This document shows positions 1 through 35,243 of a stretch of 35,243 bases of DNA, piece by piece. Within the stretch, counting starts at the first letter, position 1, and each line of letters begins with the position of its first letter. The notes under the pieces are model-generated. The model was not told where the DNA came from. It was given only the letters and a program-made list of their open reading frames with translations, and ran no database searches. This stretch comes from a virus (taxonomy: Duplodnaviria; Heunggongvirae; Uroviricota; Caudoviricetes): IMG/VR virus record IMGVR_UViG_2737471821_000011, positions 1-35,243 of that record, one strand, 5' to 3'. The position numbers and the translations under genes are program-made.

Positions 1-1257
1 GTGCTTACCGATACAAAATTAAAAAACCTCAAGCCGCAGGACAAACTGTACAAGGTCTCCGATCGTGACGGGCTGTATGTAGCTGTGCTTACGTCAGGCA
101 CGGTCTCGTTTCGCTATGACTACCGTATCAACGGTCGCCGCGAAACACTGGTAATCGGGCAGTATGGGCGTGACGGTATCAGCCTGGCAGAAGCGCGAGA
201 AGAACTGATTGCTGCAAAGAAGCTGCTTAAAGCAGGCCAGTCACCGGCTGCGGCTAAACGTGACGGTATCAAAAAGATTCGTGGTGCCGAGACGTTTGCG
301 GTACATACCGACAGTTATATGAAACACGTCATCCTGGCTGACAGTACCCGCGCAATGAAGCAGGCGGTGATCGACCGTGACATACTTCCAGTTCTTGGCA
401 ACAAAATGATGACTGAAATTACCACATCGATGGTTCGTGATTTGTGTGACCGGATTGTCGAACGCGGTGGTCGGGCAACAGCAGTACAGGCAAGGGAGAT
501 CATCAGCAGCGTATACCGTCACGCCAATGACCGTGGTCATGGTTTGTTTAATCCTGCGGCTGACATTAAACCTTCGTCTATCGCCATATTTAAACCACGA
601 GAGCGAACACTGACACCAGAAGAAATTGGCCTGTTCTTCCGCACGCTGGATGCCATTGGTGCTATGGGCACTATGAAAATGGCTTTAAAGCTGGTGCTTA
701 TCACTATGGTTCGTAAAGGCGAGTTCACCAATGCAACGTGGGATGAAATAGATTTTAAAAAATGGACATGGACAATTCCTTCAGACCGCATGAAGGGAAG
801 CCGGGCGCACGTTATTTACCTGCCTAAACAGGCACAGGATATATTGGTCGGGTTACAGATGTGCGCTGGTGGAAGTGAATATCTGGCTCCTGGTCGTTAC
901 AATTTCCGGAAGCCATTATCTAATGCCGCGCTGAACTCTCTGATCGACAGAACGGTGAAAATAATAAATGAAGATGGTGAGCATATTCAGGATTTCACCG
1001 TACACGATATGCGCCGTACAGCCAGTACGTTGTTGCATGAGGCTGGTTATCCTTCAGACTGGATTGAAAAGGCTCTGGCACATGAGCAGAAAGGTGTGCG
1101 CGCCGTATATAACAAAGCGGAATACGCAAGACAGCGCGCCTACATGTTGCAGCAGTGGGCCGATATGATTGATTCCTGGATTGACGGGGAGCATACGGAT
1201 CTGATTCCGTTCTCCCCGTCGAAGTTTGAGAAGTGGATGGAAGACAGTAATAAATAA
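1..1257 (+). CDS. int: Tyrosine integrase (P4-type phage integrase); start probably at or just beyond the window edge
   Basis: 418-aa ORF beginning at base 1 (GTG). N-terminus LTDTKLKNLKP...YKVSDRDGLY is the typical P4-type integrase N-terminal arm; C-terminal region has HDMRRT (H-x-x-R) and a tyrosine in AVYNKAEY. True start codon likely 1-3 codons upstream of the window. Confidence 0.85.
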   Translation: MLTDTKLKNLKPQDKLYKVSDRDGLYVAVLTSGTVSFRYDYRINGRRETLVIGQYGRDGISLAEAREELIAAKKLLKAGQSPAAAKRDGIKKIRGAETFAVHTDSYMKHVILADSTRAMKQAVIDRDILPVLGNKMMTEITTSMVRDLCDRIVERGGRATAVQAREIISSVYRHANDRGHGLFNPAADIKPSSIAIFKPRERTLTPEEIGLFFRTLDAIGAMGTMKMALKLVLITMVRKGEFTNATWDEIDFKKWTWTIPSDRMKGSRAHVIYLPKQAQDILVGLQMCAGGSEYLAPGRYNFRKPLSNAALNSLIDRTVKIINEDGEHIQDFTVHDMRRTASTLLHEAGYPSDWIEKALAHEQKGVRAVYNKAEYARQRAYMLQQWADMIDSWIDGEHTDLIPFSPSKFEKWMEDSNK

Positions 1258-1259
1258 TT

Positions 1260-1919
1260 CTATCCTTCCTGGACTTTGGTAAGCGTCAGATTTCCGCAGA
1301 ACACTGCGCCGGTGTCGATGTACATCTGGTTTGCATACACCAGTGGGTGATGTGCTGGCGTATGACCGAAGATGAACAAATCGGCACCGGTTATCTCCGA
1401 GACAATACCGTCCTGCGCGTCGCTAACCCGCTCACGATTCCATATCACCATTTCTTCTGGTACTGGCTTATCGAATGCGTATTCGTTGTGCGGGTAGTCT
1501 GCGTGACAGATGACGACCTTCTTATTGCCGGTAACCAGTTCGATAATCATCGGGAGGTTGGTAATCTTTGGCAGAAGGTATTTGAGTTGCACATCCTGCT
1601 CAGAATCAAGTTGGTGCCACCATCCACCGCCGTTTGACATCCAATGTCCGAAACTTCCGCCGTTGACCAGTGCATCCAGCATCATCTGCTCATGGTTGCC
1701 ACGAACAGCTCGGAACCACGGCATAGTAATCAAATCCAGGCATTCGACGTTTTCAGCGCCGCGGTCAACAAGGTCACCAACGGAAATAAGTAAATCGCGC
1801 GCCGGGTCGAATGAAACTTTGTCGAGTTCGTTCATCAGCAGCGTGTAGCACCCATGCAGATCGCCGACGACGAAGATATTGCACCAGTCAGCGCCATTGA
1901 TGCGTTGATATAGGTTCAT
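1260..1919 (-). CDS. Serine/threonine protein phosphatase (PPP family, lambda-PPase/PrpA-like)
   Basis: Metallophosphatase motifs GDLHGC, GDLVDRG and GNHE. Internal ATG (MNLYQ...) chosen as start instead of the longer track ORF; it forms an ATGA overlap with the stop of the upstream gene. Confidence 0.85.
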
Positions 1920-2566
1920 GCTGCACGCTCCCGCCCCTGGTTGTCTATTGGTGACACCGGAGCATTGCTGAATGCATTTGTTAATCCGCCAATATCCAAC
2001 GCGTATCCAGGGTGTAGTTGCACTGCCGGGTCTTCGCACTGATTACCCCAAACATCGAAGCCATGAGACGACTGGCGGGCGAACAGTTCAATGCGAGAAA
2101 CATCGCCTAACAATTGCACAAGTTTTTCACGAACGACATCTGGTTTTCTTGAATGCTCAAGCCGCGGTGCGGTAAATGACTGAACGATCCCTGCATTAAT
2201 GCGCGTAGGTAGTTTTCCCTTAACTGCAAACAGGCAATCTTCACTATTGGCGCGAGTCATGTGCCCCATACCCATAACCAGTTTATCTGGTTGTCGACTA
2301 CCACATTTTATCCACGTGAAGCCCTTCATGGTCATCAGACGGAATCCCCAGGCTTCAACAACTTTTAGTGCTTCGAGTGGTTGTGTTGGCACCCACCACA
2401 TGGCCAACAGACAGTTTTCACCGGCCAAATCCCACACAGGAAGGCGGCAGATATCCAGCACACTCATAACAGGATATTTAAAGCCGGCACCGCGATTACC
2501 ATCTGCGGCTTTGTCCCGGTATACCCAGGGTGGATCTGCATAGATTAGTGTGTATTTCTTAGTCAT
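1916..2566 (-). CDS. MT-A70-family N6-adenine DNA methyltransferase
   Basis: LIYADPPW (DPPW catalytic motif) near the N-terminus. Start at MTKKY preferred over the upstream GTG of the track ORF. Confidence 0.75.
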
Positions 2567-2810
2567 AAACCACCCCACAACATCCTATGCCGCTATAGTC
2601 GCCACGGCGAAGGCCGTTACCTTTTGTGATACATTGGTCCCTGCGAACCGCGATCCTTGCACGCTCAACATCACCAGAAGCAACATCCATACACTGAAGC
2701 CAAAGGTGGGCGGCAATGCGGAACTGCCCTTTTTTCTCTCTTTCAATCGCGCGTTTTTCGATCTCTATCGCCGCAGGAGTAACGGCAACAACCTTTGAAT
2801 GGCTGCGCAT
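2559..2810 (-). CDS. Hypothetical small protein (start uncertain, could extend to 2858)
   Basis: ORF in the track, same orientation as the operon, stop overlaps the methylase start. No recognisable motif. Confidence 0.35.
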   Translation of the reverse strand: MRSHSKVVAVTPAAIEIEKRAIEREKKGQFRIAAHLWLQCMDVASGDVERARIAVRRDQCITKGNGLRRGDYSGIGCCGVVYD

Positions 2811-2967
2811 TGAAACCTTGTTCATGTGATATTTTTCAAGTCGGCTTAACTTTCTCACTTAATCCAACCCTCTCTGAAAATTAATGCCAGCAGATAAAGC
2901 CATGCTGAAACAGAGGCCAGGAATAAGTACCATCCTGACCATTTGCTCCAGTGCCTTAGCAGCGCAC

Positions 2968-3216
2968 TCATGCAGCGTTGCTCACAGGACGATATACACG
3001 TTGCTGAACAGGAGGCTTTTTACCCTGGAACTCTGCCGGGCTTGCTGCCTGACGTTCATCAAGCCAACGCTCAACTTCATCACGGTTCCATGCGCAGCGT
3101 TTATCGGTGATATACCAGCGTTTAGGAAATTCCCCTGCGCGCTCCATACGGTCGATAGTGCTCCATGACAGTGGCACCACCGCCAGGAGTTCCTTCTTAC
3201 CTAATGCACCTTTCAT
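2968..3216 (-). CDS. AlpA-family excisionase-like DNA-binding protein
   Basis: 82 aa; KELLAVVPLSWSTIDRMERAGEFPKRWYITDKRCAWNRDEVERWL matches the AlpA/Xis winged-helix pattern (STIYR..., RAVRWRESEVEAWL). Confidence 0.7.
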   Translation of the reverse strand: MKGALGKKELLAVVPLSWSTIDRMERAGEFPKRWYITDKRCAWNRDEVERWLDERQAASPAEFQGKKPPVQQRVYRPVSNAA

Positions 3217-3265
3217 AAATACCTCTCTTGGTTGCAGTGCGGCGCGCGTGGCGCCGCGGTGGTGG

Positions 3266-4147
3266 TTACATAGATGTTTCGTTTAATTCTTCCCGACGAA
3301 CGCTGTAAACGTCGGTGGCTTTTGCCAGCAGTTCGTCATCATCTGAAAGTTTTTGTGCAATGTATTTGTAAGCCTTATCCAGTTCGGAGACAGTGATGTA
3401 ATTCATCGCTGCGCTGGTAAAGGCCATCAGCATTTCTTCTGGATCACGGCTATCCGCTTTACGCGTTTGCTCATCAGGCTTTTTCGCTGGTTTAGCGTTG
3501 ATCAGACTGTTCATTCCCGCAGCAGTGGTCGTTTGCGGAGTAATGTCTCGCTCAACGCGCGGTGCCGTTTCCTGTAATTCGTCAGGGGTGTAAACACCGA
3601 GAAGTACATCAGGAGCGTGCAGGCGAGCCCATCGTTTCGTGCAAAGATAGGCAAGCTGCTGGCGCGGATCCTGTTCCCACAATGGAGAGTTACGCACTCC
3701 GGCTTGCGCCATACTGATGGTAAGCTCACGGGGTTCTGCTTCTCCTTTAAGAACTGCTGACACAGTTACCGTCAGATTCGGTGATTTATCTGTTTTGCCG
3801 TTAACATTCGACCAGTCACCGCTCCAGCGATAATTCAGGCGTGTCGCTAGCAGGCTGGAAGAGGATACGACCGCGTTTACCAACTGTGCTTCGTAGCCTA
3901 ACGTTCCGTTTACCACATGCGTTTTCTGCGCCACGGCGAAAGGATTCATTCCCCACTGTGCCGCCTGCATGGTCACCGCCAGACAATCGGCAGGTTCGCC
4001 TTTAAGATGTTTCGGTACAGTCGCTTTGCTTTGTGACATCAACTCCGCGAAACGCACCAGTTGATTCATGCCCTCCGGGCTGAAGATTGCCGCAGCAGTA
4101 CCTACAGTTGCGCCTGGTTGTGATGTGATTGCGATATCATTGCTCAT
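3266..4147 (-). CDS. Bet/RecT-family single-strand annealing recombinase
   Basis: 293 aa, immediately downstream of the exonuclease gene with ATGA overlap. Shares short motifs with lambda Bet as I recall it (GMNP..., ERDITP). Family assignment from memory. Confidence 0.7.
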   Translation of the reverse strand: MSNDIAITSQPGATVGTAAAIFSPEGMNQLVRFAELMSQSKATVPKHLKGEPADCLAVTMQAAQWGMNPFAVAQKTHVVNGTLGYEAQLVNAVVSSSSLLATRLNYRWSGDWSNVNGKTDKSPNLTVTVSAVLKGEAEPRELTISMAQAGVRNSPLWEQDPRQQLAYLCTKRWARLHAPDVLLGVYTPDELQETAPRVERDITPQTTTAAGMNSLINAKPAKKPDEQTRKADSRDPEEMLMAFTSAAMNYITVSELDKAYKYIAQKLSDDDELLAKATDVYSVRREELNETSM

Positions 4148-4965
4148 ACGTACATATCCTGTTTACGTGCCCAGTCAGGGCGTTTAATAATTTCCACTCC
4201 GCCCCACTCATCGTTGATGCGGCATTCGTGATAGGTATTCAGATCCCGGTGGAACAGAGCGTGCCCGGCATCGACATCCGGCGCATCCAGCTCGAACACG
4301 CGTACCGGATACCGACCACAATCAATGCTTTCGCTCACGGCAAGAAAGAAAAAACCATGCGGCTGACCAGTAACCCTCATTGCGCCTTCGCGGTACATTG
4401 CGTCCTGCACGTGGTAGCGGAATTCCTCGATGTGGCGTGCAAAACGGTCCATATCTGCAACCTTTTTCACGTCGACGATCACGTTGTGCTCGTTCAGCCA
4501 TTTGTCTGGACGAATTCGGCACAACTCACCCGTATCTTCATCGTTCCAGTACATTGATGCTTCGCAGTAACCAGGTGCTTCCAACATCCAGCGTGCCGCC
4601 GGGTGAGCCATTGCGCTAGCACGCATCAGCTCCAGTTTTCGCCACTGCTCTGCATCAAGTACCGAAATCCCCATATCCGCTACATCACGAATAAATGCCT
4701 CTTCGTCAGCTTTACCTTGTTTTGTCCGACGATCGAATTTCGGTGAAACGATGAAGCGTTTGTCAAACTCTCCAGGTTCCAGAAGCAGACAGTGCAGAGC
4801 AGTACCCATGTCCAGTGCAGACTTCTTCTCTTCGTCTTCCGGAGCAGCCTTCACCCATTTCAGAAGGGCAGGGTTCTTAGCCACCATATCTAGCTGCGAC
4901 TTACTCACGCCGTCACCGGCGTGGTAGTCCTCGTTGCTGATATCGAAATAAATTCCCGGATTCAT
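4144..4965 (-). CDS. Exonuclease partner of the annealing protein (PD-(D/E)XK, YqaJ/RecE-C-terminal-like)
   Basis: 273 aa, translationally coupled to the annealing protein gene; acidic/His-rich pattern and position fit a recombination exonuclease. Function inferred mainly from synteny. Confidence 0.6.
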   Translation of the reverse strand: MNPGIYFDISNEDYHAGDGVSKSQLDMVAKNPALLKWVKAAPEDEEKKSALDMGTALHCLLLEPGEFDKRFIVSPKFDRRTKQGKADEEAFIRDVADMGISVLDAEQWRKLELMRASAMAHPAARWMLEAPGYCEASMYWNDEDTGELCRIRPDKWLNEHNVIVDVKKVADMDRFARHIEEFRYHVQDAMYREGAMRVTGQPHGFFFLAVSESIDCGRYPVRVFELDAPDVDAGHALFHRDLNTYHECRINDEWGGVEIIKRPDWARKQDMYV

Positions 4966-5267
4966 GCCGCGTCCCTCTGCCCATCAATCTGATCAGCCAG
5001 ATCCCAGCGGGCGATAATTGCCATTGCCTCGCGCCGGTAGGCATCCATTAGTTCTTCGAACTCAGGGCTGTCTTTAGCGGCCTCTAGTACTTCCTGGCGA
5101 ACGCCTTTAACTGTTACAACGTCGAAAGTTGATGCCAGTTGATGAAGCCGGATACTCTCAATCAGTTCAACTTGTCGGTCATATAGCTGTTCTGACAGGC
5201 GGTAGTCCTTGTCGAATGCCAGCATGATTTTTTGAAGATTTTTCTGCTGATTAACGTTCATACCCAC
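4962..5267 (-). CDS. Hypothetical protein
   Basis: 101-aa ORF in operon, ATGA overlap with downstream gene. Confidence 0.5.
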   Translation of the reverse strand: MGMNVNQQKNLQKIMLAFDKDYRLSEQLYDRQVELIESIRLHQLASTFDVVTVKGVRQEVLEAAKDSPEFEELMDAYRREAMAIIARWDLADQIDGQRDAA

Positions 5268-5268
5268 C

Positions 5269-6303
5269 TCAATATTTGATATACGCGTCCTGCACTTTGC
5301 CGCCAGCGATAGCCAACATTACTTTCTGCGCGAATTCTTCGGGAATGCCTTGGGCTATCAGATCTGCGATTACTCTGCGGTTAACGGTACGGCGATGCTC
5401 TTTATCTGCAGCTCGGCGCGCTTCTTCGTCGGCGATACGCTTCTGTTCGTCAAGGCGGGCTTTTTCTGCCGCCTCTTGGCGTCGGCGTTCCTCGGCAACG
5501 GCTTCTTCTTTTTCGCGTCGTGCACGCTGCTCTGCTTCAATTCGCTGACGTTCTGCTACTTCAGCACGTGCTTTTTCTTCCACCGCCAGGCGTGCCGCAG
5601 CCTCAATTTCAGCTTTCGCTTTTTGTTCAGCTTCGAGCCTGGCCTGTTCAGCAGCTTCCCGGCGGATATTCTCTTCTCGCTCAATGCGCGCTTTTTCCTC
5701 CGCTTCTTTGCGAAGTCGCTCCAGCTCAGCGGCTTCATGCTCGCGTTTTTGAGCTACTGCGAGTGATTCTTCCAGTTTCTGGATGGTTGAATCCTTGGCT
5801 ACTCCAGCTTCTGCTGCGTACTCCTGCCAACTTTCATCAAGTGCTACTGATTTAGCCTCTTGAATTCGTTCCTGAATATCAGATGATGGCAAGTAGTTTC
5901 CGGAGAGATCGATCACGTCAGCTAGTGCTCGCAAATTTGTCAGGCGTTGTTGCAGTGCTTCAGTGCGTAATTTCTCAGCATTTTCCCACTCGGTGAGTGG
6001 GCGGCGTACTTCATCACGAAGCCGATCGCATTCGGTTACGAAGCGTCGTAACTCTGCTTCAACTACTTTCGGCTGTTCTTTCAGGCGTTTCAGATAATCA
6101 CGTCCTGGTTTTTCTACCGCTGTTTTACTTCTTGAAACCTTCGCAGCCAGAGATGCAATGCGCTTTCTGCCTTTGTCTGTGCTAATGTCAGGCACTTCAT
6201 TAACACCTTCACGGATCTGCTCGAGAAACTTTTCCAGCCCTTTTTCAACGTAAATTCTTGGTGCCATGTCTGGTGTGATTTCGATGATTGATAATTCACT
6301 CAT
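5269..6303 (-). CDS. Hypothetical coiled-coil protein with charged A/E/K/R low-complexity core
   Basis: 344-aa ORF; long run of EAEQKAKAEIEAAARLA...-type heptads. The antisense ORFs over it are mirror images of this low-complexity region. Confidence 0.55.
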   Translation of the reverse strand: MSELSIIEITPDMAPRIYVEKGLEKFLEQIREGVNEVPDISTDKGRKRIASLAAKVSRSKTAVEKPGRDYLKRLKEQPKVVEAELRRFVTECDRLRDEVRRPLTEWENAEKLRTEALQQRLTNLRALADVIDLSGNYLPSSDIQERIQEAKSVALDESWQEYAAEAGVAKDSTIQKLEESLAVAQKREHEAAELERLRKEAEEKARIEREENIRREAAEQARLEAEQKAKAEIEAAARLAVEEKARAEVAERQRIEAEQRARREKEEAVAEERRRQEAAEKARLDEQKRIADEEARRAADKEHRRTVNRRVIADLIAQGIPEEFAQKVMLAIAGGKVQDAYIKY

Positions 6304-6311
6304 TTGCTAAC

Positions 6312-6461
6312 CTACTCCCATATCTCGTTATCGTTTGCCACATCGCGAGCTTCTTTGCTGACGAAAGCCCACTTAATGCCTTCCTGTAAGGTGCGGAACT
6401 TCCAGCTCATGAATCCGCATGCAGTAACGCAGTACCAACCGTTGATGATTTTCCACTGCAT
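6312..6461 (-). CDS. Small hypothetical protein (49 aa), first gene of the leftward early operon
   Basis: Below the ORF-track length cut-off. ATG at 6461 preceded by GAGGT at 8-nt spacing; translation MQWKIINGWYCVTACGFMSWKFRTLQEGIKWAFVSKEARDVANDNEIWE; stop 10 nt before the next gene start. Confidence 0.35.
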   Translation of the reverse strand: MQWKIINGWYCVTACGFMSWKFRTLQEGIKWAFVSKEARDVANDNEIWE

Positions 6462-6480
6462 AATTTGTTACCTCGGTCTG

Positions 6481-6495
6481 TTACCGTTGAGGTAA
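6481..6495. promoter_or_regulatory. Operator-like inverted repeat TTACC-GTTGA-GGTAA
   Basis: Perfect TTACC-N5-GGTAA just downstream of a putative -10 of the leftward early promoter (TTGACA at ~6518-6523 on the minus strand). Confidence 0.6.
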
Positions 6496-6542
6496 TGATT
6501 ATGCGTATCTGGTTTGATGTCAATAGATATGAGTTAAAAAAA

Positions 6543-6557
6543 TTACCCATAAGGTAA
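6543..6557. promoter_or_regulatory. Operator-like inverted repeat TTACC-CATAA-GGTAA
   Basis: Perfect copy upstream of the -35 of the same leftward promoter. Confidence 0.6.
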
Positions 6558-6570
6558 TCCTGCTGGCAAT

Positions 6571-6592
6571 AAAAAAGCCGCCATGAGGCGGC
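6571..6592 (-). terminator. Intrinsic terminator after the repressor-like gene
   Basis: Hairpin GCCGCC-ATGA-GGCGGC followed on the minus strand by a U run (forward A6 at 6571-6576). Confidence 0.65.
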
Positions 6593-6614
6593 TTACTTAC
6601 TGAAAAATATGATT

Positions 6615-7199
6615 TTATTGTTTGTTTTTTTCGTTCTGGCTGATGACAAATTCAATGTAACTTTCGATCTTTGCCTTCTCTGTTTCGGGTAACAATGCGT
6701 AGCGCGAGCGGTCATAGTTGATAGTCGCAGGGTCGTGCGGGTGAATCAGTAATTCATAGCCGTGACGCCCGAATGCGGATGCAACATTCTCCAGGGTGGA
6801 AATGGAAACGCTGACCTCATTGTTTAACAGGCGGCTGATTGTCACCTGGGCGACGCCGGATGCGCGGTGAAGTTTTCCCTGTGTTGAAAGGTCGCGGCTT
6901 TCGCTCATCCAGCGTTCCAGGTTGTGAGCCGCCAGCTGACCAATGTCGCTTGGGCCGACAGGCTGAAAACCTTCCTGAGAAAGCGAGCGATCGATATCAA
7001 GCCAGTTACGGGGTTTATTGGCGGCAGCTTCAATTTTTCGCGCAACCTGGTCGCCGATAACCTTCTTGCCAAGAGCCCAGCGGTTTACCAGATTTGCCTG
7101 AGTTCCAAGTTTTTCTGCCATCCGCGTCTGAACACCATTGAATTCACGGTCGATCAAGTCGTTGAGATTTTGCCTGCGGACGTCCTGGATACTTTTCAT
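6615..7199 (-). CDS. Putative prophage repressor with two HTH motifs and no recognisable autocleavage domain
   Basis: 194 aa. N-terminal HTH (QTRMAEKLGTQANLVNRW) and a second HTH (GKLHRASGVAQVTISRLLNNEVSVSISTLENVASAFG). Divergent from a Cro-like gene with three operator-like sites between them. I see no S24 peptidase Ser/Lys signature. Confidence 0.55.
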   Translation of the reverse strand: MKSIQDVRRQNLNDLIDREFNGVQTRMAEKLGTQANLVNRWALGKKVIGDQVARKIEAAANKPRNWLDIDRSLSQEGFQPVGPSDIGQLAAHNLERWMSESRDLSTQGKLHRASGVAQVTISRLLNNEVSVSISTLENVASAFGRHGYELLIHPHDPATINYDRSRYALLPETEKAKIESYIEFVISQNEKNKQ

Positions 7200-7254
7200 T
7201 TTCTGGAAAATCGCCTCATATATGAATCAGTAGATGATTCAATTTAAAGCAATA

Positions 7255-7269
7255 TTACCCAACAGGTAA
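7255..7269. promoter_or_regulatory. Operator-like inverted repeat TTACC-CAACA-GGTAA (immunity region)
   Basis: Perfect copy in the 154-bp divergent intergenic region. Confidence 0.65.
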
Positions 7270-7271
7270 AT

Positions 7272-7317
7272 GCACCCCATAGGTAACTATCCTTGATTTT
7301 TGTTACCTTATGGGTGA
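7272..7317. promoter_or_regulatory. Two imperfect operator-like sites (GCACC-CCATA-GGTAA at ~7272-7286; TTACC-TTATG-GGTGA at ~7303-7317)
   Basis: Degenerate copies of the same 15-bp repeat; the second overlaps a putative rightward promoter (TTGATT ~7293-7298, GAATAT ~7316-7321). Confidence 0.45.
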
Positions 7318-7353
7318 ATATTTATTATCTGAAATAAATATCAGGCAATAGCT

Positions 7354-7584
7354 ATGAGCGATAACGGACATTTCGATTTCAAAAAGCACTGGCTTGCACT
7401 TACTCCGGATGAGCGTGAAGCCTTCGCACAGGAAGCCGGAACGACGAGTCACTATATCCAGACTCACTTAACAGGTAAGCGCAAAATGCCAGGTAAGGTA
7501 TTGATGAATGGGCTTTTTAAAGCCTGTAAAACAAGACAATGGCTGCGCTCAAAAGCAGAACTGGCATACTTCTTCTACTCATGA
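7354..7584 (+). CDS. Cro-like small HTH regulator
   Basis: 76 aa, divergent from the repressor-like gene; HTH-like segment REAFAQEAGTTSHYIQTHLTG; followed by an intrinsic terminator. Confidence 0.5.
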   Translation: MSDNGHFDFKKHWLALTPDEREAFAQEAGTTSHYIQTHLTGKRKMPGKVLMNGLFKACKTRQWLRSKAELAYFFYS

Positions 7585-7605
7585 TATCCAGCCACAACCC
7601 TCTGT

Positions 7606-7630
7606 AGACCGCCATCCGGCGGTCTTTTCA
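7606..7630 (+). terminator. Intrinsic terminator after the Cro-like gene
   Basis: Hairpin GACCGCC-ATCC-GGCGGTC followed by TTTTCA. Confidence 0.65.
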
Positions 7631-7734
7631 TATCTATTCGCACCTCAAAGGTAATAAAAAACCAAATGTGGTTGATCTTTTTTTTGTGTCAGCACAAAAT
7701 GACCGTAATCCCAATACTAATAACAGGGCTTACC

Positions 7735-7935
7735 ATGGAAATCATTACACGTATTGATGCCGCAAAGCGCGGACTTAAACGCTATTACACCGGAAAACAA
7801 TGTAAGCACGGACATGACAGTGAACGCTGGGTTTACAACGGACACTGTGTTGAGTGCACCATGGAATCAAACCGTCGCATCAGGGCAGAGATTAAGCAGA
7901 TCATGATTAATTCCTCCCCACAACACTCAAGCTGA
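7735..7935 (+). CDS. Small Cys/His-rich protein at the cII-equivalent position
   Basis: Internal ATG (MEIITR...) chosen; CKHGH...(13 aa)...CVEC arrangement suggests a zinc ribbon. The track ORF start at 7666 coincides with the conserved ATGTGGTT element and has no RBS. Confidence 0.4.
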   Translation: MEIITRIDAAKRGLKRYYTGKQCKHGHDSERWVYNGHCVECTMESNRRIRAEIKQIMINSSPQHSS

Positions 7936-7950
7936 TAGCGGAGATTAATC

Positions 7951-8766
7951 ATGAGCAGACATGCAACAGATTGGGCCTGGGAGACAGATCCAGGCAGCTC
8001 ATCATTAAAGCTCATACTGCTCTCGATGGCTGACAGAGCCGATGAATATAACCTCTGCTACCCCAGCATAGAACGCCTAGTTAAAGACACTTGCCTGAAT
8101 AAAAAAACCGTGCAGGCCGGACTTATATCGCTCATGAAAATGGGGCTTATTTCAGATACCGGAGAGAGAAAGGGAGCGACGAAAAGAGTGCGGGTTTTCT
8201 CTCTTAATATAACCAAAAACGGGAACATTAAAGGCAACCGGGAAGGGGGTAATGAACCCAAAAACGGTAATGTTACCGAAAACGGGAATATACCCAAAAA
8301 CGGGATGTTGAATGATCCCAAAAACGGGATGTTGAATGATCCCAAAAACGGGATCCAGAACCAGTCATATAACCAGTCATTTAACCAAGAGAGGGAGAGC
8401 AGGACAAAAACCGGGGATTCTGTGCCTCATGACCCCGGCGCAAACAACGCTGTGATGAATAACTTTGTTCCTCCAGGTGGGCCAGGGCAATTAGGCAAAT
8501 TTGTCATGCATGAACAATGGCAGCCATCAGATGACTTTCTTCGGAAAAGCTCATTGCAGGGGATCTACCTGGACAGTCTGCCAACGGCACAGGAACTTGC
8601 AGAGTTCAGAATTTACTGGATGGCTGAGGGTAAGGCATACCATCAGGCACAGTGGGAGCAGAAGCTGGCAAGGCGGCTGCAGATTAGCAGACAGAAGCAA
8701 TCAACATTACCTGATAACAACGTTCCGCACTGGAACAGCCCTGAAGCGTGGGAGGATTTCTTGTGA
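7951..8766 (+). CDS. Replication initiator (lambda O-like)
   Basis: N-terminal HTH-like region (LKLILLSMADRADEYNLCYPSIERLVKDTCLNKKTVQAGLISLMKMGLI) and internal iteron repeats that encode PKNG peptide repeats; followed by a P-like gene with GTGA overlap. Confidence 0.7.
   Translation: MSRHATDWAWETDPGSSSLKLILLSMADRADEYNLCYPSIERLVKDTCLNKKTVQAGLISLMKMGLISDTGERKGATKRVRVFSLNITKNGNIKGNREGGNEPKNGNVTENGNIPKNGMLNDPKNGMLNDPKNGIQNQSYNQSFNQERESRTKTGDSVPHDPGANNAVMNNFVPPGGPGQLGKFVMHEQWQPSDDFLRKSSLQGIYLDSLPTAQELAEFRIYWMAEGKAYHQAQWEQKLARRLQISRQKQSTLPDNNVPHWNSPEAWEDFL
8213..8362 (+). repeat. Iteron-like direct repeats, putative replication origin inside the O-like gene
   Basis: About six copies of CC(C/A/G)AAAACGG(G) spaced 17-24 bp, including two perfect 24-bp units CCCAAAAACGGGATGTTGAATGAT at ~8317-8340 and ~8293-8316; followed by AACCAGTCAT x2. 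Confidence 0.6.
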
Positions 8767-9548
8767 ACAACGTTTTTACCGCGATACAAAACCGTGACGG
8801 AGAAGCCCTTTCTCGCATGTCAGGTTATGAGCATCAGTACGTCAACAATGACAATGTGGTGAACATGTCAGCAGAGAGGCTTGTTGATGCCCTTTTCAAA
8901 CAGCTGAAACAACTGTTTCCGGCGGCAGTGGTAACCAACCTGAAGACGCCAGAGCAGGAAGTTGCTGCAAAACAGCAGTGGATTGCTGCGTTTGCCGAAG
9001 GGGGGATCCGAACCCGTGAACAGGTTTCTGCTGGTATGCGCCACGCCCGCGCCAGTGAATCTCCGTTCTGGCCGTCGCCAGGGCAATTTATCAAGTGGTG
9101 CAAAGACAGCAAGATGGTTCTTGGCGTCACCATTGACGATGTGATGGCGGAGTTTCACCGGTACAGCAAGGAAAAAAGTTTATATCCTGGTGGTCCCGAA
9201 AGATTCCCGTGGCGGCATCCGGTTATGTACTGGGTCGTATGTGATACCCGCCGTGCAATGTATCAGCGCCAGCTTAGCGAGATTGAGGTTGAGAAACACG
9301 CGCGCCGGCTGCTCGATGATTGGGCGAAAAAGGTGGCTTCCGGACAGCAGATACCCGATCCGGTGATCAGCATACAGGCAAAGTCAGAGCCCATGAGTAC
9401 ACCTCCGGACACAGGGAGAGACGTTTACCATCCACCGGGGCGAAGTTTCGGGTGCATGCCTAACGCCGCCACCCTTGGGGGAATAACACCGGCGCAGTGG
9501 CTGATGGAGGAATACAGGCGGGGAAAGGCGGCAGGATTTATCAAGTAA
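8763..9548 (+). CDS. Replication protein P-like (helicase loader)
   Basis: Segment FPAAVVTNLKTPEQEVAAKQQWIAAFAEGGIRTREQVSAGMRHARASESPFWPSPGQFIKWCKD matches my recollection of lambda P (..RRQWVLAFRENGITTMEQVNAGMRVARRQNRPFLPSPGQFVAWCRE). GTG start at 8763 with GGAGG 7 nt upstream. Confidence 0.75.
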   Translation: MNNVFTAIQNRDGEALSRMSGYEHQYVNNDNVVNMSAERLVDALFKQLKQLFPAAVVTNLKTPEQEVAAKQQWIAAFAEGGIRTREQVSAGMRHARASESPFWPSPGQFIKWCKDSKMVLGVTIDDVMAEFHRYSKEKSLYPGGPERFPWRHPVMYWVVCDTRRAMYQRQLSEIEVEKHARRLLDDWAKKVASGQQIPDPVISIQAKSEPMSTPPDTGRDVYHPPGRSFGCMPNAATLGGITPAQWLMEEYRRGKAAGFIK

Positions 9549-9584
9549 TACCAGCGCGATAGCGCATTTTTTTACGCCTCAACA

Positions 9585-9599
9585 ATTACCTATGAGGTA
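9585..9599. promoter_or_regulatory. Operator-like inverted repeat TTACC-TATGA-GGTAA
   Basis: Perfect copy upstream of a TTGATT -35-like hexamer. Confidence 0.6.
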
Positions 9600-9646
9600 A
9601 CAAAATATTCTAAACTCTATTGATTTCGTGTCTTATGTGGTTTTTA

Positions 9647-9661
9647 ATTACCTTAGAGGTA
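9647..9661. promoter_or_regulatory. Operator-like inverted repeat TTACC-TTAGA-GGTAA
   Basis: Perfect copy; its GAGGT half doubles as the Shine-Dalgarno of the gene at 9666. Confidence 0.6.
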
Positions 9662-9665
9662 AATC

Positions 9666-10010
9666 ATGAGAAAACAGATACAGGCTCTTGGTCGACTCAA
9701 AACAGGCCAGATGAACAAAACAGAATCTGCGTATTGCCAGCACCTTGAGCTGCGTAAACGTGCAGGGGAAATCGCCTGGTATCGATTCGAGGGTATCAAG
9801 CTGCGGTTAGCTGACAACACGTTCTATACGCCAGATTTCGCTGTGATGCTCGCCACCGGAGAGATGGAACTGCACGAAGTGAAAGGTTTCTGGACCGACG
9901 ACGCCAGGGTGAAAACCAAAGTCGCCGCAGATCAGTATCCGTTCCGAATCATCGGGGTAACGGTTAAGCCAAAGAAAGCAGGTGGTGGCTGGAACATCGA
10001 AGAGTTCTGA
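9666..10010 (+). CDS. Small PD-(D/E)XK-fold protein (DUF1064-like)
   Basis: 114 aa; YTPDFAVM...GEMELHEVKG gives a D...E-x-K nuclease-fold signature. Confidence 0.45.
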   Translation: MRKQIQALGRLKTGQMNKTESAYCQHLELRKRAGEIAWYRFEGIKLRLADNTFYTPDFAVMLATGEMELHEVKGFWTDDARVKTKVAADQYPFRIIGVTVKPKKAGGGWNIEEF

Positions 10011-10071
10011 ATCGACGATCTTTTTAGTTATCAATGTAATCAATAAGTTATGTGGATAAGCGAGGGTAAAG

Positions 10072-10506
10072 ATGGAAAGTAATATCAAAGGGTTAGTTGC
10101 CGCCGGGCATGAGATGGCTTCGGAACTGAAAGCAGAATGTGGTGCCGTTGATATGCGTAGTGTGGCAAAGCTGATCAGCGATTTGGCAACGCAACTGGAA
10201 GTGCAACTGGTGCGTGCTAATGCGCTGGCGGCGGAGAATGCAAAGCTGAAGAAGTTCTGCAAAGACGCTGCATTCGATGCCGATTACGAAGCAGAGCTAG
10301 GTATGGAGCGTGGTGGATTCAGTGATGCGCTTAACGAAATCAAAACCCCAGCCACCGATGCTTTTCTGGCTGAAGTACGGGCGCAGGGGGTGGATGCAGC
10401 CATCGAACACCTGATTAACAAATTCCAAAGCACAGGTCACATTGGCGTACCTGTGATGGCACTGGAACATTTCGCCGACCAGCTTCGCAAAGGAGGCAAC
10501 CAGTGA
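10072..10506 (+). CDS. Hypothetical protein (Ead/Ea22-like early gene)
   Basis: 144-aa ORF with RBS GAGGGTAAAG; helical sequence. Confidence 0.4.
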   Translation: MESNIKGLVAAGHEMASELKAECGAVDMRSVAKLISDLATQLEVQLVRANALAAENAKLKKFCKDAAFDADYEAELGMERGGFSDALNEIKTPATDAFLAEVRAQGVDAAIEHLINKFQSTGHIGVPVMALEHFADQLRKGGNQ

Positions 10507-10757
10507 GTAATTCAGCACGACTACAGCTTGGTTTTTCACCGCTATCAAAAACTATCATGCTGGCAAAAATGCGCGATGTTGAAGGTGGACGTATGCGCGT
10601 TGGCAATGATCCAGGTCGTGATGTTACCAATGAGGCTGCTCAATTGGTGTGGCGACTGGTCATGGCTGAAGGTGGTGAGATCGCGTGGGAGCTGGATGAT
10701 GGTTCTCGCATGGTGTTGAAGGCAGAAAAACAGGAGGCAACCAGTGAGCAAGATTGA
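10503..10757 (+). CDS. Hypothetical protein
   Basis: GTG start overlapping the upstream stop (GTGA), preceded by AGGAGG. Confidence 0.4.
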   Translation: MSNSARLQLGFSPLSKTIMLAKMRDVEGGRMRVGNDPGRDVTNEAAQLVWRLVMAEGGEIAWELDDGSRMVLKAEKQEATSEQD

Positions 10758-11274
10758 CTATCAGGTACTGCGTGAGGCAGCAGTAGCAATTGAAACAGTA
10801 GCAACGCCTCAAAAATTGCTGGCATTTCGTATGAAAGTCACACCTCAGGTTGTGCTGGCTCTACTGGATGAACTGGAAGCCAAAGACAAAGCATGGTCCG
10901 CACAGGACAACCATATCAACCAGCAGGCTTACCGAATTGAATCGCTGGAAAAGAAGAATGGCGAGCTGGGAAGATCGCTGGAAGCCGCAGAGAAGCGCAT
11001 AGCAGAACTGGAAGCCGAACCTGTAAGCCAAACTTGCAAGTTGAACGAGCCATCGGGCAACTCTCCGGTAACTCCGGGTGGTTGGATAAGCTGTAGTGAT
11101 CGAATGCCGAAAGGGTATGCTGATGTGTTAGTGACCGACGGCGAGCATGTCGAGGTTAAATGGTGGGATGAATCTGGGTATTGGAATAGTTGGACGGAAC
11201 TTAGCTCAGATATCCTTGCCCATGAAATAACTCACTGGATGCCGCTACCGGAGCCGCCGCAGGAGGCAAAATGA
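10744..11274 (+). CDS. Hypothetical protein with C-terminal DUF551-like domain
   Basis: C-terminus GWISCSDRMPKGYADVLVTDGEHVEVKWWDESGYWNSW...ITHWMPLPEPP resembles the DUF551 pattern common in prophages. Confidence 0.45.
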   Translation: MSKIDYQVLREAAVAIETVATPQKLLAFRMKVTPQVVLALLDELEAKDKAWSAQDNHINQQAYRIESLEKKNGELGRSLEAAEKRIAELEAEPVSQTCKLNEPSGNSPVTPGGWISCSDRMPKGYADVLVTDGEHVEVKWWDESGYWNSWTELSSDILAHEITHWMPLPEPPQEAK

Positions 11275-11624
11275 TGGACTATTCACAGTTAAGTGATTTT
11301 GAAATTAACAGAATGGTAGGAGACATAATTTTTAAAGGCCTTTGGGCGTGTAAACCGGAAACATCAGGGAATAACACCAACAAATGGTATTACGGAAATA
11401 CTGATACAACTTTTGAGCCATTAAACCCTTTACCTGACTACTGCAATAATCCATCGGATGCATGGCCTATTATTGTTGATAATAAAATCAGTCTAACCTG
11501 CCACCAATCTCGCGGTGAGTGGTCAGCTGTTTTTAATGCCGAGAACATTTGCTTTCATGCGAATAATCCACTCCGAGCCGCCATGATTGTATTTCTCATG
11601 ATGCAGGAAAATCAGAATGGCTAA
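11271..11624 (+). CDS. Hypothetical protein
   Basis: 117-aa ORF, ATGA overlap with upstream gene. Confidence 0.45.
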   Translation: MMDYSQLSDFEINRMVGDIIFKGLWACKPETSGNNTNKWYYGNTDTTFEPLNPLPDYCNNPSDAWPIIVDNKISLTCHQSRGEWSAVFNAENICFHANNPLRAAMIVFLMMQENQNG

Positions 11625-11955
11625 ATCAGCAGCAGAGCGCAAAGCCGCTCAGAGAGCCAGACAAGCTGCATCTGGTGTGCGTAAGCTGGAAATTGTGCTT
11701 GATGCTCAGGAAATTGAAATGCTGGAGCGTAACTGTGCCGCGCGTCGCCCAGGGCGTGCGCCTTACGAATTTGGTGAGTATATAGCGTTACTGATCCGCC
11801 AGGATGATGCACGCGTGCGCGGGCGTATAAAATCGATCAGTAGAAAACGTTGCGGTAAGTGCGGCGAGAGAGTTCCAGTTAATTCATGTCCGTGTAATGG
11901 TGACTCACAATGCTGGGTGACTAAAGGCTGGCATGAAACGAAATTAATAGTGTGA
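11617..11955 (+). CDS. Small basic protein with C-terminal Cys4 cluster (candidate DNA-binding regulator)
   Basis: 112 aa; basic N-terminus (RKLEIVLDAQEIEMLER) and CGKCGERVPVNSCPCNGDSQC. Last gene before the packaging genes; its stop codon lies inside a GTGACATGTCAC palindrome. Confidence 0.45.
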   Translation: MAKSAAERKAAQRARQAASGVRKLEIVLDAQEIEMLERNCAARRPGRAPYEFGEYIALLIRQDDARVRGRIKSISRKRCGKCGERVPVNSCPCNGDSQCWVTKGWHETKLIV

Positions 11956-11963
11956 CATGTCAC
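11952..11963. repeat. Perfect 12-bp palindrome GTGACATGTCAC (copy 1 of 3)
   Basis: Read directly; overlaps the stop codon of the 11617..11955 gene. Confidence 0.8.
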
Positions 11964-12004
11964 GAGTAGATTATGCATGATGAATTTGACGGGTTTTGAA
12001 TACT

Positions 12005-12030
12005 GCCGCCAACTATGGCGGCTTTATTTT
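12005..12030 (+). terminator. Intrinsic terminator immediately upstream of the packaging genes
   Basis: Hairpin GCCGCCA-ACTA-TGGCGGC followed by TTTATTTT. Confidence 0.7.
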
Positions 12031-12041
12031 GCATGGTACTA

Positions 12042-12056
12042 TTACCACAACGGTAA
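12042..12056. promoter_or_regulatory. Operator-like inverted repeat TTACC-ACAAC-GGTAA (plus imperfect copy TTACC-ACGGT-GGTTA at ~12060-12074)
   Basis: Perfect copy directly abutting a TACTAT -10-like hexamer (~12037-12042), 20-30 bp before the small terminase start. Confidence 0.55.
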
Positions 12057-12073
12057 CTATTACCACGGTGGTT

Positions 12074-12670
12074 ATGATGTCTGCTGAACCTAAAACCTAT
12101 AAACGCAAATCAACGCAATTTAAGCCACTAACAGCAATGCAGGAGGCTTATTGCCAGTCATACATCAAAACGCCTGAAAACCAGACTCAGGCAGCGATTA
12201 ACGCAGGATTCTCCCCAAATACAGCGGCAGTTAAAGCCAGTGTCATGATGCGCGATGAACGCATTCAAAAACGGATTGCCGAGTTGATGGAGGAGCGCAA
12301 CAAACGAATGCGCGTCAGTGCTGATTACGTTCTCATGCGCCTGGTGGAGATCGACCAGATGGACGTGATCGACATCCTCAACGACGATGGGAGCCTTAAA
12401 CCAATCCGTGAGTGGCCGAAAATCTGGCGCACTACGCTTAGTGGCTTTGATCTGTCATCGACCATCATGAACATGAACGAGGATTCGATAGAGACAATCC
12501 TCAAAAAAATTAAATGGCCTGACAAGGTGAAGAACCTTGAGCTGATTGGTAAGCATGTTGATGTCAACGCGTTCAAAGAACGTCTGGATGTTAATGTGAA
12601 TGTGACAATTGCTGATCGCATAGCAGCAGCCAGGAAGAGACTGAAAGAACGTCAGGATGGCAATCAGTGA
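12074..12670 (+). CDS. Terminase small subunit
   Basis: Position immediately upstream of, and overlapping (GTGA), the large terminase gene. Internal ATG chosen because the track ORF's N-terminal extension covers the terminator and operator. Confidence 0.6.
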   Translation: MMSAEPKTYKRKSTQFKPLTAMQEAYCQSYIKTPENQTQAAINAGFSPNTAAVKASVMMRDERIQKRIAELMEERNKRMRVSADYVLMRLVEIDQMDVIDILNDDGSLKPIREWPKIWRTTLSGFDLSSTIMNMNEDSIETILKKIKWPDKVKNLELIGKHVDVNAFKERLDVNVNVTIADRIAAARKRLKERQDGNQ

Positions 12671-14142
12671 CAGATACAGCGTTATCTCCTGAAGAGCAGT
12701 TAATCGAGGATATTGCAGGGTTCACTCACGATCCGCTTGGCTATGCCCTCTATGCGTTCCCGTGGGGGGAAGAGGGTACTGAACTGGCACATGCCACCGG
12801 TCCACGTCAGTGGCAGGCCGATGCGTTCCGAGAGATACGTGATCACCTGCAGAATCCAGAGACGCGCTATCAGCCGCTTATGCTGGCACGCGCTTCTGGT
12901 CACGGTATTGGTAAATCCGCATTCATCTCAATGCTGATCAACTGGGGCATGTCCACTTGCGAGGATTGTAAGGTCGTGGTGACCGCCAACACCGACAACC
13001 AGCTACGAACGAAGACCTGGCCGGAAATTATCAAGTGGTCGAACCTTGCTATCACGAAAGAGTGGTTTACCTGTACCGCTACCGCGATGTACAGCAATGA
13101 CCCTGGGCACGACAAGCGGTGGCGAGCTGACGCAATCCCCTGGTCTGAGCACAACACTGAGGCATTCGCCGGACTACACAACGAGCGAAAACGCATCATC
13201 GTGGTATTCGATGAAGCGTCGAACATTGCGGATCTGGTGTGGGAAGTTGCTGAGGGTGCGCTTACGGACGAAGACACTGAGATTATCTGGGTGGCGTTCG
13301 GAAACCCTACACGTAACACCGGACGTTTCCGCGAATGTTTCCGCAAATATAAACACCGCTGGAAAACTGCGCAGATTGACAGCCGAACGGTGGAAGGCAC
13401 TAACAAACAGCAGTTGCAGAAATGGGTTGATGACTACGGGGAAGACAGCGACTTCGTTAAAATCCGTGTGCGCGGCATATTCCCTGATGCATCTGAATTG
13501 CAGTTTATCCCTACCGGTCTTACTGATGAGGCAATGAAACGGGTGGTAACCGCTGCGCAGGTGGCGCATGCTCCGGTGATAATCGGTGTTGACCCGGCAT
13601 ATTCAGGCGTTGATGACGCGGTGATATACCTGCGGCAGGGGCTACACAGTAAGGTGCTGTGGACTGGCAACAAGACTACCGACGATCTGATTATGGCGAA
13701 GCGTATCGCTGACTTTGAAGACCAGTATCAGGCTGACGCGGTGTTCATCGACTTCGGTTACGGAACCGGTCTGAAGTCAATCGGTGACGGATGGGGTCGT
13801 ACATGGCAACTTGTTCCGTTCGGTGGCGCGTCTACTGACCCGCAGATGCTCAACAAGCGTGGGGAGATGTTCAATTCATGCAAGACATGGCTGAGGCTGG
13901 GCGGCATGCTGGATGACCAGGAAACAGCAGACGACCTGTCGGCGGCAGAGTACAAAGTTCGAGTGGATGGTAAAATCGTTATCGAACCGAAGGAAGATAT
14001 CAAGGAGCGGCTTGGGCGTTCGCCGGGTAAAGGCGATGCGCTACTGCTGACGTTTGCGTTCCCTGTGTCTAAGCGTCTGCGAATTCCCGGGCAGCAGAAC
14101 CAGCAAGGCAAGGCCATCACAGATTACGATCCCTATGCTTAA
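12667..14142 (+). CDS. Terminase large subunit
   Basis: 491 aa; Walker A-like RASGHGIGKS, Walker B-like IIVVFDEAS, nuclease domain at the C-terminus. Confidence 0.9.
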   Translation: MTDTALSPEEQLIEDIAGFTHDPLGYALYAFPWGEEGTELAHATGPRQWQADAFREIRDHLQNPETRYQPLMLARASGHGIGKSAFISMLINWGMSTCEDCKVVVTANTDNQLRTKTWPEIIKWSNLAITKEWFTCTATAMYSNDPGHDKRWRADAIPWSEHNTEAFAGLHNERKRIIVVFDEASNIADLVWEVAEGALTDEDTEIIWVAFGNPTRNTGRFRECFRKYKHRWKTAQIDSRTVEGTNKQQLQKWVDDYGEDSDFVKIRVRGIFPDASELQFIPTGLTDEAMKRVVTAAQVAHAPVIIGVDPAYSGVDDAVIYLRQGLHSKVLWTGNKTTDDLIMAKRIADFEDQYQADAVFIDFGYGTGLKSIGDGWGRTWQLVPFGGASTDPQMLNKRGEMFNSCKTWLRLGGMLDDQETADDLSAAEYKVRVDGKIVIEPKEDIKERLGRSPGKGDALLLTFAFPVSKRLRIPGQQNQQGKAITDYDPYA

Positions 14143-14192
14143 TCCGCTGGTTGGGATAATGTCGTTGATATCCTCTGATGAGGATAAAACAA

Positions 14193-14212
14193 AGCCAGCT
14201 CATCGGCTGGCT
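14193..14212. terminator. Bidirectional intrinsic terminator between the terminase and the opposite-strand gene
   Basis: Hairpin AGCCAGC-TCATCG-GCTGGCT with GTTTGT on the plus side and TTTGTTTTAT on the minus side; a second hairpin TATCCTC-TGAT-GAGGATA at ~14169-14186. Confidence 0.6.
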
Positions 14213-14216
14213 GTTT

Positions 14217-14228
14217 GTGACATGTCAC
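14217..14228. repeat. Perfect 12-bp palindrome GTGACATGTCAC (copy 2 of 3)
   Basis: Read directly; lies between the bidirectional terminator and the 3' end of the minus-strand gene. Confidence 0.8.
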
Positions 14229-14232
14229 GGTG

Positions 14233-14604
14233 TTATTGCTCGCTTAGCTTCTGCTTCAGCAAGTAACCTTCGAGCATCCAGATTTTGTTTACAGCATTCT
14301 GCCGGGCAATCTTCCGACCAATTTCTGCATCAAAGTTTTCCGGGCTTGCACAGGCGCTCTCTCCGGTGACGGTGAAGCCGTTGCGCAGCACCAGGACGCA
14401 GAACGTCAGCAGAGAAAGTGATTCGTGCGGCTGGTAGTTTACCTCTCCGCCAGTATGTTTCGCTTTTATGGCTTTGCCAAAGGCACCATCTTCTGCTGTG
14501 AAATATGCCTCCTGAGCAATAATGCCTTCGATATGGTCTGGCGTAACGCGCGGTGCCGTTTTGCCTTTCTCAACGATTTCTTTTTCGATTTGCTGGTCGT
14601 TCAT
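14233..14604 (-). CDS. Hypothetical phage protein (possibly N4-gp49/Sf6-gp66-like family)
   Basis: 123 aa; LRNGFTVTGESACASPENFDAEIGRKIARQNAVNKIWMLEGYLL resembles a conserved phage family. Family name from memory, low confidence. Confidence 0.5.
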   Translation of the reverse strand: MNDQQIEKEIVEKGKTAPRVTPDHIEGIIAQEAYFTAEDGAFGKAIKAKHTGGEVNYQPHESLSLLTFCVLVLRNGFTVTGESACASPENFDAEIGRKIARQNAVNKIWMLEGYLLKQKLSEQ

Positions 14605-14718
14605 AATCTCACCTTAAAAAAAATGCCCGGCGAACCAGGCGAACTGGAAGCAATGAGTTATGCCTTCCGTGGCTGTACTGGTTTACAGCATGAAGTCATC
14701 GCAATGGCGTCCTGCTGT

Positions 14719-14760
14719 AAAAAGGGCGGTGGTAGTCCTTCAAGGGAAACCATCACCGCC
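14719..14760 (-). terminator. Intrinsic terminator downstream of the tRNA
   Basis: On the minus strand GGCGGTG...CACCGCC extended imperfect stem followed by CUUUUU (forward A run ~14719-14723). Confidence 0.55.
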
Positions 14761-14803
14761 AAGCCTCTGGAACTTCTGGCATCACGGTCCTTAGGCGTGA
14801 TTC

Positions 14804-14880
14804 TGGCGTGGCATGCAGGATTCGAACCTGCGACCAACCGCTTAGAAGGCGGTTGCTCTGTCCAACTGAGCTAATGCCAC
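14804..14880 (-). tRNA. tRNA-Arg (anticodon UCU), phage-encoded, CCA encoded
   Basis: Hand-folded cloverleaf on the minus strand: acceptor GTGGCAT/ATGCCAC, D-arm GCTC-AGTTGGACA-GAGC, anticodon arm ACCGC-CTTCTAA-GCGGT (anticodon TCT), variable TGGTC, T-arm GCAGG-TTCGAAT-CCTGC, discriminator G, CCA. Confidence 0.85.
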
Positions 14881-15202
14881 AACGCTGAGAGCACTTAGCC
14901 TGTTAAGGCGCCACACTTTGTCGCGGCTCCATAAATGCTCTCATCGTTGTACCCTCGTCTCTTCCGAGGCGTCACACCGAATCGCCGGGATGGTGAATCC
15001 CCGTGCGCGGAATAAAACCGCTCGACTTGCACATTCCGGCTACCTGGTTCGTTTGCCCGAGCAAGGGAGGGTGCCCCTTAAACGTATCCAGACCGCTATC
15101 GGCGCATGTGCCATACGCCGTACTGCTCAAAATAAAAGCTCACTCCACCTGTTCAATTTAACGACAAGCCAGTCAGGTTAATAACCGGAATGAACTCTTT
15201 GG

Positions 15203-15217
15203 TTACCTGAAAGGTAA
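15203..15217. promoter_or_regulatory. Operator-like inverted repeat TTACC-TGAAA-GGTAA
   Basis: Perfect copy about 90 bp upstream of the first head gene, followed by ATGTGGTT at ~15262-15269. Confidence 0.6.
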
Positions 15218-15307
15218 TAATTCGTGCGTTAAATGTCAGCTATCTACGATAAATAAATCATATGTGGTTAAATTGGTAATAATTTAATTGCGTACGGAGT
15301 CATTGAT

Positions 15308-15514
15308 ATGTGCATGGGTAGCTCACCGTCAGTGCCTGCAACACCAGAAGTTCAGGCAGCACCACAGGAGCAGGATGCCGCCGTTGTTGATGCCCGCGAC
15401 GAAGAAACTCGTCGCCGTCGCGCTGCTGCTGGTCGTAGTTCTACGCTGCTTACCGGTTCTCAGGGTGACACATCAACCGCTAATACCAGCGGTAAAACGC
15501 TGCTTGGTCAGTAA
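15308..15514 (+). CDS. Hypothetical small protein preceding the portal gene
   Basis: 68-aa ORF with GGAG RBS; Ala/Thr/Arg-rich. Confidence 0.4.
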   Translation: MCMGSSPSVPATPEVQAAPQEQDAAVVDARDEETRRRRAAAGRSSTLLTGSQGDTSTANTSGKTLLGQ

Positions 15515-15528
15515 CCGGAGTCATTGAA

Positions 15529-17208
15529 ATGGCGGAAACAACTAAAGAGCGATTGAACAAACAGTTCGCACAACTTGAAAGCGAGCGTCAGTCGTTCGAG
15601 CCGCACTGGCGCGAGTTGAGTGATTACATCAACCCGCGTGGTTCCCGCTTTCTGACTTCTGAGGTCAACCGTAACGATCGACGCAATACACGAATTATTG
15701 ATTCGACCGGGACTATGGCAGCGCGCACTCTCGCCAGCGGCATGATGTCAGGCATCACAAGCCCCGCGCGTCCGTGGTTTCGCCTGGCTACGCCAGATCC
15801 TGAAATGATGGATTATGGCCCTGTTAAGTTGTGGCTTGAGGCGGTGCAGAACCGCATGAACGATATGTTCAATAAGTCGAATCTCTATCAGTCGCTGCCG
15901 CAGTTATACGGAAGCCTCGGCACATACAGCACTGGTGCAATGGCAGTGCTGGAAGATGACGAGGACATTATTCGCACAATGCCATTCCCGATAGGCAGTT
16001 ACTACCTGGCTAACTCACCTCGTGGAAGTGTGGACACCTGTTTTCGCAAGTTCTCTATGACTGTTCGTCAGCTTGTTCAGGAGTTCGGGCTAAATAACGT
16101 CAGCGAATCCGTAAAAAGCATGTGGGAAAGCGGCACCTACGAGAAGTGGATCGAAGTGATGCATTCGGTTTACCCGAACATTGACCGCGATACATCGAAG
16201 CTGGATAGCAAGAACAAGCCATTCAAATCGGTTTATTACGAGGTTGGTGGCGATAACGACAAGTTGTTGCGTGAGTCCGGATTCGATGAGTTTCCAATTA
16301 TGGCTCCGCGCTGGGAAGTTAACGGCGAAGATGTTTATGGATCATCATGCCCGGGTATGCTGGCGCTTGGACCTGTTAAGGCATTGCAGCTTCTCCAGAA
16401 GCGCAAGTCGCAGTTGATTGATAAAGCCACCAATCCGCCGATGGTTGCTCCGACTTCCCTCAAGAATCAGCGCGCCTCCCTTCTTCCTGGCGACATCACG
16501 TATATCGATCAGATTACTGGTCAGGATGGCTTCAGGCCTGCTTATCTGGTTAACCCCAGTACAGCAGATTTGGTGGCAGATATTCAGGACACTCGTCAAA
16601 TCATTAACAGCGCCTACTTTGTCGATCTGTTCATGATGTTGCAGAACATCAATACCCGCTCGATGCCTGTTGAAGCGGTGATCGAAATGAAAGAAGAAAA
16701 ACTTCTGATGTTGGGGCCGGTTCTGGAGCGTCTGAACGACGAATGTCTTAATCCTCTCATTGACCGCGCTTTCTCGATGATGGTGCGTAAAAACATGTTG
16801 CCGCCACCGCCTGACGCGATGGAAGGCATGCCCCTGAAGGTCGAATACATTTCCGTCATGGCTCAGGCGCAGAAGTCTATCGGCCTGTCCAGTCTGGCGT
16901 CCACGGTTAACTTCATTGGTCAACTTGCGCAAGCGAAACCAGAAGCTCTCGACAAACTCAACGTTGATCAGGCGATCGATGCATTCGCTGATATGTCTGG
17001 AGTGTCTCCAACCGTCATTGTTCCGCAGGAACAGGTTGAGCAGGCTCGCCAGCAACGGGCACAGCAGCAACAGCAGCAACAAATGATGGCGATGGGGATG
17101 GCGGCGGCACAGGGTGCCAAGACGCTAAGCGAAGCTAAAACTTCGGATCCGAGTGTTTTGTCAGCTATGGCGAATGCAGTTAGTGGTCAGGGTGGGCAAT
17201 CACAATGA
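15529..17208 (+). CDS. Portal protein
   Basis: 559 aa; position after the terminase and before scaffold and capsid; Gln/Ala/Met-rich C-terminus (QQQQQQMMAMGMAAAQG) as in podoviral connectors. Confidence 0.75.
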   Translation: MAETTKERLNKQFAQLESERQSFEPHWRELSDYINPRGSRFLTSEVNRNDRRNTRIIDSTGTMAARTLASGMMSGITSPARPWFRLATPDPEMMDYGPVKLWLEAVQNRMNDMFNKSNLYQSLPQLYGSLGTYSTGAMAVLEDDEDIIRTMPFPIGSYYLANSPRGSVDTCFRKFSMTVRQLVQEFGLNNVSESVKSMWESGTYEKWIEVMHSVYPNIDRDTSKLDSKNKPFKSVYYEVGGDNDKLLRESGFDEFPIMAPRWEVNGEDVYGSSCPGMLALGPVKALQLLQKRKSQLIDKATNPPMVAPTSLKNQRASLLPGDITYIDQITGQDGFRPAYLVNPSTADLVADIQDTRQIINSAYFVDLFMMLQNINTRSMPVEAVIEMKEEKLLMLGPVLERLNDECLNPLIDRAFSMMVRKNMLPPPPDAMEGMPLKVEYISVMAQAQKSIGLSSLASTVNFIGQLAQAKPEALDKLNVDQAIDAFADMSGVSPTVIVPQEQVEQARQQRAQQQQQQQMMAMGMAAAQGAKTLSEAKTSDPSVLSAMANAVSGQGGQSQ

Positions 17209-17501
17209 CAGATTACGAAGACGATCAACTGAAAGAAGAAAACGCCCGTAAGCAACGTGACATGGCGCAGCGTGAAATTGATGACATTCGCTTTGTCATG
17301 AGCAGTGAACAGGGGCGTCGCGTTGTCTGGTCGGTGCTGGAGAAAGGCCGTGTGTTTTCCGCTATCTCACCGATGGACGCTATGGCAATGGCATTTAATG
17401 AGGGGCAACGCAATCTGGCGCTGGAACTGTTTCAGCGCGTTATGTCGCATTGCCCTGAACAGTATTTGAAGATGGCCAAAGAGGCCAGTGAACAGGAGTG
17501 A
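17205..17501 (+). CDS. Hypothetical head-morphogenesis protein
   Basis: 98-aa ORF, ATGA overlap with the portal gene. Confidence 0.45.
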   Translation: MTDYEDDQLKEENARKQRDMAQREIDDIRFVMSSEQGRRVVWSVLEKGRVFSAISPMDAMAMAFNEGQRNLALELFQRVMSHCPEQYLKMAKEASEQE

Positions 17502-17503
17502 TC

Positions 17504-18199
17504 ATGAATTTATTTGAGCGTTTGCTGTATCGCTGTCTTTGCAATGAGCAACCAGTCGATGGTGGAGCAGCTCCGGCTGCGTCAGAACCGTCAGCGCCTG
17601 CAGGTGATAACCCTGCTCCAGTTGGTGATCCATCACAACAGGAAGGTGATAAGCCACAACCTGTTGCTGATGGCGATAAACCTGCTGATGACAAAAAGCC
17701 TGAAAACGATAAGCAGGATGAAAAAAAGGACGGCGATAAACCAGAGGGGGCGCCTGAGAAGTACGAGTTTCAGGCTGCCGAAGGCGTAGAGCTGGATACA
17801 GAAGCGTTGAAGGAATTCGAGCCGGTGGCGCGAGAACTTAACCTGACCAACGAACAAGCGCAAAAGCTGGTTGATGCTTATCCGAAGATTCTGGCAGGTG
17901 TTCAGCAGCGCCAGGCAGAAGCCTGGCAGAAAACAACAGAGCAGTGGGCTGCGGATGTAAAAGCTGACAAAGAAATCGGTGGCGACAAGTTGATTTCTAA
18001 CCTTAGCGCCGCACAGCGTGCGCTTGACCAGTTCGGGACACCCGAGCTCAAAGAATATCTGAACACCACCGGACTGGGTAATCACCCTGATCTGGTCAAA
18101 ACGTTCGTGAAAATCGGAAAGGCGATGTCTGAAGATGGCATGGTCACCGGTGGTAATGAAGGCCAGCGTAGTGCGGCCGAAGTGCTCTATGGCAAATAA
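17504..18199 (+). CDS. Scaffolding protein (acidic, Pro/Ala/Asp/Lys-rich)
   Basis: Between the portal and capsid genes; ATG at 17504 with AGGAG 5 nt upstream; highly charged low-complexity centre. Confidence 0.55.
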   Translation: MNLFERLLYRCLCNEQPVDGGAAPAASEPSAPAGDNPAPVGDPSQQEGDKPQPVADGDKPADDKKPENDKQDEKKDGDKPEGAPEKYEFQAAEGVELDTEALKEFEPVARELNLTNEQAQKLVDAYPKILAGVQQRQAEAWQKTTEQWAADVKADKEIGGDKLISNLSAAQRALDQFGTPELKEYLNTTGLGNHPDLVKTFVKIGKAMSEDGMVTGGNEGQRSAAEVLYGK

Positions 18200-18213
18200 G
18201 AGAGGAAATAACA

Positions 18214-19200
18214 ATGGCTGTTAAAGGCTTAACTGCGCTAACGCTGGCTGACTGGGGTAAGCGCGTCGATCCAAACGGGAAAGTCGATAAGATTATCGAG
18301 CTTCTCGGTCAAACTAACCCGATCCTTCAGGATATGCCTTTTGTCGAAGGGAACCTTCCTACCGGACACCGAACCACCATTCGTTCTGGTTTACCTTCAG
18401 CTACCTGGCGTTTGCTGAACTATGGCGTACAGCCAAGCAAATCAACCACAGTGCAGGTAACCGATTCCGTGGGCATGCTGGAAACCTATGCTGAAGTCGA
18501 TAAGTCACTGGCTGATCTGAACGGCAATACCGCCGAATTCCGCCTGTCTGAAGACCGCGCATTTATTGAAGCGATGAATCAGCAGATGGCGCAGACGCTG
18601 TTTTATGGTGATTCCAGCGTTAACCCTCAGCAGTTTATGGGACTTTCCTCCCGCTATTCCAGCCTGTCTGCGGGTAATGCTCAGAACATCATTGATGCTG
18701 GTGGCACGGGTACAGATAACACCTCAATCTGGTTAGTGGTGTGGGGCGAAAACACCGTGCATGGCATCTTCCCGAAAGGGCAGAAGGCTGGCATCCAGAT
18801 GGAAGATAAAGGCCAGGTGACACTGGAAGATGCTAATGGCGGCAAGTACGAAGGCTATCGCACCCATTACAAATGGGATAACGGACTTGCTCTGCGTGAC
18901 TGGCGTTATGTTGTTCGCATTGCAAACATCGATGTCAGCAATCTTTCAGAACCTTCCTCTGCCGCAAATATTGCGAAGTTGATGGTTAAAGCACTGCATC
19001 GCATTCCAAACCGTGGCATGGGTCGCCCGGTGTTCTACATGAACCGCACTGTAGGCCAGGCTCTTGATCTGCAATCTCTGGAGAAAACATCTCTGGCGAT
19101 CAGCGTAAAAGAGACAGAAGGCGAGTGGTGGACGTCATTCCGTGGTGTACCAATCCGTGAAACTGATGCGCTTCTGGAAACAGAAGCCCGCGTGGTGTAA
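18214..19200 (+). CDS. Major capsid protein
   Basis: 328 aa, immediately after the scaffold gene, followed by a strong hairpin. Assignment by synteny and size. Confidence 0.7.
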   Translation: MAVKGLTALTLADWGKRVDPNGKVDKIIELLGQTNPILQDMPFVEGNLPTGHRTTIRSGLPSATWRLLNYGVQPSKSTTVQVTDSVGMLETYAEVDKSLADLNGNTAEFRLSEDRAFIEAMNQQMAQTLFYGDSSVNPQQFMGLSSRYSSLSAGNAQNIIDAGGTGTDNTSIWLVVWGENTVHGIFPKGQKAGIQMEDKGQVTLEDANGGKYEGYRTHYKWDNGLALRDWRYVVRIANIDVSNLSEPSSAANIAKLMVKALHRIPNRGMGRPVFYMNRTVGQALDLQSLEKTSLAISVKETEGEWWTSFRGVPIRETDALLETEARVV

Positions 19201-19216
19201 CGCCTGTTATTAACCT

Positions 19217-19236
19217 GTGGGTCGTAACAGACCCAC
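19217..19236 (+). other. Stable hairpin after the capsid gene (no U tract)
   Basis: GTGGGTC-GTAACA-GACCCAC, perfect 7-bp stem; likely an mRNA stability or processing element rather than a terminator. Confidence 0.5.
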
Positions 19237-19251
19237 TAATGGAGAAAGAAG

Positions 19252-19689
19252 ATGATCACCGACAAACTGTTGATGTTCTCCGAAGCTCAGGCGGTTACGA
19301 ATACCGCGGCTTCTACTGACGTAATCGATCTCGGTCCAATTGACGGAAAACGTCGTGATATCGGCGTGGGTTACCCGCTTGAGTTTTGGGCGCTGGTTAA
19401 CACAGCCGCCGCAGCAAGCGGTGATGCAACTGTAAACATCCAGTTGCAGACGAGTGAGGATAACAGCTCATGGACCACTATTTATGATAGTGGTGCACTG
19501 GCAAAGACCGCCCTGACAGCAGGTAAACGAGTTGTTTCTGCAAAGGTGCCTGCCGGTGTTCAGCGATATCTGCGTGTTAACTACTCCGTCGCAACTGGCC
19601 CACTAACGGCTGGCGAATTCACTGCTGGTATCAGTCTTGATGTTGATGCCAATACGCCGTATCCGATCCGCTCAAAAGTAACTGGTTAA
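19252..19689 (+). CDS. Hypothetical virion protein
   Basis: 145-aa ORF with GGAGAAAGAAG RBS. Confidence 0.45.
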   Translation: MITDKLLMFSEAQAVTNTAASTDVIDLGPIDGKRRDIGVGYPLEFWALVNTAAAASGDATVNIQLQTSEDNSSWTTIYDSGALAKTALTAGKRVVSAKVPAGVQRYLRVNYSVATGPLTAGEFTAGISLDVDANTPYPIRSKVTG

Positions 19690-19699
19690 GGTGATATCG

Positions 19700-20029
19700 A
19701 TGTCAGGTGAGAAACCAAGATACCGCGTTCTGCGCCTCTCTCATATCCATAACACACTGTGGCCGGAGGGGGCAGAAATCGAATACGAAGGTGAGCCTGG
19801 TAGCGCACTGGAACCTGTTAACGATGCAGCCAGACAGGCAAAAGTTGCAGGAAAGGTGTCAATGGCAGCAACCAGCACCAAAATCATCAACGATGTGTCA
19901 GATGATGGTGAACTGGATAAGCTCCGTGAAGAGTACGAATTGCTCTTTAACGAGAAGCCACACCATAACGCTAAAGCCGAAACGCTCCGCGAGAAGATCG
20001 CAGATAAGCGTAAAGAACTGGGCGTGTAA
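19700..20029 (+). CDS. Hypothetical small virion-associated protein
   Basis: ATG at 19700 with AAGGTGA RBS (the track ORF starts at a GTG 9 nt upstream). Confidence 0.4.
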   Translation: MSGEKPRYRVLRLSHIHNTLWPEGAEIEYEGEPGSALEPVNDAARQAKVAGKVSMAATSTKIINDVSDDGELDKLREEYELLFNEKPHHNAKAETLREKIADKRKELGV

Positions 20030-20047
20030 GCCTCGCGAATCCGACAA

Positions 20048-20067
20048 GGGGCTTCGGCCCCTTTATT
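20048..20067 (+). terminator. Intrinsic terminator or attenuator inside the late region
   Basis: GGGGC-TTCG-GCCCC followed by TTTATT. Confidence 0.6.
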
Positions 20068-20079
20068 ACAGGAGTGTAT

Positions 20080-20403
20080 ATGGAACTCGTAAACCTCAAA
20101 ACCGGCACTGACAGCTACCAGGATGAGAGCGGAGAAACCAGAACTCGCGATGAATACCCGTGGGGGCTGTGCATCACTCTTAATAACGACACATTGAATA
20201 AGCTGAAGGCGCAACCTCAGGGCGTCGGAGCAGAAGTGATGATAACTGCAAAGGCTGTTATTCGAGGCCTGTCTGCCAGAGAAACTGACGATGGTGTTAA
20301 TCGCATCGCCGATCTGCAGATCACTGATATGGCGATCGCTCCTGTTTCCGGGGATGTAGAAAAATCAGCGGCTGAAACCCTGTACGGCAATGGGGGTGAG
20401 TAA
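20080..20403 (+). CDS. Hypothetical protein with scaffold-like C-terminal motif
   Basis: ATG at 20080 with AGGAG RBS; C-terminus SAAETLYG echoes the scaffold C-terminus SAAEVLYG. Confidence 0.4.
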   Translation: MELVNLKTGTDSYQDESGETRTRDEYPWGLCITLNNDTLNKLKAQPQGVGAEVMITAKAVIRGLSARETDDGVNRIADLQITDMAIAPVSGDVEKSAAETLYGNGGE

Positions 20404-21008
20404 TGGCCTCTGTGGTAGAGATCTGCAATCGTGCGCTGTCCAATATTGGCAACAGCCGCAGCATTAACAGCCTGACGGAAGCCAGCAAGGAAGCGGGGGA
20501 ATGTTCGCTGCACTTTGAGGCCTGCCGTGATGCTGTGCTTTCTGATTTTGACTGGAACTTTGCTACCAAACGCGTGGCGCTTGCAGATACGAGCAATCCA
20601 CCGCCTGACTGGGAATATGCGTACCAGTACCCGTCCGATTGTCTGCGCATTACTGAAATTATGCTTCCTGGTGTACGCAATCCAACAGCAGCAATGCGCG
20701 TTCAGCACGAAGTTGGTGCAGACACCAACGGAACAGGAAAGTTGATCTACACAGACCAGCCTCAGGCATGGCTCAAGTATGTCTCTCGCGTTACAGATGT
20801 GAACATGTTTGATGCCATTTTTATGGAGGCGTTGGCCTGGCGTCTTGCGGCAGCTATTAACATGGCGCTGACTGGGAATGCAGACCTCGGTACGTTTGCC
20901 CTCAATATGTACAATCGCGTGATTCTTAGTGCTGGCTCGCATAGCCAGAATGAATCACAGGAACCACAGCCACCGGTTGACGAGTTTACCATTGCGAGGT
21001 TGTCCTGA
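20403..21008 (+). CDS. Tail adaptor / tubular-protein-like
   Basis: 201 aa; position between head genes and the large tail hub gene; TAATG overlap. Confidence 0.4.
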   Translation: MASVVEICNRALSNIGNSRSINSLTEASKEAGECSLHFEACRDAVLSDFDWNFATKRVALADTSNPPPDWEYAYQYPSDCLRITEIMLPGVRNPTAAMRVQHEVGADTNGTGKLIYTDQPQAWLKYVSRVTDVNMFDAIFMEALAWRLAAAINMALTGNADLGTFALNMYNRVILSAGSHSQNESQEPQPPVDEFTIARLS

Positions 21009-23461
21009 TGGCTATCAGTTGGATCCAGCCAAGCTTTGCTGGTGGTGAGATTGGACCGTCGTTGTACGGGCGTATCGACATGGCGAAGTACCAGGTGGCA
21101 TTGCGCAAGTGCGATAACTTTATCGTGCGGCAGTATGGCGGCGTTGAGAATCGACCTGGTACGCGTTTTGTCGGTGCCGCCAAATACCCAAATCGGAAAT
21201 GCCGCCTGATCCCGTTCCAGTTCTCGACGGTTCAGACTTATGCTCTGGAGTTCGGACACCAGTACATGCGCGTTATCAAAGATGGTGCGTTGGTGCTGAA
21301 CAGCAGCAATGTTATTTATGAAATTGCCACGCCATATACTGAAGCCGATCTGTTCAGAATTAAATTCACGCAAAGCGCAGACGTGCTTACGCTGGTTCAT
21401 CCGGCATACCCGCCGAAAGAGTTGCGCCGCTATGCGCATGACAACTGGCAACTGGTTGATGTGGTAACGAAGAACGGGCCATTTGAAGATATCAATATTG
21501 ACGAGTCAGTGACGGTTTATGCCAGCGCCAGCACCGGGACAATTACGTTAACGGCAAGCGCCTCTATTTTTGGCGCGGAGCAGGTAGGCAAATTGTTCTA
21601 TCTGGAACAGCCAGCAGTGGATTCAGTACCGGTATGGGAAACCAGTAAGAGTACGTCGATTGGCGATATTCGCCGTGCAGACAGTAACTACTATCGCGCC
21701 GTTACAGCAGGCAAAACAGGCACTTTGCGCCCTTCGCATACAGAAGGCACATCATGGGATGGCTGGGGCGGCTCCGGTGATGATGATACTGGCATTGAGT
21801 GGGAGTATCTGCACAGTGGTTTTGGCATTGCCCGTATAACTGCTGTAAATGGCACTACTGCAACTGCTGAGGTGATTTCCTATATCCCTTCGCAGGTAGT
21901 TGGCGAGGATAATGCCAGCTATAAATGGGCTAAATATGCCTGGAACAGTGTTAATGGTTATCCTGGCACTGTTGTTTATTATCAACAACGTCTTTACTTC
22001 GCCGCATCGACTGCGTTCCCTCAGACTATCTGGGCCAGCCGTACCGGGGATTATAAGGATTTTGGCAAAAGCAATCCTACGCAGGATGACGACAGAATTA
22101 TCTACACCTATGCCGGGCGTCAGGTTAATGAGATCCGCCACCTGATTGATGTCGGTTCGCTGGTGGCACTGACTTCTGGAGGTGAGTACGTCATCACCGG
22201 CGACCAGAACAAAGTGTTAACCCCATCATCATTTGCATTCAGCTCTCAGGGATCAAATGGCTCGAGCAATGTCCCACCAATTGCCGTGGCGAATATTGCT
22301 CTGTTCGTCCAGGAGAAAGGCAGTGTTGTACGCGATCTGGCCTACTCATTCGATGTTGACGGATATCAGGGGAACGACCTTACTATCCTTGCCAATCATC
22401 TTTTTCAGAAGCACAGCATTGTTGACTGGTGCTTCTCGATTGTCCCTTACTCCAGCGCCTTCTGCATTCGTGATGATGGTAAATTACTGGTGATGACCTA
22501 CTTGCGTGATCAGCAGGTTTTTGCATGGGCACCACAATCCAGTACCGGAAAATATGAAAGCACATGCAGTATCAGCGAAGGCAATGAAGATGCGGTGTAT
22601 TTCGTCGTTAACCGAACCGTTAACGGGCAAACAGTGAGATACATCGAGAGACTGTCCAGCCGTTTATTTACCAGCGATGAAGATGCTTTCTTTGTTGATT
22701 CTGGCCTTAGCTATGATGGAAGAAATACGTCTGACAGAACGATGACAATCACTGGTGGTTCTGGCGAATGGGATTACCGCGCGGAATATACAATCAGTGT
22801 TTCTGGTGGTGCGTACTTCACCAGTAGTGATGTTGGTGCGCAACTACAGTTCCCTTATACCGGCGATGAAGTGTCAAAAAAATTACGTTGCGACATTATT
22901 TCTGTAACCAGCACTACTGCTGTAGTGGTTCGTGCTAACAGGAACGTCCCGACATCCCTCAGGGATGTGGGCACCACGAACTGGCAAATGGCGCGCCGGA
23001 CATTTGGAGGCCTGTCTCATCTTGAAGGACAGACCGTAAACATTCTCTCTGATGCTAATGTGGAGCCACAGAAAGTGGTTTCCGGAGGTGCCGTCACGCT
23101 GGAATCACCTGGGGCTGTAGTGCACATCGGCCTGCCAATAACTGCTGAATTCGAAACACTGGATATCAACATTAACGGACAGGAAACGCTGCTGGACAAA
23201 AAACAGGTGATCCCGTCCGTTACTCTGGTTGTGAATGCCAGCCGCGGCATCTGGGCGACTACGCCAGGCGGTAAATGGTACGAATATCCACAGCGTGAAT
23301 TCGAGTTCTACGATGATCCTGTTGATGACGCTACCGGAAAAGTAGAAGTGAAACTGGACAGTAACTGGGGCAAAAACGGACGTGTAAGAATCCGTCAGCT
23401 TGACCCGTTGCCGCTGTCTGTTCTTGCCGTTATTCCTCGCCTTACTGTTGGGGGATTCTGA
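21008..23461 (+). CDS. Large tail hub / tail tubular protein
   Basis: 817-aa ORF; size and position as for podoviral tail hub proteins. Confidence 0.5.
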   Translation: MAISWIQPSFAGGEIGPSLYGRIDMAKYQVALRKCDNFIVRQYGGVENRPGTRFVGAAKYPNRKCRLIPFQFSTVQTYALEFGHQYMRVIKDGALVLNSSNVIYEIATPYTEADLFRIKFTQSADVLTLVHPAYPPKELRRYAHDNWQLVDVVTKNGPFEDINIDESVTVYASASTGTITLTASASIFGAEQVGKLFYLEQPAVDSVPVWETSKSTSIGDIRRADSNYYRAVTAGKTGTLRPSHTEGTSWDGWGGSGDDDTGIEWEYLHSGFGIARITAVNGTTATAEVISYIPSQVVGEDNASYKWAKYAWNSVNGYPGTVVYYQQRLYFAASTAFPQTIWASRTGDYKDFGKSNPTQDDDRIIYTYAGRQVNEIRHLIDVGSLVALTSGGEYVITGDQNKVLTPSSFAFSSQGSNGSSNVPPIAVANIALFVQEKGSVVRDLAYSFDVDGYQGNDLTILANHLFQKHSIVDWCFSIVPYSSAFCIRDDGKLLVMTYLRDQQVFAWAPQSSTGKYESTCSISEGNEDAVYFVVNRTVNGQTVRYIERLSSRLFTSDEDAFFVDSGLSYDGRNTSDRTMTITGGSGEWDYRAEYTISVSGGAYFTSSDVGAQLQFPYTGDEVSKKLRCDIISVTSTTAVVVRANRNVPTSLRDVGTTNWQMARRTFGGLSHLEGQTVNILSDANVEPQKVVSGGAVTLESPGAVVHIGLPITAEFETLDININGQETLLDKKQVIPSVTLVVNASRGIWATTPGGKWYEYPQREFEFYDDPVDDATGKVEVKLDSNWGKNGRVRIRQLDPLPLSVLAVIPRLTVGGF

Positions 23462-23925
23462 TGATCGATGTTCGAATTATTCCCGCTACCGAAGAGCATC
23501 TTCAGATGATTTTGCCGGATGTTCGTCAGGCTGATATTGACGAACTGTATGCGGTATCACTGATGACTACCGAAGATGCGCTGCGTGTTGGTCTGCGTAC
23601 TGCGACTATGGCCTGGTCAGGATTTGCGAACGGAGAACCGGTAACCATGTTTGGCGTATCTCCGGCGTCAATGATCGGTGGCAATGGTACGCCCTGGCTG
23701 GTCGGAACCAGCCGTATCGAAAAATATCAGAAGACATTTCTTCGCCACTGCCGCCTTGTATTGCAGCAGATGCTGGCAGTTTATCCGCGCCTGGAAAACT
23801 ATGTCGACGAGCGAAACCATGTTGCCAAAGCATGGCTGCACTGGCTTGGATTCAGGCTTGAAGAAGCCGCGCCTTATGGTGCTCTTGGTCTTAATTTCCA
23901 CAGATTTCACATGGAGAGAAAATAA
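23461..23925 (+). CDS. Hypothetical virion protein
   Basis: 154-aa ORF, TGATG overlap. Confidence 0.4.
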   Translation: MIDVRIIPATEEHLQMILPDVRQADIDELYAVSLMTTEDALRVGLRTATMAWSGFANGEPVTMFGVSPASMIGGNGTPWLVGTSRIEKYQKTFLRHCRLVLQQMLAVYPRLENYVDERNHVAKAWLHWLGFRLEEAAPYGALGLNFHRFHMERK

Positions 23926-24470
23926 TGTGCGATCCGGTTATTGCTGGTGGCGCAATGCTCGCCATGAGTGGCATTCAGGCATACACCCAGTACCAACAGG
24001 GAAAGTATGCCTCGAAGGTTGCAGAAGCGAACGCAGATATAGCCACAGCTCAGGCAAATGATGCAATAAACAGAGGTAACGCTGAAGCTGAGCAACGGCG
24101 CAGAGAGACCCGACAGCGGCTTGGTACACAGGCGGCGACAATGGGGGCTACCGGCGCTGATTTATCTACAGGTAACGCGCTGGATATATTTGGCGACACT
24201 GCCCAGTTTGGCGCTCTTGATTCTCTGACGACGGTGAATAACGCGCAACGCGAGGCTTACGGTTATCAGGTTCAGGCTGCCAACTATAAAGCAGAAGCCA
24301 GTTCAGCCCGTAAACAGGGGAATGTGGGAGCAGCAACAACATTGCTCACTGCGCCTCTGAAGGCATACGGTGCGTACCAGATGTTTGGTGGGACGTGGAG
24401 TCCGTTTACTCAAAGCACTCCTGCACCAATCGGGGCAGCAGCAGGAACCAGATTACCCGGAGGATTATAA
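23925..24470 (+). CDS. Internal virion protein (Ala/Gln-rich)
   Basis: 181-aa ORF, TAATG overlaps at both ends. Confidence 0.4.
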   Translation: MCDPVIAGGAMLAMSGIQAYTQYQQGKYASKVAEANADIATAQANDAINRGNAEAEQRRRETRQRLGTQAATMGATGADLSTGNALDIFGDTAQFGALDSLTTVNNAQREAYGYQVQAANYKAEASSARKQGNVGAATTLLTAPLKAYGAYQMFGGTWSPFTQSTPAPIGAAAGTRLPGGL

Positions 24471-26983
24471 TGCCAGTCGTACCAACAGTATCCGGACGTC
24501 AGGTTGAGAGCCGTGGAGTTCAGTCAGCAGGCTTGCAGACGTTTTCTCAGCCAGGTATTGGTGATGCTTTTGTTCGGGCAGGGGCAGAGGCAATTGATGT
24601 TTTTGGTCAGGCAAAACAGCGTGCCAATATCGCTCTGGCTCAGGAGGCATCTCTTAACCTCAGTCAGATAAGCAGCGATCTGTTGAATAACCCTGAAACA
24701 GGTTTGCTTAACCTGAAAGGGAAAAATGCTATTGGAAAAGGTCAGGAGTATACGCAGCAGTTTGATGCTCAGATCGAACAACTGGCTATGTCGCTGCCGG
24801 ATGAACAGGCTCGTAATGCTTTCATGCAGCAGGCGCAGCAGCAGCGTATTCAGTTCACTACGCAGGCTGGGCGGCACGAGATAGGGCAAATAAATGCCTA
24901 CGAAGAAGGCCAGTTTCAGGCGACGCTGCTGAACAATGGTAAAAATGCCGCAGCATTGTATGGCGACAACGCCGCATACGTATTGGCTAATAAGCAAACT
25001 TTCCAGCAAATTGAGGATTACGGCATTGCGCATGGCTGGAGCGACGAGCAAATACAGGCCAAGAAAATCGAGTTTAAAGAGAAGGTTGCTGATGCCGCAT
25101 TGTCCCAGTGGTCGGCAAACAATGCGACCGCATTCATCCAAAGTAATGGCGAGTTAAGTGATACTGCTGCTGGAGCTCGCCGTGCTGTAGCAGATAGTGA
25201 CTCTTCCGAGCGTGCCCGTGGCATACGCAACAATAACCCAGGAAATCTCGAATACAGCAAAACTAATCCGTGGGTAGGCCAGACCGGTGATGATGGTCGA
25301 TTTGCGAAATTCGAAACACCTGAACACGGGATTCGTGCATTAGGGCGGAACCTGATGTCGTATCAGAGGCAGGGTATTGATACCGTCAGTGAGATAATTA
25401 ATCGCTGGGCACCGCCTACTGATAAAAATGACACTATGTCGTATATCAAAGCAGTGTGCGAACAACTTGGCGTTTCTGCTGATGAGCCTCTCGATGCATC
25501 TAATCCTGATACCCTGAAGGCGCTTTGTGCAGCCATTATCCATCATGAGAACGGTAGCCAGCCATACAGTGATCAGCAGTTAACTGCTGGTGTCAGTGCA
25601 GCACTTGGTTTATCAACAATTCCAACCAACACCAAACGCTATACCGGTAATGCAGCATTCGATGCGGCATCTCCTGAGGCGCAGGCAAGTTTTATGCGAC
25701 AGGCGGATCAACTGCGTCGGCAGCAGCAGGCTGAATATAAAACGATGATTGACAGCCAGGTTCGCGATGCGACAGCTGCGTATATGCGTGGCGTTGAATT
25801 TCCTAACCCACCTGGTGAGGATGATTTTATTGCAGCTTATGGTGTCAGAGAAGGAAACCTGCGATATACCGAGTTTAAGAATACGCAGATCGCCGGACAG
25901 TATATAGGTTCTTTCCGCAACATGCCGACAAGCAGCATTACAGCATATGTTGAGCAATTACGCCCGGATACTGGTGAGACAGGGGAGGGGTATGCGGCAC
26001 GCGCAGCTCTTTATGACAACGTTGTTTCGGCTGCAAATCAGGTGATAAAGCAGCGGCAATCGGATCCTGTGCAGTTCTCTCTTGCCGCCGGACAGGCTAA
26101 GCCTATCGACATGAGCAATAAGGATAACTTTGGACAGAGCGTTGCCTTGCGTGCCGCTCAGGTCAGTGACCTTGCCAAGTCATATGGCACTCCACTGACG
26201 TTCTTTTCCAAAGACGAGGCCAATCAGATCGGTGTTTTCTTTCGTGATGCGCCCGTTTCCCAACAGGCAGCATATCTCGATACCATCAGGCAAAGCACTG
26301 GCGGTGGGCAGGTGTATATGTCAGCACTACAGCAGATCAGTGCCAACGCTCCATCTGCTGCCGTTGCCGGGATACTGATGGATAAGCCTGGTGGTATTTT
26401 GGCAGAAAAAAACTGGTTTAATCCGGATGTTTCCGTGTCTCCTGAAACCGCTGCGCAGACAATTCTTGCTGGCGCGGCGGCTCGTAAAGGTACTGATGAT
26501 TCGAAAGGTATTCCGATGCCTAAAGATGCTGATCTTCGCCTTGAGTTTTCTGACATGGTGAAGGATGCATTTGCTGGTGATGCTCAGGGGGCATCAATGG
26601 CATACGAGATCGCAAAGGACTATTACGCTGGTGTGATGGCGAAAAAAGGCGTGGTATCAGGCGAAATTGACAATGATATCTGGAAACAGGCTGTTAACGT
26701 AGCTACAGGTGGCGTGCATGACTATAACGGAATGGGGAATGTTCTTTTGCCGTGGGGAATGTCTGCAGAGCAATTCGATAAGCAGGTTAATCAGGCTTGG
26801 AATGAACAAGTTGTCGGCACAGGGATAAAAACACCGCCTGGTCAGTATGGTTTGCAAAGTTACGGCGATAGTCAGTACCTAGTAAAACTTGGGACTGGAT
26901 ATCTGCTGAAGGATGATGGTTCTCCTGTTGTTCTTGATCTGACACAGAAGCGTCAGAGATTCTCCGGAGATATTCCGCAATGA
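24470..26983 (+). CDS. Large internal virion / ejection protein
   Basis: 837 aa from the ATG at 24470 (GGAGGA RBS); contains a conserved-looking block ARGIRNNNPGNLEY...RFAKFETPEHGIRA. Confidence 0.5.
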   Translation: MPVVPTVSGRQVESRGVQSAGLQTFSQPGIGDAFVRAGAEAIDVFGQAKQRANIALAQEASLNLSQISSDLLNNPETGLLNLKGKNAIGKGQEYTQQFDAQIEQLAMSLPDEQARNAFMQQAQQQRIQFTTQAGRHEIGQINAYEEGQFQATLLNNGKNAAALYGDNAAYVLANKQTFQQIEDYGIAHGWSDEQIQAKKIEFKEKVADAALSQWSANNATAFIQSNGELSDTAAGARRAVADSDSSERARGIRNNNPGNLEYSKTNPWVGQTGDDGRFAKFETPEHGIRALGRNLMSYQRQGIDTVSEIINRWAPPTDKNDTMSYIKAVCEQLGVSADEPLDASNPDTLKALCAAIIHHENGSQPYSDQQLTAGVSAALGLSTIPTNTKRYTGNAAFDAASPEAQASFMRQADQLRRQQQAEYKTMIDSQVRDATAAYMRGVEFPNPPGEDDFIAAYGVREGNLRYTEFKNTQIAGQYIGSFRNMPTSSITAYVEQLRPDTGETGEGYAARAALYDNVVSAANQVIKQRQSDPVQFSLAAGQAKPIDMSNKDNFGQSVALRAAQVSDLAKSYGTPLTFFSKDEANQIGVFFRDAPVSQQAAYLDTIRQSTGGGQVYMSALQQISANAPSAAVAGILMDKPGGILAEKNWFNPDVSVSPETAAQTILAGAAARKGTDDSKGIPMPKDADLRLEFSDMVKDAFAGDAQGASMAYEIAKDYYAGVMAKKGVVSGEIDNDIWKQAVNVATGGVHDYNGMGNVLLPWGMSAEQFDKQVNQAWNEQVVGTGIKTPPGQYGLQSYGDSQYLVKLGTGYLLKDDGSPVVLDLTQKRQRFSGDIPQ

Positions 26984-35243: not shown

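Follow-up and report, generated by a model that had tools for sequence, protein, structure and literature searches.

How are the packaging genes of an epsilon15/phiV10-like phage kept apart from the early operon that precedes them, and does the small cysteine-rich protein encoded at the junction take part in switching them on? Phages of this type are used as models in Salmonella and E. coli O157 for typing, reporter work, and structural biology. We found no description of their late-gene control in the literature, and searches for the 12-mer discussed below, for the protein accessions, and for epsilon15/phiV10 late regulation returned nothing relevant. We analyzed a phage sequence of 35,243 nucleotides (IMGVR_UViG_2737471821_000011, positions 1 to 35,243; hereafter the window), which genome identity and synteny identify as a Uetakevirus genome of the epsilon15/phiV10 type. 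A preliminary description of the window had singled out the region 11617-12076 as a candidate late-gene control point, where a last early gene encoding a small Cys4 protein is followed by a palindrome, a terminator, and a promoter lacking a -35. Every element that it listed was found in place when the sequence was checked, and the reading of this region as the point where the early-right operon gives way to the packaging genes, with 11617..11955 as the final early gene, is supported. The features used in what follows are these:

11617..11955, + strand: gene of the RHH-Cys4 protein (112 aa, basic), which closes the early-right operon; phrog_536
11952..11963, no strand assigned: palindrome copy 1, GTGACATGTCAC, which has 13/14 positions of TGTGACATGTCACA and overlaps the TGA stop codon of the RHH-Cys4 gene
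12005..12030, + strand: intrinsic terminator of the early-right operon, with stem GCCGCCA/UGGCGGC, a 4-nt loop, and the tract UUUAUUUUG
12034..12042, + strand: predicted extended -10 promoter element of terS-terL, TGgTACTAT, from a reading of the sequence
12041..12057, no strand assigned: operator-like site O1, ATTACCACAACGGTAAC, overlapping the -10 and the predicted transcription start
12059..12075, no strand assigned: operator-like site O2, ATTACCACGGTGGTTAT, covering the Shine-Dalgarno GGTGG and the terS ATG
12074..12670, + strand: terS, small terminase (Terminase_2; PF03592, 1e-29)
14193..14228, no strand assigned: terminator hairpin (14193-14212) and palindrome copy 2 (14217-14228), between the convergent terL (+) and a 123-aa gene at 14233-14604 (-)
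31419..31447, no strand assigned: palindrome copy 3 (31419-31430) abutting a terminator (31432-31447), at the end of the virion-protein block

The start of terS, earlier placed at 12076, had to be corrected: the mechanical start of the open reading frame is a TTG at 11996, and the true start is the ATG at 12074 or 12077.

Terminator, predicted promoter, and operator-like sites before terS

The hairpin between the RHH-Cys4 gene and terS has the features of an intrinsic terminator, namely a 7-bp stem with 6 G-C pairs and a 4-nt loop, followed by UUUAUUUUG. The stem at 12005-12022 together with TTTATTTTG has a dG of -15.8 kcal/mol (z of -5.15), a value matched by 0 of 200 shuffles, and it is preserved in epsilon15 and PAT1 despite diverged flanks. 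This confirms the strong terminator of the preliminary description. It also supports the expectation that early transcripts are halted before the packaging genes.

The promoter of terS needs a different reading from the one first given. The -10-like hexamer TACTAT is present at 12037-12042 and has no usable -35, as described, because that position falls inside the terminator stem. What had been missed is the TG at 12034-12035, which makes it an extended -10. By its letters, the element conforms to the extended -10 class of sigma-70 promoters, with TG one base before a hexamer whose second and sixth bases are A and T. The TG is invariant in at least 30 sequence variants and in epsilon15 and PAT1, with a middle base that varies (TGg, TGa, TGt), and the hexamer is TACTAT or TATTAT across the relatives and epsilon15. 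An extended -10 element can substitute for a -35. Hence, the absence of a -35 does not imply an activator here.

The operator copy said to be fused to this promoter is real, and there are two of them, at 12041-12057 and 12059-12075. What could be taken for a direct repeat of ACTATTACCAC (x2) is accounted for by these two tandem copies. The 17-bp motif ATTACC-N5-GGTAAT has 12 matches in the window at up to 2 mismatches, for 0.92 expected, including those at 6480, 6542, and 7254 around the repressor gene and those at 12041 and 12059 before terS. It clusters around the repressor gene and precedes several units, as the operator of a Uetakevirus would be predicted to do. The GenBank record of epsilon15 annotates this motif as the repressor site: the equivalent of O1 is given as a repressor binding site at 12..27 of that record, and the counterpart of O2 is ATTACTTCGGTGGTAAC. 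The repressor of the window is 42% identical to epsilon15 gp38. Two tandem candidate repressor operators on the predicted terS promoter thus make direct repression and de-repression the control that can be read at this junction.

The RHH-Cys4 protein and its candidate site

The product of 11617..11955 has homologues in epsilon15 (gp49), phiV10 (PhiV10p55), and N15 (gp46), and we found no publication on the gp49/PhiV10p55 family protein. As first described, it is a 112-aa basic protein (pI 9.8; 23 K+R for 13 D+E) with a C-terminal CGKC...CPC. Its cysteines are at positions 40, 79, 82, 91, 93, and 99, and the CGKC...CPC...C cluster is a feature of the family: among 65 diverse homologues C79, C82, and C99 are invariant, and the third ligand is at position 90 or 91 in 99%. 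We predict that this conserved Cys4 module binds zinc. In a structure model, computed for the monomer, the module follows a basic N-terminal helix and what appears to be an RHH fold, whose beta-strand, helix, helix arrangement matches solved RHH domains. Proteins of this fold are obligate dimers that read a (pseudo)palindrome by placing a two-stranded ribbon in the major groove, and the candidate site described below is a perfect 12-bp palindrome. The protein is predicted to be of this dimer-type DNA-binding kind, and the modeled fold makes it very probably a sequence-specific DNA-binding regulator, in line with the regulatory role proposed for it.

The search for an antiterminator or activator fold that had been suggested as a check gave no antiterminator or Ogr-type fold or family match. 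Across the 65 members no Pfam family reached its curated threshold, RHH families (RHH_1, RHH_5, MatP_C, and others) included; below threshold there are scattered matches in 1-2 of the 65 members (RHH_5 0.013, RepB-RCR_reg 0.028, TacA1 0.024). A structure search of BFVD returned only a fragment of the same family. A weak profile match to TraR (6n57_M, E of 0.36, query residues 48-107) comes with no Pfam match to DksA/TraR, and this homology is not significant. In a search of phage records, the family was seen only in phages of Enterobacterales, Vibrio, and Aeromonas.

The palindrome at the end of the gene is present before terS, at 11952-11963, and is not particular to that junction: further copies follow terL and the virion-protein block. 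GTGACATGTCAC has 3 exact copies in the window (11952, 14217, 31419; 0.00 expected from 100 shuffles), so that copies 2 and 3 are identical to copy 1, and in its extended form, (T)GTGACATGTCAC(A), the site spans 12-14 bp. All three copies sit between a gene end and a terminator hairpin. Copy 1 lies 41 nt upstream of its terminator (22 nt in epsilon15), copy 2 is found in the order stop, palindrome, terminator on the - strand, and copy 3 converges with the antirepressor-side genes of the - strand. In one direction the hairpins of sites 2 and 3 have no good U-tract, and in that direction each is directly followed by the palindrome. The position of copy 1 is kept in epsilon15, in phiV10 (with 1 mismatch), and in 78 of 80 IMG/VR relatives, and the arrangements of copies 2 and 3 are the same in epsilon15 (2142 and 19517) and phiV10 (2262 and 19493). 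The three positions are thus preserved in both phages despite diverged intergenic flanks.

Other identities of the palindrome were considered. The phiV10 GenBank record starts mid-palindrome, which suggested a cos or pac site; this record is simply linearised after the stop codon of the last gene, and the presence of three copies per genome argues against a unique packaging site. Compared with CRP, FNR, and LexA sites, the palindrome does not fit in spacing or sequence.

The association between gene and palindrome extends beyond this genus. In at least 8 other phage backbones, some of which have their own Q antiterminator, a family gene has its stop codon overlapping or directly beside the palindrome. 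The palindrome adjoins such genes in ZF40, where it lies 1 nt past the stop codon, and in the loci L090, L111, L121, L130, L159, and L224, the last of which has an exact copy overlapping the stop codon of a 54%-identical homologue. A diverged copy, TGTAACGCGTCACA, is found in L215, 1 nt past the stop of a 46%-identical homologue. An unbiased 14-mer scan of IMG/VR gave a family member in 20 of 80 locus fragments, with the palindrome at most 12 nt from the stop in 13 of these 20. Gene and palindrome are also found as a pair ahead of ninB or Q, ahead of xis-int, and in a myovirus, and they co-occur with the phage's own Q in ZF40, L224, L132, and L159. Among 76 unique palindrome contexts, 16 have a terminator within 70 nt, compared with 2.8% of random positions. 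This enrichment is confounded: phage genomes are densely packed, so that a non-coding cis site of whatever kind will come to lie close to terminators. The palindrome is absent beside the gene in several subgroups of the family (N15-like, Mu-like, P2-like, Vibrio). Conversely, LMessi (complete genome) and Klebsiella ST16-OXA48phi5.3 (first 14 kb examined) have the palindrome over the stop codon of cro and no detectable family gene, so another reader, from phage or host, is conceivable. Finding the palindrome at the stops of family genes amid unrelated neighbors (terS, ninB, xis-int, and others) is nevertheless hard to explain without a functional link, and we consider that it is very probably the cis site of the RHH-Cys4 protein. 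Gene and palindrome would then form a module that is portable across podo-, sipho-, and myovirus backbones.

Possible roles of the protein at unit boundaries

The explanation that we favor, still tentatively, is that the RHH-Cys4 protein, bound to the boundary palindromes, adjusts how much read-through occurs at the ends of units. At the early/late junction, early-right transcription would end at the strong intrinsic terminator (12005-12030), and terS-terL would be transcribed from its own sigma-70 extended -10 promoter, TGgTACTAT. In the lysogen, the repressor would occupy the two tandem terS operators, which appear to belong to a genome-wide set of around 10 dispersed operators, and thereby shut this promoter off. 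The RHH-Cys4 protein would be made only once the early operon had been fully read, and would then occupy the three boundary palindromes and modulate read-through there. We infer that its most likely action would be that of a bidirectional roadblock, or insulator, reinforcing the terminators. The terminator at site 1 is already strong, so that an extra roadblock seems redundant at that place, and the center of site 1 is near class I activator positions, so that the terS promoter might also be activated from it.

The preliminary description had cast the protein as a late activator or antiterminator, which at the palindrome would recruit RNA polymerase to the -35-less terS promoter or carry early transcripts past the terminator. 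Its gene does close the early operon directly before terS, and no Q-like protein was seen among the early-right open reading frames (Pfam on the scanned frames, and annotation of the phiV10/epsilon15 homologues). The center of the palindrome is at around -91.5 (E. coli type) or -72.5 (Salmonella type) from the predicted start, close to where class I activators bind. In the contigs L096 and L151 the palindrome is directly upstream of a -35-like hexamer, TTGACC, followed by an operator, and in lambdoid relatives gene and palindrome are followed by a terminator placed like lambda tR2, and then by ninB...Q. The helical phasing of palindrome and promoter is ambiguous: the E. coli and Salmonella lineages differ by 18-19 bp in the spacing to the -10 (19 bp in the phasing comparison), and within a lineage there is a 1-bp polymorphism; the 1-bp variation among close relatives counts against an activator. 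So does the terS promoter itself, whose conserved extended -10 and two operators are enough for repressor-only control. Inspection showed no + strand promoter downstream of copies 2 and 3, and at site 2 it is only polymerase leaving the - strand gene that meets the palindrome ahead of the terminator; antitermination at this place would drive it antisense into terL. In addition, RHH proteins are mostly repressors, and the family matches none of Ogr/Delta, Q, and Mor/C. The module is found before ninB/Q, before xis-int, and in a myovirus, and also in phages endowed with a Q of their own, and hence the protein is not a dedicated activator of terminase or late genes. We thus consider activation or antitermination unlikely, and the insulator role more likely than that of a dedicated late activator.

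Slightly less probable in our view is that protein and palindromes form an architectural or genome-handling system, analogous to MatP/matS or to RHH centromere-binding proteins, and do not control transcription; they might bridge or mark phage DNA for condensation or packaging, or exclude or unload host SMC complexes. The palindrome, GTGAC-AT-GTCAC, has the exact half-sites of matS and is one base shorter at its center. Like cis-acting markers, the sites are scattered in small number between genes, and one of them accompanies the gene in the way that centromeres accompany partition proteins. The hosts in whose phages the record search showed the family, Enterobacterales, Vibrio, and Aeromonas, encode MatP. 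Yet a site of 12 bp, not 13, falls outside the definition of matS, and the motif GTGAC[AG]N[TC]GTCAC is absent from the window even at 1 mismatch. Arms of the type GTGA...TCAC are also common to the symmetric lac operator and the SlmA site, so the resemblance may be coincidental. Aligning the family profile to E. coli MatP with hhalign gave a probability of 0.6%, a database search with MatP returned near-identical sequences only, and PF06303 or PF17414 was found in 0 of 65 family members. There is no partner ATPase, nor a MatP-like coiled-coil tetramerisation domain. We see as slightly more doubtful still the idea that the palindrome is read by something other than the RHH-Cys4 protein, be it as a site for a host factor or for another phage protein, or as an RNA hairpin at gene junctions. 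With a TGA and an ATG on each strand, the palindrome is able to act as a stop/start junction, and in several contigs the downstream frame starts at an ATG inside it (MSQ... or MSH...). The occurrences over the cro stop codon lack a family gene, it is mainly the central CATG that varies among relatives, and the palindrome RNA can form a tetraloop hairpin of 4-5 bp. N proteins carry arginine-rich motifs, which the basic N-terminus of the RHH-Cys4 protein (AERKAAQRARQ) resembles. The hairpin is however weak, the predicted RHH fold is one that binds double-stranded DNA, some of the occurrences without a family gene lie inside Q genes, where they code for VTCH, and the palindrome adjoins the stops of family genes that have unrelated neighbors on either side.

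The data suggest a genome built of many separately terminated units, several of which, terS included, are preceded by the same repressor operator. An uncharacterised DNA-binding protein with candidate cognate palindromes marking the ends of units would add a further conserved layer to this scheme. In the strongest form of the proposal, which we hold to be rather improbable, protein and 12-bp palindromes would be a previously undescribed portable module, made of a trans factor and a cis site, of enterobacterial temperate phages, acting on DNA at operon boundaries. It would be either a new DNA-site-dependent controller of terminator read-through, providing the late switch where Q is lacking, or a phage counterpart of MatP/matS organising the phage chromosome or shielding it from host SMC. 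Consisting of a 112-aa protein and a 12-bp site, the module lends itself to experiment, which could uncover a new mechanism that insulates or couples phage operons, or an unexpected link to host MatP/matS. In annotation, a more precise name than "transcriptional regulator" would be "RHH-Cys4 DNA-binding protein, candidate site GTGACATGTCAC".

Comparison with known systems

The layout of the junction recalls lambda Q and pR'-tR': there too a regulator gene closes the delayed-early operon, and a terminator and the late genes come directly after it. Q proteins, too, bind DNA and contain zinc. Here, in contrast, the candidate site is upstream of the terminator and not inside the promoter, and the late promoter is under repressor operators. 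The RHH-Cys4 family has no Pfam match to the Q family (PF03589, PF06323, or related); Antiterm and Phage_antiter_Q matches are found only in other genes of related phages, and the family coexists with Q in ZF40, L224, and lambdoid contigs. Aligned to a Q protein with hhalign, it gave a probability of 1.1%, over the Cys-rich stretch only. P2 Ogr and P4 Delta offer another likeness, as small Cys4 proteins whose proposed targets are late promoters lacking a -35, approached via an upstream dyad. Their cysteine spacing is C-X2-C-X22-C-X4-C, whereas here it is CxxC-X7-10-C-X7-9-C, and the DNA-binding part of the phage protein is RHH. No Pfam match to Ogr_Delta was found, and the palindrome differs in sequence and position from TGT-N12-ACA near -55. 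With DksA/TraR (zf-dskA_traR: CxxC-X17-CxxC after a long helix) the protein has in common the motif CxxCGxx(I/V/L)P; the second half differs.

The repressor side is closest to P1 C1, since in both cases one operator motif recurs at around 10 sites before many units, packaging genes included. A module of C4-type antisense RNA and antirepressor is also present in the window, a further likeness to P1. The repressor of the window is an HTH protein, related as noted above to epsilon15 gp38 (the SPC32H Rep homologue), and not C1, and the operator sequence differs.

MatP/matS shares the 5-bp half-sites GTGAC/GTCAC exactly, has a similar host range, and likewise has few, dispersed sites; the central spacer is of 2 bp here instead of 3. 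The consensus of E. coli matS is the 13-bp GTGAC-RNY-GTCAC (PMC3603311, PMC8669397), and prophages are reported to avoid true matS sites (PMC3603311). Both proteins would have an RHH preceded by a basic helix, a resemblance at the level of the modeled fold only: the phage protein has no N-terminal four-helix bundle, C-terminal coiled coil, or detectable sequence homology to MatP. Relative to RHH regulators in general (Arc, Mnt, CopG, MetJ, AmrZ, and the antitoxins MazE/ParD/TacA), it has no Pfam RHH family above threshold and adds an Arg/Lys-rich N-terminal helix, a long loop of 9 residues that carries a conserved PY motif, and the conserved C-terminal Cys4 module; its candidate sites lie at the ends of genes and operons, and not over its own promoter.

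The junction between the early block and the terminase genes

The window is a nearly complete Uetakevirus genome (an epsilon15/phiV10-like podovirus), and its gene order agrees with that in the records of phiV10 and epsilon15. Identity over 11200-12700 is 94-99% to Escherichia phages HEMP4, vB_EcoP_ZX5 and TL-2011b, and likewise to phiV10 over the shared part. The early-right block ends with the gene for the RHH-Cys4 protein (RHH, ribbon-helix-helix), and next comes terS, the small terminase gene, whose real start is the ATG at 12074 or 12077.

Features of the junction and of its putative repressor circuit
11617-11955 (+), RHH-Cys4 gene (PhiV10p55, epsilon15 gp49)
11952-11963, palindrome site 1, GTGACATGTCAC, overlapping the TGA stop of the RHH-Cys4 gene
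12005-12022 plus UUUAUUUUG, early-operon terminator (fold -15.8 kcal/mol, z -5.15)
12034-12035, TG of an extended -10
12037-12042, -10 hexamer TACTAT
12041-12057 and 12059-12075, operator-like tandem pair before terS
6615-7199 (-), repressor gene, 42% identity to epsilon15 gp38
6480, 6542 and 7254, operator motif around the repressor gene
9585 and 9647, operator motif before the DUF1064 block
15202, operator motif before the small ORF preceding the portal gene
32405 and 33852, operator motif in the antirepressor region

The Cys4 protein, palindrome, terminator and TACTAT hexamer of the preliminary description are all real, and so is the operator fused to the -10, although it is a tandem pair rather than a single copy. 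Read from the sequence, a terminator ends the early operon and a separate promoter-like element, overlapped by operator copies, would serve terS and terL (the large terminase gene). Given the TG at 12034-12035, this element is of the extended -10 type. The TG is invariant in more than 30 junction variants, followed by G, A or T and then by a TACTAT or TATTAT hexamer. Since a TGn extended -10 element can stand in for a -35, the absent -35, from which dependence on an activator had been deduced, is no evidence for one, and operators overlap the promoter.

The motif ATTACC-N5-GGTAAT, allowing up to two mismatches, has 12 matches against 0.92 expected, and the second copy before terS spans both the Shine-Dalgarno sequence and the terS ATG. 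In the epsilon15 record this motif is annotated as the repressor site, and one annotated copy, at 12..27, immediately precedes terS. The control visible at the terS promoter thus has the form of direct repression, and the distribution of about 10 dispersed operator sites suggests that one repressor directly controls the early, packaging and structural units. The layout resembles that of genomes where a single repressor has many scattered operators.

Other elements of the window were also recorded. In 33252-33436 (-), Rfam identifies two RNAs, a C4 antisense RNA at 66 bits and the Hfq-binding RNA isrK at 67 bits, adjoining the antirepressor-side ORFs 31714-32346 and 32493-33218 (-); the phiV10 counterpart encodes a Bro-N domain protein. 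The arrangement recalls an antirepressor control module of the P1/P7 immI type, here in a podovirus. Between terL and the portal block, 14804-14880 (-) encodes a tRNA-Arg (anticodon TCT), next to some 400 bp without a convincing ORF (14880-15300); the small lipoprotein-like ORF 15309-15515 is preceded by the operator copy at 15202. The terminator scan also found three terminator-like hairpins at 8265-8344 in the replication gene 7951-8766 (TGGGATCATTCAACATCCCG+TTTTTGGG twice, CGGTAACATTACCG+TTTTTGGG once), which may be replication-origin iterons rather than terminators.

The RHH-Cys4 family

The product of ORF 11617-11955 has 112 aa, a pI of 9.8 and cysteines at 40, 79, 82, 91, 93 and 99, and is 79% identical to epsilon15 gp49. 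Its label of "transcriptional regulator" is based on similarity only. Searches of Pfam and NCBIfam matched no family, and phrog_536 was matched at 1e-54. AlphaFold2, given 65 diverse members, produced a confident model (pLDDT 89.8) with a basic helix (5-19), an extended segment (20-29), helices 30-42 and 52-74, a Cys-rich knot (75-99) and a last helix. We have high confidence in this predicted RHH-Cys4 fold. The family is narrow, amounting to 156 clusters (50% identity) in a set of 1.8 billion representatives; its members come from phages of Escherichia, Salmonella, Klebsiella, Yersinia, Pectobacterium, Vibrio and Aeromonas.

In P2-like phages (Yersinia phage vB_YenM_42.18, 4046-7701; L220, 3001-6366) the family gene follows gpA and adjoins large SMC/AAA-type genes (annotated Smc; Pfam AAA_15/AAA_23, CTD9, MC5), a cluster that looks like a defence hotspot. 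An exact TGTGACATGTCACA lies 3' of the SMC-like gene in vB_YenM_42.18.

A palindrome at gene and operon ends

The window holds three exact copies of the palindrome, against 0.00 expected, each lying between a gene stop and a terminator hairpin along the unit that ends there.

Palindrome sites and distance from palindrome to hairpin
Site 1, 11952 (+), 41 nt (22 nt in epsilon15)
Site 2, 14217 (-), 4 nt
Site 3, 31419 (+), 1 nt

All three equivalent places carry it in epsilon15 (39612, 2142, 19517); in phiV10 two do, and a copy with one mismatch spans the record ends. These places are kept despite diverged intergenic surroundings. Between palindrome 1 and the terminator, the spacer 11964-12004 has a 1-bp length polymorphism, GATGGGTTTT versus GATGGTTTT, among otherwise near-identical phages (relatives L060, L061 and L070), and is swapped for an unrelated, shorter sequence in the Salmonella lineage. 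At sites 2 and 3, which are convergent junctions, a good U-tract follows the hairpin in just one direction; in the opposite direction, the palindrome comes straight after the hairpin. Strict intrinsic terminators lie near 16 of the 76 unique palindrome contexts versus 2.8% of random positions, a comparison confounded by intergenic location.

The palindrome also accompanies the family gene elsewhere. It covers the stop codon of this gene in 78 of 80 close IMG/VR relatives. In Pectobacterium myovirus ZF40, TGTGACATGTCACA lies 1 nt past the stop of gp22, a homologue with 64% identity flanked by methyltransferase genes on one side and ninB on the other. We scanned IMG/VR for the exact 14-mer (the palindrome with its flanking T/A) and analyzed 80 locus fragments: 20 encode a family member (39-100% identity), beside unrelated neighbours (terS, ninB, xis-int, others), and in 13 of these 20 the palindrome is at most 12 nt from the stop. 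Of the distant representatives, L224 (a homologue with 54% identity) has an exact palindrome overlapping the stop, L215 (46% identity) has a diverged copy, TGTAACGCGTCACA, 1 nt past the stop, and L228 has a degenerate copy. The N15-like, Mu-like, P2-like and Vibrio subgroups have no such palindrome beside the family gene.

Three conserved boundary palindromes are linked to the RHH-Cys4 family, and the pairing is strong yet not exclusive. In two lambdoid phages, Escherichia phage LMessi (7323) and Klebsiella phage ST16-OXA48phi5.3 (7537), the palindrome covers the stop (GTG TGA) of unrelated cro-like genes, and the family gene was not detectable in the complete genome of the former and the first 14 kb of the latter. 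Some further copies lie within Q genes and there simply code VTCH. Because of these cases, another reader of the palindrome is possible. Eight IMG/VR loci group with the cro-stop cases (L091, L092, L106, L110, L112, L116, L120, L123), and in some of these contigs the next ORF begins at the internal ATG of the palindrome.

Possible roles and known parallels

We infer that unit boundaries are where the RHH-Cys4 protein acts, binding the palindromes and modulating events there. With modest confidence, we rank first a model in which it would act as a bidirectional roadblock or insulator, reinforcing leaky or one-directional terminators, since this fits all three sites and the repressor-like habit of RHH proteins. 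A late activator as proposed earlier, if acting on the terS promoter through the palindrome, is less likely: site 1 fits, its centre lying near -91.5 or -72.5, but the spacing there differs by 1 bp within one lineage, and neither sites 2 and 3 nor the module in phages that have Q would be explained. Antitermination upstream of the terminator is awkward at site 2, where the polymerase would run antisense into terL. The protein may instead have a MatP-like architectural role, or the palindrome may be read by a different factor.

The architectural reading touches on matS, the E. coli MatP site, whose half-sites are identical to the palindrome arms, with one central base more. The palindrome does not fit the 13-bp matS definition, MatP has no detectable sequence homology to the family, and the symmetric lac operator and the SlmA site have GTGA...TCAC arms as well; the resemblance is a lead, not family membership. 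Related palindromes whose centre is longer, TGCGACCATGGTCGCA, GGGACCATGGTCCC and GGGACCGTGGTCCC, are found in N15-like phages (N15, 6123-6138; L216, 804-817; L224, two copies). The N15 copy immediately precedes the annotated -35 of the late promoter and could be either the target of the divergent gp46 homologue of N15 or a Q-binding element.

Neither the 12-mer nor the protein accessions are mentioned in the literature searched, and the searchable epsilon15/phiV10 papers address neither late regulation nor this protein. The combination, in which the RHH-Cys4 family is joined by a portable palindrome at the ends of genes and operons, is so far uncharacterised; its parts, namely RHH fold, zinc module, palindromic site, extended -10, operators and terminator, are all of known kinds.

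Follow-up and report, generated by a model that had tools for sequence, protein, structure and literature searches.

A conserved structured RNA upstream of a phage tRNA-Arg(UCU) gene, a candidate put-like antiterminator

The most notable feature of positions 14193–15217 of the window (the whole 35,243-nucleotide stretch of viral DNA analysed here) is a conserved structured RNA, and not the tRNA gene that it precedes. The RNA is real, conserved, encoded on the minus strand and widespread, and its position relative to operators, tRNAs and terminators can be read directly from the sequences in which it occurs. It forms a large, strongly covarying family without an Rfam entry; a third of complete E. 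coli genomes carry it, as do the model phages P1 and P7.

The tRNA gene and the module around it

The initial annotation described a complete minus-strand tRNA, and ARAGORN agrees, reporting a 77 nt tRNA-Arg with anticodon tct at 14804–14880(-), the one tRNA in the window. The Rfam tRNA model RF00005 gives 73.3 bits (gathering score 29) with model positions 1–71 covered; the cloverleaf is canonical, CCA is encoded with GCCA as the 3' end, and the anticodon loop is CUUCUAA (7 nt; UCU with U33 and A37). In alignment with K-12 argU, 64 of 77 positions are identical and every stem difference is compensatory. Both the acceptor stem (GUGGCAU/AUGCCAC, against GCGCCCU/AGGGCGC in argU) and the anticodon stem (ACCGC/GCGGU, against ACGAC/GUCGU) are unlike those of the host gene, as the initial annotation had it. 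The attachment site of phiV10-type phages is reported to be at guaA, which is not a tRNA gene (PMC9782041). The window does not contain the phiV10 att core, so this sequence is uninformative here. With the tRNA intact and terminase and portal genes on either side, its earlier reading as cargo rather than an att-site remnant stands; it is neither identical to K-12 argU nor flanked by host DNA.

AGA is codon 2 of the genes at 9666(+) and 31714–32346(-), as first noticed, and crude gene calls give 6.6 AGA and 4.8 AGG per 1000 phage codons. The corresponding E. coli usage is about 2 and about 1 per 1000. From its sequence this is an ordinary decoding tRNA, predicted to be expressed and to supply an AGA reader to an AGA/AGG-rich phage. 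It is not new, since several related Uetakevirus records annotate it; it is found at the same position in those of typing phage 9/10, SPN9TCW, SPC32H/N and phiv142-3. The argN/argO genes of Stx phages and the Uetakevirus tRNA-Arg genes (SPN9TCW, SPC32H, O157 typing phages 9/10) are of the same kind, and the tRNA itself shows no material difference from known phage tRNA-Arg(UCU) genes. Alone it is a textbook cargo tRNA already in public records and adds nothing; new in comparison with known phage tRNA-Arg genes are the structured RNA joined to its 5' side and its location in a unit under repressor control. The features of this unit are as follows.

15203–15217, no strand assigned: perfect repressor-operator dyad TTACCTGAAAGGTAA with the TTACC-N5-GGTAA motif, upstream of the RNA
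14804–14880, minus strand: tRNA-Arg(UCU), CCA encoded (ARAGORN, Rfam tRNA 73.3 bits, argU comparison)
14719–14760, minus strand: intrinsic terminator T1, GGCGGUG...CACCGCC then CUUUUU, 44 nt past the tRNA
14616–14640, minus strand: strong intrinsic terminator T2, GCCUGGUUCGCCGGGC then A and U8, adjoining the cargo Shine-Dalgarno (terminator scan)
14602–14615, minus strand: conserved Shine-Dalgarno AAGGUGAG and AUG of the cargo slot (alignment of relatives)
14233–14604, minus strand: cargo ORF, 123 aa, N4 gp49/Sf6 gp66 family (Pfam PF13876, E 8.6e-35)
14184–14212, no strand assigned: hairpin T3 with U runs on both strands (scan; annotated terminator in phiV10)

The hairpin and U run noted 3' of the tRNA correspond to T1 (14760–14719(-)), which is conserved in relatives: loci of the Uetakevirus type share it, and lambdoid leaders contain homologues. 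The T2 stem covaries in relatives (GCCCGG/CCGGGC, GCCCAC/GUGGGC, GCCCGC/GCGGGC) with its run of U7–8 conserved, and in the locus alignment conservation extends up to the cargo AUG and is followed directly 3' by divergence. An opposite-strand gene does lie between the terminase (TerL, 12667–14142) and portal (15529–17208) genes, and T3 ends this gene and probably also TerL. The tRNA and this gene are thus both present as the initial annotation had it, but they do not represent one simple insertion. The conserved module order is operator, RNA, tRNA, T1, T2, Shine-Dalgarno and ATG, followed by an ORF that differs between phages; Tad2-like and other proteins take the place of the PF13876 cargo in the same slot elsewhere. 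We rejected membership of the cargo proteins in defence systems, PADLOC having given weak coiled-coil matches only. T1 and T2 separate the RNA from the cargo in 26 Uetakevirus-type loci, most of them with no promoter in between. Such a conserved expression cassette for swapped accessory or anti-defence genes is useful for gene finding and as a synthetic-biology part.

The TTACC-N5-GGTAA motif occurs at 12 sites in the window against 0.61 expected, grouped in the promoter regions of repressor/cro and early-left and at further candidates for early promoters. The operator at 15203–15217 implies early, repressor-controlled expression. A consensus promoter scan of the window found no promoter of at least 9/12 near this operator upstream of the RNA, and we infer that the RNA promoter overlaps the operator or lies just downstream. 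The end of this operator is also the end coordinate, 15217, chosen in the initial annotation.

Structure and covariation of the upstream RNA

The approximately 320 bp upstream of the tRNA had been described as unassigned and GC-richer. They contain no credible ORF, with stops in all six frames, but they are not mere spacer, being occupied by a conserved structured RNA. The sequence is GC-richer than the AT-rich 15100–15300 segment (0.39) but not than the flanking coding DNA (0.53–0.56); GC over 14800–15100 is 0.555–0.57. The structured RNA corresponds to 14881–15123(-), is about 240–245 nt long, and ends 1–3 nt from the tRNA 5' end. Its elements are listed below.

14947–15123, minus strand: conserved RNA core, about 170 nt (covariance model R1, 160 bits, E 3e-45)
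15120–15100, minus strand: P1 hairpin of the core
15044–15026, minus strand: near-invariant 19-mer GGUAGCCGGAAUGUGCAAG of the core
15002–14986, minus strand: P4 hairpin of the core, its loop forming a pseudoknot with CGGUGUGAC at 14979–14971
14969–14953, minus strand: P5 hairpin of the core, loop GAAGAGA
14878–14951, minus strand: P6, a long closing stem with a variable insert and 3' strand AAGUGCUCUCAGCGUUGUG (RNAalifold)

The core also contains a helix, P2, that encloses a variable hairpin. P6 pairs 186–206 with 326–345, several of the pairs being compensatory (RNAalifold, 22 representatives), and its 3' strand reaches 3 nt into the tRNA, so that RNase P cleavage at 14881/14880 would make the RNA 3' end. 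Among 102 distinct homologues the proposed pairs are formed in 98.5% of cells, compared with 26–44% when the partners are slid; both-sided changes are seen at 10 of 31 pairs, and none of 500 shuffles reached the observed score. A pseudoknot pair is CG in 80 of these homologues, AU in 22 and unpaired in none, and the P1 hairpin shows perfect G-C/A-U covariation. RNAalifold's long-range pairing of the RNA 5' segment was set aside in favour of this covarying local hairpin. A putative further pseudoknot, between the P1-hairpin loop and the 19-mer, is invariant in the homologues. Conserved G.U pairs occur on the minus strand only, which assigns the RNA to the tRNA strand, and the fold is compact and stable (z = -2.7). 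About 50 positions, many of them in loops and junctions, are invariant from the E. coli phages through the Stenotrophomonas phage.

A protein-coding reading of 14881–15200 was rejected because of the six-frame stops and because homologue indels are not multiples of three; spurious 'hypothetical protein' CDSs annotated over the RNA in several phage records use differing frames. GAAGAGA and GGUGUGA, which we took to resemble the tRNA-elbow motifs of T-box stem I, were dropped in that role, as GGUG is engaged in the covarying pseudoknot.

A search of 14881–15200 against Rfam, proposed in the initial annotation, returned no match on the RNA. With Rfam 15, nothing matches the RNA at the gathering threshold, by which a known family was rejected, nor at looser cut-offs (E <=10 for the window, E <=0.5 for four other contexts). 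Literature searches covering the phiV10 tRNA, prophage structured RNAs, put-like antitermination, the P1 ban operon and the invariant sequence itself turned up no description of the RNA; it is also absent from two Breaker-lab surveys and from the Minerva and P1vir/hfq preprints. Across the E. coli genomes and most of the phage records examined, the RNA carries no annotation.

Genomic contexts and comparison with known RNAs

By blastn, 1840 of 5426 complete E. coli genomes carry the RNA, at a median of one copy per genome and in prophages and plasmids only. Its carriers, which are phages of Enterobacterales apart from one Stenotrophomonas phage, comprise phiV10/epsilon15-like phages, P1/P7 and lambdoid phages lacking N. 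Each phage record or genome region has a single copy, and no second, putR-like copy was found in the phages examined. Where the control regions are readable, the RNA is always within a repressor-controlled early transcript and usually upstream of intrinsic terminators. Within 700 nt of the RNA, a terminator is present on the sense strand in 30 of 45 non-redundant contexts and on the antisense strand in 8 of 45; these terminators lie 110–580 nt from the core, without overlap.

In P1 and P7 the RNA is located between trnI and ban, within the ban operon, for which the P7 record gives control by the C1 operator Op(ban). Neither P6 nor T1 is present in the P1-type copies, we found no terminator between the RNA and ban, and at these loci a tRNA ends 15 nt 5' of the RNA. 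In the lambdoids the cI stop is followed by a terminator, by operators and a promoter, and then by the RNA, across at least five immunity types, in one of which the promoter/operator resembles lambda PL/OL. A T1 homologue precedes the first early-left ORF, and operator half-sites are found upstream of the RNA only. No N-type gene is annotated or was detected in the RNA-bearing lambdoids mEp460, PhiR63_1, Stx2a_1447 and 2H10, and Pfam revealed none among the downstream ORFs.

Adjoining tRNAs are always on the same strand as the RNA, with tRNA-Arg on its 3' side and tRNA-Ile/Met(CAU) or tRNA arrays on its 5' side, and 82 of 127 RNA loci have no tRNA within 1.5 kb. In loci without a tRNA, a conserved hairpin that resembles an acceptor 5' strand plus D arm comes after P6, and its stem covaries. 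A full 129-nt tRNA-like fold closes at PhiR63_1-type loci and strictly there, so it was rejected as a general feature; the finder used for such folds was too strict and missed two real tRNAs. The stretch from the RNA to T1 is a conserved unit. No protein neighbour is common to all contexts, and the neighbours are often accessory or anti-defence functions (Tad2-like proteins, tRNA arrays, tciABC). Two loci, L085 and L158, have a hairpin and U-rich tract directly 3' of the core.

The RNA invites comparison with the put sites of phage HK022. HK022 put binds the beta' zinc-binding domain of RNA polymerase and suppresses termination without protein factors. Like putL and putR, the RNA lies just past a repressor-controlled early promoter, the early-left one in the lambdoids and a predicted one in the window, and before intrinsic terminators; its lambdoid carriers lack N and encode no dedicated protein partner close to it. 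Homology to put was rejected, as model R1 has no match at E <=1 in HK022 24000–31000 (the PL/PR region). HK022 put is a cis-acting, factor-independent antiterminator of about 70 nt with two stem-loops (PMC9378689), whereas the RNA has a core of about 170 nt (about 245 with P6) and pseudoknots. HK022 has one put site for each early operon, whereas the RNA is single; unlike put, it is also found in P1-like and epsilon15-like phages beside tRNAs, and its activity is putative.

The RNA shares the PL-leader position of the lambda nut sites, but these consist of boxA and boxB, acting with N and Nus factors, whereas the carriers of the RNA have no N gene, and the RNA is far larger and more conserved than the boxB hairpin. 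A boxA of at least 10/13 is present at 3 of 119 RNA loci, including a perfect 13/13 rrn-type boxA, UGCUCUUUAACAA, just past the core of L085; at this frequency we rejected boxA as a general feature.

GOLLD and ROOL are prophage RNAs that adjoin tRNAs and are probably co-transcribed with them (PMC5737381). The RNA resembles them as a structured phage or prophage RNA of undescribed function that is often beside tRNAs, but it matches no Rfam model and is three to four times smaller, and it occurs in Enterobacterales phages in a defined early-promoter context rather than in Firmicutes and rumen samples. The regulatory phage RNAs C4 (P1/P7) and CI (P4) have their ends generated by tRNA-processing enzymes (RNase P); these are antisense RNAs of about 80 nt with known targets, and the RNA is not homologous to them. 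A C4 homologue is present elsewhere in the window, at 33252–33335.

Possible functions of the RNA

We propose, tentatively and with somewhat less than even confidence, that the upstream RNA is a cis-acting, put-like antiterminator, a role that we infer from layout alone. The minus strand from 15217 to 14184 would then be a single early transcription unit under the prophage repressor, running from the operator/promoter through the approximately 245-nt RNA, tRNA-Arg, T1, conserved spacer hairpins, T2 and the Shine-Dalgarno/AUG to the exchangeable cargo. The RNA would act in cis, on the very RNA polymerase molecule that transcribed it, in the manner of HK022 put though with unrelated sequence and architecture. 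Polymerase modified in this way would transcribe past both T1 and T2 in the phage of the window and, in N-less lambdoids, would pass the T1-type terminator between PL and the early-left genes. The transcription start, co-transcription of the tRNA and RNase P release at the tRNA 5' end are, like antitermination itself, predictions.

Antitermination is favoured by the early, repressor-controlled context in three unrelated phage groups (the window, P1/P7 and the lambdoids) and by the terminators between the RNA and the genes that it precedes. The lack of a common neighbour protein, together with some 50 invariant positions, fits a conserved host partner such as RNA polymerase. According to a 2025 study, how such N-less phages achieve early antitermination is not known (PMC12315714). 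Several observations count against antitermination. Some loci have a separate operator and promoter for the cargo 3' of T2, P1-type copies lack P6, T1 and a terminator before ban, and the window has no consensus-grade promoter upstream of the RNA; the P1 ban operon is, moreover, dispensable in the laboratory (PMC10695390). With one copy per phage the rightward operon would need another solution, and in the window a polymerase that no longer responds to terminators would continue beyond T3 and transcribe the terminase gene in antisense. Finally, the tRNA or tRNA-like element directly 3' of the RNA suggests precise excision, more typical of a free stable RNA. More loosely we hold a broader claim, in which the RNA represents the second class, besides HK022 put and of separate evolutionary origin, of processive antiterminators that need no protein. 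It would be made at the start of repressor-controlled early transcripts, might be released by RNase P while still bound to polymerase, and would cause polymerase to ignore intrinsic terminators.

The main alternative, although we consider it rather doubtful, is that the product is a stable trans-acting noncoding RNA, cut from the early transcript, that binds a conserved host component or defence system early in lytic growth. It would be released by RNase P, cutting where the downstream tRNA or tRNA-like element begins, or by 3' tRNA processing where the tRNA is upstream; T1 would mark the end of an RNA-plus-tRNA operon and the cargo would be expressed by leakage. The RNA 3' end at or next to the tRNA 5' end, with the P6 3' strand within its first 3 nt, agrees with this, as do the P1-type tRNA ending just 5' of the RNA, the covarying hairpin in tRNA-less loci and the PhiR63_1-type tRNA-like fold, conservation of the RNA-to-T1 block as a unit, and the often accessory or anti-defence neighbours. 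GOLLD and ROOL provide a precedent as prophage RNAs beside tRNAs (PMC5737381), and a single copy per phage suits a trans-acting product. Such a product nevertheless has no known target, and it leaves unexplained why lambdoid early-left genes lie behind T1, why operators are upstream of the RNA only, and why T2 adjoins the conserved Shine-Dalgarno/AUG without a promoter between. That blastn finds copies only in prophages and plasmids also argues against it, as this leaves no universal host RNA of detectable similarity that it might mimic. The location near the 5' end of early transcripts, the coupling to tRNAs and the stable fold could alternatively reflect a cis-acting processing or stability element, serving as a protective 5' leader or an aid to tRNA maturation and leaving polymerase unaltered; this is improbable, as the invariant nucleotides and covarying pseudoknot far exceed what a protective hairpin needs and most loci (82 of 127) have no nearby tRNA.

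A ligand-sensing riboswitch or self-cleaving ribozyme gating early phage expression is quite improbable. The size, pseudoknots and conservation of the RNA are aptamer- or ribozyme-like, terminators do lie downstream, and L085 and L158 have their hairpin and U-rich tract right past the core, but the genes that follow are functionally unrelated (ban, tRNA, early-left, anti-defence cargo), the terminators do not overlap the core and are separated from it by P6 and the tRNA, and the ribozyme and riboswitch models of Rfam give no match, even at E <=10. Least probable, and very improbable in our estimation, is that the interval is an ordinary rare-AGA cargo tRNA only, with promoter and leader upstream. 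That description is correct for the tRNA itself, which is intact in a phage with frequent AGA and AGG codons and some genes with AGA at codon 2. The comparative data argue strongly against it as a full account: the RNA is conserved without any tRNA in lambdoids and the Stenotrophomonas phage, in P1 it lies on the other side of a different tRNA, and its structure covaries.

The RNA sits at the position of lambda nutL and HK022 putL in phages lacking N, and put-like antitermination makes it a testable candidate for the means by which these phages pass early terminators. If the broader claim is correct, N-less lambdoid phages would owe their early antitermination, for which a device has been missing, to the RNA, and its use in driving cassettes of tRNA and anti-defence cargo would be a co-option by P1-like and epsilon15-like phages. 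If the RNA acts on RNA polymerase, its approximately 50 invariant nucleotides and pseudoknots would represent a new RNA solution to transcription control.

The tRNA-Arg(UCU) gene and its surroundings

The window is a temperate podophage of the phiV10/TL-2011b type (Uetakevirus or a close relative); positions 14153–15307 are 95.9% identical to phiV10, and the RNA portion is 100% identical to TL-2011b. The complete minus-strand tRNA-Arg(UCU) of the initial annotation was recovered as the single ARAGORN call in the window (anticodon tct) and scores 73.3 bits with the Rfam tRNA model (cutoff 29 bits). It does lie between the terminase and portal genes, beside an opposite-strand gene and with its own terminator.

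Features of the tRNA interval and of the isrK/C4 region.
12667–14142, large terminase gene
14233–14604, minus strand, 123-aa ORF of the N4 gp49/Sf6 gp66 family (PF13876, E 8.6e-35)
14616–14640, minus strand, terminator T2
14760–14719, minus strand, terminator T1 (hairpin plus U5)
14804–14880, minus strand, tRNA-Arg(UCU), 77 nt, CCA end encoded
14881–15123, minus strand, conserved structured RNA (core 14947–15123)
15203–15217, perfect dyad just upstream of the RNA
15308–15514, small ORF
15529–17208, portal gene
33252–33335, minus strand, C4 antisense RNA, Rfam-grade (66 bits)
33360–33436, minus strand, isrK, Rfam-grade (67 bits)
33473–33487, dyad just upstream of isrK and C4

The tRNA had been said to differ from host argU in its acceptor and anticodon stems; it matches E. 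coli K-12 argU at 64 of 77 positions, and since all differences in these stems are compensated, it is a functional-looking paralogue, neither a copy nor a fragment of argU. AGA is codon 2 of the genes at 9666 and 31714–32346 (minus strand), as noted initially, and the latter has 10 AGA in 210 codons. By crude gene calls (43 ORFs, 10,455 codons), AGA and AGG occur at 6.6 and 4.8 per 1000 codons, or 10.1% and 7.3% of arginine codons; the corresponding E. coli frequencies are about 2 and 1 per 1000. For this phage group the reported attachment site is guaA rather than a tRNA gene (PMC9782041), so the interpretation as a cargo tRNA and not an att remnant is right, though not new. A tRNA-Arg is annotated at the same position in records of O157 typing phages 9 and 10, SPN9TCW, SPC32H/N and phiv142-3, and is left unannotated in those of phiV10, TL-2011b and ZX5. 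The upstream sequence, described as GC-richer, is so relative to the AT-rich 15100–15300 (0.39) but not to neighbouring coding DNA, which has a GC content similar to that of the tRNA and RNA (0.555–0.57).

A conserved structured RNA upstream of the tRNA

In a distant DNA search, window positions ~14877–15121 matched a lambdoid phage, PhiR63_1, and a siphophage of Stenotrophomonas, both lacking a tRNA at the site and both with the match adjoining a repressor gene. The three copies have invariant blocks of 18–19 nt in common. A protein-coding interpretation was rejected, as indels among the copies are not multiples of three and there is no shared reading frame. One 19-mer, GGUAGCCGGAAUGUGCAAG (window 15044–15026), is present in at least 120 IMG/VR contigs and in representative genomes of about 20 species, nearly all Enterobacteriaceae or Erwiniaceae; its variation is restricted to single substitutions, and searching with another conserved block retrieves the same family. 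Using blastn, we found the RNA in 83 phage records, including phiV10-like and SPN1S-like phages; P1, P7, D6, SJ46 and RCS47; Stx2c and some Stx2a phages; mEp460, mEp390, cdtI, Ayreon and 2H10; and Klebsiella and Enterobacter phages. Among complete E. coli genomes, 1840 of 5426 carry it, with 1920 sites on chromosomes and 554 on plasmids; none of the E. coli matches listed is annotated.

In phage records the RNA is either unannotated or covered by a short "hypothetical protein" CDS. Such CDSs, over the RNA or antisense to the tRNA, are found in phiV10 (2672–2923 of locus L001), TL-2011b (14239–14490), mEp460 (gp37), PhiR63_1 (XSB43258), BUCT709 (WCS67766), Tyrion and BUCT554, and are very likely mis-annotations. 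No Rfam 15 family matched the RNA, whichever context or threshold was tried, and literature searches, including with the sequence itself as query, returned no description. The "unassigned" sequence represents an RNA family that is widespread and strongly supported, and apparently undescribed.

The structure was evaluated with 102 distinct core sequences aligned by sequence alone and an explicit model of four helices (P1, P2, P4 and P5) and two pseudoknots. Paired cells amount to 98.5%, falling to 26–44% when partners are slid by 1–3 columns; changes on both sides occur in 10 of 31 pairs (273 cells), a level reached by 0 of 500 shuffles, and the covariation score is 0.259 compared with 0.105 in shuffles.

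Covarying pairs in the RNA core (alignment columns; sequences with each pair).
P1, 8:20: GC 73, AU 29
P2, 34:94: UA 54, CG 48
P4, 146:158: CG 69, GC 29
P4, 148:156: AU 64, CG 23, UG 14
P5: three pairs with clear switches
Pseudoknot of the P4 loop UCACCA with downstream CGGUGUGA: CG 80, AU 22, none unpaired

A candidate second pseudoknot, between the P1 loop GCAC and GUGC of the 19-mer, is invariant and so gives no covariation signal. Because the always or mostly G.U pairs 9:19, 32:96 and 6:22 are possible only on the minus strand, the RNA is assigned to the strand of the tRNA. The long closing stem P6 (14951–14878), with a variable insert, also covaries, and its 3' strand overlaps the first three tRNA nucleotides, so that an RNase P cut at the 5' end of the tRNA would generate the RNA 3' end too. 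Just upstream of the core, Uetakevirus-type loci (e.g. L006, L009 and L022) share a conserved GGAGUGCGCUUCCAGGUGUGAGCAGUA that is similar to the 3' strand of a P6-like stem and is degenerate in the window (~15125–15160, minus strand); the RNA may therefore reach further 5' than the model covers.

Genomic settings and early control

Oriented on the RNA strand, the 141 distinct loci can be sorted into three main settings. In the Uetakevirus type the RNA is followed by tRNA-Arg, or by an acceptor strand and D-arm-like hairpin, then T1, a conserved spacer, T2, SD/AUG and a variable cargo gene. An alignment of 26 non-redundant loci shows conservation through T1, two spacer hairpins and on to T2 (GCCCGG-UUCG-CCGGGC-A-U7-8), whose stem covaries, and then through the SD (AAGGUGA) to the AUG (T2 to AUG: window 14602–14640; homologues in L003–L168). 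Directly after the AUG the loci diverge into unrelated genes, which encode proteins of the gp49/66 family, Tad2-like anti-Thoeris proteins (E 4e-26), coiled-coil membrane proteins and others. A few loci have their own operator and TATAAT after T2; in most there is no promoter between T1 and the AUG, and the cargo must be expressed by read-through of two terminators. The site resembles an expression cassette for accessory or anti-defence genes. With all contexts taken together, 30 of 45 non-redundant loci have an intrinsic terminator on the sense strand no more than 700 nt downstream of the RNA, compared with 8 of 45 on the antisense strand.

In the P1 type, the core without P6 fills the trnI–ban gap within the ban operon, starting 15 nt after the tRNA; the P7 record annotates this operon as under the C1 operator Op(ban). 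Relatives have Ser, Thr, Tyr and Arg tRNA arrays upstream and a Tad2-like gene downstream. The P7 operon (L127) also has two unannotated RNA-model matches (4233–4317 and 4005–4120, minus strand), one to tRNA-Sec (46.6 bits, cutoff 47; ARAGORN calls tRNA-Ser(tga) in the same area) and a second STnc100-like (43 bits, cutoff 47).

The lambdoid type is the most diverse. A same-strand cI-type repressor ends 105–170 nt upstream of the RNA; these repressors combine HTH and S24 peptidase and belong to several distinct families. In PhiR63_1 and mEp460 the cI stop is followed by a strong terminator, two operator dyads over a -35/-10 pair, the RNA, a 129-nt tRNA-like fold, a T1-type terminator and the first early-left ORF; the dyad half-sites are those of the cI–cro region, and all lie upstream of the RNA. 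Of six further immunity types, four have sequences shared with cI–cro that cluster ~100 nt or less upstream of the RNA, and in one (L054) we take the promoter/operator (GGTGTTGACC-N17-GATACT, with TATCAC/GGTGATA half-sites) to resemble lambda PL/OL1. In RNA-bearing lambdoids the 670–780 nt that separate cI from the early-left genes are free of ORFs, and no N-type gene was found in those examined.

Several tRNA-less loci (L004 of PhiR63_1, ~2870–3000, minus strand; L012, L054, L006, L069 and others) continue from P6 into GUGGUGAAU-GCGC-AGGCUGAU-GCGC, which resembles an acceptor strand and D-arm and has a covarying stem. In PhiR63_1-type loci the 129-nt fold closes (acceptor GUGGUGA/UCACCAC; T-like arm CCGG-AGAUCAGCA-CCGG), and L012 has an anticodon-arm-like GCGGA-CUUUUAA-UCCGU; ARAGORN called none of these folds. 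Lambdoid PL leaders (L012, L054, L010/L011, L033, L134) have more conserved modules 200–600 nt downstream of the core, including GCUGUGUGUAGUCUUGG immediately ahead of T1, another P6-like stem (...AGCGCAC...GUGCGCUUCCAGUUGUG) and, in L033, an additional P5-like hairpin, so the structured leader may span 500–700 nt.

In the window, the dyad TTACC-N5-GGTAA, which appears to be the operator of the phage repressor, occurs 12 times (6481, 6543, 7255, 7303, 9586, 9648, 12042, 12060, 15203, 32406, 33473, 33853; 0.61 expected by chance), in the promoter regions of repressor/cro and of the early-left genes, ahead of the gene at 9666, upstream of isrK/C4 and, as a single perfect site, just ahead of the RNA. 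Like the operators of P1 C1, the dyads are spread across many promoters. Two of them fall within the beginning of the small terminase gene, and two directly precede the ATG-AGA gene at 9666. A consensus promoter scan near 15203–15217 gave no good match. The adjacent C4 and isrK with their dyad resemble an antirepressor control module of the P1 immI kind, here in a podophage; an isrK–C4 pair is also present in PhiR63_1 (L004 5350–5538). The operator or repressor context in all three phage groups argues that the RNA belongs to a repressor-controlled early transcript.

A possible antitermination leader

By analogy with put, the cis-acting antiterminator RNAs of HK022, we tentatively propose, at somewhat below even odds, that the RNA is a leader acting in cis to make the polymerase transcribing it resistant to termination. 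Such a leader would account for why the RNA of N-less lambdoids sits at the nutL/putL position, for the terminators between the RNA and the genes it precedes, for the Uetakevirus cassette design and for the lack of a shared protein partner across contexts; the extreme conservation seen across hosts would be expected if the partner is RNA polymerase. Against this, each phage has one copy only, no terminator lies near the P1-type copies, and read-through in the window would enter the terminase gene. The resemblance would be functional, with no relationship to put: published put RNAs are ~70 nt with two stems (PMC9378689), and homology was rejected because our covariance model gives one strong match per carrier phage and none in the HK022 PL/PR region. 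In L085, of a P6-less subtype, a hairpin past the core is succeeded by a perfect rrn-type boxA, UGCUCUUUAACAA (13/13), ~37 nt after the core; L042 and L158 have 11/13 matches, and the other 116 loci scanned have no strong boxA.

The precise tRNA junctions, which resemble excision signals, also count against the leader; an RNA excised by tRNA-processing enzymes and acting in trans as a stable early RNA is a less probable reading, for which the tRNA-adjacent prophage RNAs GOLLD and ROOL offer a comparable context (PMC5737381). The two ideas are compatible if the RNA remains on the polymerase after its release. A stability or processing leader is improbable, a riboswitch or ribozyme slightly more so, and a simple tRNA leader, contradicted by the homologues lacking a tRNA, is very improbable.

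The P1 ban operon, which carries a copy of the RNA, is dispensable under laboratory conditions (PMC10695390), so phenotypes may be conditional. The finding as first noted is correct but ordinary; the interval still merits attention for its RNA family. According to a comparative study from 2025, how N-less lambdoids achieve early antitermination is unknown, and its authors speculate on put-like RNAs (PMC12315714); the RNA brings a specific mechanistic hypothesis to bear on this acknowledged gap.
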